This document shows positions 1 through 64,000 of a stretch of DNA of 64,000 nt, piece after piece (the stretch's first letter is position 1; each line of letters starts with the position of its first letter). The notes below the pieces were generated by a model, which ran no database searches, was not told where the DNA came from, and worked only from the letters and a program-made list of their open reading frames with translations. Source of the DNA: Tetramitus jugosus (lineage: Eukaryota; Protista; Heterolobosea); the NCBI GenBank assembly GCA_937625935.1, contig OW569352.1:496001-560000 (forward strand), given 5' to 3'. The position numbers and the translations under genes are program-made.

Positions 1-422
1 GGAGGTTTGAAGTGGGTTGACCTTCGGGGCATGGATGAATTCTGCGCAAAGTCATTTCTTGTCACAAAAATCAAATAAAAAAGAGATTGCCTGAAATTGC
101 TCGAAGTGAAAGATGAAGGACACAGCAACGATTTTTGGAACCCAAATGACCACAATACCTGTTTTTTAAATTTGATAGTGTTTTGGGTGACAATTTGCTT
201 GTTTTCCAGCAGAGCTCTGTTTTGTCGATGAATAGAGATACTTTCTTGAGCCTCTCCAGATACCACAGGCCGCGAACTTTTAGAATGAATCTCAACAATA
301 GCCTGGAGTTCTCTCCGATTAGCGCACGACAGAAACAGCGATATTGTATTCTGTTTTTAGTTATTCCTCCGGAAAGTTGCCCGCCATCAAAAACAACTTT
401 GGACCTAAAAAAATCGAGACCA

Positions 423-713
423 ATGCAACCACGTTCTCTGGGTCAAGTGAGACACATTGTAGGAACAAATTTCCAATCTTGGAAACTGTATCGCACTGTG
501 CTGAGACATCTACCAAAGTTGCCACACGAGAGCTACGACTATTATCATGACTTTGCAAAACAACACTTTTTGGCTCATCAGGACGAAGAAGCTTCAAGAG
601 CTGAAGAGTTGATACAGAGAGGCTACTTCAATTTCAAGTGGGTGTTGGCAAAGTATGGCGTAGAAGTGGATGAGAGTGCGATCATCCCAGAGCAATACAG
701 ACAATCATCGTGA
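423..713 (+). CDS. LYR-motif protein (LYRM9-like, mitochondrial)
   Basis: From ATG at 423 inside ORF 183..713: KLYRTVLRHLPKLP...YYHDFAKQHFLAHQDE...ELIQRG...WVLAKY, a typical Complex1_LYR pattern; 96 aa. Confidence 0.7.
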   Translation: MQPRSLGQVRHIVGTNFQSWKLYRTVLRHLPKLPHESYDYYHDFAKQHFLAHQDEEASRAEELIQRGYFNFKWVLAKYGVEVDESAIIPEQYRQSS

Positions 714-812
714 TGATGGTCATTAAAATTTTGTTGTTGTGTTTTAGATCAATAAAGGTGCGTTGTTTTTTTGATGTTATTTATTGGTACATGCACACAG
801 ACGTGGTATTAT

Positions 813-2587
813 TTAATATTCTTCTTCGTATTGTGGTTCAATTGCGGCCAAATCTTCGCTGATTAGGGATGTAGAACCTAGATTGATCAGATTACGAGTT
901 GAGGAAGGAATGATTGTTGCCTGTAGAACGTTCTTGGACATGCTCATTACCTTCATGTATTCAATGTATCTGTCACCAGCAGCACCATCGAGCAAGTTCA
1001 TTTGAGATCTCATGTTTTCCAGCTGAAGGTTAAGTTTGGATTGATGAAGCAAGGATTGGGCCAAAGCTTCACTGGTTGCCTTTTCAAGCAGTGCTTTTCC
1101 TTCAATCCTTGCCTTTTCAATCTTCTCTTTTGTCAGATTATTGTTCTCGATCTCAATGAGATTCTTTCTGAGCTTACTCAAGTTGGTCTCACTTTCAATC
1201 CTCTCCATCTCTGCTTGAGTTTCAGCAGTGTCGTTCAGCTTAGAGCACATGATTCTCATGGATGCCTTAATGGAGTTCTCAAGCAATTGCTCAATCTCTT
1301 TATCCACTGGCTTTATCGCTCTCACATCAATGGAGAACACCAAAAAGTTAAATTCACTGAACAGTCGACCTGTCACAGTCTCGATGACCTTCTTTCCCTG
1401 TTTTGTAACCTCGAGGTTGTACTCCTTGAACAACTTGTCTCTCAACAATTGAGATGAATTAGTGTGGAAATGTTCAAAATCGTTCTTGGACGACTCTTCA
1501 CGGATACGACTTCTCAAACTCTGGCAACTGTAGCCAACAAAGTCACCTGCAAAGATCTTGTGCAAGTTCGCATCATCCAGAATAAACTTCCACTTGTAAG
1601 CCACAGTCAAGTTCAATACTGCATTGTCCTTGGTTCTCACTTCGAATTGATCAGTCATGAAATCAATTCCCAGGCCAATGTTGCACACTCTGATGACGTT
1701 CTCACGCTTTGGGACACCACCTGAAAGGTTGATAACCTTGACAGCTTCATGAGGACCCAACAAGATGCGATCTGGTCCCAACACATACCTCTCCTTGCTT
1801 TTCTTGTAGTCAGTGACACAGACGCATTGATTCTTTTGTAACTGAATAGAGTAAGCATTGGATCTAGATTCGTATGGCAACTGAAGTGCATCATACTCCT
1901 CGTCAGTCAAACTCTTGAGATACTCTTCTTCATTGACTGCGAGAACATAGGACAATGGACCACGCACCATCTTCAGTTCACTCGTGTCCAAATTTCTCAC
2001 ATACACTGCTTCATTGTCCGAGATGTTAGTGGCATCTCGAATAAACTTTTTTGGAACGACAGGTGGAACAACAATCTTCTCATGCTTCTTTGGTATGAAT
2101 AGAGTAGGTCCCTGTACAGTGTACAATTCTCCAGCCTTGCGATCCTTACCAGATTCTTCGTCACTAAAGTCGTCCATTGCCTCAATCACCAAGTACTGAT
2201 TCTTGTTCAACAAACATGCGTTCATTGGCTTCGTGGTCAACTCTTCACCAGGAAACAGAGAAAAGGTCTTTGGTCCCTGAACAACAATTGATTTACCCAT
2301 GTCACACACTTGTTTCTCTGCATTGTATGGATTACTCAACATGCAGTATTGATCCTCTCTAAAATTCACATCATGTGAGCACAACCTGCGTCATGAGTTG
2401 AAACAACTGAAAAAAACCAACAAATTACTTACCTCAATGTAATCTTCTGCTTCTTGGCTCCGACCATACTCTTATTGGCAGGCAAAACAAATCTCAATGG
2501 ACCTTCCAAGAGCTCTGCAGTACCAGTCTCATTGTTCACTACATGAGCATACTCATTGTCATATAAAATATCAGTTACTACGGACAT
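813..2587 (-). CDS. Short major vault protein-like paralog A (5 repeats + shoulder + shortened cap helix), about 566 aa, 2 exons
   Basis: Exon1 2587..2433, GTAAGT intron 2432..2359 ending TTTTAG, exon2 2358..813; splicing restores KITLR-EDQYCMLSNPY. MVP motifs: NEAVYVRNLDT..GP..YVL..NEE, LGPHE..VINLSGGVPKR, LGIDFMTD.FEVRTKDNAVLNL.VAYKW, DFVGYSCQSLRSRIR, SIDVRAIKPVD. Confidence 0.85.
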
Positions 2588-2879
2588 TGTTATTCTACTT
2601 ATTGTTCTTTGTGTGATTGGTTGTTCTCTTTTTCGTCCTTGTCTGTGATGTTCTTTGTCCCTGTGGCGGCTCAACCAGACTCCCTGCTGTTTGGAACTTC
2701 TTTGACAGATCAGGATGAACTTCCAGAGGGACCAGATCAAGGGACCCAACAACTATTCTTGTGGGCGAACTTTGTGTCTATGTTCTTCCACCTACGCACT
2801 CAATTCTGATTGACAAAATAAACCAACATCAAAAACCTTTGACGAAAACACAATCTATATACATAACAACAACAACAAC

Positions 2880-4445
2880 ATGTCACTCTTTTTACTCTAC
2901 CAGAACCAATACGTTCACATTCTGAACAATGACACTGCAGAGGTTCGAACTGAAATCGGTCCTCAACGTATCATCCTCAAGGGTAACGAAGTCTGTAACA
3001 AGATTAATGACTCACTGATTGTCAATGAACGACAATATGCTGTCATCAAGAATCCATTTGATCTCACAAGCAAAAAGTACTTGATGGGTGAGAGAGAAGT
3101 GAGAGTCGGTCCTTGTGTCATCTCTCTACATGCCAGTGAGCAACTCGAAGGTGTTCGCGATATTCATATCCTGAGAAGAAATGAAGCTCTGAGATTGGTC
3201 GCACTGAGAGATCATGAAGGAATGATGGCTGGTCAAGTGTGGCAAGTAGAAGGTCCATGCAAGTACATTCCAAACAAGCACACTGAAGTCAAGAAGAAGG
3301 TTACTTCCATCTTGGTCAATGACAATGAAGGATTGTACGTTCAGAATATTGACACATCAGAGAAAAAATTGGTGTTGGGTCCTTGTGCCTATCTGTTGGC
3401 TGCCAATGAGGAAGTGTACAAGAAGAACTATAGTGAAATGGAGAAGAGATCATTGAATTTGCCTAATGATCCTTCTGAGCAAGCTACTGTCATTCACTTG
3501 AAGAAGAATGAAGCCGTCTGTATTTTAGACAATGAGAAGAATGAGAGAATTGTTCAAGGATTGGGTTCTGTGATCCTGGGACCAGAAGAATATGTCAAGT
3601 GCTTGCATCTGTCTGCAGGAAAGCCAAAGATTCCCAAGCAAGTGTGCGCAGCAAAGATTTATCTCGGTCCTGATTTCACATCAGACAAGTTCGAGATTCG
3701 AACCAAGGACAATGCTCAACTGAGACTCCATTTGACTTACAAGTGGGAATTCTTGGTTGGAGAAAGTGACTCATGGAAGGTGTTTAGCTCTGATTTCATT
3801 GGTTATGCTTGCTCCAGTCTCTGTAGCAAAATTAGAGAAGCAACTGCCGGTTACACGTTCGAAGAGTTCCATGGCAACACAGTAACCATCATGAGACGTG
3901 TATTGTTCCAGGACAACAAGATTGTGATTGAAAATGAGGAGAGAAATGTTCATGGACTACTGTTTGATGAAATTAATCTGTTGATCAGTGAAGTTGATGT
4001 GAAAGAGATATCACCTGTGAATGAGGAAATCAATCGATTGCTCAACGAGTCCATCAAGACCAACATGAAGGTTGTTTGCTCCAAAATGGAGAATGAAGCC
4101 AAGAGAGAATCAGAAATCAAGAAGATTCAAGCTCAGTCAGAGATTGCCAAACTCACTGAAAACTTGATTGACATCCAGAATGAAAATATGGATCTTGATC
4201 AAGTGACCAAGGCTAGAATCGATGGTCAAGCACTGTTAGAGACTGCAAAGGCACAAAAGGAAGCTTCCGAGTTGAAGGAGAAGACAAAGATGAATCTGGA
4301 GACCGAGCATATGAGATCCATGATCGCTCTGCTCAGCACTGAGAACGGTGTTAAACTTCTTGACCTCAAAAGAGCTGAAAATTTGACTCAAGTCAAGAAG
4401 AACATCTACATGGCAAGTGACAGCAAAGTTCAAGTTTCCCTGTAA
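2880..4445 (+). CDS. Short major vault protein-like paralog B (5 repeats + shoulder + shortened cap helix), 521 aa
   Basis: QYVHILNNDT..VRTEIGP (R1-like), NEGLYVQNIDT (R8-like), LGPEEYV..LHLSAGKPK and LGPDFTSDKFEIRTKDNAQLRLHLTYKWEF (R9/shoulder), DFIGYACSSLCSKIR, EVDVKEISPVN, then a long helix. Confidence 0.88.
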   Translation: MSLFLLYQNQYVHILNNDTAEVRTEIGPQRIILKGNEVCNKINDSLIVNERQYAVIKNPFDLTSKKYLMGEREVRVGPCVISLHASEQLEGVRDIHILRRNEALRLVALRDHEGMMAGQVWQVEGPCKYIPNKHTEVKKKVTSILVNDNEGLYVQNIDTSEKKLVLGPCAYLLAANEEVYKKNYSEMEKRSLNLPNDPSEQATVIHLKKNEAVCILDNEKNERIVQGLGSVILGPEEYVKCLHLSAGKPKIPKQVCAAKIYLGPDFTSDKFEIRTKDNAQLRLHLTYKWEFLVGESDSWKVFSSDFIGYACSSLCSKIREATAGYTFEEFHGNTVTIMRRVLFQDNKIVIENEERNVHGLLFDEINLLISEVDVKEISPVNEEINRLLNESIKTNMKVVCSKMENEAKRESEIKKIQAQSEIAKLTENLIDIQNENMDLDQVTKARIDGQALLETAKAQKEASELKEKTKMNLETEHMRSMIALLSTENGVKLLDLKRAENLTQVKKNIYMASDSKVQVSL

Positions 4446-4625
4446 CCAATAAAAACCCGTCCGACTGAACTGCCCTAAAAGGCCAAAAAGTTTTTCCTCC
4501 GATAATCAAACCGGACCTTTGGCGGGGCATGCTGCATCACCTGTCAAGGTTGTTCCTGATTTTCTGTCAATTTTTTAACCATGCCCGAAAGTTTCTGAAA
4601 GAACCACCAAACAAGCATTAATGAC

Positions 4626-5720
4626 ATGTCGAACCAATCATGGTTTCCCCAACACCAACAACAACCTCAACCTCAACCTTTGAATATGAACAGAGAAAAT
4701 GTGTACCATCATCCCCACCCTTCTTCGTCTCGCTACCAACAAGTGAGCGACCAATCAATCATGCAACAATTGCTCCACTCTAGTCACACCCATTCAAATA
4801 ATAATAATAATGAAGGTAGTGGTGTTCAAGCTTACCATATTCATTCACAACCACTACCCCAACAAATTCAATACTACTCCCAAACAAGCAACAATGGTAG
4901 CACAAGTGAACAACAACCATTACAAATGAACAACACCTCACAACAACAACAACAACAACAACAGTATCCCCTTTCCGTAGTGGGTACTTCTCCTCCATCG
5001 CCTTGCTTGTCATCTACGGCGCAACAATTTTCTCAAATGACTATGGCGAATGAACCCGCAAGGACACGACCCTATGATGTCCATGTACACCCCAACAGCA
5101 ACAATATGTCGAATGATGCATATTCCATTCATTCAGGAGCTCAGGAAATGATAACCAATCATCATCCATATCATTATTACTATACCAACAACACAAGTCA
5201 TGTACAACAAGAACAACCAAGTCATGCTTTGCTCTCGACCGAACAGCATTTCAACTTGGAACAAGAGCGCAAACGAAATAGCGTGTATGCTCTTCAACAG
5301 GTCGCAATGAGTCTTCCATCCCCTTCACTACAGTTGAATGAGATGGATGATGAGCTCATTCGTTATTCAGAGTCAATGCTCAGTCGATGTTCGGAACCGA
5401 ACAGGAATACGAACAACAATAGCCATCATATGATATCATTAGAAGACCAAAACAAGAAGATTGAAAAGATTGAGCGATTGAGTCTCTTCCGAAAGGAATT
5501 GATCGATTCTCTGTTTCATTTGTTGCAAGTCCAGCGCCAAAATCAGGACAACTTGCAGCAATGGATCATTGATCAACAACAGCTGCAACAACAACAGTAT
5601 TTACAACAACAACAACAACAAACAGTGTCGGATGCTGGAAATGACAATAACATCATGTGGAATGATTCAATAGAAGAATCCATGTTACCCATGTATGATT
5701 TCAATCATCCGCTCGAATGA
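4626..5720 (+). CDS. Hypothetical Q/N/H-rich low-complexity protein
   Basis: 364-aa ORF with poly-Q/N tracts and one predicted amphipathic helix near the C-terminus; no recognised domain. Confidence 0.55.
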   Translation: MSNQSWFPQHQQQPQPQPLNMNRENVYHHPHPSSSRYQQVSDQSIMQQLLHSSHTHSNNNNNEGSGVQAYHIHSQPLPQQIQYYSQTSNNGSTSEQQPLQMNNTSQQQQQQQQYPLSVVGTSPPSPCLSSTAQQFSQMTMANEPARTRPYDVHVHPNSNNMSNDAYSIHSGAQEMITNHHPYHYYYTNNTSHVQQEQPSHALLSTEQHFNLEQERKRNSVYALQQVAMSLPSPSLQLNEMDDELIRYSESMLSRCSEPNRNTNNNSHHMISLEDQNKKIEKIERLSLFRKELIDSLFHLLQVQRQNQDNLQQWIIDQQQLQQQQYLQQQQQQTVSDAGNDNNIMWNDSIEESMLPMYDFNHPLE

Positions 5721-6782
5721 ACCGCAAGAACACAACAAAGGAAGAATGAAATGTGGAGAGATTCGATTCCCAGAAACTTTTTGGGAATACCAAACCTCTG
5801 ATCCCCGCTCCATCATTGCGATTTGCATAGTTACGCGGAATCAGAGCACCATAAAAAAAATTCCCGAGCGCATGTTTTGAGCACCAAGGATCGCGAAGAG
5901 ACCAAATTTTTGTTTTCAAGAGCTCATTCACCCGGAAGGGCAAACATTGTATCTCTCATTCACATAAATTCACAAAGATACACTTCTTTGTGCGCACAAC
6001 AACAAACCTAAAAAAACTAGGAACAATTTATCACTAAAAAAAAACGAAACCATACCTCATATCATGACAGATTGTTCTAAATCTTTGCACAACAGGAACA
6101 GTTTCACTCACATGTCTCTTGTGGGAAACTACGAGTATCAAACGGTGGCTGGAAGGCGCAGTACATCTTTGATGCATAACCGAGAGGGTAAGCCAGAGGA
6201 TTCAAAGGAGATTCATACTCTTCCTGCTTCCTCTTCATCTCTGACTGATACCTCCTCGAGTGCAGTTTCACCTCTTGTGATGTGCTCTGGTTGTTGTACC
6301 GCTTTTGCTGATGTGGACAATCAACATAGGTGTCACTGGTGGATAAACTTTGTTTTGTTTGGCTTCCTGTCGATGCTTGGACCTCTGTCAATTCTGTTTC
6401 TCCACCTGGAGCAGACGAATGGTGGTGGTTAAAGTGAAACGTTCGCTTGAACAGGTTTCCACTCAGAAATGTGAGTCGCTGCGACGTACTCACTCCGCCT
6501 CACTTCCGCAAACTCAAGTTGACCAAAACTGAAAAAGAAACGATTACTCTTCGGAGTAATACTCTTTTGGTATTTGATGCGCTACGATGTATTCGCGGAA
6601 GGTCAACCAATAAGGTTTTAGGAGCGACGGATTCTAGCTTGGTTTTTCTAACAAAGTCATGAAGAAATTCCCTGAATTCATCCTTGCCTGGGCTGATGAT
6701 ATCATCACACACCAAACCCCCAGGTTATTCCCACAGAAATAAAAATTTCACAGTCCCCCAAAAACACAAACCAACATTCTGA

Positions 6783-7904
6783 ATGCACAAAATGACTCGT
6801 TCCAACATTCTGGCTCTCCTGTTGTTCTCAAGTTTTATTTGCCTATGGCATTCCATCGTTGCCCATGACGGTTTCCATTCCTGCCAACCCATGTCACTCA
6901 AGAGAAGTGACATGACTGCTGTCACTATCGGAGATTTAATCTACGTGGTTGGTGGTTGCGTGCAGGACCAAGATGCTTTTACAAGTGGCGGTTGCACTCT
7001 TTTGACTGGCGCCCTCGAAATTTACAGTCCCGCCAAAGACACCTGGAAGAACGGAACTGATGCTCCGCTCGCTCGCTACCGCCACACGAGTGCTGTAGCT
7101 CCAGACAGCAAGATGGTTGTGATTGGTGGTCGTGACGACAAGGATATTGTGATCACAAGTGTGGACGTGTATGACACAATCAAGGAAACTTGGACTTCTG
7201 GTCCTGCGCTGCCTGTCGAACACCAAACCTCTGATGGTTACTCTTGGGTCTTTGGTTATGTTGTGTACTATGCTGGTGGTTACTATCAAGATTACTCTTC
7301 GAGTGCCAATGTGATCTCATGGGACATGAAGACTTCACCAAACGGACCATGGAAGGTAAATGCAACTGCTCCTATGCTAACCTCTCGTGGTGACTTCGGT
7401 GCCACTGTCATTGATGACAAGGTCTATGTATTTGGTGGTTTCAACGAAGACGACTTTTGCACTCCTTTGAACAAGACTGAGTCCTACAATCCATCTACCA
7501 ACCAATGGTCTATTGTGGCTGATATGAACGTCGGAAGAGGCGATATGGCAGAAGCTGACTCTCAATCTAGACTGTTTGTGATTGGTGGTGAGAGAAAAGA
7601 TAAAGGATGCGTTCACTCTGCTCCTATTCGCGATGTTGAGATGTATGACGTCAAGAGCAATACCTGGACAGTGAAACCTTCGTTGCCAGACTCTAGAATG
7701 AGATTTGCAGGAACAGCATACAAGGACTACATTTTCACATTCGGAGGACAAAGAGAAGATGAAAATGACAAACATCAAGTGATTAGCGATGTCAGTTCGA
7801 TGCATGTCCATGTGGAAGCCAACAGCGCATCACTACTCACTGGTTCTTCATTGATGATGACTGTCATCACGGTGGCAACTGTCATCATTTCTTTCTTGCT
7901 CTAA
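6783..7904 (+). CDS. Kelch-repeat beta-propeller protein with signal peptide and C-terminal hydrophobic (GPI/TM) tail
   Basis: Six kelch repeats (IYVVGG, MVVIGG, VYYAGG, VYVFGG, LFVIGG, IFTFGG with Y..P..W); hydrophobic N-terminus ILALLLFSSFICLW; C-terminus NSASLLTGSSLMMTVITVATVIISFLL. Confidence 0.85.
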   Translation: MHKMTRSNILALLLFSSFICLWHSIVAHDGFHSCQPMSLKRSDMTAVTIGDLIYVVGGCVQDQDAFTSGGCTLLTGALEIYSPAKDTWKNGTDAPLARYRHTSAVAPDSKMVVIGGRDDKDIVITSVDVYDTIKETWTSGPALPVEHQTSDGYSWVFGYVVYYAGGYYQDYSSSANVISWDMKTSPNGPWKVNATAPMLTSRGDFGATVIDDKVYVFGGFNEDDFCTPLNKTESYNPSTNQWSIVADMNVGRGDMAEADSQSRLFVIGGERKDKGCVHSAPIRDVEMYDVKSNTWTVKPSLPDSRMRFAGTAYKDYIFTFGGQREDENDKHQVISDVSSMHVHVEANSASLLTGSSLMMTVITVATVIISFLL

Positions 7905-8002
7905 ACAGATCAATACAAGCTAAAATTCAAATACAAGCAGAACAGAACTGCCGGAGTAAAAAATAACACAATGTAGCGAATAAGAACAAAAAGCATGATT
8001 GT

Positions 8003-8746
8003 TTAATCCTTTTCAGCAATCGAAGTCAACACAGCCTCCACCTTGTCATCAGTCAACACAGTGAACGCAGTTCCTTGCTTCTCGTCATCGCGCCTCACAA
8101 CAGCCACTTCCAATTCGGATGCCTTAAACTCTGCACTCAACACTGTTTGCAGTGTAGTAATGGCCAATTGTACAGTTTCTTCATAGCTCAAATCCGTCTT
8201 TGTCTTCAATTTTTTCTCCAAAAAGTTCATGGATTCAGTTTCCTTTTGACCTGCGGCCGTGGCCAAATAACCAATATAGTAACCCGCTGGATCCACCTTG
8301 TACAATTGTGGTCCACTCTCTTCATCAATACCAATCAAGAGCATATTGACACCCATGGGTCTCATTCCAGCATACTGTGTAAACAATTGAGCCAAATCGG
8401 CCATCTTCTTTGCCAAGAATGCAACAGGAATCTCATAACCATTGTCAAATTGGAATTTTGCAGCTTCGTAACGTGCACGTTGAACCTTGCCTCTCGCATC
8501 GGCAATCAATCCAGTCATCACACAACCAATGTTGTCTGTAATCTTGAAAACGTGTGTAATGGAATCGGCCTTCAACATCTTGTCTGGAACCTTCTTCTGT
8601 GTTACAATACAGACGCAGTCCTTACCACGGACGCCGACAGATGTGACACCTGGTGTTTTAATGGCTTTGAATGCATATTCGACTTGGTAGAGTCTACCTT
8701 CTGGTGAGAAGATGGTAATGTATCGATCGTAACCAGCGCTTGACAT
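8003..8746 (-). CDS. PSMA6: 20S proteasome subunit alpha type-6 (alpha1)
   Basis: [26 protein letters not shown]; QKKVPDK; YKVDPAGYY. Confidence 0.95.
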
Positions 8747-9046
8747 GTTTTAATGTTGTTGTTGTTGTTGAAAATATGATATATGGGACACTTAGTTGGC
8801 GATTGTCTGTTTTGTACAAGTAATAACTCAAACTTTTTTATCGAAAGAGGATAGTATATGGATGAGATGTTTTTTTGAATGAATTTGTTGTTGTTTGGCG
8901 AGATCAAGCACGACGGAGAGAGAAGTCTCATAAAATATTCTATTCATAGTTTTTTCCATTTCTCGATATTGTAAGTTTGGCGTTTACAATTTCATTTTGC
9001 CGCTAGAAAATACAAACTCCGACCGAAGAAAACAAGTTCAGAAAGA

Positions 9047-9898
9047 ATGAAACGAAAGTATGATGAATCGACACCAGAGGATGATGAAGAGAAAAGCACA
9101 AATGTAGATTATACTGATATTGATGTTGCATCCGACGAATCTGAAGAATCAGACAACGAACAAATCGAATCAGCTCATGTCACAACACCAGTTGATGATA
9201 ATAGTAACAAGCGAAAGAAATTGATGAACAACGAAGATGACGAAGATGATGAAGAAGACTATGATGATGACGATGAGGAGGAAGAAGAAGAGGAAGAGGA
9301 AGACGATGAAGAAGACGACGAAGATGAAGATGGTGATGAGAAGAAGCAGAAATCAAGTGCCGAAGAGGCATTATCATTGAACAATATGAACCAAAAGCGA
9401 AATTCTATAACGTCGTCCAGAGCAGAGGACGAGGAGGAAGAAGAGGAGGATGATGAAGAAGCAGCACTAGAGGAGGAAGGACAGACTTCCGCTCCTTCGC
9501 ATCCACTTGTGAAAAAATCACATCATGAAGTTGATGATGATAGTGTACAGTTGGCCAGTCCTGGTACTGGTAGTCAAGGAGTTGGTGCTGCATCAAAGAT
9601 GGTCACTGATGTCAAGATGTTGTCTTCTAAAGAGAAGGCTCGGTTGAAGCGTCAACAGCTTCTCGACGAAACTATAGACAAACTGTTGAGCAAGTCGAGA
9701 GAGTTGAAGAATGCTCAGGATTCAATGAGAAATCGGAAGAAATGTGTGAGACCGTATGAGCCTTATAGCAAAAAGGGAGTGCCTGTTGCGAGGATGGTGT
9801 ACACACGTGGCGATTCCTATCTCATTGTTCCTGAGGATGTGACTCTATTCCCACCAAAGCCTGTACATGTGAAACGAACAAAAACACAAACTGAATAA
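9047..9898 (+). CDS. Acidic nuclear protein, possible INO80 subunit B (Ies2/PAPA-1)-like
   Basis: Long D/E tracts followed by ARLKRQQLLDETIDKLL...ARMVYTRGDSYLIVPEDV, resembling the PAPA-1 region. Confidence 0.45.
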   Translation: MKRKYDESTPEDDEEKSTNVDYTDIDVASDESEESDNEQIESAHVTTPVDDNSNKRKKLMNNEDDEDDEEDYDDDDEEEEEEEEEDDEEDDEDEDGDEKKQKSSAEEALSLNNMNQKRNSITSSRAEDEEEEEEDDEEAALEEEGQTSAPSHPLVKKSHHEVDDDSVQLASPGTGSQGVGAASKMVTDVKMLSSKEKARLKRQQLLDETIDKLLSKSRELKNAQDSMRNRKKCVRPYEPYSKKGVPVARMVYTRGDSYLIVPEDVTLFPPKPVHVKRTKTQTE

Positions 9899-10155
9899 AA
9901 ATTTCGTTTGTATTTGCATTTGCCGCCTTTTCCCTCTTTTTCGAATTAAAAAGCGCGCCAAATTCTTTAAAACCAACAAAATCTGGCGGTTGATATCCTT
10001 GTGTTCTGATTTGATTGTTTTCACTGTATTCGTTCATCTGGTAGCTTTAAGTTTTGATAGATTGAACTCCTCACTCGTCAAGATAGCCTTACACATTGTT
10101 CTGGACCTGTCATTTTTGAATTGAACGAAGAGAACGTGTGAATTTCGAGAACATT

Positions 10156-11444
10156 ATGCATGCTTTTACCAAGCAGACAATAGAACAAACCTATTGCCTG
10201 CGGTTGTTTCCCAGACAAGAATCGATCGTGAAAAGTTTGGAAAATGAGAAGTTGAATCCACACTTGCAGTATGTTACAAACTTCTTCAACTTCTTTTTGA
10301 TGAGTGTGGGAGCACCCCATATGTAATAGCGCTCGTATGCGTCATCATGTCAGTTTTTGGGGATGACTCATCCAATTTTTTATGTCAATCTTGTTATTCA
10401 AACAACAGATTAAATTGTAAAGGAACGAAAACTATTGCTTCCATTGTTCAGCACTTGACCATGAAATGGTTAAAGGCATTGCCTGATGGTCACTGTGTTC
10501 GTCTTTACCCTAAAAAGCTAAACTTTAGTTCCGTGGCTCATCAAGGATGGGGCGTATCGGATGGTGATAAGCTCACTATGAGACAGCTGTACATGGATCA
10601 ATGTGACTCGTCCACCACAACATCCCAAGCTCCTCATGTCGTTCAATTAGAGTACGATTTCGTGATCCCTGGCAGCACGAAACACTCGTTTGTAAATCCA
10701 AGCTCCATTTCCAGTTGTACGATGCAACCACAGTTGACAATTACTGCTCCAGCAGCCGTATCCAACAAGAATGAAAGACCCTTATCAACAGTTGGTAATG
10801 CCAAGACAGCAACTTATTCCAACATCCGAACTAATCTCAATGGAACAAGTCATTCGCTCGGACTGTCATCAACTAATGTGCATGACTTATCTCTCCCGAA
10901 CGGTGCAACATCGGATTCTTTTGATCTCGGCTCCTTTCTTTTAAATTCGAACAGTGGATTCGTACATGATGAGCATTTGCTCAATGCCACCAGTCAAAAA
11001 AGTCTTGGTGACAAGCTAATATCTAGCCAACCATTTTCCTTGGGTGAGTTATCGATACCACAGAGTCTGCAGAGTCGAATGTGGTCTCAACCAGATGTGA
11101 ATTCAAAAGGCAACCTGTTTTCAGGCACTATCAGCAACAGTGGTGGTCCTTCACTTGGTGTTAGTCTCGGTAGTATTTTGAATGGCAATGACAGCAATGT
11201 TTTAAAGTTGGATACAATTGATTCTGCTACGAGTTCGGCATTCACATTGACATCATTTGCTGATGCTATCCGTCAACAACCTGAACTCTCGTCGGTTCCA
11301 ATCTCCTCCTCGAGTACTAATGACAGCTTCAGTTTGCCTGGTAGCAGCACCAAGAAGAAGAGGAAGAGAATTACAGACTTTTTCGAACGATCTAATTCCA
11401 GCTCTAACACTAGCCGTACACGCAGTCCCCCGCGGAAAAAGTAG
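10156..11444 (+). CDS. Cramped/TSL-kinase-interacting protein 1 (TKI1)-like domain protein, 2 exons
   Basis: Exon1 10156..10268, intron GTATGT 10269..10408 (CAG), exon2 10409..11444. Spliced product LRLFP...SLENEKLNPHLQLNCKGTKTIASIVQHLTMKW...VRLYP...GW...LEYDF matches the TKI1/Cramped conserved block; C-terminal NLS KKKRKR. An upstream exon is possible. Confidence 0.6.
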
Positions 11445-11657
11445 TACTAACTATTAATTCTATGGTGTTTTCCATAGAATCTGCTAACGTTAATCCGAGT
11501 GGTATTGGTTATGTGACACTCAACAGTGCTACTTTCTTCTGAAGGAGATTTTGAGCTCAAAAGATAATTTATTAGGAAAACCTTAAAAGGACAACTTTCT
11601 ACCGCAGGACGCTTCGTGTATATTACAAGTAGCAGTGGAGAATAGCACGAGTATCCT

Positions 11658-12623
11658 TCACTTATCAGCAACGAGATTAGAGACGATAAGAGCAGCAATC
11701 AGTGCTGCAAACATAATGCCGTTCCAAGAGAATGAAGTGTTTGAAACACAGAGACCGCTCTCTCTCAAGCTAGTAGGATCATGACCAGCTGCATTCCAAC
11801 CAGCTTCGTTTGGTGGATAGATAAACTTCTCATCCAAATCATGGGCATCCGGTCTGAGATGCGAACATGGCACAAATGCCTCATTTCTGAGTGAACTATA
11901 CTTTCCAATGGGTAAATCTCCCTTTGCACACCCGTCGTTCGTCTCAATACCGTTCTCACTCAATATTTGTTCGACTTTCTCGATCCATGGGCGATAAAAA
12001 CTGAGATCCTCTTCGTCGTCCTTGCTCAGTTCAAATGTATCAAACGGATTCGACATCACATTGTTGAACTCCATTAGATTTGTGGAGGAATAGAGATCAT
12101 TTGGGTCATCGATCGAATGATTCACAAACAACCCATTGCCAACATACTCTCGAATCGTTCTATATCGATTCAGATCATAATAACGATACAGGTAAATGGT
12201 AATTTCGCGCCCTTTCATATGGTCAGGCCAATTCTCTCGCAGTAACATACATTTCAGACCAAAGTGATATCCGGCGTCTAAATACTGTTGAACAATGAGA
12301 TTGAATGCCTTTGGTACATCACTCAGTCGAATGGAGAAGTGAATCTTCCAATCGGGTGCTCTGTGATGAGTAATGGCTTGTGCAATCCAGTACTGTCTGG
12401 CCTTCAGGGTAAAGAGACGACACCAACCATTGGAAGCACCCATAAAGTATCCCGTGCCATTCTGTTTGCATGTGATCATTTTGTTCTCTCTCAACAACCA
12501 ATCGTAATCGATCAATTCGAACGGATGGTCCTCTATGCTCTCATCACCTGGATCATTGATCAGCAATGGTGTTCCCTTGGAGGGAGCATTTTCAACGATG
12601 GTAGATTCTTGTGTGGTAGACAT
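11658..12623 (-). CDS. OspF/SpvC-like phosphothreonine lyase-fold protein with C-terminal TM anchor
   Basis: Ordered motifs WKIHFSI..DVPKAF, GLK, GREITIY, WIEKVEQILSENGI, CAKGD, KYSSLRNE; terminal hydrophobic IMFAALIAALIV. Confidence 0.65.
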   Translation of the reverse strand: MSTTQESTIVENAPSKGTPLLINDPGDESIEDHPFELIDYDWLLRENKMITCKQNGTGYFMGASNGWCRLFTLKARQYWIAQAITHHRAPDWKIHFSIRLSDVPKAFNLIVQQYLDAGYHFGLKCMLLRENWPDHMKGREITIYLYRYYDLNRYRTIREYVGNGLFVNHSIDDPNDLYSSTNLMEFNNVMSNPFDTFELSKDDEEDLSFYRPWIEKVEQILSENGIETNDGCAKGDLPIGKYSSLRNEAFVPCSHLRPDAHDLDEKFIYPPNEAGWNAAGHDPTSLRESGLCVSNTSFSWNGIMFAALIAALIVSNLVADK

Positions 12624-12750
12624 TGCTTTATTACTCTGAGTAACAAGTCGTGTTTTGCTTTTTGTTTATTCCGTCAGGTCACTCAGTTCTCAAATTGTGG
12701 AACAAGTCCAACGACTACATCGGAAAGAATTGGATCAAAACAAAGGAAGT

Positions 12751-13296
12751 TTATTCTTCTTTGCTCAAGTGAGCCAATTCACTTGCATTCTGTTCCCAGT
12801 TCTGTCCATCAAACACCTCAATTTTCATCTTGATATTGTGGAAATTATCCAAACATCTCACATTGATGTCATATCCGTCAGGATTGCTTCTAGGAATGTA
12901 GAATGGGCTGATGCCACAAGTCTTGCAAAAGAAGTGCTTTGCAGTGTGTGCTGTACATGAGTCCAAGATAGAAGAAAACAACATGTGTGAGAAGGGACCA
13001 ATAGCGCTCAAAGAAAAAACACCAACAAGCAAACAGCTGACAAACAAAAGCTAAGACATACTTCCAAACGTGTAGCAAGACAAGTGCTCCTGAGAGGACT
13101 CTTTCAAGTCAAAATTTGACTTGGGAACAATGTAGTGCAAAAATCCCTTCTTTGTGCAAATGGAGCAATTGCAATCGAGCACATCGAGTACACTGGGACC
13201 GTTGAACGTTCCTACGACACCTCCACAATGACAGGATACTATATACTTGACCAATGTATCTTGATCGTTTTGTTGCGATGATTGCTCTTGGGACAT
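12751..13296 (-). CDS. GFA/CENP-V family zinc protein, 2 exons
   Basis: Exon1 13296..13062, intron 13061..12951, exon2 12950..12751; SCHCGGV, CNCSIC, YTFGTHTAKHFFCKTCG..PFY.PRSNPDG..INVRCLD, FDGQNWE. Confidence 0.9.
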
Positions 13297-13494
13297 TGTT
13301 GTCGATGTTTTTTGTTGTTCAGGACGTGTTTTGTGAGCAATCAGTTCCAGTTCGAGGGGTATTATTCCTTCAAGAGAAGGAAATAGTTCAAAACTGGGTT
13401 TGAGCTCCCCAACCAAGAGATTCATGACAGAAGAAGATTGACTGATTTTTTTTATTGATACATATCATACAAGTGGAGGATATACAACCTAGGT

Positions 13495-14592
13495 CTAGAA
13501 GCAGCAACAACAACGAGAGTCATAAGGGCCAAAAAAGGCAGCCAATTCATAGTTACCACAGAAGACAGTGTAAAAGATTGTCATGAAGGCACTGATGCCA
13601 ACTGCACCACCCATCCAATATTTCTTGTTCTTCTTCTGCGTTGTTGATCCTTGGATGAGAGGAGTGGTGACTTCAGGTTCCAACACTGGTTCAATGTCAT
13701 CAGTCATGCTCTCCACCAACGGCTGAGTAATCTCCACCAATGGGGCACTATGACTAATCTCTAGGTTGGTTTCAGCTTGCTCTTGCTGTTCCTTAACAAG
13801 CACTTGTTCTTGTTCTGTGCTTTGCTCTGGATTTTTTTCGAATGGATTGTTTCTGAACAATGACAGATATAGCATGATGCAAATAGGATCTAGGTCGTTA
13901 CTAAAGTCAGTTGCTGAGACAATCTTTGGAACTCCCAGTGATTGAGAAGCCACATCAAGACAACTCGTTATTGTATCTTCGGCAGTTCTGTTGGCAGTGT
14001 CAATGCTCACAGAACTACCCAGAGACGACACCAGAGCTGCCAAAGCCTCTCCGCTAGCCCAATCATGATTGAAGTTGCTCACTGATCGATACTTATCCTT
14101 CAGCTTGTGATTAATCCAACTTAATAGATCTATTTCAGCAGTTTCAATCGTGGATGCAGTTCTAATGTGCCTTGATCGCGGTTTTTGCTTGAAGTTCCTT
14201 CGTGCATCACCAGAGATTTGATAATGAAACAGTACGGACCAGATGAGACCAAGAATCATTTTCAAATTTCCATCCACAATGTGCTCAGAGGACACACCCG
14301 TTAGAATCAATCCATCTACTCTACGAAGGTAATTGATTACCAACTGAACATTTGTTAACATTTTTACCCTTATTCTCGCATCCTGTTCTATTGGGTGTTC
14401 GAACTCAACTGAACTATCCTTATAGTACCTCGACAACTCCTGGATCAGGTGAATCAGATGATTACCGTCGGATAGTCCAGTCACAAGATCTTGGATCTCT
14501 GTTTGATATTTCCTTGATAAGAAAGCATTTATGTAGTTGGTGAAGACTCTTTGTTGGATGCAACTCGAGTGGGTATTGTTTGTGCTGTTCAT
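13495..14592 (-). CDS. Tandem calponin-homology (actinin-type actin-binding domain) protein with C-terminal TM
   Basis: IQQRVFTNYIN, LSDGNHLIHLIQEL, IVDGNLKMILGLIWSVLFHYQI (CH1); LLSWIN..VSNFNHDWASGEALAALV..LGVPKIV (CH2); hydrophobic segment near the end, tail CCCCF. Confidence 0.85.
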   Translation of the reverse strand: MNSTNNTHSSCIQQRVFTNYINAFLSRKYQTEIQDLVTGLSDGNHLIHLIQELSRYYKDSSVEFEHPIEQDARIRVKMLTNVQLVINYLRRVDGLILTGVSSEHIVDGNLKMILGLIWSVLFHYQISGDARRNFKQKPRSRHIRTASTIETAEIDLLSWINHKLKDKYRSVSNFNHDWASGEALAALVSSLGSSVSIDTANRTAEDTITSCLDVASQSLGVPKIVSATDFSNDLDPICIMLYLSLFRNNPFEKNPEQSTEQEQVLVKEQQEQAETNLEISHSAPLVEITQPLVESMTDDIEPVLEPEVTTPLIQGSTTQKKNKKYWMGGAVGISAFMTIFYTVFCGNYELAAFFGPYDSRCCCCF

Positions 14593-14927
14593 TGCTTGTT
14601 ATTAATTTTTGTTTCTCAACAGCAACAATCATTCCATGACAAGAACACTTTTTATGTGAGCACCGTAAATCGATCAGTTGTTATCGGTTGGCGATTCGTC
14701 ATCTACGAATCCCCTCACACCATTTTGATCGGTTAGCTCCACTCCTTAATGCTGTTAACCAAAGCCCTATTGCCATACCAACTCGTGATTTTAGCTAAAG
14801 GATCGCTATGCTTCCACGGTGAACACTTGTACTGACTTGTTCTCTGTGAGAGGTTGCTTGCGCAAGCCCTTACCAATTGTTCGCCAATCAGCCTAAAAGC
14901 CGAAATTTCTTTAGTCTAAATATAGCG

Positions 14928-15000
14928 GGTCGTTTAGCTCAGTCGGTAGAGCGTTGGTCTAATAAGCCATTGGTCGCAGGTTCGATCCCTGCAACGACCA
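14928..15000 (+). tRNA. tRNA-Ile (anticodon AAT)
   Basis: GGTCGTT/AACGACC acceptor stem, D-arm TAGCTCAGTCGGTAGAGC, anticodon loop CT-AAT-AA, T-arm GCAGG-TTCGATC-CCTGC; T-run Pol III terminator immediately downstream. Confidence 0.93.
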
Positions 15001-15098
15001 CTCCTTTTTCAATTTGCCAGCTTTTAGTTTTGGTCTTTCGTTGATCTTAGAATGTGTGAGCCGTTCAGGGATGGATGACATTGGTTGTGAACAGTTTA

Positions 15099-16991
15099 TT
15101 AGTTGGACTGCAGATTTCTGATGCACAAATCCCATTGCTCGGCGTTGTCCCACAAGTCCTCAAGGATATAATTTCTACCAGGTGTCTGAATGATGAAATC
15201 CTTGTTTGATTTGACTTGCACAGACAGATCCTTGGACCATGGAATTACACCCTTGAGTGTCATTTTCTGTTCATCGACATAGAAGAACCTAGGTCGATCC
15301 GTTAATATAAGTTGTCTCTTCTTTGATGTCATTCTTCTTCGTTTGATGACCAAAGAGTGGAATTGAATCTTTTCATTCTTCAATAGGAATGAGTTGAATT
15401 TGGAGGCATCTCTAATCTGAGGTGGCATGGCGCTCAATGGTTTTATCCTCGGTGGCGTCTGCAAATGCAAAGTATTCCAATCGATGCCATTAAAGAATGG
15501 ATGTGCCTTCAATTCGGCATAACCACCTGGCCTGGCACCCAATCGATCATCAGGATTAATATGTAACAGCTCCTCTACCAGGCTCTTGGCATCGGATGGA
15601 AAATTGTCTGGAAAGTCGATCCGTCTGTTCAGAATCTTTTGAAATATGAGGTAATCAGAATCGCCAGAAAACGCATGATAACCTGTCAGGAATTGGAAAA
15701 TAATACAGCCGAGTGCCCACAAATCAGATCCATTCTTGCATGGTGCATTGTTTAGCACTTCCTAATAAGAATGAACAAAGCAAACAGACACACATAGAAT
15801 AATGTTGTCAGCATTTGAATTCTTTTCTCGCCATCATATTCATCATCATCACTCTTTTTCAACCATAACAACAACAACAAGAACAAGAACATGTATGTAA
15901 ACAACACACACACACACAACTAACGTGACACATACCGGTGATACATAATTTGCTGTCCCGCAAAACGTTTGCTTACTCTGTCTTCGTTGAATATCAGAAT
16001 TGTCCTTGATCATATCAGTTCCATTCTCAAGTATACGTGCTGTTCCAAAATCCGTAATCTTGAGATGCATCTGCTGATTCAGAATCAAATTCTCTGGTTT
16101 CATATCTCTGTGAATAATGTTCAATGAATGCATGTACTCTAGTCCATTGATAATCTCTGCAGTGTAGAATCGAGTGGCCTCCACAGTAAATGGCCCATAC
16201 TTTGTCAAAATGTCAAACATTTCACCGCCTGGTGCAAACTCTAGTGCAAAATCTAAAATGACATGTACATTGATTCATTCATTCATTGATTCATTCATGG
16301 GAGTATTTTGTCAATGTCATATTGTGTGTGATCGGTATATCATAGTGGTGAGTGTATTATAATTAGTCGTAGCAAGAGTTGTAGTAATTGAAGTAGTAGT
16401 AGCAGTAGTAGTAGTAGTAGTGGTAGTGAGTGTGCAAGTGTGAGGTCAATATAGTGTGTTCGCATGATGATTTGTATATTCAGTCAAATAATGAAGAGAA
16501 AAGTGTATTATTATACGTCATTGTTGTTATGATTCATTTGATGGGAGAATAGATCCAATGGATTCAGAGTACATTGACCATGAAACAGACACAAAATAGG
16601 AAAATGTTAGAATTATAATCTCAACAACAACAACAACAACAATTAATCGTTTCATCACTCATCACTTACACAAATTGTTGCTATCTTGAAAAGTACAAAA
16701 CAATTTTATAATGTTCGGATGGTCCATCATGTGCAACACTTGTTTCTCAATCTTGACCGTATTCACCTTATTTTCCTTTATAATCAACTTTTTTTCAATT
16801 TCCTTTGTCGCATATTTGACACCCGTTTTTTTAAAAGTGGTGAGAACAACGGTAGAATAAGCTCCTTTGCCCAACTCTTCACCAAACTCAAAATCGTCCT
16901 TTGTAATGATTTTTTGGTCGTCACTAATGCTCATGCGAGTCATGTGAGATGACAAGTGTGAAGTCGACGATGACGACAATGTTGATGTCAT
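15099..16991 (-). CDS. PDPK1: 3-phosphoinositide-dependent protein kinase 1 (kinase + C-terminal PH), 3 exons
   Basis: Exons 16991..16670, 16252..15936, 15761..15099 with GT-AG introns; GKGAYSTV, HRDMKPEN, ITDFGTA, TFCGTANYVSPE, SDLWALGC, KKRQLILTD.PR..YVD...KG.IPWS. Confidence 0.93.
16389..16426. repeat. (GTA)n microsatellite in a PDK1 intron
   Basis: gtagtagtagcagtagtagtagtagtagtggtagt. Confidence 0.6.
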
Positions 16992-17361
16992 TTTTTTTTC
17001 TCGTAGTTGTGTGAGAGCTATTATTGGTTGTTGTTTGTTGTTTGGTTGGATTGCTATCGACTACTGTTGTTGTTTGTGGCACAGTGAGTTGTTGAGGAGT
17101 TTTTTGAGAGGTGAGATGAGGAACGAAAGAAGTTGGGGCCTCAAAAATACCTCGAGTTGTGTGGTGCGTGTTTGTGCGTGATGACAGACATAACAAACAA
17201 ATTCGCCCTGTTGTTCCCCAAGTGTACAAAATCCCGAAGCAGTAAAACGAAACGAGTTGGTTTACTGAACACAACAAACCACTTTTTACGTCAAGTATCA
17301 TTGAGCGACAAGACATTCCTTTGCGAAAACTGGAATAGACCAAAAAATCGATAGCGATATC

Positions 17362-18072
17362 ATGATGGACGAACAAACTGCTCTCGCGCAATTTAACGAC
17401 CAAGTCAACCGTCTCTTCCGTATTCATCACACCCAATTGCGGTCGCTCCAGCGAAAGAGAGATGTCCAATCGTTGCAACTCACTCAAAAGAGGCACAATC
17501 GCGAAAAGCAACGAGCCGATCTCTCGCTGCGCATTCAAATCCTGGAACAGGAGAATGAAAGATTGAGGCACTTGTGCAAACAAGAGGCTAAAGCAAGGCA
17601 ACAATACCATAAGATTAGGAAACAACAGCAACGAATGACAGTGATGAACCAGTCGAGTACGAACAAGCGAAAGCAATCTGTTGGAAAGCACTTCAACGAT
17701 GAAAGCTCAGCAATGATATCAGAGGTACCTTGGAGAGCGACAACACAGCATGACGAAGATACTCAGAACGATGACAATTGTCAAACTCCATCCTCTGCAG
17801 CTCAACCGTGCTCCTCGTCATACACAGCATCGTCTGTGGCAGCTCAGAGGCGTGACACAACCTCTCCTCACTCTGTCCATAATAACAACAACAACAACAA
17901 TACCCATAACAACAGGATTCCAACGTCTATTGTGATCTCCCCTGAGAAGCAGAAGCCGCAACGTTCATTGGCAACAGAAAAAGATTTGGAGAACCATTCA
18001 CGGAGAGCAAATCAATCAAAGAACAGAGATGTCGTTGTAATTCGGCTGCCTGAGACCCAAGTTGAAGAATAA
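17362..18072 (+). CDS. Hypothetical coiled-coil protein
   Basis: 236-aa ORF with N-terminal Q/R/E-rich heptads; divergent from PDK1. Confidence 0.55.
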   Translation: MMDEQTALAQFNDQVNRLFRIHHTQLRSLQRKRDVQSLQLTQKRHNREKQRADLSLRIQILEQENERLRHLCKQEAKARQQYHKIRKQQQRMTVMNQSSTNKRKQSVGKHFNDESSAMISEVPWRATTQHDEDTQNDDNCQTPSSAAQPCSSSYTASSVAAQRRDTTSPHSVHNNNNNNNTHNNRIPTSIVISPEKQKPQRSLATEKDLENHSRRANQSKNRDVVVIRLPETQVEE

Positions 18073-18421
18073 TGGCGATACTGTTGAAAATTCGAGTGTT
18101 GGTCTTGTAGTTAAAAGGTCAAAAGGTGTCGCACATCACTACCGATTTTGATTGCGAAATCAGCCGTTCATTTCGTTTTATCGTTGTCGCTGATTGGAAC
18201 TCGCGAGTTCCAAGGGTGCATTTTATTTATGATTGAGCGTTCAACGCAATTTTGACCTCTACAAAGGGTCCGATATCCAATATCCCAATAGCTCGAAGAC
18301 TGACTCTTTCTGGCTCAGTCCAAACAACAACAACAACAAATAAAACAAAAGATCATTGGCAGTATATTCATCTATTGTCGTTAGTATTTATTAAGACCAC
18401 CATTTCATATGAACAGAGAAC

Positions 18422-19603
18422 ATGATCCCATCAAACAACCGGAATGGCCCCTCCTCCCATCAAGACTCCAACACCTTGACTCCATCTCAATCAGATTATC
18501 ACTTGCAGACACTGCCACCTTCTAACCTGTTCAACCTGCAACATCATCATCAACGGCAGCCACAACAACAACAAGCAATTCTACAACCGAACAACAATAG
18601 CGACAACAAAAGACAAGAACCAATCACACCATTGATGCCGAACATTGAACTACTATTGGATTGCTTCGAAGTGAATGAATCATGCACTTCTCCACTGGAC
18701 TACTCTGGACAAATAAGTCCCCTGGAGTGGAATACTGCTGAGCTAGAAGAACAATTCATGAACAACAATGCTGCTTCATCCGTATCATCAGCAAATAACT
18801 CTCATCATACATACCAACCGAATCATATGACTAAGATACCACCGAATTCTGACTTTTATGGCAACAACAACAACAATACTGATTCGCGGCTCTATTCTCA
18901 ACGACAACCTTCACAACAGCAACTAGGTGCTAATCATCGTATTGGCTATGATGATAGATTGTCAAATGTTGAACAGTGGGAAGACTCGGCACTAGGTATG
19001 GAACTACAACGACTATTGAACGTATTGAGTGAGCAGTATCGCGATTTGAGACGGCAACAAGATTCATTACGAGTTCAAAATCACCTTGCATACCACCTCG
19101 ATACAACAGCCAACATTGATATGAATAGTTTGTATTGTGTGGATAGCAAAGCAAGTCACTCCACACCTCCGCCTTCCACAACAAATCATCATCAGGTGTC
19201 AATGACTAAAGAAACAGTTATGTCTTCTTCATCTCCTTCTTCATTCTCTTCGTCTACCTATCAGATAGTACCAGAGGAAGTAGTATCTGTAACTAATGAG
19301 AGAAGAATGTCAGTAGATGCTCCCTCTGGTCAGAAGAGAAGCAGAATCTCACCTTCTTATAGTCCTTCAACGAACTCACCTCGAACAAGTGACAATGACG
19401 AGGAAGATAAAACACAATCGAGGAAGAAGAGAAGACTTCGACAGAGTTTTATTGAGCAGGACGAAGCACATCGCACAACTCGATTTAAGGACTCGAGCAT
19501 GCGGATGACTGACTTGACAGAGACGTACTCTCAACCGAAACCATCCAAAGACCAATGGAAGTTTTACAATTATACTCCAGATAGAGTCGGTGATTTACAA
19601 TAA
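18422..19603 (+). CDS. Hypothetical Q/N/S-rich protein with basic NLS-like motif
   Basis: 393-aa ORF, low complexity, RKKRRLR near the C-terminus. Confidence 0.6.
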   Translation: MIPSNNRNGPSSHQDSNTLTPSQSDYHLQTLPPSNLFNLQHHHQRQPQQQQAILQPNNNSDNKRQEPITPLMPNIELLLDCFEVNESCTSPLDYSGQISPLEWNTAELEEQFMNNNAASSVSSANNSHHTYQPNHMTKIPPNSDFYGNNNNNTDSRLYSQRQPSQQQLGANHRIGYDDRLSNVEQWEDSALGMELQRLLNVLSEQYRDLRRQQDSLRVQNHLAYHLDTTANIDMNSLYCVDSKASHSTPPPSTTNHHQVSMTKETVMSSSSPSSFSSSTYQIVPEEVVSVTNERRMSVDAPSGQKRSRISPSYSPSTNSPRTSDNDEEDKTQSRKKRRLRQSFIEQDEAHRTTRFKDSSMRMTDLTETYSQPKPSKDQWKFYNYTPDRVGDLQ

Positions 19604-19643
19604 TTACAATCCCTGTATATTTATTATCTAATAAAGAAAACGA

Positions 19644-20645
19644 TTAGTTGTCTGCTATCAATGGCTTAGTGGCAAACAATTGATAATTCACAGATAAATC
19701 ATCAGTCAATGACAACTTTTCTGTCACGGGATTATAGTCGACTCCTATTATCTCTTGAACGTCCAATCCATTCGCTTCCAATAGCATGGTCAACTCTTCT
19801 GGCTTTAAAAACTTTTGCCAATCATGCGTACCTGGAGGAACCAGTCGCAACAAGTACTCTGCCGCAGCAATTGCAAATAGGAACGACTTGGGTGTTCGAC
19901 TCAGTGTGGACATGAACAGAGCACCTCCCGGTTTCACAAACGATGCCAAGCTATTCGTAAATGACTGCAAATGAGAAACATGTTCAACCACTTCCAATGA
20001 AACAACCACATCAAACCATCCCATACCACTATTGACATTCATAGTAGTTGTAGTCGCTTGTTCATGAGTCATTTCATACAGCAATTGCTCTGCTGTACAA
20101 TGTCTATAATTCAATCGATCATAAACAGGCGTTCCCTTGAGTGCATATTCTTTGTGTTCCATAGCCACTTGAATATTGTTGAATGAAGCATCGAGAGCAG
20201 TCACATCAGCACCTAATCTAGCCAATGATTCACTCGCTAGACCACCACCACATCCAACATCCAATATTCTTAGTCCCTTCAACGGTTCTAATGCATTGTT
20301 AACCTGTTGTTGTTCTTGTGCTTGTTGCTGATTATGAGCAATAATCTTATTTTTAATGTACTTGATTCGGAATGGATTAATTTGATGCAATGTCTTCAAT
20401 TTTCCAGTTGGATTCCACCATTCTTTTGCCCTGGCCATATTACTAAAGAATTCAACTTCGGACTCGTCCACAGTGCTACTATTGTTTGCTTGTGGTGTGC
20501 TCGTATGGGCACTTCTCATCATGAAGGTTGTCTTGGATTTGGGTGTCATGATGTCATGTGTGGAGAATACCGCTGATGATGAGAATCTCTGGGACAACAT
20601 GTTTGTTGCCACGATCGATCTTCTTTGTGCCAATAGATGCTTCAT
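19644..20645 (-). CDS. COQ3: Ubiquinone biosynthesis O-methyltransferase (UbiG/COQ3), mitochondrial
   Basis: WWNPTGK..TLHQINPFR, ILDVGCGGGL.SESLARLGA, LEVVEHV, AEYLLRLVPPGTHDWQKF; likely start MKHLLAQRR at 20645 with a presequence. Confidence 0.92.
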   Translation of the reverse strand: MKHLLAQRRSIVATNMLSQRFSSSAVFSTHDIMTPKSKTTFMMRSAHTSTPQANNSSTVDESEVEFFSNMARAKEWWNPTGKLKTLHQINPFRIKYIKNKIIAHNQQQAQEQQQVNNALEPLKGLRILDVGCGGGLASESLARLGADVTALDASFNNIQVAMEHKEYALKGTPVYDRLNYRHCTAEQLLYEMTHEQATTTTMNVNSGMGWFDVVVSLEVVEHVSHLQSFTNSLASFVKPGGALFMSTLSRTPKSFLFAIAAAEYLLRLVPPGTHDWQKFLKPEELTMLLEANGLDVQEIIGVDYNPVTEKLSLTDDLSVNYQLFATKPLIADN

Positions 20646-20826
20646 GAATTGCCTCTGTGTGTGTTGATCCGTCTCTGAGCTCAGTTGTTTTGCCCCACCT
20701 AGAGAGAGAAAAGTTTTTTCTGGTTTCGGAGAGGAAAAACAACCATCAAAATACAGAGCATCACCCAAAGAAGAAAACAACGAACGAGAGACCACAAAAC
20801 AAAATAATCGCGAATCAAACATAACA

Positions 20827-22875
20827 ATGGTCATCGTATCACACTTGTGTCTCCAAGAATCATTCTTGTTGCCTGGCAGCACAATGAACGCCACTCTCAA
20901 CTTGTTGAACATATCAGAAGATGTCATATCAGAGAAGGGACCCTATCACTCCAATCTGTTGACACTGTTTGAGCACTATGGTGTGTTAAATGATGATGAT
21001 GATGATGATGGAGGTAATGTTGATGAAGAAGACGATGACGATGATGAAAATGAAAATGATCATCAGGAAGAAAATAGTCATGATGATCAGAGGAATGGCA
21101 ATGTTGAGATGACGACGACGAGTAAAAATGAGGTTGATGTTGATGACGATCAAAATGAGACAAATAATAATAATAATAATAATAATAGTAGTGGTGGTGG
21201 TGGCAGTAGTAGTTGGTGGTCATCGATATTTGGTGCATTTTCATCACCTGCCTCAGCTACGACACCAAATGATACGACAAACAATAATAATGATAATGAT
21301 GATCATAATGATAGTCTCAGTAGTAGCAGTAGTCATAGTAATCAAACAAGGAGAGGCAAAAAGCGAAGAAATTCAATCATTATCGATGATCCGTCATTGA
21401 ATTGGAAAGTTGATCGAGTGTATGGTCAAATCTATGGCATGTGTATTGCTGATTCCACATGGCTCAACTCTATTGTTGAATGTGAGAAGGAGAGACATTA
21501 CTATACAGCTGCATCGAAGACGAACGACGAGAGTAACATGAATGGTGCGAGCGAAGATGAAGAATATGCATCGAACCACAGAAATCAAAGGATTGATCCA
21601 AACACGTTCAATGATGATCACATGTATCGATATGAGTGTCGTTTGAAGAATCTTGTTCCTCGAAAGAAGAACAGTCAGATGATCTTCATGTCTCATCCCA
21701 AGGAATTCGAACAGTGCTCCAATCAAACCATTCTGTTGAACGATAATCGGAAGATTGATTTTTCATTGGTGTTGCCCACGAGTGAGATACCACCAACGTA
21801 CAAGGGAACTCTGCTGCGTTACATTTATTTTTTAGCGATATCGATTCAGGTGTCCAATCAAAAGAAGGGTGTATTCACAAAGGTGATGACCATTCCGTTC
21901 AAGATTAGAAATCCGGTCGCGTCTCTTGCATCTGTGAACTCTCGATTCGATGAACGGTTTGATTTTCAATGGAAGTTGTTTGATACGACGAGTGTGGGTA
22001 TAGTCCGGAGCTCAATAGATAGCAATGATAGCAGCAGTAGTAGCAATAGCAGTGGAAGAAACGCAAGAGCTTCGTCATCTGCATCCCTGTTCAGCAAGAA
22101 GACTGCAGAACTGATGAATGAGCGATCAAAGTCCTCAGCTCTGCATCGTCAACGCAAAGCAGAAGAATCAACTGATCTATCAACTTCTTCATTCTATTAT
22201 TCATTCAGAGCGATTGACAACATTATATCGAACCAATCAAGAGCAAACTTTTATGAAATTACAGATGGTGACAATCGTGTCTGCAAGTTCTCACTGTCAA
22301 ACACTGCATTCTGTATCGGTGATACACTACTTGGAGTGTTTGATTTTTCTCAATGTGATGTGACTTGTCTAAAGGTAAACATTGAGCTCATCCACAAGGA
22401 ATCGTATGCTAAATGGCTCCACAGAGGCTACATTGCTGCATCATCCACCAACAACAATCAGACTTCATCAGATAGTAGCAACGATGAACAGAAACCTGCG
22501 GACGAAGGATATTATCACAGCCTGGAATCCAAGCTCTGTCGATCCTCAGTGGGCTACTTCTCAAGACACACCTTGAACACGCTGACAACAGATTTTCATA
22601 TGATGATACCTCCACATGCACCTGCGCAATTCTCCACAGATATGATCGATGTGAAATGGTACTTGAAATTTACGTTCTATCTCATGAAACAACAACAGGA
22701 GAACAACCAAGAGGTTGCTTTCACAGCACAAATGCTTCAAGAACAAAGAAACTCACTAACAGTGGATGTTCTTGAGTGGCAACTTCCGATTCAAGTGTTT
22801 GTTCCCACACACTTTCGGCCGTTGCATACCCAGAGCATGTCTCGTGAGATGTGCATGCTATGCTATCACGTGTAA
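20827..22875 (+). CDS. RGP1: RGP1 (Ric1-Rgp1 Rab6 GEF subunit)-like
   Basis: LP..IPPTYKG..LRYIY.L.I, AFCIGDT..GVFDF, IP..APAQFSTDMIDVKWYLKFTF, LEWQLPIQV. Confidence 0.75.
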   Translation: MVIVSHLCLQESFLLPGSTMNATLNLLNISEDVISEKGPYHSNLLTLFEHYGVLNDDDDDDGGNVDEEDDDDDENENDHQEENSHDDQRNGNVEMTTTSKNEVDVDDDQNETNNNNNNNNSSGGGGSSSWWSSIFGAFSSPASATTPNDTTNNNNDNDDHNDSLSSSSSHSNQTRRGKKRRNSIIIDDPSLNWKVDRVYGQIYGMCIADSTWLNSIVECEKERHYYTAASKTNDESNMNGASEDEEYASNHRNQRIDPNTFNDDHMYRYECRLKNLVPRKKNSQMIFMSHPKEFEQCSNQTILLNDNRKIDFSLVLPTSEIPPTYKGTLLRYIYFLAISIQVSNQKKGVFTKVMTIPFKIRNPVASLASVNSRFDERFDFQWKLFDTTSVGIVRSSIDSNDSSSSSNSSGRNARASSSASLFSKKTAELMNERSKSSALHRQRKAEESTDLSTSSFYYSFRAIDNIISNQSRANFYEITDGDNRVCKFSLSNTAFCIGDTLLGVFDFSQCDVTCLKVNIELIHKESYAKWLHRGYIAASSTNNNQTSSDSSNDEQKPADEGYYHSLESKLCRSSVGYFSRHTLNTLTTDFHMMIPPHAPAQFSTDMIDVKWYLKFTFYLMKQQQENNQEVAFTAQMLQEQRNSLTVDVLEWQLPIQVFVPTHFRPLHTQSMSREMCMLCYHV

Positions 22876-23081
22876 CATGCCACACTCATTTCCCAAAGCT
22901 TTGGGCACACGCAAGGCAAAATTTTTCGCTCCTGCATTTTGTAGTCGGTAAAATACCTGAAGTTTCATTTGTTGAACCTTCAGTCAACCACCAAAGTCAA
23001 CTGGCTTCCAGCAAAATTCGCAAAATTCCAAAAAACAAATTCAACAACACACTATTGCCATAATCATAATATCAGAACAGG

Positions 23082-23997
23082 ATGAAGGTACGCACAGCAT
23101 CACTAATACTTTTCTGAGGTCAATTGTGTGAGAACAGAGAGCAACCACCCACAACACAACACTAAAATGAATCACACTTTCGCCAATTGTTCACCCCTCC
23201 CCAAATTCTTTCACACACGGCTATCGCTCTCCACACAATTCGACCCTCAATTGTCTGAATTATTTTGAGAATCATCATGTTAACCTATTTTTTGTTTACA
23301 TTAGCTTTTGATCTCTTACCCAGCCACTGGATGCACTAAGACCATCGAAATCGATGACGAAAACAAATTGAGAGGATTCTTTGATAAGAGAATGTCCGAA
23401 GAAGTCCTTGGTGATTCTATCGGTGACGAATTCAAGGGATACGTCTTCAAAATTGCTGGTGGTCAAGATAAGCAAGGTTTCCCAATGAAGCAAGGTGTCT
23501 TGATCAACACCAGAGCTAGACTTCTCTTGAGAAGAGGTGACACTGGTTACCAATTCTGGAGAGGAAGAAATGGTGAGAGAAGAAGAAAGTCCATCAGAGG
23601 TTGCATCGTTGGTGCTGACTTGTCTGTCTTGGACTTGATCGTCGTCAAGAAGGGTGAGCAAGAACTCCCAGGTATCACCGACACCAGCTTGCCAAGAACC
23701 TTCGGTCCAAAGAAGGCTTCCAAGATTAGAAAGCTCTTCAACTTGACACAAAATGATGATGTCAGAAAGTTCGTCATTAAGCACACCAAGAAGATCGGAA
23801 AGAAGCAAGTCCAAAAGGGTCCAAAGATTCAAAGACTTTTGACTCCTGAAAAGCTCAGAAGACAAGTTTTGATCAAGAAGAGAACCGAAGCAAGAAAGGA
23901 GAGATCCAAGACCATGAAGGTTAACTACGAAAAGCTCCTCGCCAAGAGAAAGGCTGCCCCAGCTGAGCACTCCGCCAAGAAGGCAAAGACCCACTAA
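23082..23997 (+). CDS. RPS6: 40S ribosomal protein S6 (eS6), 2 exons
   Basis: Exon1 ATGAAG 23082..23087, intron 23088..23304, exon2 23305..23997; [36 protein letters not shown]. Confidence 0.96.
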
Positions 23998-24064
23998 ATC
24001 TATAAACTGATTCTTGTTCGCTATTTTTTACATGTCATTCTCAATGCATTTGCAAAAAACGTAC

Positions 24065-26229
24065 TTAGTATCCATTTTGATGTTTATTGAGTAGATTGGT
24101 GAATCGATCGAGCAACAACTCTGATTCATGAACAATGTCCGCTAGGTCTCTGTCTCCACTGAAAAGGACTCTTCTCTTGGTAGTTGTCTTCGTTGTGGTA
24201 GTTGGATGCAATGACGACCCATAGATCAAATTTGGTTCGAATACATCCAATCCAAGAGTGTTGCGTGAGAGTGGTAGCTCTATACGTTCTTTCACTGGTA
24301 TTCCAACCTTCTCTCGAGTCGAGCAGACAACGTTTTCTACGACTTCTCGATCCGCTGTTGGTTGCATGTATCGGGAAGTTACATTTCGGTAGAGCGTGGC
24401 CTTCGGTGGTACAAGCTCGGCGACCGACTTGGACCTCGTGGGATCTTTGTTGAAACCTCGATTAATTGTCGTATTGCACTGCTTCCCTGTGCAACCATCA
24501 TTTGATTCTCCAGATGTGACATGTCCCAATTCTTTATCATATTGATTGTTCAGAGCTACTCTCGGAATTTGTCCAACAACAGTCTGCTTCTGTCCATTCG
24601 CTCGTGCTTGGTCGAACAATGAATCATACACTTCACTACCCGCTGTGGGGTATATCCGTTGGTAGTTAACGACGCGACTTTCAGCTGCTTGAAGAATTCT
24701 TTTTGTTTGTTGTCTCCTATCTTCTAACTGTTCTGAATCGCCTGTTCCCAATTTTCCTGTGATTCTCACTTGAGCTTTCGCTCTCTCAATCTTCTTGCAT
24801 TTAATTCGATCAAAAGGATCCAGTGCCAGCATGTTCATTGTTTCTTGGAGAAGAGAGAATTTCACTTGCTGGTCAATGGCAGCATCAGTGTTGAACGAAG
24901 GAGAGTGATTCACTTCGAGCAACCAAGCTTTTAAATTCTGATCCAGAAAGATATCAAACCCGAGCAATTCAAAGCAACAGAGTTTCCCATTCTTCGAAGA
25001 ATGCATGCACAAGTCATACTGTTCTTTTAGCTGTGGTTGTATAGATAGAATCGTTTTAACTATAACTGATGCTACATCATCCCACATGTTTTTGCTGCAG
25101 TGACCGAGGGAGTCAACATACTCATTCAAAAAGGAAAAGTTTCGCTTGCTCCCTTTCGAAAAATCATCATCTGAAGATTCAAAGTTATCATTCTGCTTGT
25201 TGATTGAATAATTGGTAAGGTGCATGCAGGCTGATTTCTTCGGAATGAACTGTTAGTATCATCTCTCAAAGTGAACTAAATTGAAAAACTTCTGTTCTTA
25301 CTTACCAAGTTTCTGAGAGATGGTGGCTTGTACTGTTCGGTACACAGGCGAACCAATCCATCGTTGTACATGTAGATTACCAATGGATCTATGCATAAGA
25401 TCAATACATAAACTCTCAAATCAAATTTGAAACCATCAATCAGAAATGGTTTATCCAAGTATATCTGTACAATAGCATCTCCATATTTGTCAACTTCGGT
25501 CTTGTCCCTGCTCAACACTATTCCTTTTCCTTGACATCCTGAACTCGGTTTAATAATAAATGTGTGATTATCACTCAGCTTACTCTTCTTAAATTCGCTG
25601 GACCTATAAAACAGACGAGTTAAATCTGATGTCGAAGCAACATTGATCACTATTCCCACTTACTCATGCGGTAAACTCCACTGCTCTGGCATAAAAGTAT
25701 AGTGTTCTGGGAACATCTTTTTCATTCGTGCAAAGTTTCTTGCCAGTGGAATCTTCCTCGCGATTCCATTCATGCCCGGAAAGTGATTTATTCTTTGATA
25801 GTCGCTCAGCTTCATTACTCTTTCTGGAGCAACAGACGTGTCCATCCACAGAATCGTCCAATCATTGGAGCTCTTCTTGTTCTCTATCCAACCCAAACTT
25901 AATGCAGCATTCCGAACTAGCAATACATCCATCAGTTTTCACTGCACTATTGAACAACAAAGAAACATAAAAAACATACCCACTTCATATCTACAATTGG
26001 AAAGATCAATAATGATTCTTGGTTTCTTGTTCTGAAACGAACTCGTCGTCTCAGTAGGTTCTTGAATACTTGTTTGCTCTTCGTTCCTTTTGGGACTGGA
26101 AGGATGACTACCAAATTGTCTCTTCCTGGGCACGTGACTTGGTCGCATCATTTTTCTATGAAACTCAATTTCTTTGTCAGTACAATGTTTGTGTCTCTTT
26201 GCTTTTTTGAAATTTCGCCTCATTTCCAT
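24065..26229 (-). CDS. Tubulin polyglutamylase (TTLL6/13-like), 4 exons; start uncertain
   Basis: Exon pieces: IIIDLSNCRYEVV-RNAA; W.ILWMD; QRINHFPGM..IARK; IIKPSSGCQGKGI; KPFLIDGFKFDLRVY; MHLTNYSINK; CFELLGFDI; WLLEVNHSPSF. Donors at 25979, 25663 and 25305. Confidence 0.88.
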
Positions 26230-26351
26230 TTGTTGCAGTAAAGGAAAAATGGCGCCAAATGGTCGTGTTTTCTGGGCTTGCACAATATCAGTTCAAGTTC
26301 TTTCTTTCGAACAAAAACAACCAAAACACTCGACAAGAAACAACCAAATTC

Positions 26352-27920
26352 ATGACAGAAAACTCTCAAGCTTTGACTGATTCGCGACAACAAGAAGTGG
26401 ATTCTTTTTTGGTGTCCCAGTTGGAAAAATTGCCATTTATTGTTCATGGATCACAAGACTCACATGACAAGGACATTATCTATTACATGTCACTTGATAC
26501 CAATGCGGTTCAAGAAGTACCATTGAATGGATTCATTGTACATGCACTTAATCGCCTATTGTTGTTGAACAACAATTATGCAGGAGAGTCAATTAATTCC
26601 GGTGCCAGGTCAACCAAGATCCTTTACGAGTTTTGTTCCAAGCATGGAGAGGACAACAATGAGAATCGGAACTTGATTTGTATTGACGAGCACGATGGCA
26701 TTGTTTTGGATTGCTTTAAGGGCACACCTGATGCTATTCAGAATCAGATATTGTACACGTGGGATTTGCATAAACAATCAAGTGAAGCATGTCCTCTCAA
26801 GTGTATGGCCGAGAGAAATATTGTTTTGAAGGTTGCTCGATCGATTAGACATCTTCTAGGATCCATTGGTACCATTTGTCATCACGAGAAGGATCATTCG
26901 AGTGTGTTGAGAACAGAGATCAGACCAAAGGTACGACAAGCACTCAGATCATTGGATTTTGAGCAGAGAGTTCAATGTTTATCGACCGTGGATTTTGTTA
27001 CAGTTTTTCAACCAAAAACCGTGCAACAAATGAAGGATTATGAATATGTTTCACTAGTCAAATCTGTAGTATTTCAGCTAGTTCAGACAATGGCTCAATT
27101 TGAGTATGTTGAAGTCTATTCAAAACAAACAGCAGTTCAATTTGAAGTCAAATCGAAGAGATTTGTCTACAGGGAGTGGTTAGAAGACGATATAACCATC
27201 GAACAAGCGATTTTAGAGCTAGATCTTCTGAATGAATACAGAGACAGAATCGTTGCTCAGTGCATAGGAGTCTTGGTCGAAAAGGTTAACAAACAATTGA
27301 GTAACTTTCAGTTGGCAAATGAGTCTTCAAGCTCAAACAGTGCGAATGGATTTATTAGACAATCTAATGGACACATTGTAGATATGGCACATGAAAGATG
27401 TATTCTGTTCCCTATTGATATAGCTTTCACAGATTTTGCAGGTATGTCAAAAGCGATGAGAGCATATCAACAACAAGTGACTCTTGATGGCATAGCAACC
27501 AACGATGTTGAAAGTAGTATCAATCTTCATCAGATTTTTAACGACCTTAGAATGGTTATTTTTTCAACGAATGTCAATCCTCTTGATAGTACGATTACGT
27601 TGAAGGTCTCACAGTCATCCCAACACAATAGTAGCGAGAAGAAGAAAGAAGAACTGGAGACTCAACTTTCAGCTTTGATGCAAACAATTCGACACGATCC
27701 ACTATATCATTGGTCAAGGTTCTACTACACATTTGCCTACAATTGTGAAACCAAGTCCTTGAATTGTATCGCACGACGATGCAAGCACTCGTTCCGTGTG
27801 CACTTTTCATCTCATATCGACGATGCAAAGATGGTGGAGAATATGAACGAGATCACTCCAGGAGTATCATATCTCTGCCACGGACGTCTTTTCTATCATT
27901 TCGACAATATGATTGTCTGA
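26352..27920 (+). CDS. Hypothetical protein with N-terminal nucleotidyltransferase-like GS..DxD motif
   Basis: Intronless 522-aa ORF from MTENSQ; FIVHGSQDSHDKDIIYY. Confidence 0.6.
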   Translation: MTENSQALTDSRQQEVDSFLVSQLEKLPFIVHGSQDSHDKDIIYYMSLDTNAVQEVPLNGFIVHALNRLLLLNNNYAGESINSGARSTKILYEFCSKHGEDNNENRNLICIDEHDGIVLDCFKGTPDAIQNQILYTWDLHKQSSEACPLKCMAERNIVLKVARSIRHLLGSIGTICHHEKDHSSVLRTEIRPKVRQALRSLDFEQRVQCLSTVDFVTVFQPKTVQQMKDYEYVSLVKSVVFQLVQTMAQFEYVEVYSKQTAVQFEVKSKRFVYREWLEDDITIEQAILELDLLNEYRDRIVAQCIGVLVEKVNKQLSNFQLANESSSSNSANGFIRQSNGHIVDMAHERCILFPIDIAFTDFAGMSKAMRAYQQQVTLDGIATNDVESSINLHQIFNDLRMVIFSTNVNPLDSTITLKVSQSSQHNSSEKKKEELETQLSALMQTIRHDPLYHWSRFYYTFAYNCETKSLNCIARRCKHSFRVHFSSHIDDAKMVENMNEITPGVSYLCHGRLFYHFDNMIV

Positions 27921-28044
27921 GAAAACAACTTGATCAGCAATATAGTAAGAATACTAATTTATTTCAAACGGTTCTTTTGGTGCTCTGGGATTATTTACAG
28001 GATTTGTGAGTCTGTCACAGAACCGAGTTCATTTGGAGTCTTCC

Positions 28045-28845
28045 TCACTTCTTAAGAACAGGTTCTCGAGCGAAACGAGTTGCATCACCACCCATGAGCA
28101 TCATGTTTGGTGTTTGCTCAGGAGGCATTCTTCTGACAATATTCTTGTGGAATTTGTAGTAACTACCACTGAATCTTCCAAAGTTCCAAGCAGCTAGGAG
28201 CTTCTCGGTAAACAATCCATTGTTCTGGCCATCGTAGGACAATTGATTATCTTGGCATCCAGAAATGAGAATGACCGAACATTTGATTTGCTTGAATTCT
28301 CTGACACCTCTGGAGATGTTGTCATAGAACTCCTTATTGATCTCATAGGTCTTTCTAGCCACAGCAGTAGGCATATATTTAGGTTTTCTCTTTCCAATGA
28401 CTTCTTCTACTCTGGTAGGTCCTGTTCTCACAACTGTACCACTGTGGCAACTGTCGGAAAGAACGAGAACCTTTACACCTTCCTTGAATTCAGCTAGGAG
28501 ACCGAAGATCTCATCGTCCAACATCTCTCCATCATACAGGACCCAAGTTTCATCCATTTTGTCACTTTCATCACCATTCATGTCAGGAACTTGACCTCCG
28601 TGGCCAGAATAGGTCAAAAAGAAGCAATCTCCACTATTCATTCTGGTACTGCAATCTCTGATACTACGCATTACAGAGTCTCTTGTTGCAGTCTTTGTCA
28701 AGAGAATATTCGGTTGGAAGCCCTGATCTGTCGCCAACTTTCTCATGTCATTTGCATCAGGCTCGCACCCAACCAGTTGCCCATCCCATCCACCGTAGTG
28801 TCTTGGATCGACGTTGTTAAGACCAATATGTAAGGAGATTCTCAT
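28045..28845 (-). CDS. Caspase-family (peptidase C14, metacaspase-type) protease, bacterial-style
   Basis: FFLTYSGHGGQVPD, DETWVLYD, SDSCHSGT (His-Cys dyad), ISGCQDNQ.S.DG..NGLFT; no prodomain. Confidence 0.9.
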   Translation of the reverse strand: MRISLHIGLNNVDPRHYGGWDGQLVGCEPDANDMRKLATDQGFQPNILLTKTATRDSVMRSIRDCSTRMNSGDCFFLTYSGHGGQVPDMNGDESDKMDETWVLYDGEMLDDEIFGLLAEFKEGVKVLVLSDSCHSGTVVRTGPTRVEEVIGKRKPKYMPTAVARKTYEINKEFYDNISRGVREFKQIKCSVILISGCQDNQLSYDGQNNGLFTEKLLAAWNFGRFSGSYYKFHKNIVRRMPPEQTPNMMLMGGDATRFAREPVLKK

Positions 28846-29267
28846 AGTTATGTCTGTTAGTTAGTTTGTTGTTTTCAGATTGTTGTTGCTGGACAACTTC
28901 TGACTCCTTTTATACAACCAAATACGATATATACAGTAACTCCACTTTTGGAGTATTCTATTAGCACATCCACATCGCGAACAAAAGACATCTCCTTGAG
29001 GTCCTTTATTGATTCCCAGGTGTATTAGAGTAGTTAAATGTGTTCTGATCCCGACCTAAAATTACAGATATCGCTTGTGCCTGCTGCCCAAAAACTTCCC
29101 ATTCTTGAGGTTTACAGTCATCAATAACCGAAAAAATCATCTAGGACTGCTGAACCGCTCTGATCGCGAGATCTGGACAAATCCTGACACTGACATCACA
29201 CCATTTTGTCCGACGTAACCGTCGAAGTGACTTCTACAGAAATAAATCGAAGTACGAACAACAAGGG

Positions 29268-30428
29268 ATGGATTCTGCCTTCAAATCAGCGAATAGAGAT
29301 CAGGTTGTCTCTCCTCGAACTGACGCTGTGATAATATATGAGAAAGAGAAAACTCTCGAACCCACAGTGACCATCAATGAGAGTACTCGGTATGAATGGG
29401 AGCCTCAAATGTCGCCTCGAAGCAACAGGAAGCCCTCTACGAAGAGAAATCATGTTGTTAGACTTGACTCTAAAAGAAATAAGGAGAAGAAAAAGAAGAA
29501 GGTTCATAAACCTCTATCTCCTCGATTCTATAATGGTACTAAAGTAGTCTTTGACCCTATACCTGATATCCCATCCTTAGAACCAAAGAAGAAGAAGAAA
29601 AAGGAAGTTTTAGCAATAGATGACGCTCCAGTTTTGGTTGATAAACCAAGGAAGAAACAAGAAGACCGAAGATTGTCGTCCATACTCAATTTAATATCGC
29701 CTAAAACTTCTTCCAAGGATCATCTTGATCTCACACCTCCCTCAACGTCTCGACAACGAAATTACACTAGTGAATCTTTGGATGAGTCCGTTGATGTCTC
29801 TCATCCAACTCTGAGAGCAACTCGCCTCTCCCAGCATCAGAGATGTTATTCAACCTATTCCAACGCATCTATTTCTCAATCAATAGTCTCTATATCTGCG
29901 TCTCTTTCTGAACACTCATCCGCCCCATCATCCAGATCGGTGTCGAGATTAAATCAACGAAGCTCTCTCTCATTGCCCTCTGAAACACCTGACCTAAGTC
30001 GAAGAAGATTCTCTTCTTCCTTTGTATCTCCCATTCTTCACCCGAATGAATCATTTCGTGGATTAGGAACGAGTATTGGCGATAACAGAAGCAAGAAGAG
30101 TATAATAGCTAGCAAATTCTTGCTCGATCAATACTTTAAGACTTACAATAGCAATTCCACTACTCCGCAATCAGAGTATCGAGATCGAAAAACTGAATTC
30201 CTATCATTGAGAAAGAGCTTGAATAATGCTTCCAACTTTCCATTGTATAAAACTGCTCGTTCAGGTGACTCTAAGACACCTGTTAGTGCTGTCATTGCTA
30301 AAGATATTGTAAAGTTTACGAGCGATGAAGAACAAAGTAAAGAGTCCAGGATAGCGGCATATCAAGAATTTTTGAATCCTCAATACCAAACCCTCCAAGA
30401 TAGAAAGTACAATATCCAAAACAAATGA
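29268..30428 (+). CDS. Hypothetical S/K/R-rich disordered protein
   Basis: 386-aa ORF with several SPR/SPK motifs and poly-K tracts. Confidence 0.55.
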   Translation: MDSAFKSANRDQVVSPRTDAVIIYEKEKTLEPTVTINESTRYEWEPQMSPRSNRKPSTKRNHVVRLDSKRNKEKKKKKVHKPLSPRFYNGTKVVFDPIPDIPSLEPKKKKKKEVLAIDDAPVLVDKPRKKQEDRRLSSILNLISPKTSSKDHLDLTPPSTSRQRNYTSESLDESVDVSHPTLRATRLSQHQRCYSTYSNASISQSIVSISASLSEHSSAPSSRSVSRLNQRSSLSLPSETPDLSRRRFSSSFVSPILHPNESFRGLGTSIGDNRSKKSIIASKFLLDQYFKTYNSNSTTPQSEYRDRKTEFLSLRKSLNNASNFPLYKTARSGDSKTPVSAVIAKDIVKFTSDEEQSKESRIAAYQEFLNPQYQTLQDRKYNIQNK

Positions 30429-30518
30429 ATAGGAAGATCATTGATGAGTATGGATCTTAAGTGGATGGAATACAACTCGCTTTTGAAATGAGAATTCAGT
30501 CGTAGCATGGAAATGTAA

Positions 30519-31493
30519 TTATTGGACCGACCATAATCGAATGGTATTGTCTTGTGCACCAGTTGCTACTTGCATACTATCATTTGTTTGAACAAGAGTC
30601 AAAGCTCTAATAGGATCGTCATGTGCCTGTATGGAGTCTTCATTGTAAAATCCTTCGAGAGACCATTGAAACAGCATACCTGATGCATCCGTCGAAAAGG
30701 CACGGTAGGTTGATTGATCCACACAAACACAAGTCACAGAACTCGAGTGACCATACATTGTGTTAATCGACTTGTTCAAAAGAAGATCATACACCTTGAG
30801 TGTAGTGTCCTTAGAACATGAAACAATAAACGGTTGCTCGTGTATATCAACACGAGCCATTCCCAAAACCTCATCCTTGTGTCCATTCTTGTCCATTCTC
30901 GTCTGACTGGCATCTATCGCATAATCATCACTAGTAGATTTCTTGGCAAACACTGATATACCACTCTGAGAGGCTGTGTAGAGTCTTGACCTATCACTTG
31001 TAATATATTCACTAATAGCGTTTACATATCCAGAGTGCCTGTGAGAAGTCAGACTTGGATAGGTGTTCGCAAGAGATACGAACTTTGATGCTCTCATGTC
31101 GTACACTTGACAAGTTGTGTCATAGGAACCAGTGATGATACGGCCATTGCTCAACTGAGAGATGGATCGGATAGTGTTTGTGTGAGATTTAATGGACGAG
31201 ATGGGACGAGAATCTGCTCTCAGATCAAACATTTCCAACGTGCCGTCATGTCTGCCACACAAGACCAGATCACCACCACTACCTCCGGATGAAGAAGTAC
31301 TGTTTAATAGGTACAACGAATAAACAGAACCCAGCTCCCCAGCAATACTTTTCAATGTGGATATATTGGTCTGCTTTGCCAGATCAAACACTTCAACATG
31401 GCAACATCCGGCAAATAGTTGGTTTAGCTTGGGACAGTACGCCAGAGCTCGAATCTTATCTGAGCACTGGGAGAATTCCAACGTTTTCTGCAT
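30519..31493 (-). CDS. WD40-repeat protein
   Basis: SHTNTIRSI..ITGSYD.TCQVYD, GHKDEV..VSCSKDTTLKVYD, GHSSSV, AHDDPI..ATGAQDNTIRLW. Confidence 0.88.
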   Translation of the reverse strand: MQKTLEFSQCSDKIRALAYCPKLNQLFAGCCHVEVFDLAKQTNISTLKSIAGELGSVYSLYLLNSTSSSGGSGGDLVLCGRHDGTLEMFDLRADSRPISSIKSHTNTIRSISQLSNGRIITGSYDTTCQVYDMRASKFVSLANTYPSLTSHRHSGYVNAISEYITSDRSRLYTASQSGISVFAKKSTSDDYAIDASQTRMDKNGHKDEVLGMARVDIHEQPFIVSCSKDTTLKVYDLLLNKSINTMYGHSSSVTCVCVDQSTYRAFSTDASGMLFQWSLEGFYNEDSIQAHDDPIRALTLVQTNDSMQVATGAQDNTIRLWSVQ

Positions 31494-31658
31494 TGTTCCA
31501 GATTGCGTTGGGTTTGTTGTTATTTGGTTTGATTACGTTCTCGGAATCCCTCTTCTTGGAACAAAAACCAGAACTTAATCAAAACCAAACTAGAAGAAGT
31601 CGGTCGAAAGAAACAAAAATGCAAGTGACATGATTTGAACAGAAAAAAATAGAAACAT

Positions 31659-32060
31659 TTACTCGTTTTCTTCAGTCTTGAGCTTGCCTCTGACGTTGGC
31701 GACATTGATGTCCAATTGTCTAGCACGTTGAATCAACTTAGCTCTGTTAACAGCAGAGACAGTGGAAGCAATAACAGCTTGGTACTTTTGGTTTTGCATC
31801 AAAAGAGCTTCCAACTCCTTCTCGTTGTTGACGACGAAGTCAATGAATCTGTTGTTTCTCATGTACTTGGTTCTCTTGTCAGCTCCGAGACCGATGGTTG
31901 GCATACCACCACGGCCAGCAAAGTGTCTTCTCAAAGGATTATCAATACCTCTTGGCTTTCTCCAACTTGGCTTAACTCTCTTGAATTGATCAGATTGGAA
32001 TCTGTGGAACTTCTTAGTACGCTTGTGAGTTGGTCTTTGCTTGGTGATTGCTTGTGGCAT
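31659..32060 (-). CDS. RPL32: 60S ribosomal protein L32 (eL32)
   Basis: KRTKKFHRFQSDQFKRVKPSWRKPRGIDN. Confidence 0.96.
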   Translation of the reverse strand: MPQAITKQRPTHKRTKKFHRFQSDQFKRVKPSWRKPRGIDNPLRRHFAGRGGMPTIGLGADKRTKYMRNNRFIDFVVNNEKELEALLMQNQKYQAVIASTVSAVNRAKLIQRARQLDINVANVRGKLKTEENE

Positions 32061-32249
32061 GGTGATAGAGATATGTGGTTATGACTTTGTTTTTTTGTTT
32101 GTTATTGGAGATTTCAAAATTTCTGTAAGGTTGACTTGTATGTTCAACAAAACGTTCAAAGTTTTGGTTGAAGCATCACCACAAAAACAAATCAGACCAA
32201 CAAAATGAAATGTTGCACACAAACAAAACCACTTGGAGTCACGCCTTCT

Positions 32250-33852
32250 CTACACTCTTGTCGTATCAGTTTGATTCGCATTTTTTTCTGCGCGTTCTTG
32301 TGCTTCCTTTTTGTACATCTTGTGCAACATCTTATCAAACATTGTCATAAACTGTTCAACGTCTTCTTTCTTGATTCCTATGGCACATGCTACTGTCAAG
32401 TAATGGTGGGGATAGTGATTCGTGTGAGAGCCATATCCCTCAAAGGTGATACCGGTAACTTCCTTTTTTACTTGCTTGGGTACGACTCTTATTCCTGAGA
32501 CGCCTCTATAGAACAATTGTGCTCCAAGTTGAGATGGATTGTCCAATTGATTCACTGTCATGGCAAACGAAATTGTGTTGCTGTTTGTTGTCAACAGTTG
32601 CTCGTTGTACTTTAGAGCTATTTCTTGCATTTTTGATTTGAAGAGAGGTAGAGTTTCCTGTGATGATGTAAATCGCGTAAATAGAGTGAAAGTCAGTACA
32701 TCATGAGCGCAATGCTTGAATCGTATTACACATCAAAGAAAGTGAACATACCATTCTTTGTTGGAGTAGATTGGTCCATTGATCAACACCCATAGACAGT
32801 AGAGTAATAAATAAATCGAGAATGGGTGTTATGGAGGCTCTGCCTGCATAAGTCGATGCAATACGATTCATGAACTGGATATTATTCGATGCAACGATGG
32901 AACCGCCCACAGGAACCATGAAGTTCTTGTCTGTACTCTGAATGAATGCATCCAATCGTCCCTGAGACATTGCCGCAGAGATTTGAGACATGGTTTTCTT
33001 GCATTGGACACCATAGGCGTTGTTCACAATGTGTCCAATGTCATACTTCTTGCACAGTTTGGATATGGCAACCACTTTGTCTGGTAGTCGAGGAGCAAAG
33101 CACGATGTCGTTGAAAGCACACACAAAATATTCTCAGCTCCCAATCTCTCAATCTGGAGCTCCATTTCAGCTAAATTCGTACATAATCCATCTTCATTCT
33201 CGTGATCTTGATGGCAATAGATATTTTCAATAACAATCGGTTCGAAGCCAGCTGTCTGTATACACTTTAAGCACGACTTTTGATCGATGCGGGACCATAT
33301 CACATACTTTCGCCTTGTTTCTGATCTGTGATCATCATCAGAGTTTTGAGCTTCACCTTGTTGTTGTTTCTGTTTTTCATGCAAGAATAGTGATCGTAAA
33401 ACAAGACTCAATGTCATTCCTGTGCACATGGGTACAACCAAACACTGTTTCACTTGCTGAACACCAGCCAATTTCAAAGCATGTTTCACCAAATGATTAC
33501 ACAGTGCCGATATGAGTGAACTACCGGATGCTTTTGGTTGATTCTCTGTCAAGTCTCCTGATCTTCCAACACCATGAGCCAAATAAAAGTGTCTTGATGC
33601 CACGAGAGAGCTAAACACTCTCCCTTCTCTCTCACCGACTCCTACAGTGTCCAATTGATTGTTACAGTCCATTTGAGACATTTGATCAATAAAAGCTTGA
33701 ATGCTCACATTGTCCCATCCCTTCTCTGGCATACACCTCTGAGAGAGCAACGTCTGAAAAAGTTTTTGTCTCTTTTTGATCGCCTGATGCGATTGATCAA
33801 TGTACTTTGCGTTGATCAAGGTGCTCGCTACCCGAAAGCTTTCATCGTTCAT
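32250..33852 (-). CDS. SEPSECS: O-phosphoseryl-tRNA(Sec) selenium transferase, 2 exons
   Basis: Exon1 33852..32752, exon2 32657..32250; GVGEREGR, HGVGRSGDL..QPKA.GSS, WSRIDQKSC, STTSCFAPR, HIVNNAYG, QSTDKNFMVPVGG, YLTVACAIG. Confidence 0.95.
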
Positions 33853-33973
33853 TGCTGTGTTCGTGTGGGCCTCGTTTTTTCTCCTCGATTTCCTTTCTTG
33901 AAAAGGGCGGGAAAACCTACTTGGCAACAACAAAAATTGTTTCACACGAGATAAGCACAAAGCATATCAAACA

Positions 33974-36900
33974 ATGCATCGTCACAAGATTCAAAGTCGA
34001 TCATTGTACCGACTGTTGCAGCAGAACCACTACCGCTCACCATCAACCACTCACGCTATTTTTTCAGCACAACTCCAACAAAGCTTTTCATCTTTCCATT
34101 GTCAACAACAGCAACAACAGCAACAACAACAGACAAGTGATGAGTCATCCACAGTCGTCAACAAAAAATATAGTCAAACACTCATCTTACCAAACACGAG
34201 CTTCTCCATGAGAGCCAACTCTGTTGAAACAGAGCCAAAGCTACAAGAGATTTGCTCCAAGCAACTGTACAAGTGGCAACAAGAAAATCTGAGTGATGAG
34301 AAAAAGTTTGTGTTGCATGATGGTCCTCCATATGCGAACGGCAGTCTTCACATGGGTCATGCACTCAACAAGATTCTAAAGGACTTTGTGAATCGATACA
34401 AGCTGTTGCGTGGTCACAAGATTCACTATATTCCAGGATGGGACTGTCATGGATTGCCTATTGAGATGAAAGCAATCCATCAGAATGAGTCCAGTGCAAA
34501 AATGTGTCCAACAGAGATTCGACGACTAGCTCGTGAATTTGCTGAAGAGGCAATCCAGAAACAGAAGAAGGATTTTGAGAGGTGGGGTGTGATGGGTGAT
34601 TGGGAGAATTACTATACGACGATGCACCCATTGTTTGAAGCAAAGCAATTGGAAGTTTTCTTGTCCATGTTTAACCAGGGTTATATTTACAGAGGAGCTC
34701 GACCAGTCTATTGGTCCCCTAGCTCAAGAACAGCACTGGCAGAGGCAGAACTAGAATATCCAGAGGCACACACTTCCAAATCCATTTACATCATCTTCCC
34801 TATTGTCGCTTCAGAGTCAACAAGCCAATTGTCTCATTTGACTCAATTGGAAGGAGGATTGAATGTTACCGTTTGGACCACTACGCCATGGACGTTGATG
34901 GCAAATGAGGCTGTGTGCTACAATAGCGATGTCAAGTACACTGTGCTGAAGTCTGTAAACAAACAATCGGGTAGTGTGAAGCACTTTTTGGTTGCTGATG
35001 AACTGTTGAGCAAGTTTATTGAAAAGACCCAATCCAAGTACGAATATTCAACAGTTGATTCACTTACAGGAAAGGATCTGGAGGGATATTTCTGTGAGCA
35101 TCCGTACATATCTGATAAGGTTGTACCTCTATTGCATGGCCCTCATGTCACAACCGAGATTGGTACTGGTTTTGTGCACACAGCGCCTGGTCATGGTATG
35201 GAGGATTTCCTTGTAGGTAAACAGCATAACTTGCCTGTAACTAGTCCAGTTGATGATGCAGGATGTTACTCATCAGATGTTATTCTAAAGGAGTTTGTCG
35301 GTAAGAATGTATTCACTGAGGGTAACGAGGGAGTTATTAAGATCTTGCAAGGTCATCCAGGCGAGAGACTCCTATTATTAGAGGACTATGTCCACAAGTA
35401 TCCATATGACTGGAGAACCAAAAAGCCTATATTGATCAGAACAACCAAGCAATGGTTTGCTGACTTGTCCAACCTGAAGGATACTGCTACTCAGGCAATT
35501 GGTAGAGTTCGTATGGTTCCTGAGGTTGGAAGACACAGATTAACCAGTTTTGTGAAGGCCAGAAGTGAATGGTGTATTTCTAGACAACGAGTGTGGGGTG
35601 TGCCTATCCCGGTGTTTTATAACAAGCATAATCCGGACGAGTTTTTAGCCACAGAGCCTAGCATTAGGCACGTAATCTCTCTATTCGAAAAGCATGGTGC
35701 TGACTGTTGGTGGAGCATGCCTATTGAAGAATTATTGGCTCCACAATACAGAAATGATGGAGTTGAGTATGTACGTGGAACTGACACGTTGGATGTGTGG
35801 TTCGACAGTGGAACAACATGGTATGGTGTTATTGAGAGACACGGAGAAAAAACACCAGTGGATATGTATTTGGAAGGATCTGATCAGCACCGAGGTTGGT
35901 TCCAGTCTTCTTTACTAACATCCATTGCACATAAGCAACAGGCACCATACAAGTCTGTTATCACTCACGGATTCGTTCTTGATGAGCACAATAGAAAGAT
36001 GTCCAAGTCTATTGGAAACATCTTTGAACCATCTACGATTGTTGATGGTAAATCTGAACAACAAATTCAGAGCGAAGTTCAACAGAATCAGGAGCAATCG
36101 ACAGCAGAAGAAGTGAATATGGATGAGCTCAGCGATCGAGAGAAGAAGAAGCTTTTGAAGAAATTACAGAAGCAGAAGGCCGCTGAGAAGAGGCACGCTA
36201 AAATGCAATCTCAATCGCCAGCCTATGGTGCAGATGTTCTCCGTCTTTGGGCCTCGCTGTTCGACTACACATCCGACGTGTCTATTAGTGATGATGTCAT
36301 TGCGAATGTATTCGAAACATTGAAGAAGATTAGAAATACTGAGCGTTTCTTATTGGGAAATATTGATGATTTCAGTGTTGAACAACGTGTACCTTATGAT
36401 GAGTTGAATTCTCTTGATAGGTATATGTTGCTGAAATTACTTGAGTTCCTAATTGATGTAGAGATGGAGTATGAGATGTTTGCATTCCACAAGGTTCATC
36501 AGTTGGTGGTTAACTTTACCTTTTCTATTTCATCATTCTATCTTGATGTGGTCAAGGATCGTTTGTACTTGGAGCCAAGAGCATCCAAGGCCAGAAGAAG
36601 CTGCCAGACTGTTCTTTCTTACATTTTTGAGAATTACAACAAGGTTATTGCACCAATTCTTTGTCATTTGGCTGAAGATGCATACCAGCACAGTTCAATC
36701 AAAACCAATGACAAACCATCCATGTTTACGACTGGATGGTACAACATAGATTCCAAGTGGAGTAATCATGCCATTAGACTCGATTGGGACCATATTATCA
36801 AATTGCGTCAGGAAATCTACAAATTAATTGAGCAAGCAAGAAGCGACAAGTTAGTTTCGACAGCATCTGAATGCCATATCGAAATTCAGGTCGAGTGTGA

Positions 36901-37186
36901 TGCCATGAACAAAGCATTGCAGGGATTGAAGTCTGGTGAGCTCGAAGAAGTGTTGATTGTGTCTCAAGTTGAACACTCGGGTGAACTCAAGGGCTTGATT
37001 TCCAAAGATGATGGTGCCTCAAAGTATACTGGTCAAATGACCACGGAGAGTGGTGGCTCAGTATTCATTCGAGTCTCACGTGCCAGGAACCATAAATGCC
37101 CAAGATGCTGGAAGCATGTTTCACCAGCTCCTGCTATTTTGTGCTCCCGGTGTGCGGATGTCGTAGCCCAAGAGTCCTACCAATAA
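33974..37186 (+). CDS. IARS2: Mitochondrial (bacterial-type) isoleucyl-tRNA synthetase
   Basis: LHDGPPYANG.LHMGH, PGWDCHGLPIE, WTTTPWT, WCISRQR.WG, EGSDQHRGWFQSS, KMSKS, C-terminal CPRCW..C.RC zinc finger; N-terminal presequence. Confidence 0.93.
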   Translation: MHRHKIQSRSLYRLLQQNHYRSPSTTHAIFSAQLQQSFSSFHCQQQQQQQQQQTSDESSTVVNKKYSQTLILPNTSFSMRANSVETEPKLQEICSKQLYKWQQENLSDEKKFVLHDGPPYANGSLHMGHALNKILKDFVNRYKLLRGHKIHYIPGWDCHGLPIEMKAIHQNESSAKMCPTEIRRLAREFAEEAIQKQKKDFERWGVMGDWENYYTTMHPLFEAKQLEVFLSMFNQGYIYRGARPVYWSPSSRTALAEAELEYPEAHTSKSIYIIFPIVASESTSQLSHLTQLEGGLNVTVWTTTPWTLMANEAVCYNSDVKYTVLKSVNKQSGSVKHFLVADELLSKFIEKTQSKYEYSTVDSLTGKDLEGYFCEHPYISDKVVPLLHGPHVTTEIGTGFVHTAPGHGMEDFLVGKQHNLPVTSPVDDAGCYSSDVILKEFVGKNVFTEGNEGVIKILQGHPGERLLLLEDYVHKYPYDWRTKKPILIRTTKQWFADLSNLKDTATQAIGRVRMVPEVGRHRLTSFVKARSEWCISRQRVWGVPIPVFYNKHNPDEFLATEPSIRHVISLFEKHGADCWWSMPIEELLAPQYRNDGVEYVRGTDTLDVWFDSGTTWYGVIERHGEKTPVDMYLEGSDQHRGWFQSSLLTSIAHKQQAPYKSVITHGFVLDEHNRKMSKSIGNIFEPSTIVDGKSEQQIQSEVQQNQEQSTAEEVNMDELSDREKKKLLKKLQKQKAAEKRHAKMQSQSPAYGADVLRLWASLFDYTSDVSISDDVIANVFETLKKIRNTERFLLGNIDDFSVEQRVPYDELNSLDRYMLLKLLEFLIDVEMEYEMFAFHKVHQLVVNFTFSISSFYLDVVKDRLYLEPRASKARRSCQTVLSYIFENYNKVIAPILCHLAEDAYQHSSIKTNDKPSMFTTGWYNIDSKWSNHAIRLDWDHIIKLRQEIYKLIEQARSDKLVSTASECHIEIQVECDAMNKALQGLKSGELEEVLIVSQVEHSGELKGLISKDDGASKYTGQMTTESGGSVFIRVSRARNHKCPRCWKHVSPAPAILCSRCADVVAQESYQ

Positions 37187-37561
37187 GAGCAGTTTAGATC
37201 AAGATCGGAATTCCAATCAAATATTTCCAATCAAATTGCCCAGAATAAACTGTCATTAAGAACAATTTCGCGGATCATCTCACTCTGCGCTCAACAACAA
37301 TCGGATCAAAAAGCCACCAGGTTTGCACTTGAAATGCACAGTTTTTGCAACTCCAAAATTGGGTCTCTTCTGAAACAGTTCTATCTCTGCCTACCCTGAG
37401 TGAAATACCAGAGAGACCAATCTTCCATCGCGCCTCTGAACACAAAAAACCAAGTTCATATATTTTGTAAGAGATCAAGGGTGATTGAATTGTAGAAGAC
37501 ATTGAATACGATATACTATCAGGAAATCAACCTATTCACCCGACAACATTTAGTACGTCGC

Positions 37562-40054
37562 ATGTTTAATTCTCAACTACTACCACAACGAGCGCAACAG
37601 CCACCTCAAAACTTTAGCAACAGTCATTCCAACAGTTCTCATACGAGTAATAGCTATCCGGATCCAACCAAGTATAATTCACAACGTGTTCCCATGACGC
37701 GAAGAGATTATGAGACGTATTGTCTCTATGATTCACTGCTGGATAAATCCTCAGAGGCTCGTGGCGTCAGAGATTACGACCGTGCACATGCATTTATCAC
37801 GAAAGCCATTCAATTACAACCTTATCGGTTCAAGGCATACTACAGGAGAGGTCTTCTCAGTTGGAAACACGGAAACATGATTGATACGTATAGAGCCATG
37901 AATCAAGCCATGTTCTTTTGCGAGTTTCCAGAGACTGTTCCTCACTGCACCTATTGGATGTTGCTATTCCGAGGGTGCATTGCCGAATTGGACAAGGATT
38001 TGAAAACGGCAGAACAAATGTACGGAGAAGCTATCGAATACGTTCAAAGCATTCAACAACAACAAACGATACAACCATTAGCTCACAACAACAAGGAATC
38101 AAGCCAAGCAGGAGAACAACATGAACAACGAGAACAACGAGCAGTTACCAGGGTAAGATCAATGTCAAGTTCTTCTTCTTCTGCTTCGTCATCACCGTCA
38201 GTCATGATGATACCACCTCCCAATTTTATCAACAGGAGAAGCAACAGCAATGACTCGTCTCATGAAGCTACTTCCCATGCGATACTACACAAAGAAGAGT
38301 TTGGTCACCACAACACACCTACGTCTTCCAAGCAGAGACTCCTTCATTTTATTCATCGGTCTCAAAAATCAATTATGAATCATCTTCACATACCAAGTCA
38401 CTCCAATGATGCCATGATAGTCGGTGAACACGAACAAGCCAGTAACAACATGAACGAAGAATCTTCTAAAGGTCCACAACCACTTTACATGACAATGTCC
38501 AACAAACAGAGTCACCATGAACAGGAGAGAGGAGTGAGATTTGAATCAGGTGATATTTCCAATGGAAAGAAGAGATTGAAGAGAGATTGGCGCAGTAGCT
38601 TACGGTCTTCTTTTTCTTCCTTTACATTTCATAACTCCGCTGCGGGAGATTACAACCACCATTCTCATTTTCACAGAGATGATGACAGTTCGGGCAGTTA
38701 TTCCAATAGTGACAGTGAAACAGAGTATGGAAGTCCCCTTCCAAAGAGAGAGGAAAGAGGAATAAGAAGGTTGACTGGGCGCTCAATGTCTCAACACGGT
38801 TCATTTGCCAAACGCTACAGAGACAAATACACTAGAAGAAATCAATTCAATGACGATTACGAAATGACTGACAGCAGCGATAGCAGTACATCAAGTTCCG
38901 AGTACTGTACCAGTGATGAAGAAGAAGATACAATGGTTGATGTTCAACCAATTGTTTCACCCGCAATGGTGCCAACAGACAACACAATGATGAATCAACC
39001 AACAACATCAGAGAGTCATTGTGAAACGAGAGAAGATAAAAAGGCAGAGTTCTATGAGTATCCACCAGGTGAAGGACCACTGACGGGATTTGAAGCTCAC
39101 TTGAATCTCGGTATCGTGAAAATGGAGATGATGGATTTTCAGGGTGCCATCTCCATGTTCTTACAGAGCTTACAGAAAACAGCAAAGTTGAATCTAGTGG
39201 CACTGTGCTACAATAATATCGCTTGTTGCTACGTGAGACAGATGAACGATACGCAAGCTCTGAAATTTTTCACAAAGGCAATTGAACTCTATCCGTACGA
39301 TGTATTGTTCTTTATCAATCGAATGAGAACGCACAGAAGACTGGAGCGGTACACAGAAGCACTGCGTGATTGTCGTACGGTTCTCTCGTTGACAAGACAC
39401 CCAAAAACAATGGCTGAAGCTTATGCGGATCAGGCTGATATTTTGAGAAAGGTGAAGAGAGCAGGTGGAGATCGAGCACTGTTGGCAATGCTGTCAGAAA
39501 ATGCAAGCTATGGTGATTATCAACACTTGACCAATTACAACTCGACAGCAGCTACAGCGATGACACTAGGCGGTTCAATGGGTGGCTCAATGTACGCGCC
39601 CTTCAACAGCGTTGTGGAAGATAGGAAGAGGAAAGAGAGGAATCATGAGTCGATATGTTCATTGTATGAGAGGAGCATAGCTTGTGATCCGAGCTATGAA
39701 TACAGCTATTTAATTCTGGCTGCCGTGTGTGCTGATCACAATCAAATGGACAGAGCAATCGATTGTTGTAACAGAGGCCTACGCAACTGCAGGAGTGACA
39801 ACTATCTGGGAAAACGTGAGCTGTTGAGAATCAGGGCAGCAGTTTATTCATTGTGCATTGCCAAGAAACCGATCCTCGCTCCTCCATCGAATCCGAGCTC
39901 ATCCACAAGAGATGAAACGTTTGAATTCAAGATGTCGGCTCCATCCAGCAATAACATACTGAAACTATCAGTACAAGAGCTGGCAGATCTAGAGAAGAAG
40001 GACCGAGCGTCGTACGAACTACTTCGATCAGAGGTTTATAGTAGGATCTGCTAA
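37562..40054 (+). CDS. TPR-repeat protein
   Basis: KAIQLQP..FKAYYRRG, AHLNLG, CYNNIA..KAIELYP, SYLILA..AIDCC; TPR clusters separated by an S-rich disordered region. Confidence 0.8.
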   Translation: MFNSQLLPQRAQQPPQNFSNSHSNSSHTSNSYPDPTKYNSQRVPMTRRDYETYCLYDSLLDKSSEARGVRDYDRAHAFITKAIQLQPYRFKAYYRRGLLSWKHGNMIDTYRAMNQAMFFCEFPETVPHCTYWMLLFRGCIAELDKDLKTAEQMYGEAIEYVQSIQQQQTIQPLAHNNKESSQAGEQHEQREQRAVTRVRSMSSSSSSASSSPSVMMIPPPNFINRRSNSNDSSHEATSHAILHKEEFGHHNTPTSSKQRLLHFIHRSQKSIMNHLHIPSHSNDAMIVGEHEQASNNMNEESSKGPQPLYMTMSNKQSHHEQERGVRFESGDISNGKKRLKRDWRSSLRSSFSSFTFHNSAAGDYNHHSHFHRDDDSSGSYSNSDSETEYGSPLPKREERGIRRLTGRSMSQHGSFAKRYRDKYTRRNQFNDDYEMTDSSDSSTSSSEYCTSDEEEDTMVDVQPIVSPAMVPTDNTMMNQPTTSESHCETREDKKAEFYEYPPGEGPLTGFEAHLNLGIVKMEMMDFQGAISMFLQSLQKTAKLNLVALCYNNIACCYVRQMNDTQALKFFTKAIELYPYDVLFFINRMRTHRRLERYTEALRDCRTVLSLTRHPKTMAEAYADQADILRKVKRAGGDRALLAMLSENASYGDYQHLTNYNSTAATAMTLGGSMGGSMYAPFNSVVEDRKRKERNHESICSLYERSIACDPSYEYSYLILAAVCADHNQMDRAIDCCNRGLRNCRSDNYLGKRELLRIRAAVYSLCIAKKPILAPPSNPSSSTRDETFEFKMSAPSSNNILKLSVQELADLEKKDRASYELLRSEVYSRIC

Positions 40055-40129
40055 CTGATGTCTCAGCACAGCTGTGTGGTTCCCACAGTGATCATAGTGG
40101 AAGTCAATAAAGAGCAATGAATATCCTTT

Positions 40130-41335
40130 TTATGTGTTTGCATTAGGCGTAACCTTGTCAACAATGATATACTCGTCATCCTCTGGATTATATCTAAAAC
40201 TATTGGAAACTTCTTCTGAAGGACTCTCGCCACCATGTTCATCCCCTTCATCTGGTCGAACATCCACACCAAAGTGTTTCAGTGTTTTTGCACATGATCT
40301 CCGTATCTCACTCCAATTCCGTACCTCTCTAGCAATATTGAGCGTAGCGAGTAGAGGATCCATCAACACGGGCTCACTTACTAAAGCATCACGAGACATA
40401 TTATACAATTCTTTCATATACTCTACAAACAAGGATTCCCATCGAACATCACTGCCCTGTTCTTGCACATTGCTCCGCACTTGCACAGCCAACACTTCCA
40501 AGAAGTATTCTGTCAATTCTTGATTGTTGTTGCACTCGCAACGCACCCAATATTTGACCATTCGCACCAACTTTTTCACGTCCGTTGATTGCGTCTGGTT
40601 CAACAAGTATTCGTTCCTCGATTCTGCAAGAGCTAGTGCATACATGGCCTTTGCTGTCTCATCCGATGAGAACGATAGGAGACTTGATGCGTTATGAAAC
40701 ATTGTACCAGACGGTACGAGAGACACGTGGAATGTGACATTCTTTGCCAACGAATAATATTTGATTTGATTGGGCAGAAGACCATAATGAACTTGATCAT
40801 CACCTCTCATACATCGATCCATCTTGCATGCACATTCATTGCCTCGTACAACCTTCTCACAGAATTCATCCACCCATTGTCTCATGACTCGATACTTGAC
40901 TATTGTATTATCATTCAATTCATTTGCTTCTTCTTCTTCTTCCTTTCGTTGAACAGCAATAGCAGCATTGTTGTTGTGCGACAAGAAACAGGTATCACAA
41001 TGATTGATACACATGTGCCAAACACGTGACTCACAGCCACTGTAGTTTACAAAAACAACAACGTGCACATCTCTGTTCTGAAAAATGGAGTTGCCTCTTT
41101 CGAGAGAGCCCCAACAGGCGACACGATGGACAGAGTAGGTATCTCCCTTGAATCTTTGCTCTATTGCGGATTGAAACCATGGAAACACTTGTTCTTTGAG
41201 CTCAATATTTGCTTCAATGCTTGGTTGAATATGTTCCAACACTTGATTCATATTTTGGCTTGTCAGATAGTCTGTGCTTGATTGATTGTCCATGGTTGTG
41301 GGCTTCTTGATCACTGATAACAGGGAAGACAGCAT
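40130..41335 (-). CDS. 2'-5'-oligoadenylate synthetase (OAS)-like nucleotidyltransferase-fold protein, degenerate active site
   Basis: WGSLERGNSI...RDVHVVVFVN; VKKLVRMVKYW; YFLEVLAV; PVLMDP..ATLNIA, the ordered OAS1 N- and C-lobe motifs. Confidence 0.7.
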   Translation of the reverse strand: MLSSLLSVIKKPTTMDNQSSTDYLTSQNMNQVLEHIQPSIEANIELKEQVFPWFQSAIEQRFKGDTYSVHRVACWGSLERGNSIFQNRDVHVVVFVNYSGCESRVWHMCINHCDTCFLSHNNNAAIAVQRKEEEEEANELNDNTIVKYRVMRQWVDEFCEKVVRGNECACKMDRCMRGDDQVHYGLLPNQIKYYSLAKNVTFHVSLVPSGTMFHNASSLLSFSSDETAKAMYALALAESRNEYLLNQTQSTDVKKLVRMVKYWVRCECNNNQELTEYFLEVLAVQVRSNVQEQGSDVRWESLFVEYMKELYNMSRDALVSEPVLMDPLLATLNIAREVRNWSEIRRSCAKTLKHFGVDVRPDEGDEHGGESPSEEVSNSFRYNPEDDEYIIVDKVTPNANT

Positions 41336-41495
41336 GACTAATGAGATACGTGGATGTTCTTGTTGTTTGAACTGTGTTTTTTTTTCGACGAGTATAAATA
41401 TTTGAGGGAAGGCGCAGAAACATCGATCAACTTGAATCTCCGTGACATGCAGTAAATCACAAACAATGAAAGATAACTACTTGAATCAATGGAAT

Positions 41496-44348
41496 TTATT
41501 TCATGTATGTCTTGGTGACTCTTGATGCAATAGAGGAGACATGGGATTCACTTGGGGCACCAAAGCTGCTGGAACCAAATGAAAAACCAGCCGCAGTGGA
41601 AGACGGCTGCACAGTGGTGGTTCCTGATCCAAATAAACTCCTTGCTTCAGTTGTCAACTTAGAGTGTGAAGCCAGGGATTGAGTGCTCGAATTGAAGCAA
41701 TTGACCACGTGCAAAGTATTGACCTGCACCTTCTTTTCCTTAAAATGACTCTGGATCTTGGTGTTTAGATCTTCTTGTGACATCTCCTTCACTGAATCTC
41801 CCAACTCTTTTAGATAGTCAGACACAACTTCTTCAATCTCAAAATCTTCGTTGGTGCCATTAATAATAATGTCTGGAATCTTCTCGGCATTTTGAAGCAG
41901 GATGCACCTTCCAGTGGTCTTGCGAGCAACAGTGTCCATGAAGAGAGACAAGTTACCGTTATCGCGAGCCCTTCCACAAATACAAGCATAACAAACAACA
42001 TCCATTTGATTCAACTTGTCGGCACACTCCAACCAATCGTGTTCTTCACCATTTGGCATTGAATCACCTGGTTCTCCCATTCCATGCGGTGGAGCATCTG
42101 CAATAATGATACAATACTTCTTAGCATTAGATCTAAACTCAGCTTGAGTGGCATGATGGAGCGCCAAGGCAACAGCTTCTGGGTGATCGCCGCCACCACT
42201 TGCTCCCATTGTATCGACGTAAGCTTTGGCCGCAGTTAGGCTTTCAGTAAATTCATGACACTTGATAATGTTTGGTCCATCACAGTAGTCCTTGTAGGCA
42301 ATCAAACTAAAGCGAATCGTTCCATTACATCTTCTCTTGAGTTCGGACATGATATTCTTGATTGTAGCCTGAGCGACTGAAATTTCCCCAGCCATACTGC
42401 CTGTAGTGTCACACACAATCAACACATCCATATCGATCCTCTTTTGACAGTCTCTTGGCTTGAAGTTCATGGATTCAGAAAACTTGCTGGAAATGAGATT
42501 CTTCATCTCATCTCCCAAATTGTTATCATCAATTGCTCTATACTCTAAGCAGGCATAATACTCTGATTCTGTTAGCCAGGAGAGTGGTTTTACATGTTGG
42601 ACCAGATCCTTTTGAGCAATGTAGGGAAATCGTACACATTCCTTAACCTTTTGTTCATCAACCATGACATGCAACTGCTTGCCCTCGAGCCAATCTTTTA
42701 CGCAATTCCAAACAGAGCTCTCATTGTCGACTCTCAATTGATCACTACCGATAAACTTCAACAGAAACTCTTGGGAGACTGATCTCCATTCAGGCACTTT
42801 TAAAATACACTTCTGTTCATCTAACTCATTCAACATCCACAGTAATTCTTCTTGCTCATTCTTGACTGCAGAGGATACAATCTCCTCGAATTCATCGCTC
42901 TTTACAGTCGCTAATTTTTCTTTGATTTGAGGTCGAATGTTGTTCACAACAGTTGATACTCCAAACTTGGATGCAATCACATAATAGTTGATAATATTAG
43001 CCATTGTAACCGATGAGGTGTTATTAAATTTCACCTCTTGTCCATGCATATTCTCAATGAGTTCTTTGAAAAGACGCTCTGGTTGAAGGACTCCTTCAAG
43101 TTCTCCCTTGTATAGGTACAGCGATTTCAGATCGATGTCCAAAACAATTCTGCCCTCGATGATAGTCTCTACCTTTTGCTTATCAATCATTTCACCAATG
43201 ATTGGACTCATTAGACGCATCAACGCCGAATGAACAAGAAATTGTTGCTCTGATCCATACTTTAGGCACAAATCAGCCTTGTCGTTGTTCAAGAATGCCT
43301 GCAAAGAAACAGGTGCGAATACTGAAGTTGAATTAGAAGGTCTTTCTGGTTGAGATGCTCCAAAAGGTTCTGCTGGTGTTGTGCTTCCAAATCCAAATCC
43401 AAAGGATGTGGTAGTAGTGCCCGTTCCTGAGCTTGTAGCTCCGAAACCTCCAAAGCCAGTTGTGGTTGAGCTTGGAGCCGTTCCAAATCCTGTAGTACCA
43501 ACGCTTGTTCCGAAGCTTAGAGATCCAAATCCTGTTGATCTTGGAGCTCCGAAGCCTGAGCTTCCACTGTTTGTTCCAAAACTTGGAGTATTATTGTTTG
43601 TTGCTGAGCTTGACGAGCCAAAACCTGTGTTTGAACTTGTCGCTCCAAAACCTGTTCTCTTGGCTTCTTCAATATACTTGACTAGTTTTGAAACGGTTCG
43701 ATTTTCCCTCAGCAAAAATGGCCTCAAGTCCACTCCCAATTCTGTACCCAATCTTGAAAGCATGCTAATAGAGGACATTGATGTTCCTCCAGCTTCGAAA
43801 AAGTCAGTTTCTGAGGTGATATTCTCGCTACCCAGTGTCTGTTGCCAATGTGAAATGACCTTGCGTTGTAAATCATTGTGAGTTTCATCTTCACTTGACG
43901 AGGCAAAACCTGAGCTTCCAAAACGAGGTGCTACGAATAGGTCTGATGAACCTCCAAATGAAGGCACTCCGAATGTTGAAGAGCTTGATGTCGCTCCAAA
44001 AGTCGTATTGGTTCCATCCGTGTCTCCAGTATGTGCCAATCCAAAGAGTCCACCACCTGTGTTATTGATTGCTTCAGTGGGTTGAGTAGCAGCTGCTAGT
44101 GAGAATGATGGTTCTGGCTCACTTGCACCAAATGAAAAAGTTGTAGTTGAGCCAGTTTCTGTTGTTGTTGTTGGTGATGGACCAAATGAGAATCCAGATA
44201 GTGTTGTTGGTTCTGTTGTTGAACTTGGAAGAGCTGAACCAAATGAGAATCCACCAGTCGGTGCACTTTCTGTTTCTTCTGTGCTGAACGAGAATGACGA
44301 TCGTCTGTCTGAAGTGAAGGGTTTGGTTTCCTCGGAACTGGAAGGCAT
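41496..44348 (-). CDS. Multidomain protein: FG/FSFG repeats + phosphopantetheine carrier (PCP/ACP) + BTB/BACK + vWA
   Basis: FSFG/GFG repeats; W..TLG..I....DFFEAGGTSM; ADLCL..FLVHSALMRLMSP (BTB); SDQLRVDNESSVWNCVKDW..CVRFPYI (BACK); DVLIVCDTTGSM, GGGDHPEAV, IADAPPHG (vWA). Confidence 0.8.
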   Translation of the reverse strand: MPSSSEETKPFTSDRRSSFSFSTEETESAPTGGFSFGSALPSSTTEPTTLSGFSFGPSPTTTTETGSTTTFSFGASEPEPSFSLAAATQPTEAINNTGGGLFGLAHTGDTDGTNTTFGATSSSSTFGVPSFGGSSDLFVAPRFGSSGFASSSEDETHNDLQRKVISHWQQTLGSENITSETDFFEAGGTSMSSISMLSRLGTELGVDLRPFLLRENRTVSKLVKYIEEAKRTGFGATSSNTGFGSSSSATNNNTPSFGTNSGSSGFGAPRSTGFGSLSFGTSVGTTGFGTAPSSTTTGFGGFGATSSGTGTTTTSFGFGFGSTTPAEPFGASQPERPSNSTSVFAPVSLQAFLNNDKADLCLKYGSEQQFLVHSALMRLMSPIIGEMIDKQKVETIIEGRIVLDIDLKSLYLYKGELEGVLQPERLFKELIENMHGQEVKFNNTSSVTMANIINYYVIASKFGVSTVVNNIRPQIKEKLATVKSDEFEEIVSSAVKNEQEELLWMLNELDEQKCILKVPEWRSVSQEFLLKFIGSDQLRVDNESSVWNCVKDWLEGKQLHVMVDEQKVKECVRFPYIAQKDLVQHVKPLSWLTESEYYACLEYRAIDDNNLGDEMKNLISSKFSESMNFKPRDCQKRIDMDVLIVCDTTGSMAGEISVAQATIKNIMSELKRRCNGTIRFSLIAYKDYCDGPNIIKCHEFTESLTAAKAYVDTMGASGGGDHPEAVALALHHATQAEFRSNAKKYCIIIADAPPHGMGEPGDSMPNGEEHDWLECADKLNQMDVVCYACICGRARDNGNLSLFMDTVARKTTGRCILLQNAEKIPDIIINGTNEDFEIEEVVSDYLKELGDSVKEMSQEDLNTKIQSHFKEKKVQVNTLHVVNCFNSSTQSLASHSKLTTEARSLFGSGTTTVQPSSTAAGFSFGSSSFGAPSESHVSSIASRVTKTYMK

Positions 44349-44555
44349 GATTGTACAGTAGTGTGATGTGTTTTTTTCTGTGTGTTTATGAAATCAGATC
44401 AGACCATCTTGTTTCCCATATTTATAGTAGGAGCGTGACAGTCAAGGAGTTCAAGAAATCCACAAGTTCAAGTCAACAACACACAAAAGTTCTTGAATTG
44501 AAAAACATCCCGCTCGAAATCTTCGATAACTCCTACTCGACACACAAACACAAAA

Positions 44556-46127
44556 ATGACCAATAGCAATCGAAGAAGAACAACGATATCACTGTCCTCT
44601 CTTGTTGTCATCGTCACCTTCACATTGCTACTCTATTTTGTCTCCTCCAGTCCATACCAAGAACAACAAGCTTTTTTACAACAACAACAACAGGTAAAGC
44701 ATGAAAAACAACAACAACCACAACGAACAAAGCTGCAGACCAAGCATTCTTTTCGACGATTAATTGATCTGAGAGACCCCAGTAGTCCTACTCTATTCAA
44801 ACCATCTACTGCAACTACTCGACCACTTGACACCGTAACAACAACAAAAGCATTAGAGAGAACAGGACAAGAAAAAGCTTCAGCAGATAATGGTGATGAC
44901 CCACTCCCCTTTTATTTTCTGTCGGCTAGTAAGCGCCAAAAACTACTGAACCAAACTCTTTATTTTTATTTTCCGCTTCAAACTCCGCACGAAACCATTT
45001 TACAGCTCACACTGTACGACAGGAACAAGACGTATCCACATAATAACAATGGTAGTGGTAATGAAAGTGGTCAAGATGAACCAGAGTTTGATGATGGTGC
45101 CGTGGCCAATGCACTTCTCCTGTTTCAATATACGGATCAGGAACCAACGAGTATGGATGTGTTGGATTCACATGTGTCTGCAGCTCAATTGCACATTGGA
45201 GATCAAGCCCTCATGTTCTCTCCTAGCACTGCAAAAATAAGATATGTCTATTGTCGATTGTATGTACCACCACTGTTTCCACCACCAGTCAATGATTCAA
45301 TGATCAATGATATCTTTGATGATGGGGAAAGTGAACTAGTTGATGGTGGTGATGGTGGTAATGGTGGTGAGTCAGGTGGAGAAGAGCCAAAATTGATTGA
45401 TATTGATGAAAATTACTATTTGGCCAAGCGATCCATCTTTCACTATATTAATCGTGATGGACCAGTGAGTGTTTCTCTTCAGGCTCACGATGACTCTATT
45501 TACTTCAAGTGGACTGCCTTTTTTGCACCAAAGCATCAAGCAACAAAGTTTTTGTTTCAATTGAATAATGTGGCACCGTTACCGGCTCATTTCTTTGCTG
45601 CAATGGCAATAGAGTCCATGGTAACGACCGATAAGCAATACTTTGAATCGATTGTTGTGAGAACCAACAACTCCATATATGAACTCGCTGTTCCAATGCA
45701 GAAATCGATGCGATATCCAGCAATTCTATCTATTGCCATTGAGAACAAGAACAGAAAGGAACCATTGTCTTTTGTTGTTCATAGTCCAGTGGATAGCACG
45801 GTGGGTGGTATTTCTCTCAAGACAAGCATCACGATTGCCCTTAGTATTGTCACTGGTTGTGTTGTCATGTCATTTCTTGCTGCCGTTGGAATGTACGTTC
45901 AATCTGTCGTGCAAAACCGGAGGCGAGCTCGATCATACAGGCACATGAAAGATAATTACAATCTCTCAAAGTACAATGACACACTACTCATGGAACAGCT
46001 CAGAGGTATTAACACTGAATTGGAAACGATGGAACCAGAGAGGCGTAGAACAAAGAGCACCCGACATGCTGCAAATGTGGTTGTATCACCAAGCCTGGCA
46101 GACAAATTGGCAGGCGCAAGCAACTAA
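44556..46127 (+). CDS. Hypothetical single-pass membrane protein
   Basis: N-terminal hydrophobic signal; TM ITIALSIVTGCVVMSFLAAVGMYV followed by RRRAR. Confidence 0.65.
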   Translation: MTNSNRRRTTISLSSLVVIVTFTLLLYFVSSSPYQEQQAFLQQQQQVKHEKQQQPQRTKLQTKHSFRRLIDLRDPSSPTLFKPSTATTRPLDTVTTTKALERTGQEKASADNGDDPLPFYFLSASKRQKLLNQTLYFYFPLQTPHETILQLTLYDRNKTYPHNNNGSGNESGQDEPEFDDGAVANALLLFQYTDQEPTSMDVLDSHVSAAQLHIGDQALMFSPSTAKIRYVYCRLYVPPLFPPPVNDSMINDIFDDGESELVDGGDGGNGGESGGEEPKLIDIDENYYLAKRSIFHYINRDGPVSVSLQAHDDSIYFKWTAFFAPKHQATKFLFQLNNVAPLPAHFFAAMAIESMVTTDKQYFESIVVRTNNSIYELAVPMQKSMRYPAILSIAIENKNRKEPLSFVVHSPVDSTVGGISLKTSITIALSIVTGCVVMSFLAAVGMYVQSVVQNRRRARSYRHMKDNYNLSKYNDTLLMEQLRGINTELETMEPERRRTKSTRHAANVVVSPSLADKLAGASN

Positions 46128-46214
46128 ACCTAACACAAAATAAAACTCTGTCCTAACTTATTTCGAAATGTGAATCTGTGTTAATTTATTGCGAGATCAT
46201 TCTTGTCGCATAAT

Positions 46215-47801
46215 CTAAAAATCTGGTACGCCCTCTTCAATAACCTCTCTCATTCTCTCGATGAACAAGCCCATATTATCAATATCGGTCGCAGTCACGT
46301 ACTCAATGTGCAACTTGCGCGAACTGGTTTCATCTTTCCGGTACAGACTCGTAAATTGATCTTCGATGAAATTTTTGGCAGCATCCGTGTCGTAGCCACC
46401 TTCGAACTCTGGGAAACAGAGTTGCAAGCTCTGCATCATATCTCTCATCCGATACTCAAACGAGTCAACCTTGTTGAAAATGAGAAAGAATGGACAGTGC
46501 TTGAGCGCAGGATCATTCACCGCATTAGCAAACACGTCCAACGATTCCCTCATTCTGTTCACCGTATCATCCTCGTACAATTGTTGATAATAATCACTCA
46601 ATGCAACGACAAACAACACCATATTCACATCATGATACGCAAAAGACCACTTTTTTCGCTCATTTCGCTGTCCACCAACATCCACCAAATGAAGTCTCAC
46701 ATCCCTAAATGACACATATGTCTGAACAATACCCGTCGTCTTCCTGCACGTTGCCAACACTTGTCTCACAGTCGGAGTATCAAACGGCGGCGATAAATCT
46801 CCCAAATTGTCCAAGAAATACAGTACAGAATCGCAAACGTCAAAATCGCTCATGCGCTCTCGCATCGTTCTCTGAACACTCTTATCGCTCCACAACTCAC
46901 AAATATTATCGTACAAGTATTCGTCATAATCACTCACAGCATTCACAACGAGATAGCTCTGACGCTCCGACAGTGAAACAATGGAATCAGCAATGTCTGC
47001 AGCGTCTTCACTCTCATATGTAATGCCTTCTTCATTCATGTGCTCACATGCTTTGCCTAATGCGTTCACCATGTTACAAATAATGAACACCTTGTGTTGT
47101 TTGAGCTCTTCATCGTCCAGTCCTCCCCTGGGGTCCAACTTTAGTCTCAATTGCTTACAAATGGTTGTTTTTCCTGTTTCTCCTGTTCCTAGCAACAAGA
47201 GCTTGAACACTGGAATGCTGCTGTCCATGTGGGGTGAGGAGCCAGAGTTGGGTGAAGAGGGTGGAGATGAAGACAGCAATGAATTGTTGCGAATTCGGTT
47301 GAGAATCGCTTTGGCGCCCACTCCCTTTTTTTTGTTGTTGGAATTTTTGTATGGTTTGTTGGGTGAAAAAGCAGCGTTGGGTGAGAGTGTATTGTTGGGT
47401 GAGGAAGAAGGCGATCGATCATTTGCGCTATTCTCCTCTCCCGTAGTTGACTGTTGTTGTTGTTGTTGGTTGGTGCTATTGTTGTTGCTCGTGTCTTCGA
47501 GAACAATGTCAAATATGGCATCTGATGGTTCACCTCTGTTGTTGGTTGGGATGGCGATTGGGTTTTCTTTGCGAACCGTTCGATCCAATAGTGTCGATCG
47601 TCTCTTTTCTCTCATTGCTTCAGCATCAGGACCATTCAAGCGCTGTTGTCTTTCTGCCAATTGCAAAAATTCATTTTCGTCGTCATCAACATTATTCCGA
47701 CTAGGGTCGTTATTGCTGCTTCTTTTGCTGCTACCACTGTTTCGCTTGCGGTGGACATTTTCGTCATGGTGCTCCATGCGACACGAAATGACCTGCCCCA
47801 T
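46215..47801 (-). CDS. Heterotrimeric G-protein alpha subunit, divergent, with long N-terminal extension
   Basis: MGQVISC (myristoyl/palmitoyl-like), KLLLLGTGETGKTT, KTTGI, DVGGQRNERKKW, NRMRESL, FNKVD, TATD. Confidence 0.9.
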   Translation of the reverse strand: MGQVISCRMEHHDENVHRKRNSGSSKRSSNNDPSRNNVDDDENEFLQLAERQQRLNGPDAEAMREKRRSTLLDRTVRKENPIAIPTNNRGEPSDAIFDIVLEDTSNNNSTNQQQQQQSTTGEENSANDRSPSSSPNNTLSPNAAFSPNKPYKNSNNKKKGVGAKAILNRIRNNSLLSSSPPSSPNSGSSPHMDSSIPVFKLLLLGTGETGKTTICKQLRLKLDPRGGLDDEELKQHKVFIICNMVNALGKACEHMNEEGITYESEDAADIADSIVSLSERQSYLVVNAVSDYDEYLYDNICELWSDKSVQRTMRERMSDFDVCDSVLYFLDNLGDLSPPFDTPTVRQVLATCRKTTGIVQTYVSFRDVRLHLVDVGGQRNERKKWSFAYHDVNMVLFVVALSDYYQQLYEDDTVNRMRESLDVFANAVNDPALKHCPFFLIFNKVDSFEYRMRDMMQSLQLCFPEFEGGYDTDAAKNFIEDQFTSLYRKDETSSRKLHIEYVTATDIDNMGLFIERMREVIEEGVPDF

Positions 47802-48419
47802 TGGTTATAATGTGAGATTGTGTGGGTGTGTTGAAAAGAGAGTTCTTTGTTGGTTTTGTTGTTTTGGTGTGTGGGTGACGTGATGGAGGTTTCGTTTTGT
47901 CACTCAAGTGGCTACCTGAGTTCGATAGTTTTGGGAAATGGGAACCTTCCTTTCCGTCACCTCTGCTTGGAAGATTGCGCACATCCCTCGAGTTCTGGAT
48001 TGACATGTGACAGCACTCTTACAAAACTGTACAACCTTTGTGTTGATCTTGTGCATGTCACGATGAGAATCCTTGGGCAGTACGTAAGGCATGTTTGTTA
48101 GCTAACTCTCAGATGTCATTTATGGCTGTTTGGTTGGTGATGATGTGGCGTGCTCACTAGCACATTTGTTTCAAACATACAAGTTCCAACCAAACTGAAT
48201 GGTATGGTTGGACACACAATTGCACGATGAGTCAATCGTAGTGACTTCATGAGCATTTACTCATTGTGGATGTGGCGTTGAACACCTTCAGATGGATCAA
48301 AGTTTGAACGCATGTCGGACTTTTTTGTCTCCGACAGTCAACTATGTAACAAAATTGTAAAGCCGCGAAAACAAACAAAAACAACAGCACATTATCAAAC
48401 ACAACCTGATCATTCAAAA

Positions 48420-50191
48420 ATGAGACTCGTCATCAAAAACACCAAGCAAGCTCAAGGTATGTTGATGTCTTTCTTTTTTCCAAGGAAAATCCACAAATGC
48501 TAAATGAATCCTTCATTCAATGTTTGCCCTTATTTTTTCATCAAATCCGCATATCCGGTCATTTCATTGGATCTAAAATCATATTGCTGACCGTTTGGAA
48601 AACCGCCCTAATATGTTATGTGCACCAATCTACAATGATAACCCTAAATGTTAAAACTCATCAACTATTATCGTCGTTCATGAAATGATCGTCCAATTGC
48701 ATTGACTTGGCAAAATAATCGATTTGAAACATACTTCTATCTTCTTCTTCTCTCATCAAAGCTTTTGTGAGATGCTTTGCAACCAAGAAGAACAATGCTC
48801 CTGCAGCTGTCAATGCATTGCAAGCAAAGGGTGAAGCTATTGATAACAAGTACAGCAAAGTCGATACTCCATTGAAGAGAATCTTGTTGGGCAAGCACAC
48901 CCCAGAAGATTTGAAGAGCATCAACTTCCAAGACCCAAAGGTTCTTGCTTCCTGGTTGGACAAGGCTGCTCAAGAGGTAGGTGTTTTTTTTTCACAGTGC
49001 CCGCCGCACAACATTATTTTTTCGCAACAAAAATTATGTGAATTTTTCTTACTGACTCACTCATTTATTGCACATGTCTTGTGTTTAATAACGAACAAAA
49101 AATAATAGGGTCCACGTTTCCTCGCTCAATCTGACTTGTTGCCAAAGCTCTCTCCAGTTACTGTTACCGTTACTGGTGCTGCTGGTCAAATCGCTTACTC
49201 TTTGCTCTTCAGAATTGCTAGTGGTGAGATGTTGGGATTGGATCAACCAGTGAACTTGAGACTTTTGGAGAGACCAGAAGCCATGCAATCACTTGAAGGT
49301 GTTGTCATGGAATTGAAGGACGGTGCCTTCCCATTGTTAAACAACATTGTAGCAACATCAGATGAGGCTGAAGCTTTCAAGAAGACTGACTATGCTCTCC
49401 TCGTTGGTGCCAAGCCAAGAAGCAAGGGTATGGAAAGAGCTGATGTGCTCAAGGACAATGCTGCTATCTTCAAGGCTCAAGGAAAGGCTTTGAACGACAA
49501 TGCCAACACTGATGTTTTGGCCCTTGTTGTCGGTAACCCTGCAAACACAAATGCTATGATCGCATCCGCTAATGCACCAGATCTTAACCCACTACAAATT
49601 ACTGCCATGACTCGTTTGGATCACGATAGAGCCTTGGCACAACTCTCTCAAAAGTTGAAGGTTCCAGTCAGCGGTATTGAAAGAGTCGGTATCTGGGGTA
49701 ACCACAGCGCAACTCAATTCCCAGACTTGAACCATGCTCTTGTCGACGGAAAGTGGATCAGAGGTGATTTGGACAACAACTGGGTAAACAATGAATTCAT
49801 CCCTACTGTACAGCAAAGAGGTGCCGCTATCATCAACGCCAGAGGAAAGTCCAGCGCTGCTTCTGCTGCTGATGCCGCAATCAAGCACATGAGAGACTGG
49901 GTGCACGGTAATGACCAATGGGTGTCTATGGGTATTGTCTCCCAAGGACAATACGGTGTCCCACTCGGTATCTGGTCATCCTTCCCAGTTATTTGCACTG
50001 GTGCTGGTGAGTATGGTGTTGTTGACGGATTGCCAATTACTGAAGATGCTGCTGAGAAAATTGACTTGAGCATCAATGAATTGTTGTCAGAGAAGGAAGT
50101 TGTTGAGCACTTGTTGCCAAACCCAACTTTCAGAGGTGTCGAAATTGAGAAGAGCAAGATCTTCAACTGGGAATTTGCTAAGACCAAGTAA
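48420..50191 (+). CDS. Malate dehydrogenase (cytosolic/MDH1-like family) with N-terminal presequence-like extension, 3 exons
   Basis: Exons 48420..48456, 48762..48976, 49109..50191 joined in frame by GT-AG introns; [42 protein letters not shown]. Confidence 0.9.
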
Positions 50192-50441
50192 ATGGTAGCG
50201 GATATTTTTGTATTCACAGCCGGGATAGATAGATTTTTCAAAGTTCACTAACCATTGTGTATGTGTTGCACCAACCCACCCACCCTTAATAGTTTTAAGA
50301 TTAATAAATGTATGGGGATGGCAAGAATCTATTGGAGGGAATTGCTTACAACTAAAACGACTGCCACCTGTATATCTGTAAAAGAGAAATAAAAAACAAC
50401 TGAGAAATACCATGACAAGAGAAGTTTACAGCTATCATCTA

Positions 50442-52160
50442 TCATAGACCCATCTCGCTTGCTGAAGCGATGGGTCGCAGATAAATGTTTCTGTCAATTC
50501 TTATGATAGCTTCTGCTGCGTCCATCGATTTGTCCAGTATGTTCCGCATGACAGAGATTGGTTCCATCACCTTCAACTCTCGAGCTACATTGACACAGAG
50601 ACTTCCTTTGTTCAGGTCGAGTGCCATGAAGGGATAGGTCTCATCCTTGTATTTCCCATCCTTAATGAACTGAGAATGTTGAGAACGGAGCTCTGCGATC
50701 AAATGGGAGCTCTGAAGACCGGCATTGCGTGCCAGTGTGACCGGTATGACTTCCAAGGCCTGTGCATAGGCTTCCATGACCAATTGGATCACTCCTGATT
50801 GTTCCATCATAATAGATCTCAAGGACTGAGCAATATGAATGTACATACAGCCTCCACCACCAACATACTTCTTTGAACTGAGTGCTGCAATGAGTATACA
50901 CATCGCATCGTGCACACTTCTTTCGCACTCATCGAGCAAGGACATTGTCGGTGCTCGCAAGAGTATCGATGACCATGGCTTTCTATTGGATCGACCAGTA
51001 TCTTCATTGTGTTGTTGTTGTTGATGGCGAGTGCATCCAGAGATTTGGATGACCTTTTCATCAGAGAGAATCACTTGTTGCACACAATCCGCCAATCCAA
51101 CATGCAACATATCAATACCACTCATCGGTATTTGGCTTTGGATGGTTGCTCCTGTGACAGTTGCAATCATATGAGCTGTTCTGTAGTCTACATGCCCCGC
51201 ACACATGACACCTTTTCGAAACATGTAATTCTGTGCTAGTGGATGTATGGCATGTCCAGAGTTGAACACAACATTCACTCCAGAATCGATGATACGATCA
51301 CACACCGATATGAGAGACTCCTTCTCATAGACATTGATATCATTGGCCTCTTCATAGGACTTGACAGATATCTGAGCATTGTGAAACTTTGTTCTGGCAG
51401 AGGCGAGAGAATCCAACTTGCATACCATGATTTTAGCATTGGAAACAACTTGTGGACAACTAATGGGCAGCTTCTTACGTATGATACAGCCATCGAGCAA
51501 AATCGAGTGAGAAATGCTTGGTCCAATCACCTTGTGAACAAAGAGATCATTTGTTGACATGGTGAATGAATCTCGACTATTTTGTGAATGAAGATGGATC
51601 GCACAATTGACAACCATGGAGACAAAATGATCTGAATCCGTGTTAATCACCTTGGATCCAATGGTAGTTCTAGCAATGTGCATCAAATCTTCATAGCAAT
51701 CATTCTTCTCTCTGATCTCTGCGAGTTGCCTCGTATCTACACCTTTACTCTCATCCAACTTCATCAGAATCGGTATCGAATACTGTGATAACTGCTTCTG
51801 AGCAATGGACAAACATTTTCGATATCCTGCAATGACATGACTCGCATGAACACCTCTATTCTCAATCAATTCTAGTGCTTGACTCAACAGGGCACTACAA
51901 AACAAAAGAACACTTGTCGTACCGTCTCCCACTTGATCATCCTGAGATTGAGACACTTGAGTGAGCAACAGAGCAGCTGGATGTTGAATCGAAAGGTGTT
52001 TCACAAGCGTGGCACCATCGTTGCTCACCAAAATGTGATCTTGATCATCTGTAAGCAACTTGTCCATACCACATGGTCCCAACGTACTTGAAATGACACT
52101 GGCCAGTTGCATGCATGCAGAAATATTGGAAGAGAGATCGGAGCTATTGTTTTGGTTCAT
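50442..52160 (-). CDS. Group II chaperonin (CCT/TCP-1 family), divergent paralog
   Basis: STLGPCGMDKLL, SNDGATL, QDDQVGDGTTSV, ERSVHDAMC, GGGC, ALEVIP.TLA.NAG, IIRID; likely start MNQNN at 52160. Confidence 0.85.
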   Translation of the reverse strand: MNQNNSSDLSSNISACMQLASVISSTLGPCGMDKLLTDDQDHILVSNDGATLVKHLSIQHPAALLLTQVSQSQDDQVGDGTTSVLLFCSALLSQALELIENRGVHASHVIAGYRKCLSIAQKQLSQYSIPILMKLDESKGVDTRQLAEIREKNDCYEDLMHIARTTIGSKVINTDSDHFVSMVVNCAIHLHSQNSRDSFTMSTNDLFVHKVIGPSISHSILLDGCIIRKKLPISCPQVVSNAKIMVCKLDSLASARTKFHNAQISVKSYEEANDINVYEKESLISVCDRIIDSGVNVVFNSGHAIHPLAQNYMFRKGVMCAGHVDYRTAHMIATVTGATIQSQIPMSGIDMLHVGLADCVQQVILSDEKVIQISGCTRHQQQQHNEDTGRSNRKPWSSILLRAPTMSLLDECERSVHDAMCILIAALSSKKYVGGGGCMYIHIAQSLRSIMMEQSGVIQLVMEAYAQALEVIPVTLARNAGLQSSHLIAELRSQHSQFIKDGKYKDETYPFMALDLNKGSLCVNVARELKVMEPISVMRNILDKSMDAAEAIIRIDRNIYLRPIASASEMGL

Positions 52161-52281
52161 TTTTTTGATGGAAACTTTTCTTTTTTTCCGCATGAAGAAA
52201 ACGACAGCCAAATATCGACTTTCCAGAAAGGAAGTTAGTATGTAATTACATTTGCTGTTGTTTATTGAAAGGTTATCTTTC

Positions 52282-52539
52282 TCAGTGACCCATTGCAAAA
52301 CTCTGCCACTCTTCAATGATTTTGTCATGTTCGGTCTGACCGCCTGTTCCTTCATTCTTGTCTCTCCGATTGACGGTTGGCAGTTCAGAACGGTTCTTGA
52401 TTTCTTCCTCTCTGGCATTCTCTTGATCAAGTCCTTTCTGAGTCTTGAACGCACCTGCAAAGAAGTGTTTGTACAGATTGTTGTGAGCTTCTTGTAGTTG
52501 ATGCTCAGCAGATTGAATTTTGTTGCTCTTTTCGACCAT
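52282..52539 (-). CDS. Small hypothetical protein
   Basis: 85-aa ORF from MVEKSN with coding-like composition; no recognised domain. Confidence 0.35.
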   Translation of the reverse strand: MVEKSNKIQSAEHQLQEAHNNLYKHFFAGAFKTQKGLDQENAREEEIKNRSELPTVNRRDKNEGTGGQTEHDKIIEEWQSFAMGH

Positions 52540-53019
52540 GGTTTTGTCTTCTTTTGATCTGGCCAGTTTAGTCTTGGATATGGTTCGTTTAGTCACCGAT
52601 GATCAGCTCCATTGTCCCATCTCGCTCAGAACCAAAATTAGCAAGTTGATGGTCGAGATCTGGAAAAGCAAATGACCAGTTACTGTAGCCGATATCGTTC
52701 GGACTAATTTACCGCGAAAACCGCAGCCAATTCCAATCAAAATGAGGCCCCGCATGGATCTATTTCGAATGACTGGTCCAAGCGCTTCTGTACCCTCGTC
52801 AAAGTCAGAGATCCACCTCGAGGTCATCTTTTTTCGCCAGATTCATAAGCCACTCAAACACCCATCAAAAACAAAATCAATAGTTGAAGTTCTCTCTCCA
52901 CACAGTATTGCTATTTTGTTGTTGTCGGTTGGAACCAGAAAACCCACCACCCTATTCCTTCATTGAACCCATATCGCCTCAAAAGCTATCATCATTGCCA
53001 TTAATTACACACACAAAAA

Positions 53020-53403
53020 ATGGACATCCAATCCACTACAACGACAACCATTAGAGCTCTACAGCAAAAGAACAACAAGCACAATAACAACATTAATAAC
53101 AACCACCATCACAATTTGGACACTCATTATAATGAAAACCACACTACCAATAAGAAGTGCATTCTGTTGCCATCATCATCATCATCAACACTTCAATTGC
53201 GATTGCCCGGAGAGTCTCATTCCTCAGCATTCTTGAAAAAGAATGATTGTATTATTCGTAATCATGATGATGATAATAATAATAATGATGATGAAGAAGA
53301 CTATTCTTCCAAATCCTCCTCTCAGTGCAGCAAGCTCCTGACAAAGTCCATCTTTTTATTGTCTGATGACCCTAGAGACTGCCCATTTAGTGACTCTTAT
53401 TAG
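53020..53403 (+). CDS. Small low-complexity hypothetical protein
   Basis: ATG in AAAAAATGG context; N/H/D/S tracts. Confidence 0.3.
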   Translation: MDIQSTTTTTIRALQQKNNKHNNNINNNHHHNLDTHYNENHTTNKKCILLPSSSSSTLQLRLPGESHSSAFLKKNDCIIRNHDDDNNNNDDEEDYSSKSSSQCSKLLTKSIFLLSDDPRDCPFSDSY

Positions 53404-54093
53404 TAAGTGGATGGAGCTGTGAATGTAATAGTAGTTGGTTAGTTAGTAGTAGTCATTAGTTAGCTAGCTAGATAGGTAGTTAGGATAGTTGTGTAGTGTA
53501 AGTGTAGTAGTTCCAATCACATTTTCTGAGAAGAGAATCTCTGCTCTCTCTCTATGTGTGTGTGTTTGATTGTTGAAGAGGTCATTAAGTCTCAAACTAC
53601 CACCACCACTAATCTGGTGTATTGGTTCAAAAAAACAAGAGTCCCGTTTGATTTTTTGAGAAGCAAAAACAAACTACGGTTCAAATGTGTGGGCGCCTGT
53701 GCAATGTGTGCTGTGAGAATCGATGGCACAATGTAAGAGCACGCGCACTCCACCAAAAGAACTCGTTTTTGCCTTTCTCTTTAGGTCACCACTTGTTCAC
53801 GAGGGTTTTTCACTTGTTGCTGTGAGAACTTTGTTGAGGTTACAACAAAGAAGAAGAGCTCTGCCCTCCAAAATGGCAGAGCAAAAAGAGAGTTCATAAA
53901 ATAAACATGTACTTGTATCGAGACACTATGTCTTCGTTGAAAGAAATACCCGGTTTTGAAACTCCGTAGACACAATTTCATTTTCATGTTCTGGTCAACC
54001 AGAGTATCCAATTACCCGGGGTAAGGTTGACCATGATTCAATTTTTTGACATCTAAAAATATGTGTTGGACGAACAACCATCCGATAAGTAAG

Positions 54094-54100
54094 TATAAAT
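54094..54100 (+). promoter_or_regulatory. Putative TATA box of the LEA-like gene
   Basis: TATAAAT about 90 nt upstream of the ATG at 54185. Confidence 0.4.
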
Positions 54101-54184
54101 ATTGAGCGTCATTGATCTGTGAGATGAACACTTAACCAAAACGATTAATCTGTACATACACTAACAAGTCACATCACACAAAAA

Positions 54185-55834
54185 ATGGTTGAAGCAAGTA
54201 AATTCCACAATAGAAAGACTGACTTTGGTTTTGAAGCCAGAGATTACGATTCTGAATACAAGCAAGAATGGCGTGAACACGTTGGTATTCCACTCGAAAG
54301 GCAACAACAATCAATTTCCACTCCAAAAGAAAAGGAATTCTCAGAGCCAAGATCATACGAAGTGCCAATTGAAAAGAAGACAGAACACAAGACAGAGAGA
54401 AGTGTTCCATCCTATAGATATGAGAAAGAAAATGTAAAGGAAGCATATGATCAATCAAAGGAAGCAATCGTTGACAGCTATGACAAAGCAAAGGATGATC
54501 TCTGGAAGAAAAAGGAGGAATGGAAGGATAAAGCCGAGCAAACAAAAGATCGAGCCAAGGAATTCACGAGTGATGCCTGGAGAGAAACTGAGAAGGGTAT
54601 TGATAACTTCAAGAAGAGTGCTAAAGAAACAAAGGATGAATGGGCAAGCAAAGCCAGGGAAACTGCTGATGACACAAGACAAAAGTTCAAGGAAGCAGGT
54701 TACAAGGCTCAAGATGCATCCAAGGATCTCAAGGAATCATATCAACAAGGAAAAGAGAAGGCAGTGGAATTGTCTGGCAAGGCAAAACGCGACGCAGAGC
54801 TCTATGCCGAGAAAGCAAAGGACAAATCCGAGGAGTATTGGGAAAAGACAAAGGATACTGCCAAAGATGCCAAGAAGTACGCCAGAGACACTGTTGATTC
54901 CGCAAAGGAATCTGTAGAGGACTTGAAGGAGAAGGGCAAAGAGAAGGCCAATGAGTGGTCCAAGGAGACCAAGGACGCTTATGAAGGTACCAAGGAAACC
55001 GCAGAAGACACATGGTCCAACCTTAAGGAAACTGTGTCCGATTGGACAGAGAAGGCCGGAGAAACCTATGACCAAGTAAAGGAAACCACAAAGGAATACG
55101 CCGAGAAGGCAGGAGAAGCATATGATAAAGCAAAGGAAACAACTGCCGATGTAATTGAGGATTTGCAGGCAAGAAAGGAAGTGTTGAAGGACAAGGCTGA
55201 AGATTTGCGCGATGAATTGTGGGCAAGAAAGGAAGTGCTCAAGGACAAGGCAGAGTATGCAAAGGAGAAGGCATCCGACATTGCAGAAACAGTCAAGGAT
55301 TACACGGAGACTGCTCAGGAGAAGATATCTGATGTTTTCGGAACAGCAAAGGATGAAGCTGAAGACATCAAGGAGAAATCTGAAGAATACTATGAGAAGG
55401 CAAAGGATAAGGCGGGTGAAAAGTATGACCAGGCAAAGAAAGAAGCAGGAAAGTTTAAGGAGGAGGCCAAGGATACGTTCGAGAATTACTCTGACAAGGT
55501 GTACGAAGGAAAGAATGAACTATCTGATCGATGGGACGAATTTTCAGGCAAGTTCAAGGAGAAGTCTGAAGATGTCAAGGAGAAGGTCGAATCCGATTAT
55601 GAGAAAACAAAGGATACAGCTGATGAATGGGTAGAATCTGCAAGAGACTCCTTATCTGATGCCTATGACAGTGTTACCAGCACCAGCAAAACATTTGGTA
55701 TCCAGAAGGTCTATCAGACTGTGGATGACTATGATGATGTCTTGTACACTTTTGGAGAATTGGAACCACCAGTGCACGACAAGTCCTATTCAAGTGTGAA
55801 TGATAGTATGAAATCATCTTGGAGGTGGTGGTAA
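54185..55834 (+). CDS. Late-embryogenesis-abundant (group 3 LEA)-like hydrophilic repeat protein
   Basis: K/E/A/D-rich with 11-mer-like repeats (EKAGETYDQVKETT, EKAGEAYDKAKETT, YEKAKDKAGEKYDQAK); no Cys. Confidence 0.7.
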   Translation: MVEASKFHNRKTDFGFEARDYDSEYKQEWREHVGIPLERQQQSISTPKEKEFSEPRSYEVPIEKKTEHKTERSVPSYRYEKENVKEAYDQSKEAIVDSYDKAKDDLWKKKEEWKDKAEQTKDRAKEFTSDAWRETEKGIDNFKKSAKETKDEWASKARETADDTRQKFKEAGYKAQDASKDLKESYQQGKEKAVELSGKAKRDAELYAEKAKDKSEEYWEKTKDTAKDAKKYARDTVDSAKESVEDLKEKGKEKANEWSKETKDAYEGTKETAEDTWSNLKETVSDWTEKAGETYDQVKETTKEYAEKAGEAYDKAKETTADVIEDLQARKEVLKDKAEDLRDELWARKEVLKDKAEYAKEKASDIAETVKDYTETAQEKISDVFGTAKDEAEDIKEKSEEYYEKAKDKAGEKYDQAKKEAGKFKEEAKDTFENYSDKVYEGKNELSDRWDEFSGKFKEKSEDVKEKVESDYEKTKDTADEWVESARDSLSDAYDSVTSTSKTFGIQKVYQTVDDYDDVLYTFGELEPPVHDKSYSSVNDSMKSSWRWW

Positions 55835-55850
55835 ATAGATTATCATAAAG

Positions 55851-57311
55851 TTACTGTGTATTGTATTTAGACTTTCTTGCATCCATAACATTGAATTGTT
55901 CCGGAGACAGTATCTTTCCTGTCTCTCTGCATCGGAATAAAATTCTTCTTACTTCCATTGATTTGCACTTATCAGCTAACTCTTTGTCCTTTCTTTGTTC
56001 ATTTTTCATGCTCTCTGACTTCTTGGCTTCCGCGGCTTGTATTTGTTCATTCATCTCCCTGTTTCGTTCCATTCGGTTCTCAGCTCTCTTTCTTAACAAG
56101 ATCTGTCTCGCCAATTCATTCTTTTGCTCCTGTCGTTCTCGATGATTCAATTCTGTCTTTCTTTCTTGTTGATTTTCTCGTTTCTTCTGAGCTTCCTTCA
56201 TCGCTTGTTCCCACTCTGAATGCAACTGTTGATGAAAGGCTTCTCGCTCGCGGTTCGCTAGTTGTTTCTGTTGGTTGATCCAAATCTGATTTGTTTCTAG
56301 ACTCTTCCTTTCCTCTTCCATATATTTTGTTCTTTTGGCAACTGTCAATTCCCTTTTCAACTGAATCTGTCGGTCCAGTTCTTGTGCATTGATCTTGTGC
56401 ATTGCAGACCATAATTCAATCGAAGGTACAGGAGAGGTAAATAATGGTCCAATGGAAGTATTATTGGATTGTTTACTCTCCCATTCCTTTTGTTCTTTGA
56501 GTTGTTGTGTTTTCTTCTTCTGATGACTCTCCATATGACTTCTTATTATTGCTTGATTTTGCCTCTTGGTTTCTCTTTTCCTTTCCTCTTCTTGTTGGAT
56601 TTGTGAATCGATAGTCTTGAATAGGTCACGTAAGTGCTCCTTATTTTGCCTCTCTTCTCTCTTATTGTGCTCTAGCAACTCTGTTCGTCCCCTTATTTCT
56701 GCCTTCAACTTCTCTCGAACATCCTTTCTCCTCCTCGTCAATTCCTCTTGCTGCTGTTGTATTTTTTGACGATTCTTCTCATCTTGTTCTGAATAAAACT
56801 TCTTTATCTCCATCAATTCTTTTGCTTCTTCTTCTGCCTTCAGTTTTTGAGCTTTCACATTCTCTGCGTAGTTACACACTAGATCAACATCATGAATTTC
56901 ATAAACAACCTTTCCAAGGTTAGGATCCATCTTTTCAATTTCCTGGACATGATGTTGTTTGGTTGGTACATCTCCATTTTGCTTGTCGTTGTTATTGTCC
57001 TTCAGAGATTTGTTTGTCCTCTCAACACCTCTCAGATTGTTGGTATCTGACTGGACAGCTCCATTGGACCTTTCAGGCGAAGAGTTATCCTGGCAATGAT
57101 ATCTTTTTCGAATTCTACTTGTGGTAGGTAGGTTAGATATCGAATTGCGCCTCTCTTTTGTCCGTGGTACTTGGGCTCCAGTGAGTGATGATTTGAGAGC
57201 AATTTCGTGCGTATTAGTCTGATTTGATCGATTGGGAGACATAGGAGGATCAGGTATTGACACCTTGAAGTATCCCAGGAGATCAAACTCATCGGTTCGA
57301 GCTGAAACCAT
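55851..57311 (-). CDS. Hypothetical coiled-coil protein (trichoplein/CFAP-like composition)
   Basis: Long E/K/Q/R coiled coil with ELDRQIQLK-like motif; start uncertain. Confidence 0.6.
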   Translation of the reverse strand: MVSARTDEFDLLGYFKVSIPDPPMSPNRSNQTNTHEIALKSSLTGAQVPRTKERRNSISNLPTTSRIRKRYHCQDNSSPERSNGAVQSDTNNLRGVERTNKSLKDNNNDKQNGDVPTKQHHVQEIEKMDPNLGKVVYEIHDVDLVCNYAENVKAQKLKAEEEAKELMEIKKFYSEQDEKNRQKIQQQQEELTRRRKDVREKLKAEIRGRTELLEHNKREERQNKEHLRDLFKTIDSQIQQEEERKRETKRQNQAIIRSHMESHQKKKTQQLKEQKEWESKQSNNTSIGPLFTSPVPSIELWSAMHKINAQELDRQIQLKRELTVAKRTKYMEEERKSLETNQIWINQQKQLANREREAFHQQLHSEWEQAMKEAQKKRENQQERKTELNHRERQEQKNELARQILLRKRAENRMERNREMNEQIQAAEAKKSESMKNEQRKDKELADKCKSMEVRRILFRCRETGKILSPEQFNVMDARKSKYNTQ

Positions 57312-57568
57312 TCTGGTACCAGTTGTTTTACAGTTTTTTCTTTTCCCAGAGAAAACGATCGCAGAACCCGCGTTAGTCCACAAGGGATCAGGCGAATACT
57401 ATAGGCATGTTGTTCCTGATACGAACTACATTGATCGAGAGGAATTGAGACCATGGTGTCTATCACCTTTCTCAGAAGTTCGTTTATTGATTAGCAACTG
57501 ATCAAGTTCATCAATCATTATTCGTGCTAGCTACGTCAGTTCTTTACTTTGAACATCCTCCTTGGTTA

Positions 57569-59407
57569 TCAGCCGGGACTAACTGCACTCCTCATTATCT
57601 TGTGCTTGTTGGAATGGGAGGAATGAGTACCAGTGTTGTCGAGCCACAATGGATCTGCTGTTCTCTTTTGTTTGTTGAACCAGATGTTGGCACTAATATG
57701 ATGCACAATAACTGTCATAAAAATGAATTGCCATATGAACAATAGGAACTTGAGAATGGATACAAGATTCAAGGAGTGCCAAATAATATCAATTGTCAAA
57801 CTTCCTGGTATGAACAATAAGCCCATGTATCGACCAGAGGACACTCGAGATAGAACAATCAAGATCAATATGATGGGAAGAACCAAAACCAAGCCATAGA
57901 CAAAATTCTCAACGAGTGTCCGCAGAATTAGCCCACACATCGAGTAATTGAATTGAACAATATTGAACTGCAAACCGAACATTGCACATACAATGTGTAT
58001 CACTGTCAGCACCAATATTACTCCAATATCTTCTTTGCTCAGAATGGGTTTGAACGAGGGTTTGACTAACTGGATCTTATCCGTGCGAATTGATGTTGAG
58101 TCATTGAAGACGCCTTCCACCTCGATTTCATCACCCGTCGTTGCAAATGAAGTATGAGCTTCTTTCCCTGTACTGATCAGCAGAGATGAATTTTTGGGCA
58201 TGAACGGTATATCGATAATCATCCTGTGGTGATAATGAATACGGTACAATACACCTTTCATCTTAAATCGCTTACCAAACATTTCTTGGATAAATTCTTC
58301 TCTTGGTAAATAGTCAGAGAAACTGGTCATTCGCTGTCCTGAGTTGTTCATCATTGTTGTCATGTGTGGATAGATTCGGAGCAGGTGATCCACTGATTTC
58401 TGACTCATGGACGTAAAATCAACATCAATCTTGTTATGACTCTTGTCCCATGGTTCTTCATCACCACTTCTCAACTGATTCACAGCACCTGAATTAGTAT
58501 AGACAATTGTTGATTTCTCATTGAGCGTGTTATGACTCGATCCAATAATCGTCTTTTTGAACAAGTGAATATTGATTCTATGACAGTCCTTTCCCAGCGA
58601 TTCTATACTGACCAACAAGCCCTGAATCCTGCACGTTTCCTCCAGATTGATCCTTGCTCTATACACTTTCGATCCTCTGCGATAAACGTGCCATAGTTTG
58701 AAATGAAGACTGACATTATCATACAGAACTGGTGGTTGATCCTCCTCACACACCCAATCGATATACCATGGATACTTCAACTCGAACAACTGTTCATTGC
58801 GAAGATGAGCACTCAAACTAGTCCCTCGAAACAACAAACGCTCCAGATCATGTTTCTGTCGAAACGAGTCGAAACATGTGCGATAATGACGATCAAACGG
58901 ATCACAACTAGTGGCCCAATAAAACAGAGACAAGTAGCTCTGTTTTTGCAACAAGCGACATACGAATTTCCAGTAAAATAATTTTCTCCGATCAGTCAAC
59001 CCGCTGATCGATATACAATCAGCTGTTGAAGATGATGTCGGGCCAAAATCTCTCTCACGCCCCAGGTTCAGAGTGTACCGATCATCAACAGCTCGGTCCA
59101 TGCAAAACTCGATGAGTGACATGTCATATCGATGAATTCCAATGACACAAACCATGAACCACTCTGGCACACCATTTTGGTTGATAATTGAGTCGCTCCG
59201 TTGTTCGCTTGTGCATGGAGAGAGCGATGTGTTGTGTTCTGATTCGTCGGATGGCACGTCAAGAGCAACCGCCGCACATTGATCCTCCAACGCTTGACTC
59301 AGAATGGGATGAATACTCGAAATCTGGTGCAGAACGGCGCTCAGATCAGCGCAATAGTGAAAAATATGGTACAGTAGTTCGTTCGGAAGAGTATGGAGAT
59401 TATTCAT
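57569..59407 (-). CDS. F-box-like protein with C-terminal multi-TM region
   Basis: N-terminal LHTLPNELLYHIFHYC; about 4 hydrophobic segments near the C-terminus. Confidence 0.6.
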   Translation of the reverse strand: MNNLHTLPNELLYHIFHYCADLSAVLHQISSIHPILSQALEDQCAAVALDVPSDESEHNTSLSPCTSEQRSDSIINQNGVPEWFMVCVIGIHRYDMSLIEFCMDRAVDDRYTLNLGRERDFGPTSSSTADCISISGLTDRRKLFYWKFVCRLLQKQSYLSLFYWATSCDPFDRHYRTCFDSFRQKHDLERLLFRGTSLSAHLRNEQLFELKYPWYIDWVCEEDQPPVLYDNVSLHFKLWHVYRRGSKVYRARINLEETCRIQGLLVSIESLGKDCHRINIHLFKKTIIGSSHNTLNEKSTIVYTNSGAVNQLRSGDEEPWDKSHNKIDVDFTSMSQKSVDHLLRIYPHMTTMMNNSGQRMTSFSDYLPREEFIQEMFGKRFKMKGVLYRIHYHHRMIIDIPFMPKNSSLLISTGKEAHTSFATTGDEIEVEGVFNDSTSIRTDKIQLVKPSFKPILSKEDIGVILVLTVIHIVCAMFGLQFNIVQFNYSMCGLILRTLVENFVYGLVLVLPIILILIVLSRVSSGRYMGLLFIPGSLTIDIIWHSLNLVSILKFLLFIWQFIFMTVIVHHISANIWFNKQKRTADPLWLDNTGTHSSHSNKHKIMRSAVSPG

Positions 59408-59515
59408 TATTGTAGTCTCAATTTCGATTCATTTGATTTTCTTGGGTAGTTGTTCTGTTGGCTCGTGATGTTTGGCACCAACTGGAATGAGATAAAAATA
59501 GTTTACTATGAAATA

Positions 59516-60715
59516 TTATTCGTGTTTCTTGTCTGCAGCGACTGTAGATGTGGTCTCCTTTGCCTGCACAGCATATCTAAAGTATTGAGAGTCCTTCTCA
59601 ACATTCATAGCTTCAGTCGTATAACGCTTGACATTCTGAACAAATGCAGAAATGACACCTTCATCTGCTCTGTCTCTGACCAAATGAGGAAACTTTGCAC
59701 GGAAGTGCTTTGTGGCTTCTTCCAAGTGATAGTGAGGAACAGATGGGAACAAGTGATGAATCTGATGAGTACCAATGTTGTGCACCAAATCATGGAACCA
59801 TCCATAGTGACGATCAATCGACTGCAAATTACCAATTGTATAATTCCAGTACTGTTCACCATACCAACTGGATCCTTCATCTTGATGATGCAAAAAGGTT
59901 GTGACAACGAGCCATGAACCAAACACAAACACTGGAATCAAATAATAGACCAAAAAGCTCACCAAACTATCACTGAAATACAGTGTCAATGGAAGCCAAA
60001 TGGACAATGAGATCATACTAGTCAACACCTTATCCTTATCATTCTCAAACATTGGTTCATTGACATTGAAATGACTGACACCTCTTGGTGGATAACCCTT
60101 GACCAAATAATACCACCATCCAACACCCAACAAGAATCCTGCTTCGGACGGAGTAGGCAACAATCTCTTCTCAGCTGGTGACTCCTCTGGAAAATCACCT
60201 TCTCTGAACGGAAAGAAAATTTCATCCTTGTCCATGTGACCCGTGTGATTATGATGGTGCTTGTGTGAAAGCTTCCATGGATAGAACGGAACGAGAATAA
60301 TCGTGTGTAAAAATTCGCCCATGAACCGATTGAATTGAATATGGCGCGAAAAACTGCCGTGACCACAGTCGTGACCCAACACGAACACTGCCCAAAACAT
60401 GGTGCCCTGTAAGAACCAGTACACTGTCAACAGTGCCAAAAACACTGTTGGATGGAGCAAATGTCTTGCATAGACATCGATGCATTTCATCAACGTGTAC
60501 AGTGTGATGACAATGAGCAAATCTTTGAAGACATAGTAGACGGATGTGGAGACATTGGATTGGAAGAGATGCTTTGGGATGGATGACTTGATTTCTTGCA
60601 ATGAGGGAATGGCATCGAGCTGTTGCTTGAGCCCTTGTGCGTCATATTGACTCTTGGAGCGAATCGTCTCACTTGCTTGTGTTGTTGTTGATGCTGTTGT
60701 TGTTGTTGTGGACAT
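59516..60715 (-). CDS. Omega-3 / delta-12/15 fatty acid desaturase
   Basis: His boxes HDCGH, HKHHH, HQIHH; IKSSIPKHLF; TTFLHH; HHLFP.VPHYHL. Confidence 0.93.
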   Translation of the reverse strand: MSTTTTTASTTTQASETIRSKSQYDAQGLKQQLDAIPSLQEIKSSIPKHLFQSNVSTSVYYVFKDLLIVITLYTLMKCIDVYARHLLHPTVFLALLTVYWFLQGTMFWAVFVLGHDCGHGSFSRHIQFNRFMGEFLHTIILVPFYPWKLSHKHHHNHTGHMDKDEIFFPFREGDFPEESPAEKRLLPTPSEAGFLLGVGWWYYLVKGYPPRGVSHFNVNEPMFENDKDKVLTSMISLSIWLPLTLYFSDSLVSFLVYYLIPVFVFGSWLVVTTFLHHQDEGSSWYGEQYWNYTIGNLQSIDRHYGWFHDLVHNIGTHQIHHLFPSVPHYHLEEATKHFRAKFPHLVRDRADEGVISAFVQNVKRYTTEAMNVEKDSQYFRYAVQAKETTSTVAADKKHE

Positions 60716-61278
60716 GTGAGTGTTGTGAGTTAGTTTTCAAGTGTGTGAGATGTGCAAGAATATTCTCTCGTCTGTTTATCCATCCGGGATATGAGACCAA
60801 AAAGCTAAATGTGCCGAAGCACAGAAATCTTCCACACACCTCCATGCAAGACACACGCAGAATTTCGCCTAGCCTTCCAGTCATTTTCTGTGTCAAATCT
60901 CCTGAAATTATGTAGACAATATTTCCGTAGTTTATCAAGTTCTGACACACACAGATGACTATAACTCTTCCAGTCAATACTCTTCCTCACATGTAGATAC
61001 AAGGGTTGCTTTTCGTATCGTCCTAAACAAGTTTTTCGCTCCTTTCGGCCATGTTCTGTGGAACGAACTTTGCACAACAAACATGCGACATTTGATGACT
61101 CTGACTACACAAACAGCTCATCAAAAAAAGTTTCAAACAAAAGAGCGCGAACAACATTTCTCTCTTGAAGAAAATCAACATCATCAACAATCCAACAACA
61201 ACAACAACAACCATCAAACAAAAACTGTTGATATCCAACTAAACTCACTCATCATACTACTCTTATAAAACGACGACG

Positions 61279-64000
61279 ATGATTAAGGGAATTTTTCGAT
61301 TTTTGAAAAAGGGTTTCCTGTCATCCATCACTGGTGGTATCTACTATGACAAGAGTCATTCCATGTTGTTGAGAACCGTTCATTTTTATCTATGGCTATT
61401 TCTCTTCATCTTCCCAGTTATTCTCACATTTGTATGTCAAAGCTTTTTCATCTCTTTTATGATTGATGATGATGATGATGATGATGATGTGAAATTGTAA
61501 AAAGTAGGACATGACTAACACAAATGTACACATGTATTCAAATAGACTGTTGGAAAACGGAATTTAGCAGTTCAAATCTGTTATCCCTTGGTCATTCTCA
61601 TTCTCTTCTCCATCATCAAACTTCCCAACTATTACTTTCACTATTTTTTCGATGTGAACGAAAGAGGTGTTGTGAAAAAGTCGTCAAACAAGAAGAGTAA
61701 CAACAACAAGAAGAATCAAAAAACTACGACTAATAACAATGAGAATACGAATACTAATAATCAAGTGAGTACGGTCGGAGTGTCATCCTCTGGTCATCAA
61801 CGATTGTTTTCTCCGTTGAGTGATACGAACACGAATCAGTCTCAACAATTGAATAATGATCAATCTGCTGCCAACACTCCAATGGATCATGAATCACCAT
61901 TGTCACCTGTTTCACCTGTAGCGAATATGAAGCAGAGTGATCAAGCAACATCACCAGATGACAATATCATTGAAGTGAGTGATGACATGTTTGGAGAACG
62001 ATTTTCCAGTATTGTTGTTGCGCAGAATCAATCACAAACCATTCCACAGTTTGATGGAGTGGATGAAGACGGAGAGAATGGTGAAAATGATGCAAATGAT
62101 ACGAGGGTCAATGAACACAAATCAACGTCATCGTCATCATCGAGTGATACTCATTCGAAGCATGATAATGACGATGAAAATGCGGCCGAGGTGCAAACGA
62201 ACTCGAACGCGAATCTAAAGGAGCAAAACGGCGATAGTGTAGTCATTGGTGGATTGGTGAGAGATTATGATTTGGTGCAGAATACACCAGTGGTTGACAC
62301 GACGCAGGAGGACTTGAATGAGGCGCAAGATAATAATATTAATAATGAAAATGACGAAAATGGTGATTACATTTTTAATGATGATGGCGATGATGAAGAT
62401 GAGGATGAGGATGACGGTGATATCGATCGCATTCGTACCTATCAACTTGAATTGGAAGATGTGGATGGATCGAGACATCCCTTCCTCTTACAACTCTCAA
62501 GGAGAGAGTTTCAGAGGGATTATCTAGCACAGTATCCTACTGCAATAGAAGTCAAAGGAATGGATGAGAATGAAGCAACACCACCAGAACCAGTCGCAAA
62601 TCATCCCGTGTTGAACGATGATGAGTCATCTGAACGAACAGCCGAAATGCCAGCAACTCCCGTTATCACTCGAAATCGAAGCGTACGAGCAATGGGAACT
62701 ATATCTGCTACGACCGGTTCAACTACAAATGAATCACTACCAAGTTTGGACAATCATTACAAAATGGTCATTTTTAACAAAGTTGTTAACGTGCCATTCG
62801 ATAGGCCACTATTGGAGTCACTGTTTGACCGGAATCATCACATTGCAGAGGCAATATGGTGCATTGTATTTGCAACATTTATTGCTTGGGTATCGTATCG
62901 GTTGATTGAACTGTACTACAACTTCTTTTCTGTTGTGTTCGTGTGGGTTGTGACTGCATCGTGTCACTTTTCATTGTTGAAGAGTCCACAGCCAGATGCG
63001 CACTCCCCTGTACACTTTACGATGTGGACTGCGTACAGTAGAGCCTTTTACCTGACGATATTCGCTGGTTTGGCATTTTTAGCAGATGCCTTGAGTCCAC
63101 TGTATGTGTCGCCTTTTGCAATTTGGGGCTACTCGTTCAACTATTTTATGGTTATGGTTACAATTCGAGATATTGTGCTCTATTTAATTATGTGCTTCCC
63201 ATTGATATTCTTCATGGGGTGGCTACCTCACTGTGGCACATTTGTCACCTATGTTCTCGAATATGCCCATGTTCATATGTATGGAGGAACAGGAACGATT
63301 AGCTTAGCTGGTGCGATACTAGTGTTCGTGTTTGATGTCGCAGCCACAGGTATTTTAATCGGTGTTGGTTATGCATCCATGAAAACAGGCCGGTTTGGAA
63401 CTGATTACGTGTCAGGAATATACGGAGCATTGGCTATCTCTCTTTCTTATTTATTAAGCCGAGCTCCAAGTAATCCTCACTATTACTATTCACCATTGTT
63501 GGATCTTATCGATTCGATTCGAAATGCTCCAGCAAGCAAAACTAGTACGAACCCAAAAGAACAAGAATCAAAGAAGAAGTCACGAGATTTTTACTACAAT
63601 GTGATGCGAGTGAACCCATTGAAGAGAACAGGTATTGATTTACTTGTTGCAGTCGCGTTATTCGCATTCTGTATCCCGTTGGAAGTGTTTGATGTTTTTA
63701 ATCGTGGTCCCAATCCGTACATTACATATGTTATATCAATTTTGATACCAATGATCGGCTTCACCGCTCATTACCTGATACCTCAGTTGTCCAAACATCA
63801 TCCATGGTTGATATTCCGCCTACCACTGATTGTGCCCAACGAACTACCTGAATGGTGGACCAAGCATAAACTACTTAAAAGATTTAAGTGGGCATGGTAT
63901 GAAGTCATATCCTATGTATTGAAGTGGATCGAAACTGGATTATACATCATTCTGGTCCTTGCGTCCATCAGTCCAGCCGCACAAATTGCTTCATCCAAGT
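61279..64000 (+). CDS. PCNX: Pecanex-like multi-pass membrane protein (5' part; runs off the window end)
   Basis: Exon1 61279..61431 (SSITGGIYYD..VHFYLWLFLF), intron 61432..61545, then an open frame from 61546 including FSLLKSPQPDAHSP..AYSRAFY and GWLP; not reported by the ORF track. Confidence 0.85.
61463..61489. repeat. (GAT)n microsatellite in the pecanex intron
   Basis: tgatgatgatgatgatgatgatgatgt. Confidence 0.6.

What the first reader, a model, noticed from the sequence alone, without database searches (positions are those of the whole stretch)
813..4445. Head-to-head pair of shortened major vault proteins: a candidate two-subunit 'mini-vault'
Seen: two diverged paralogs (about 566 aa after splicing, and 521 aa) transcribed divergently. 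Each has only five vault-type repeats (R1-like, R2-like, one R3/R7-like, R8-like, R9-like), the shoulder domain, and a cap helix of about 105 aa ending in a short SPFH-like tail. Established: canonical MVP is about 850-890 aa with nine repeats and a roughly 155-aa cap helix, and self-assembles into the vault barrel. Inference: both genes share the same internal loss (about four repeats plus about 50 aa of cap helix) while keeping the R1 waist, shoulder and helix. This argues for a selected architecture rather than decay, and predicts a shorter and possibly narrower particle, plausibly a co-expressed hetero-oligomer, or an intermediate between vaults and SPFH cages.
Basis: partly seen in the sequence, partly recalled or inferred. 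Interest (0 to 1): 0.88.

Follow-up and report, generated by a model that had tools for sequence, protein, structure and literature searches.

The report
Ancient gene pair for a mini-vault
This soil amoeba's only vault genes are two short, jointly transcribed versions of the major vault protein; short forms were already noticed in Naegleria, but their head-to-head pairing is shared with distant jakobid-like flagellates, which points to an unstudied small two-subunit vault cage.

Summary
Both genes are real, intact and transcribed. A is 566 aa (74-nt intron spliced in RNA); B is 521 aa. They are this heterolobosean genome's only MVP genes. Each has five repeats (R1, R6, R7, R8, R9 types), the shoulder and a 104-105 aa cap helix.

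The short form is not new: two such paralogs were described in silico in Naegleria (2013) and in jakobids (2025). No experimental study was found.

New here: A and B are two ancient orthologue groups, each containing jakobid and heterolobosean members. They sit head-to-head at five loci (this genome, a close relative, Acrasis, two jakobid-like contigs) with no shared flanking gene, but are apart in Naegleria. Their tails differ in a conserved, paralog-specific way, as in alternating SPFH heteromers. A published helix-length rule predicts about 28-30 subunits per ring instead of 39.

In the tree their nearest kin are short-cap MVPs of Nanoarchaeota, a CPR bin and a virus-like contig, so 'internal loss' is unproven; eukaryote monophyly was not rejected (AU p=0.147). 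Canonical waist residues are absent, so closure into a barrel is open. An earlier scan note covers the same DNA.

The parts
2433..2587 (-). Short MVP paralog A, coding exon 1 (R1-type repeat); transcript reaches at least 2637
2359..2432 (-). 74-nt GT..AG intron of gene A
   Evidence: spliced in L007 and in RNA runs X1 and X3
813..2358 (-). Short MVP paralog A, exon 2 (R6-, R7-, R8-, R9-type repeats, shoulder, cap helix, tail); whole protein 566 aa, 64 kDa
1302..1670 (-). Gene A shoulder (SPFH) domain, aa 282-404
987..1301 (-). Gene A cap helix, aa 405-509 (105 aa)
   Evidence: AlphaFold2 model of the 99%-identical P0044
816..986 (-). Gene A tail: short helix, A-type ATIIPS strand motif, acidic extension
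2588..2879 (.). 292-bp spacer between the two start codons; core about 2638-2867 is not covered by RNA contigs; presumed bidirectional promoter (inferred)
   Evidence: no shared motif above chance
2880..4445 (+). Short MVP paralog B, intronless, 521 aa, 59 kDa
2883..3665 (+). Gene B five repeats: R1-, R6-, R7-, R8-, R9-type (aa 2-262)
3666..4022 (+). Gene B shoulder (SPFH) domain, aa 263-381
4023..4334 (+). Gene B cap helix, aa 382-485 (104 aa)
4335..4442 (+). Gene B short tail: helix 490-503 plus terminal strand-like motif; lacks the canonical TDG..PINLF cap-disc motif

Best explanation
A and B are the two subunits of one small vault-type cage, made from a shared bidirectional promoter. Shown: both are intact, transcribed five-repeat MVPs, the only MVPs found in this genome; A and B split before jakobids and heteroloboseans diverged; the head-to-head layout recurs in both lineages. 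Inferred: shoulder domains and cap helices pack side by side as in vaults and other SPFH cages, with A and B mixed, probably alternating. The two different tails would take the inward and outward positions at the cap, as in HflK/C, flotillin, erlin and prohibitin. The 104-105 aa helix predicts about 29 +/- 2 subunits per ring, so 14-15 A/B pairs, about 1.7-1.9 MDa per cup and roughly 29-31 nm wide if subunit spacing is vault-like. With four repeats fewer, the wall is shorter. It most likely acts as a cytosolic or peripherally membrane-bound protein cage without PARP4 or full TEP1. Whether two cups join through R1 into a closed barrel is about even odds.
For: Only two MVP loci in the genome. 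Intron spliced and both genes present in the same RNA runs, spacer uncovered. Tree: clade A 100/97, clade B 96/90, each with a jakobid and a heterolobosean subclade. One A plus one B in this genome, L003, Acrasis, Andalucia, Stygiella, L015 and L033; two short genes in each Naegleria species. Head-to-head in the window, L003, L004 (Acrasis), L015 and L033, with no flanking gene shared between the compared loci. Andalucia's two genes have near-adjacent tags 00780 and 00782. Paralog-specific tail motifs hold from jakobids to Naegleria. Fold matches the vault chain, Z 29.4 over 473 residues; R5-R7 crystal rmsd 1.6 A over 141. Helix-length rule n = 0.1782x + 10.22 and alternating-tail principle from PMC12624060, computed. 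Heteromeric vaults exist in trypanosomes (PMC12547018) and probably Dictyostelium (PMC13100048).
Against: No particle has been observed and no multimer model could be run. The genes are not within 10 kb of each other in Naegleria, so linkage is dispensable. Daly et al. docking favoured a homo-oligomer of one Naegleria paralog (PMC3595041). Head-to-head layout can arise from the original inverted duplication and shows co-regulation at most. The subunit number is an extrapolation from a regression on a handful of structures. RNA evidence is from assembled contigs of related strains and gives no levels.
Confidence: 0.6

Rival explanations
1. A and B form an open, single-cup SPFH-like cage (a half vault) that caps membranes or cargo and does not join waist to waist. 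This is compatible with the A/B heteromer but differs in how it works.
For: Human waist residues R9 and D39 (PMC12280208) are kept in 52/74 and 56/74 (D or E) canonical MVPs but in none of about 34 short forms scored; several B proteins begin only a few residues before the first R1 strand. The tail lacks the canonical cap-disc motif. Vaults bind membranes in situ (PMC13100048).
Against: R1-type repeat is kept at the N-terminus in nearly all short forms. No transmembrane or obvious membrane anchor is seen in the models. The hydrophobic residue that replaces R9 could form another waist contact. The position mapping was ungapped and approximate.
Confidence: 0.3
2. A and B are co-regulated but build separate homo-oligomeric mini-vaults or are interchangeable subunits without fixed order.
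For: Single short-cap genes in archaeal, CPR and virus-like loci have no partner nearby, so the fold can presumably self-assemble. Docking in PMC3595041 favoured a homomer. Erlin paralogs can each assemble alone (PMC12624060).
Against: The 1 A + 1 B set is kept in every lineage with enough data. Paralog-specific tails and linkage over deep time are more easily explained by mutual dependence.
Confidence: 0.2
3. Origin rival 1: the short proteins come from a canonical nine-repeat eukaryotic MVP by deletion of R2-R5 and about 50 residues of cap helix in the jakobid-heterolobosean ancestor.
For: Repeat order R1-R6-R7-R8-R9 equals canonical minus R2-R5. A tree holding all canonical plus discoban short MVPs together is not rejected (AU p=0.147). 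Euglenozoa have full-length MVPs (PMC12547018).
Against: The free tree joins discoban short MVPs to prokaryotic and virus-like short-cap MVPs (100/98) and apart from canonical MVPs (100/100). They share the RTKDNA motif and a 138-166 aa post-shoulder tail against ETxDHA and 200-230 aa. The same two deletions would have to be present in the prokaryotic forms, which then must derive from eukaryotes.
Confidence: 0.3
4. Origin rival 2: the five-repeat, short-cap form is the older architecture, kept from or regained from prokaryotes; seven- and nine-repeat MVPs grew from it by duplicating the R6-R7 unit and lengthening the helix.
For. R2 resembles R6 and R3-R5 resemble R7. Seven-repeat forms R1-R2-R3-R6-R7-R8-R9 exist and lie between the two groups in the tree. 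Nanoarchaeota-type proteins show independent expansions (six R1-type in P0066, five R6-type in P0069). Five-repeat Asgard MVP (PMC12962969) and one-repeat archaeal forms (PMC13607799) are published.
Against: The tree is unrooted, 257 columns, and has no Asgard sequence. The AU test is not significant. Prokaryotic holders are sparse (2 of 201 genomes over the cut-off in the CPR bin's phylum) and are small-genome lineages prone to transfer, so the direction is unknown.
Confidence: 0.5
5. The genes are decayed or mis-annotated fragments of full-length MVPs.
For: None found.
Against: Open frames, spliced transcripts, 26 of 39 listed strain variants synonymous, same length and architecture across jakobids and heteroloboseans, no full-length MVP elsewhere in the genome.
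Confidence: 0.01

Closest known systems
Naegleria gruberi short MVPs D2V5B9 (559 aa) and D2W0Z9 (530 aa); short MVPs of Andalucia and Stygiella (PMC3595041, PMC3762200, PMC12547018)
   Same: Same family: two paralogs of 520-570 aa, about 35-38% identical to each other, fewer repeats, no canonical cap-end fold. Window A groups with the N. gruberi 559-aa protein (47% identical), window B with the N. lovaniensis 530-aa protein (51%).
   Different: Here the genes are head-to-head, 292 bp apart; in Naegleria no partner lies within 10 kb. In the passages I read, these papers do not define A/B orthologue groups, repeat types, linkage or prokaryotic sister forms, and report no experiments on these proteins.
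Canonical vault (rat/human MVP, 78-mer, D39; e.g. PDB 4V60, 9BW5)
   Same: MVP repeats, shoulder/SPFH domain and long cap helix in the same order and fold.
   Different: Five instead of nine repeats (R2-R5 types absent, overlapping the R3-R5 region used for PARP4 MINT binding in PMC12280208); helix 104-105 instead of about 155 aa; no TDG..PINLF cap-disc motif; waist R9/D39 absent; two deeply diverged subunits.
Heteromeric SPFH cages (HflK/C, flotillin 1/2, erlin 1/2, prohibitin 1/2; PMC12624060)
   Same: SPFH domain plus long helix plus short helix and strand tail; two paralogs with distinct tails; predicted ring size in their range.
   Different: No transmembrane or lipid-anchor segment; five MVP repeats precede the SPFH domain; sequence identity only 9-13%.
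Asgard archaeal five-repeat MVP (PMC12962969)
   Same: Five repeats, shoulder, cap helix.
   Different: Single gene, modelled as a 10-mer cup with modest confidence. Its sequence could not be fetched, so its relation to this family is untested.
Trypanosome three-paralog vault (PMC12547018) and Dictyostelium MvpA/MvpB vault (PMC13100048)
   Same: Vaults built from more than one MVP paralog.
   Different: Those subunits are full-length and come with TEP1 (and vault RNA in trypanosomes).

Membership tests
MVP protein family | MVP shoulder (SPFH-type) domain | tested here: met
   PF11978 full length in both, 116 and 104 bits
MVP protein family | N-terminal tandem vault repeats | tested here: met
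   Five per protein by Pfam, profile typing and AlphaFold2
MVP protein family | Long cap helix after the shoulder | tested here: met
   104 and 105 aa continuous helix
Canonical vault MVP | Nine repeats R1-R9 | tested here: not met
   R1, R6, R7, R8, R9 types only; no hidden exons
Canonical vault MVP | About 155-aa cap helix and cap disc with TDG..PINLF motif | tested here: not met
   Post-shoulder tail 140 aa (B) and 162 aa (A) against 200-230 aa; motif absent
Canonical vault MVP | R1 waist polar pair R9/D39 | tested here: not met
   Replaced in all short forms scored; N40/E41 positions partly kept (residues)
Canonical vault particle | Self-assembly into a closed barrel | not testable with these tools
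   Needs multimer modelling or EM
Canonical vault particle | Minor components TEP1, PARP4, vault RNA encoded in the genome | tested here: inconclusive
   No DUF4062 hit; PARP and VIT hits never in one reading frame; RF00006 blank but its control also blank; one TROVE-DUF5920-RCC1-BTB protein exists
Discoban short MVP (Naegleria/jakobid type) | 520-570 aa, two paralogs, no full-length MVP in the genome, groups with Naegleria and jakobid short MVPs | tested here: met
Membrane-anchored SPFH cage proteins | Membrane anchor upstream of the SPFH domain | tested here: not met
   Beta-sheet repeats occupy that place in both models
Membrane-anchored SPFH cage proteins | CC2 helix plus C-terminal strand cap | tested here: inconclusive
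   Helix break and short second helix predicted; tail profile scores the genome's prohibitin-like protein 3.7 bits, shuffles up to 2.8, canonical MVP tails up to 3.4
Heteromeric SPFH cages | Two paralogs alternate in one ring | not testable with these tools
   Indirect support only: conserved pair, linkage, paralog-specific tails

The most novel reading that the evidence does not exclude
Jakobids and heteroloboseans build an obligate A/B alternating mini-vault of about 28-30 subunits per ring from a gene pair linked since their common ancestor. It keeps the prokaryotic five-repeat, short-cap architecture from which the 39-fold vault grew, and works without PARP4, full TEP1 or room for a ribosome.
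Probability: 0.3. Interest if true: 0.82.

Novelty: new variant of a known kind. Interest (0 to 1): 0.58.

Why it matters
What vaults do is a long-standing open question. A natural minimal version in culturable, harmless amoebae and flagellates (Naegleria gruberi, Acrasis, Andalucia) would separate what the shell does from what TEP1, PARP4, vault RNA and lumen size add. It gives sharp tests: ring number near 28-30, an A/B cap, membrane binding, NAD+/ADP-ribose binding, and exclusion of 80S ribosomes, which Dictyostelium vaults enclose. It would link SPFH cages to vaults structurally, test the helix-length rule for cage size, and offer a smaller nanocage scaffold. The caveat is that the short proteins themselves were noted in 2013 and 2025; the additions here are the ancient A/B split, the linkage, the repeat typing and the prokaryotic sister group.

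Tried and rejected
Hidden exons restoring nine repeats: rejected. Alternative in-frame acceptor at 2386: not used in the transcripts seen. Full-length MVP elsewhere in the genome: none with PF11978 or an 844-aa MVP query. Vault RNA near the genes or genome-wide: nothing (the latter had no working control). TEP1: the only TROVE gene is fused to RCC1 and BTB and has no DUF4062, NACHT or WD40 hit; Atlas neighbours are generic TROVE/Ro60 clusters. Shared promoter motif: TGGAACT-like words occur in the window and L003 spacers, but the count is at chance level. Viral contig scan found nothing, and BFVD gave only Band 7 proteins. Asgard MVP sequences could not be retrieved. AU test did not reject eukaryote monophyly. 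Following the operators' note, the window's spliced gene A was searched exon by exon and never joined; where a whole protein was needed I used P0044, a 99%-identical natural transcript product returned by the database.
Full report
Observation. Gene B is an intronless 521-aa ORF at 2880-4445 (+). Gene A runs on the minus strand: exon 1 at 2587-2433, a 74-nt GT..AG intron at 2432-2359, exon 2 at 2358-813, 566 aa in all. A 99%-identical transcript contig has exactly this junction and extends from 2637 to 776. Two soil metatranscriptomes show the same 74-nt skip. Three RNA runs hold both genes as separate contigs and leave the spacer core uncovered, while a further run (probably DNA) covers it. 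Of 39 listed strain variants, 26 are synonymous. Both proteins carry MVP_shoulder and Vault repeats, match solved MVPs at E 1e-52 to 1e-63 and are 38% identical. As the operators asked, the window's gene A was searched exon by exon and the joined step was left out; the database protein P0044 stood in where a whole chain was needed.

Anatomy. AlphaFold2 models show five beta-sheet repeats, the shoulder, a continuous helix of 104 (B) or 105 (A) residues, a break, a 14-18 residue helix and a low-confidence tail. The B model aligns with the human vault chain at Z 29.4 and with the R5-R7 crystal region at rmsd 1.6 A; SPFH cages follow at Z 10-11. Profile comparison with 77 canonical MVPs types the repeats as R1, R6, R7, R8 and R9, so relative to the canonical protein R2-R5 are missing. 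The post-shoulder tail is bimodal across homologues: 138-166 aa with an RTKDNA shoulder motif, or 200-230 aa with ETxDHA and the TDG..PINLF cap motif. The SPFH likeness of the tail is visible in layout but was not significant in a profile test.

Genome context. The 26-Mb genome has only these two MVP loci. Homologues place it among heteroloboseans near Acrasis and Naegleria; the species was not identified. No TEP1-type DUF4062, no PARP-VIT fusion and no Rfam vault RNA were found (the RNA search had no working control). One TROVE-DUF5920-RCC1-BTB protein exists on contig 47.

What is already published. Daly et al. described two short Naegleria gruberi MVPs of 559 and 530 aa, 35% alike, with fewer repeats, raised a hetero-oligomer, and left gain or loss open (PMC3595041); they noted the missing C-terminal fold (PMC3762200). 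A 2025 study found only short MVPs and no TEP1 in jakobids and heteroloboseans and lists the Andalucia and Stygiella pairs (PMC12547018). A five-repeat Asgard MVP (PMC12962969) and one-repeat archaeal forms (PMC13607799) are reported. I found no experimental study and no mention of head-to-head linkage; the library omits most subscription papers.

What is new. (1) A and B are old orthologue groups. In the careful tree, clade A (100/97) and clade B (96/90) each split into a jakobid and a heterolobosean subclade (bootstrap not fully settled). (2) The head-to-head layout recurs in a close relative (L003), in Acrasis kona with about 100 bp between the starts (L004), and in two contigs whose genes group with Andalucia (L015; L033). 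No flanking gene is shared between the compared loci or with 20 kb left and 60 kb right of the pair here. Andalucia's genes are tagged 00780 and 00782, orientation unknown. Naegleria has lost the linkage. These loci are related by descent, so they count as one ancestral arrangement kept in two lineages, not five independent events. (3) Tails are paralog-specific across both lineages: A has a hydrophobic strand ending in Pro-Ser and often an acidic extension; B usually has Gln-x-Trp and ends soon after. (4) The nearest kin in the free tree are single short-cap MVPs from Nanoarchaeota/Woesearchaeota genomes, a CPR bin and a virus-like contig, joined at 100/98. Seven-repeat forms lie between them and canonical MVPs, and two archaeal-type proteins expanded other repeats independently. 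A tree with all canonical and short eukaryotic MVPs together is 16.5 log-likelihood units worse but not rejected (p=0.147), and the tree has no root, so loss, retention and transfer all remain possible. I lean to five repeats being older (about 0.5 against 0.3).

How it most likely works. By homology, shoulders and helices pack laterally into a cup. In heteromeric SPFH cages two paralogs alternate and their tails take different paths at the cap, and subunit number follows helix length as n = 0.1782x + 10.22 within two copies (PMC12624060). That gives 28.8-28.9 here and 38 for a 156-aa vault helix (the rat helix length is from my own knowledge). An alternating ring needs an even number, so 28 or 30, about 1.7-1.9 MDa per cup from masses of 64 and 59 kDa. 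Scaling the 400 A vault width gives about 29-31 nm, probably too tight for an 80S ribosome (size from my own knowledge), which Dictyostelium vaults enclose (PMC13100048). All of this is inference. I give 0.6 to a mixed A/B cage. Open cup against closed barrel is unresolved, and separate homomers get 0.2. Decay is excluded.

Verdict. The proteins are members of the MVP family and of the already noted discoban short type; they fail three defining features of canonical vault MVP. As a system, a linked two-subunit mini-vault is an uncharacterised variant of the vault with clear, cheap tests. Interest 0.58.

Noticed in passing
G000:C47:242543-247102 (L022:2544-7103, +): 1519-aa protein with TROVE, DUF5920, RCC1 repeats and BTB: a TEP1/Ro60-like RNA-binding module on an unusual C-terminal half; candidate partner of the mini-vault or an unrelated Ro-type protein.
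   Followed up: partly
L016:4339-6720 (P0066) and P0069: Archaeal-type short-cap MVPs with independent repeat expansions: six R1-type repeats in P0066, five R6-type repeats in P0069.
   Followed up: partly
L013:7001-8587 (P0074): Short-cap five-repeat MVP on a 127-kb contig of small unannotated ORFs that looks viral; Atlas also lists MVP-shoulder clusters rich in Uroviricota.
   Followed up: partly
L026, L027, L028, L009, L008: Single short-cap MVP genes in Nanoarchaeota/Woesearchaeota genomes and a Candidatus Uhrbacteria bin; an HTH-CBS gene lies near the MVP in both L009 and L016.
   Followed up: partly
P0061, P0078, P0085, P0131, P0210, P0041: Seven-repeat MVPs (R1-R2-R3-R6-R7-R8-R9), some with short and some with long caps, intermediate between five- and nine-repeat forms.
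   Followed up: partly
window 4439: RNA contigs of related strains carry a 10-nt duplication around gene B's stop codon; the protein is unchanged.
   Followed up: yes
G000:C45:358368-372102: Four PARP-domain genes in tandem on the minus strand beside a VIT-domain gene on the plus strand; not fused, so not PARP4 as such.
   Followed up: no
L015:1-4579: A gene called at 13,701 aa ends next to the MVP pair in this jakobid-like contig.
   Followed up: no
window 41496-44348 (-): 950-aa ORF with phosphopantetheine-attachment, BACK and vWA domains, an unusual combination.
   Followed up: no
window 4626-5720 (+) and 183-713 (+): Right neighbour is a Gln/Asn/His-rich ORF without Pfam match; left neighbour carries a LYR-motif (Complex1_LYR) domain. 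Neither is shared with other MVP-pair loci.
   Followed up: partly

What the first reader, a model, noticed from the sequence alone, without database searches (positions are those of the whole stretch)
11658..12623. Eukaryotic, membrane-anchored homolog of bacterial phosphothreonine lyase effectors (OspF/SpvC/HopAI1)
Seen, in order: WKIHFSIRLSDVPKAF, GLKC, GREITIY, WIEKVEQILSENGI, CAKGDL, KYSSLRNE, then a C-terminal TM. Established (SpvC recalled from memory): DKFHISVLRDMVPQAF, KWKV, GAQFTLY, FIECLESRLSENGV, CPESDV, KYLSYRNE, where K104, H106, K136, Y158 and R213 form the active site that irreversibly beta-eliminates phosphothreonine on MAPKs. Equivalents of these five residues appear intact. 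The R148 and R220 equivalents are not obvious, so the substrate may differ. Inference: an endogenous protist 'eliminylase' (irreversible kinase off-switch, or dehydroamino-acid former) tethered to a membrane. The gene is intronless and flanked by spliced host genes, compatible with HGT or an overlooked eukaryotic branch.
Basis: partly seen in the sequence, partly recalled or inferred. Interest (0 to 1): 0.85.

Follow-up and report, generated by a model that had tools for sequence, protein, structure and literature searches.

The report
Amoeba membrane-anchored phosphothreonine-lyase homolog
A soil amoeba expresses its own membrane-anchored relative of the bacterial virulence enzymes OspF and SpvC, which permanently destroy phosphorylation sites; it belongs to a large, undescribed family in microbial eukaryotes, so the question of whether eukaryotes use this chemistry themselves can now be tested.

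Summary
Window 11658-12623 (-) is an intact, intronless 321-aa ORF. It lies in RNA-library contigs that also carry the neighbour gene with its intron spliced out.

The single sequence only grazes the curated models. A profile of 34 homologs reaches solved SpvC, VirA and OspF (E 3e-6 to 7e-5; hhalign against SpvC 95.6%, E 1e-8). The AlphaFold model (pLDDT 86.8) superposes on them at Z 14-14.7, against unrelated eIF4E at about 7.

The SpvC catalytic residues K104, H106, K136 and Y158, plus D201 and R213, align to invariant K93, H95, K124, Y144, D236 and R246. Not conserved are R148, R220 and the phosphotyrosine-pocket lysines. The family adds its own invariant R139, E140 and a C-terminal YPPN..GWN motif.

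The last 19 residues form a tail-anchor helix. About half of the relatives carry a tail anchor, a CaaX-like end or a Cys-plus-basic tail.

The family has at least 201 clusters at 50% identity. Most appear eukaryotic, with one small bacterial clade.

Best reading: an endogenous, membrane-tethered phospho-Ser/Thr beta-elimination lyase. The activity and substrate are inferred, not shown. No publication describing such eukaryotic homologs was found.

The parts
11658..12623 (-). Whole ORF, 321 aa plus stop; intronless; single copy in the 26.35-Mb assembly
   Evidence: RNA-library contigs cover it without joints
12510..12623 (-). N-terminal residues 1-38: hydrophilic, low model confidence, no signal peptide-like segment
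   Evidence: pLDDT 39-71 over the first 40 residues; sequence
11739..12509 (-). Phosphothreonine-lyase-fold domain, residues 39-295
   Evidence: VIA-align Z 14.7/14.5/14.5 to VirA/SpvC/OspF over model residues 34-293; Foldseek top ten hits are all SpvC/VirA/OspF
12333..12347 (-). KIHFS motif: K93 aligns to SpvC K104 (phosphate binding and carbanion stabilisation); H95 aligns to H106 (general acid)
   Evidence: alignments; invariant; residue roles from PMC4159009
12252..12254 (-). K124, aligned to SpvC K136, the catalytic base
   Evidence: invariant in 34 and in 92 sequences
12192..12212 (-). GREITIY strand: Y144 aligns to SpvC Y158; G138 and T142 are shared with SpvC; R139 and E140 are invariant in this family only (SpvC has A153 and Q154)
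12006..12188 (-). Insert of about 60 residues (146-206) with a predicted beta-hairpin, shared only with the closest relatives (P0002-P0006, P0016)
   Evidence: alignment columns 450-530; strands 156-162 and 165-170
11916..11918 (-). D236, aligned to SpvC D201; invariant
11880..11894 (-). SLRNE motif: R246 aligns to SpvC R213 (phosphate binding); N247 and E248 align to N214 and E215
11793..11819 (-). YPPNEAGWN: family-specific invariant C-terminal motif that SpvC and OspF lack; possibly replaces the SpvC segment carrying R220 (inference)
   Evidence: P270, N272 and N277 invariant; SpvC and OspF have gaps there
11667..11717 (-). C-terminal hydrophobic helix I303-A319, followed by only two residues (D, K): a tail anchor
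   Evidence: Kyte-Doolittle mean 2.51 over 17 residues, 2 residues from the end; model helix 296-320

Best explanation
The ORF encodes an endogenous protein of a soil amoeba. It is a true, distant homolog of the OspF/SpvC/HopAI1 phosphothreonine lyases and of the lyase domains of class III/IV lanthipeptide synthetases.

Shown:
- It is intact, single-copy and present in RNA libraries.
- It has the lyase fold.
- It keeps the base (K124), the acid (H95), the base-tuning Tyr (Y144), and two of the four phosphate ligands (K93, R246).
- It ends in a tail-anchor helix.

Inferred:
- The helix is inserted post-translationally into an endomembrane, which one is unknown, leaving the catalytic domain in the cytosol.
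- There the enzyme removes phosphate from phospho-Ser/Thr of membrane-proximal proteins by beta-elimination. K124 abstracts the alpha-proton. H95 protonates the leaving phosphate. K93, R246 and probably the family-specific R139 and the YPPN..GWN asparagines hold the phosphate.
- The product is dehydroalanine or dehydrobutyrine, which cannot be re-phosphorylated.
- The phosphotyrosine pocket of SpvC is missing, so the substrate is more likely a singly phosphorylated site than the pT-x-pY loop of a MAP kinase.
For: - ORF and motifs.
- Weak single-sequence hits point to the right families only: NCBIfam effector_OspF E 0.0057 and Pfam RamC_N E 0.12.
- The family profile against PDB hits VirA 3.3e-6, SpvC 1.2e-5 and OspF 7.4e-5, with nothing unrelated below E 0.7.
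- hhalign against SpvC gives 95.6% probability and E 1.2e-8.
- AF2 model: pLDDT 86.8, pTM 0.83. The Foldseek top ten are all phosphothreonine lyases.
- VIA-align gives Z 13.6-14.7 (157-178 residues, rmsd 2.9-3.5), then LanKC lyase domains at 8.8-12.6 and the LxmKY chain at 9.6-10.6. The eIF4E background is 6.4-7.5.
- Invariant in 34 unfiltered homologs: K93, H95, K124, G138, R139, E140, T142, Y144, D236, S244, R246, N247, E248. The same holds in 92 sequences.
- All five catalytic equivalents sit on predicted beta-strands in stretches of pLDDT above 90.
- RNA: the neighbour's intron is spliced out and the ORF is covered in four RNA-library runs, one of them oligo-dT. Eleven RNA runs hold the stretch.
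- Membrane tails recur in the family: 38 of 113 have a tail-anchor-like helix, 18 a Cys-plus-basic tail, 3 a CaaX-like end, and 1 a CC end.
- Residue roles are taken from PMC4159009.
Against: - No biochemical data exist for any member.
- The window protein fails the curated thresholds: PF03536 gives no hit, NF052433 scores 16 bits against a cut-off of 250, and RamC_N scores 12 against 27.
- SpvC R148 aligns to D134. R220 has no aligned equivalent. The pY-pocket lysines K134 and K160 are absent.
- The invariant R139 and E140 are foreign to SpvC and could signal different chemistry or a different substrate.
- I could not obtain model coordinates, so clustering of the residues in one pocket is inferred from alignment plus superposition, not measured.
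- About 40% of relatives show no obvious membrane signal.
- Topology and target membrane are untested.
Confidence: 0.6

Rival explanations
1. The fold and an active site are the same, but the job is different. The enzyme acts on a non-protein phospho-substrate at the membrane, such as a phospholipid head group or a small phospho-metabolite. Alternatively it hydrolyses rather than eliminates, using the family-specific R139/E140 pair.
For: R139 and E140 are invariant in the family and absent from SpvC. R148, R220 and the pY-pocket residues that hold the peptide substrate in SpvC are missing. Membrane tethering puts the active site next to lipids. No kinase-docking motif is conserved at the N-terminus.
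Against: All known members of this fold with K/H/K/Y intact (SpvC family, LanL/LanKC) act on peptide-bound pSer or pThr (PMC4159009). Abstracting the alpha-proton from a free amino-acid head group is chemically harder without a cofactor (established chemistry). Many relatives have no membrane signal.
Confidence: 0.2
2. It is a non-catalytic phospho-peptide binder or scaffold: a pseudoenzyme that holds phosphorylated partners at a membrane.
For: Two of the four SpvC phosphate ligands are not conserved. No activity has been shown.
Against: The base, the acid and the tuning Tyr are 100% conserved over at least 92 sequences that are otherwise only 30-45% identical. Pseudoenzymes normally lose such residues.
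Confidence: 0.1
3. It is a RiPP-type dehydratase component. It works with a separate kinase to dehydrate Ser/Thr in a small secreted peptide, as LanL/LanKC and LxmKY do.
For: Fold matches to LanKC lyase domains and to the LxmKY lyase subunit reach Z 9.6-12.6. RamC_N is the only Pfam hit. One probably bacterial relative has a Ser/Thr kinase gene two genes upstream (L020).
Against: There is no kinase, cyclase or precursor-like gene next to it in the window. It is a single-domain protein. A cytosol-facing tail anchor does not suit peptide maturation. SpvC-family matches score higher than LanKC matches by profile and by fold.
Confidence: 0.07
4. It is bacterial contamination or a very recent transfer that is not really part of the amoeba's biology.
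For: All previously characterised relatives are bacterial. The gene has no intron.
Against: It lies at about 507 kb on a contig that runs to at least 560 kb, between eukaryotic genes, and the upstream one is spliced in RNA. GC is 0.434 against 0.417 for the window. A 64%-identical ortholog in another assembly keeps the same downstream neighbour. At least four other eukaryotic contexts carry family members, one of them spliced.
Confidence: 0.03

Closest known systems
OspF / SpvC / VirA / HopAI1 phosphothreonine lyases (Pfam PF03536 VRP3; NCBIfam NF052433), type III effectors of Shigella, Salmonella, Chromobacterium and Pseudomonas
   Same: They share the fold (Z 13.6-14.7, 157-178 residues) and are detectable by profile (E 3e-6 and 1e-8). 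Identical residues stand at K104, H106, K136, G152, T156, Y158, D201, S211, R213, N214 and E215. Both are single-domain proteins of similar core size.
   Different: This gene is an endogenous eukaryotic gene, not an injected effector. It is only 15-21% identical and falls below the curated thresholds. R148, R220 and the pY-pocket lysines K134 and K160 are not conserved. It has extra invariant R139 and E140, a YPPN..GWN motif and a C-terminal tail anchor. No conserved MAPK-docking motif is seen. A very long branch separates the two groups (2.63 changes per column on each side of the root).
Lyase domains of class III/IV lanthipeptide synthetases (LanKC/LanL; Pfam PF25816 RamC_N), e.g. ThurKC, CuvL, SalKC, PneKC, and the LxmKY complex (chain B matched)
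   Same: They share the fold (Z 8.8-12.6 for LanKC lyase domains, 9.6-10.6 for LxmKY chain B). RamC_N is the window protein's only Pfam hit, and 9 of 34 relatives hit it weakly. Like them, this protein lacks the pY pocket (PMC4159009).
   Different: Those domains are fused to, or paired with, a kinase and usually a cyclase, and they act on ribosomal peptides in bacteria. This one stands alone, is membrane-anchored, and is eukaryotic.
BLES03 / C11orf68, the previously proposed eukaryotic phosphothreonine lyase (Khater and Mohanty 2014, PMC4159009)
   Same: Both are eukaryotic proteins proposed on structural grounds to have this fold and activity.
   Different: BLES03 was found by fold only. It lacks the His acid, and that paper states that sequence profiles detect no SpvC- or LanL-like lyase in eukaryotes. 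The present family is found by sequence profile and keeps the full K/H/K/Y set. BLES03 did not appear among the Pfam hits or the top 50 fold matches here.
Bacterial members of this same family (P0025, P0029, P0030, P0033, P0062, probably P0082; MAG G001)
   Same: They are 29-32% identical over about 70% of the query and have the same invariant residues, including YPPN..GWN.
   Different: They lie in bacterial contexts: ferrochelatase/YaeQ, NRPS, two-partner secretion, PBP1, autotransporter. They have no tail anchor. P0025, P0029 and P0030 have a soluble C-terminal extension of about 175 residues with an acidic end; P0082 has a longer one (327 residues); P0033 and P0062 have short tails. Two loci have Fic-domain neighbours.

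Membership tests
OspF/SpvC phosphothreonine lyase family (PF03536 / NF052433) | Scores above the curated family threshold | tested here: not met
   PF03536 gives no hit at E<=10. NF052433 scores 16.4 bits against a cut-off of 250. Only 4 of 34 relatives hit PF03536, and all are below threshold.
OspF/SpvC phosphothreonine lyase family (PF03536 / NF052433) | Characteristic alpha/beta lyase fold | tested here: met
   Z 14.7, 14.5 and 14.5 to 3bo6, 2z8p and 3i0u over 157-178 residues, twice the unrelated background. The Foldseek top ten are all family members.
OspF/SpvC phosphothreonine lyase family (PF03536 / NF052433) | Catalytic K136 (base), H106 (acid), Y158 and K104 | tested here: met
   They align to K124, H95, Y144 and K93, which are invariant in the family. 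Spatial clustering was not measured because no coordinates were available.
OspF/SpvC phosphothreonine lyase family (PF03536 / NF052433) | Phosphate-binding arginines R148, R213 and R220 | tested here: inconclusive
   R213 aligns to R246, which is invariant. R148 aligns to D134. R220 lies beyond the aligned region. Invariant R139 and K/R137 lie in the same loop and might substitute (inference).
OspF/SpvC phosphothreonine lyase family (PF03536 / NF052433) | Phosphotyrosine pocket (K134, K160, F100) for the pT-x-pY loops of MAP kinases | tested here: not met
   K134 falls in a gap and K160 aligns to Y146. Pocket residues are from PMC4159009.
OspF/SpvC phosphothreonine lyase family (PF03536 / NF052433) | [quoted passage not shown] | tested here: not met
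   It is a eukaryotic chromosomal gene with a spliced neighbour and a tail anchor.
OspF/SpvC phosphothreonine lyase family (PF03536 / NF052433) | Beta-elimination of phosphate from pThr (-98 Da) | not testable with these tools
   This needs an enzyme assay.
Class III/IV lanthipeptide synthetase lyase domain (PF25816 RamC_N) | Scores above the Pfam threshold | tested here: not met
   12.3 bits against 27, E 0.12.
Class III/IV lanthipeptide synthetase lyase domain (PF25816 RamC_N) | Fused to, or encoded next to, a Ser/Thr kinase and a LanC-type cyclase | tested here: not met
   It is a single-domain, 321-aa protein. Its neighbours are a GFA-family gene, a Ser-rich protein and a CH-domain protein.
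Tail-anchored membrane proteins | A single hydrophobic helix within about 30 residues of the C-terminus, a very short luminal tail, and no N-terminal signal peptide | tested here: met
   I303-A319 has a mean hydropathy of 2.51 and only two residues follow it. The N-terminus is hydrophilic and disordered. Insertion itself was not tested.
BLES03 / C11orf68 | Sequence or fold match to BLES03 | tested here: not met
   There is no Pfam hit, and it is not among the 50 best fold matches. Weak similarity is not excluded.

The most novel reading that the evidence does not exclude
Microbial eukaryotes across several supergroups have an ancient enzyme of their own that irreversibly erases phospho-Ser/Thr marks by beta-elimination. 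It is usually pinned to membranes by a tail anchor or a lipid. If so, 'eliminylation' is a native eukaryotic signalling or quality-control reaction, and the bacterial effectors OspF and SpvC mimic or share ancestry with a host-type activity. Host-associated bacteria carry a sister clade of the same family.
Probability: 0.45. Interest if true: 0.85.

Novelty: new variant of a known kind. Interest (0 to 1): 0.72.

Why it matters
[quoted passage not shown] A dedicated 2014 survey stated that sequence profiles find no SpvC- or LanL-like lyase in eukaryotes, and it proposed the much more distant BLES03 instead (PMC4159009). Whether eukaryotes make dehydroamino acids in proteins enzymatically has stayed open.

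This family gives a concrete, expressible candidate:
- It keeps the full catalytic tetrad.
- It has at least 201 sequence clusters.
- It comes with built-in membrane targeting.

If it is active, it would be an irreversible 'off switch' for phosphosites at membranes. It would also be a new source of electrophilic dehydroalanine or dehydrobutyrine in eukaryotic proteins, and a new angle on how OspF-type effectors and their hosts are related.

Tried and rejected
- Single-sequence searches led nowhere on their own. phmmer against PDB gave only noise (E 0.8-1.5). Pfam PF03536 searched against the whole genome in six frames found nothing, and its control genomes were silent too, so that blank is uninformative.
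- The ESM Atlas feature search ranked OspF clusters first, but at 0.80 and with recognition below the trusted level. It is a lead only.
- Paralogs: none. The gene is single-copy in the 26.35-Mb assembly.
- Recent transfer or contamination was rejected.
- Direction of the eukaryote-bacteria transfer is not resolved. The quick tree nested the bacterial clade inside eukaryotic rows. A tree holding all 86 non-bacterial rows together is 56.75 log-likelihood units better (p-AU 0.96). The outgroup branch is very long.
- Naming the organism and the taxa of the homologs failed. Accession searches in papers found nothing, an rRNA search of the genome failed technically, and the protein tools give no taxon names. 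The 'heterolobosean amoeba' label comes only from earlier notes of this scan and was not verified here.
- Pocket geometry could not be measured, because model coordinates are not exposed to scripts.
- MAPK docking: the N-terminal K16...L-L-I stretch looks like a D-motif, but it is absent from the 64%-identical ortholog, so I do not claim it.
- The viral-contig scan gave one hit, labelled a giant-virus MAG. Its neighbours (a Cache/TPR/VWA protein and an MscL-like protein) look bacterial, so I draw no viral conclusion.
Full report
**1. What is in the sequence**

The window carries one ORF at 11658..12623 on the minus strand. Its GC content is 0.434 against 0.417 for the window, and the composition profile shows no step around it. 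A six-frame search of the whole 26.35-Mb, 56-contig assembly with the family profile finds only this copy. It lies at about 507 kb on a contig that runs to at least 560 kb.

**2. It is a real, expressed, eukaryotic gene**

- Two Logan contigs encode a 98%-identical protein (P0001). Both lay on the window as two blocks that skip 12951-13061.
- The look-up of sequencing runs lists 11 RNA runs holding the stretch, mostly soil metatranscriptomes.
- I laid four runs on 11000-14000. Three are recorded as RNA, one of them oligo-dT primed; the kind of the fourth is a guess. All four show the same 111-bp skip with GT..AG ends on the minus strand. This is the intron of the upstream GFA-family gene.
- The contigs cover the ORF from about 11536 to 12950 with no joint. 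So the runs contain spliced RNA of this organism or a near relative, and the ORF is intronless.
- These are contigs, so they show neither transcript ends nor expression level. A contig that joins the two genes does not prove one transcript.
- An AATAAA lies about 85 nt after the stop, and the contigs end 20-35 nt beyond it. This is suggestive only.
- A 64%-identical ortholog (P0002) in another assembly keeps the C-terminal end of the same convergent downstream neighbour. That argues for vertical inheritance in this lineage.
- Earlier notes of this scan call the organism a soil heterolobosean amoeba related to Acrasis and Naegleria. I could not verify that.

**3. Homology to phosphothreonine lyases**

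- The single sequence gives only weak hits, but they point to the right families: NCBIfam effector_OspF at E 0.0057 (16 bits against a cut-off of 250) and Pfam RamC_N at E 0.12. phmmer against PDB gives noise.
- The protein has many relatives: 34 in the 90%-clustered collection, and 201 representatives at 50% identity with E<=1e-3, 131 of them at E<=1e-10.
- A profile of the 34 relatives (alignment A1) hits Chromobacterium VirA (3.3e-6), SpvC (1.2e-5 to 6.8e-4 across the deposited wild-type and mutant sequences) and OspF (7.4e-5). The next hit is at E 0.7.
- hhalign of A1 against SpvC taken from plasmid pSLT gives 95.6% probability and E 1.2e-8 over 111 columns.
- Four relatives carry sub-threshold PF03536 hits and nine carry RamC_N hits.

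**4. Fold**

- AlphaFold2 on A1 gives mean pLDDT 86.8 and pTM 0.83. Only residues 1-23 fall below 50.
- Foldseek against PDB ranks SpvC, VirA and OspF chains 1 to 10 (E 2.3e-5 to 1.6e-3). Class III lanthipeptide synthetases follow.
- VIA-align gives Z 14.7 (3bo6, 178 residues, rmsd 3.5), 14.5 (2z8p) and 14.5 (3i0u). LanKC lyase domains score 8.8-12.6, the LxmKY chain 9.6-10.6 and HopA1 9.4-9.6. The unrelated eIF4E plateau is 6.4-7.5.
- The ESM Atlas shape search puts three unannotated metagenomic clusters first (TM 0.50-0.54), followed by OspF and RamC_N clusters.

**5. Active site**

By the HMMER and hhalign alignments, SpvC residues map to the window protein as follows:

| SpvC | Window protein |
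|---|---|
| K104 | K93 |
| H106 | H95 |
| K136 | K124 |
| Y158 | Y144 |
| D201 | D236 |
| R213 | R246 |
| N214, E215 | N247, E248 |

- According to PMC4159009, K136 abstracts the alpha-proton and H106 protonates the leaving phosphate. Y158 keeps K136 deprotonated. K104, R148, R213 and R220 bind the phosphate.
- All the aligned equivalents are invariant in the 34 unfiltered homologs and in a 92-row set. In that larger set, K93, H95, G138, T142, R246, N247, E248, P270 and N272 were partly fixed by my motif filter. K124, Y144, D236, R139, E140 and S244 were not.
- Each catalytic equivalent lies on a predicted beta-strand in stretches of pLDDT above 90.
- Not conserved: R148 aligns to D134, R220 lies outside the alignment, and the phosphotyrosine-pocket lysines are lost (K134 falls in a gap, K160 aligns to Y146).
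- New and invariant: R139, E140, G235 and a C-terminal YPPN..GWN motif that SpvC and OspF lack.
- I could not access model coordinates. That the residues form one pocket is therefore inferred, not measured.

**6. Membrane anchor**

- Residues I303-A319 form a 17-residue hydrophobic stretch with mean hydropathy 2.51. Only D and K follow it, and it is modelled as part of helix 296-320.
- With a hydrophilic N-terminus and no other hydrophobic segment, this is the layout of a tail-anchored protein. The catalytic domain would then face the cytosol. This follows from established knowledge of tail-anchored proteins and was not tested here.
- Among 113 relatives that retain the C-terminal motif, 38 have such a helix within 15 residues of the end, 18 have Cys-plus-polybasic tails, 3 end in CaaX-like boxes, and 1 ends in CC. 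The three closest relatives fall just below my hydropathy threshold.
- One relative is fused to an Arf GTPase domain.
- Membrane targeting by different means is therefore a recurrent, though not universal, trait of the family.

**7. Who has it**

Eukaryotic genomic contexts:

| Protein | Neighbouring genes or features |
|---|---|
| P0004 | cathepsin, SET, oxysterol-binding protein |
| P0005 | RGS |
| P0014 | COX16, APC3, RPN7 |
| P0100 | myotubularin, UCH, SUN; the gene itself is spliced |

Some homologs come from MMETSP and EukProt transcriptomes.

Bacterial genomic contexts:

| Protein | Neighbouring genes |
|---|---|
| P0025 | ferrochelatase, YaeQ, DUF805, Fic |
| P0030 | Fic, aromatic lyase, NRPS |
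| P0033 | Sel1 repeats, two-partner secretion |
| P0062 | PBP1, bacterial alpha-2-macroglobulin |
| 2.2-Mb MAG (G001) | autotransporter on the same contig |

- P0082 is probably bacterial too, with a Ser/Thr kinase gene two genes upstream.
- In the MAG's order, only 1 of 201 genomes has a strong match.
- On a tree rooted with SpvC, OspF and a Microbulbifer homolog, the six bacterial rows form one well-supported clade (SH-aLRT 95), and a very long branch leads to the outgroup.
- The quick search nested that clade among eukaryotic rows. A tree holding all 86 other rows together is better by 56.75 log-likelihood units (p-AU 0.96).
- One inter-domain transfer is therefore enough, and its direction is open. 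Most of the 86 'eukaryotic' rows have no verified context.

**8. Mechanism proposed**

- Shown: an intact fold, the catalytic tetrad, two of the four phosphate ligands, presence in RNA, and a tail-anchor sequence.
- Inferred: a cytosol-facing enzyme on an endomembrane beta-eliminates phosphate from pSer or pThr of nearby proteins. This leaves dehydroalanine or dehydrobutyrine and makes the site permanently unphosphorylatable.
- The missing pY pocket and the unconserved docking region argue against the classical MAPK pT-x-pY substrate.
- R139 and the YPPN..GWN asparagines are my candidates for the missing phosphate ligands.
- I put about 0.95 on true homology and shared fold. I put about 0.6 on phospho-Ser/Thr lyase activity on proteins, and about 0.15 on MAP kinases as the substrate.

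**9. Known or new**

- PMC4159009 (2014) states that SpvC- and LanL-like lyases are exclusive to bacteria and that profile searches fail in eukaryotes.
- Searches for PF03536, VRP3, 'OspF-like', 'SpvC-like', and 'phosphothreonine lyase' combined with protist terms found no description of eukaryotic members.
- Automated Pfam hits on a few members exist, so databases may already tag some of them.
- I class it as a new variant of a known kind: a eukaryotic, mostly membrane-tethered branch of the phosphothreonine-lyase superfamily with its own extra motifs.

**10. Operators' notes**

- Read laying was given 3,001 letters.
- The gene needs no spliced model.
- SpvC and OspF were used only by reference, as natural sequences for alignment.

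Noticed in passing
window 12751-13425 (-), intron 12951-13061: The upstream neighbour is a GFA-family gene (glutathione-dependent formaldehyde-activating / CENP-V-like, PF04828) with one 111-bp GT..AG intron. The intron is spliced out in four RNA-library runs. One RNA contig runs from this gene straight into the lyase ORF across a gap of about 127 bp.
   Followed up: partly
window 13495-14592 (-): The next gene upstream encodes a 365-aa protein that also ends in a hydrophobic segment, followed by a Cys-rich tail (CCCCF). Two tail-anchor-like proteins therefore lie within 3 kb.
   Followed up: no
L006 6773-8959; L011 207-1325: Bacterial members of the family sit next to Fic-domain genes in two independent metagenomic loci. 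These proteins carry a C-terminal extension of about 175 residues with an acidic end, which resembles a secreted effector. This is inference only.
   Followed up: no
L020 265-2358 and 3607-5268: A 553-aa family member (P0082), probably bacterial, has a 697-aa Ser/Thr protein kinase gene two genes upstream on the same strand. A kinase plus a lyase is the logic of LanL-type dehydration.
   Followed up: no
P0060 residues 318-461; P0063 residues 282-394: One relative is fused to an Arf-family GTPase domain (E 5.5e-45) and another to DUF1810 (E 1.4e-19). Whether these are true fusions or merged gene models was not checked.
   Followed up: no
L025 3866-4708: A contig labelled as a giant-virus MAG (GC about 30%) encodes a 280-aa relative, 32% identical over residues 54-282. 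Its neighbours (a Cache/TPR/VWA protein and an MscL-like protein) look bacterial, so the viral label is doubtful.
   Followed up: partly
L015 205-1545: In the same bacterial order as MAG G001, a 446-aa protein next to a DDE transposase carries a GDWKIHFSIHPED stretch. It matches only the first half of the family profile (hhalign 96.7%, E 4e-10). It may be a divergent or chimeric relative.
   Followed up: partly
P0059, P0067, P0103, P0151, P0154, P0168 C-termini: Several relatives end in CaaX-like or CC/CCC boxes, where others have a tail-anchor helix. Different membrane anchors appear to be interchangeable within one enzyme family.
   Followed up: partly
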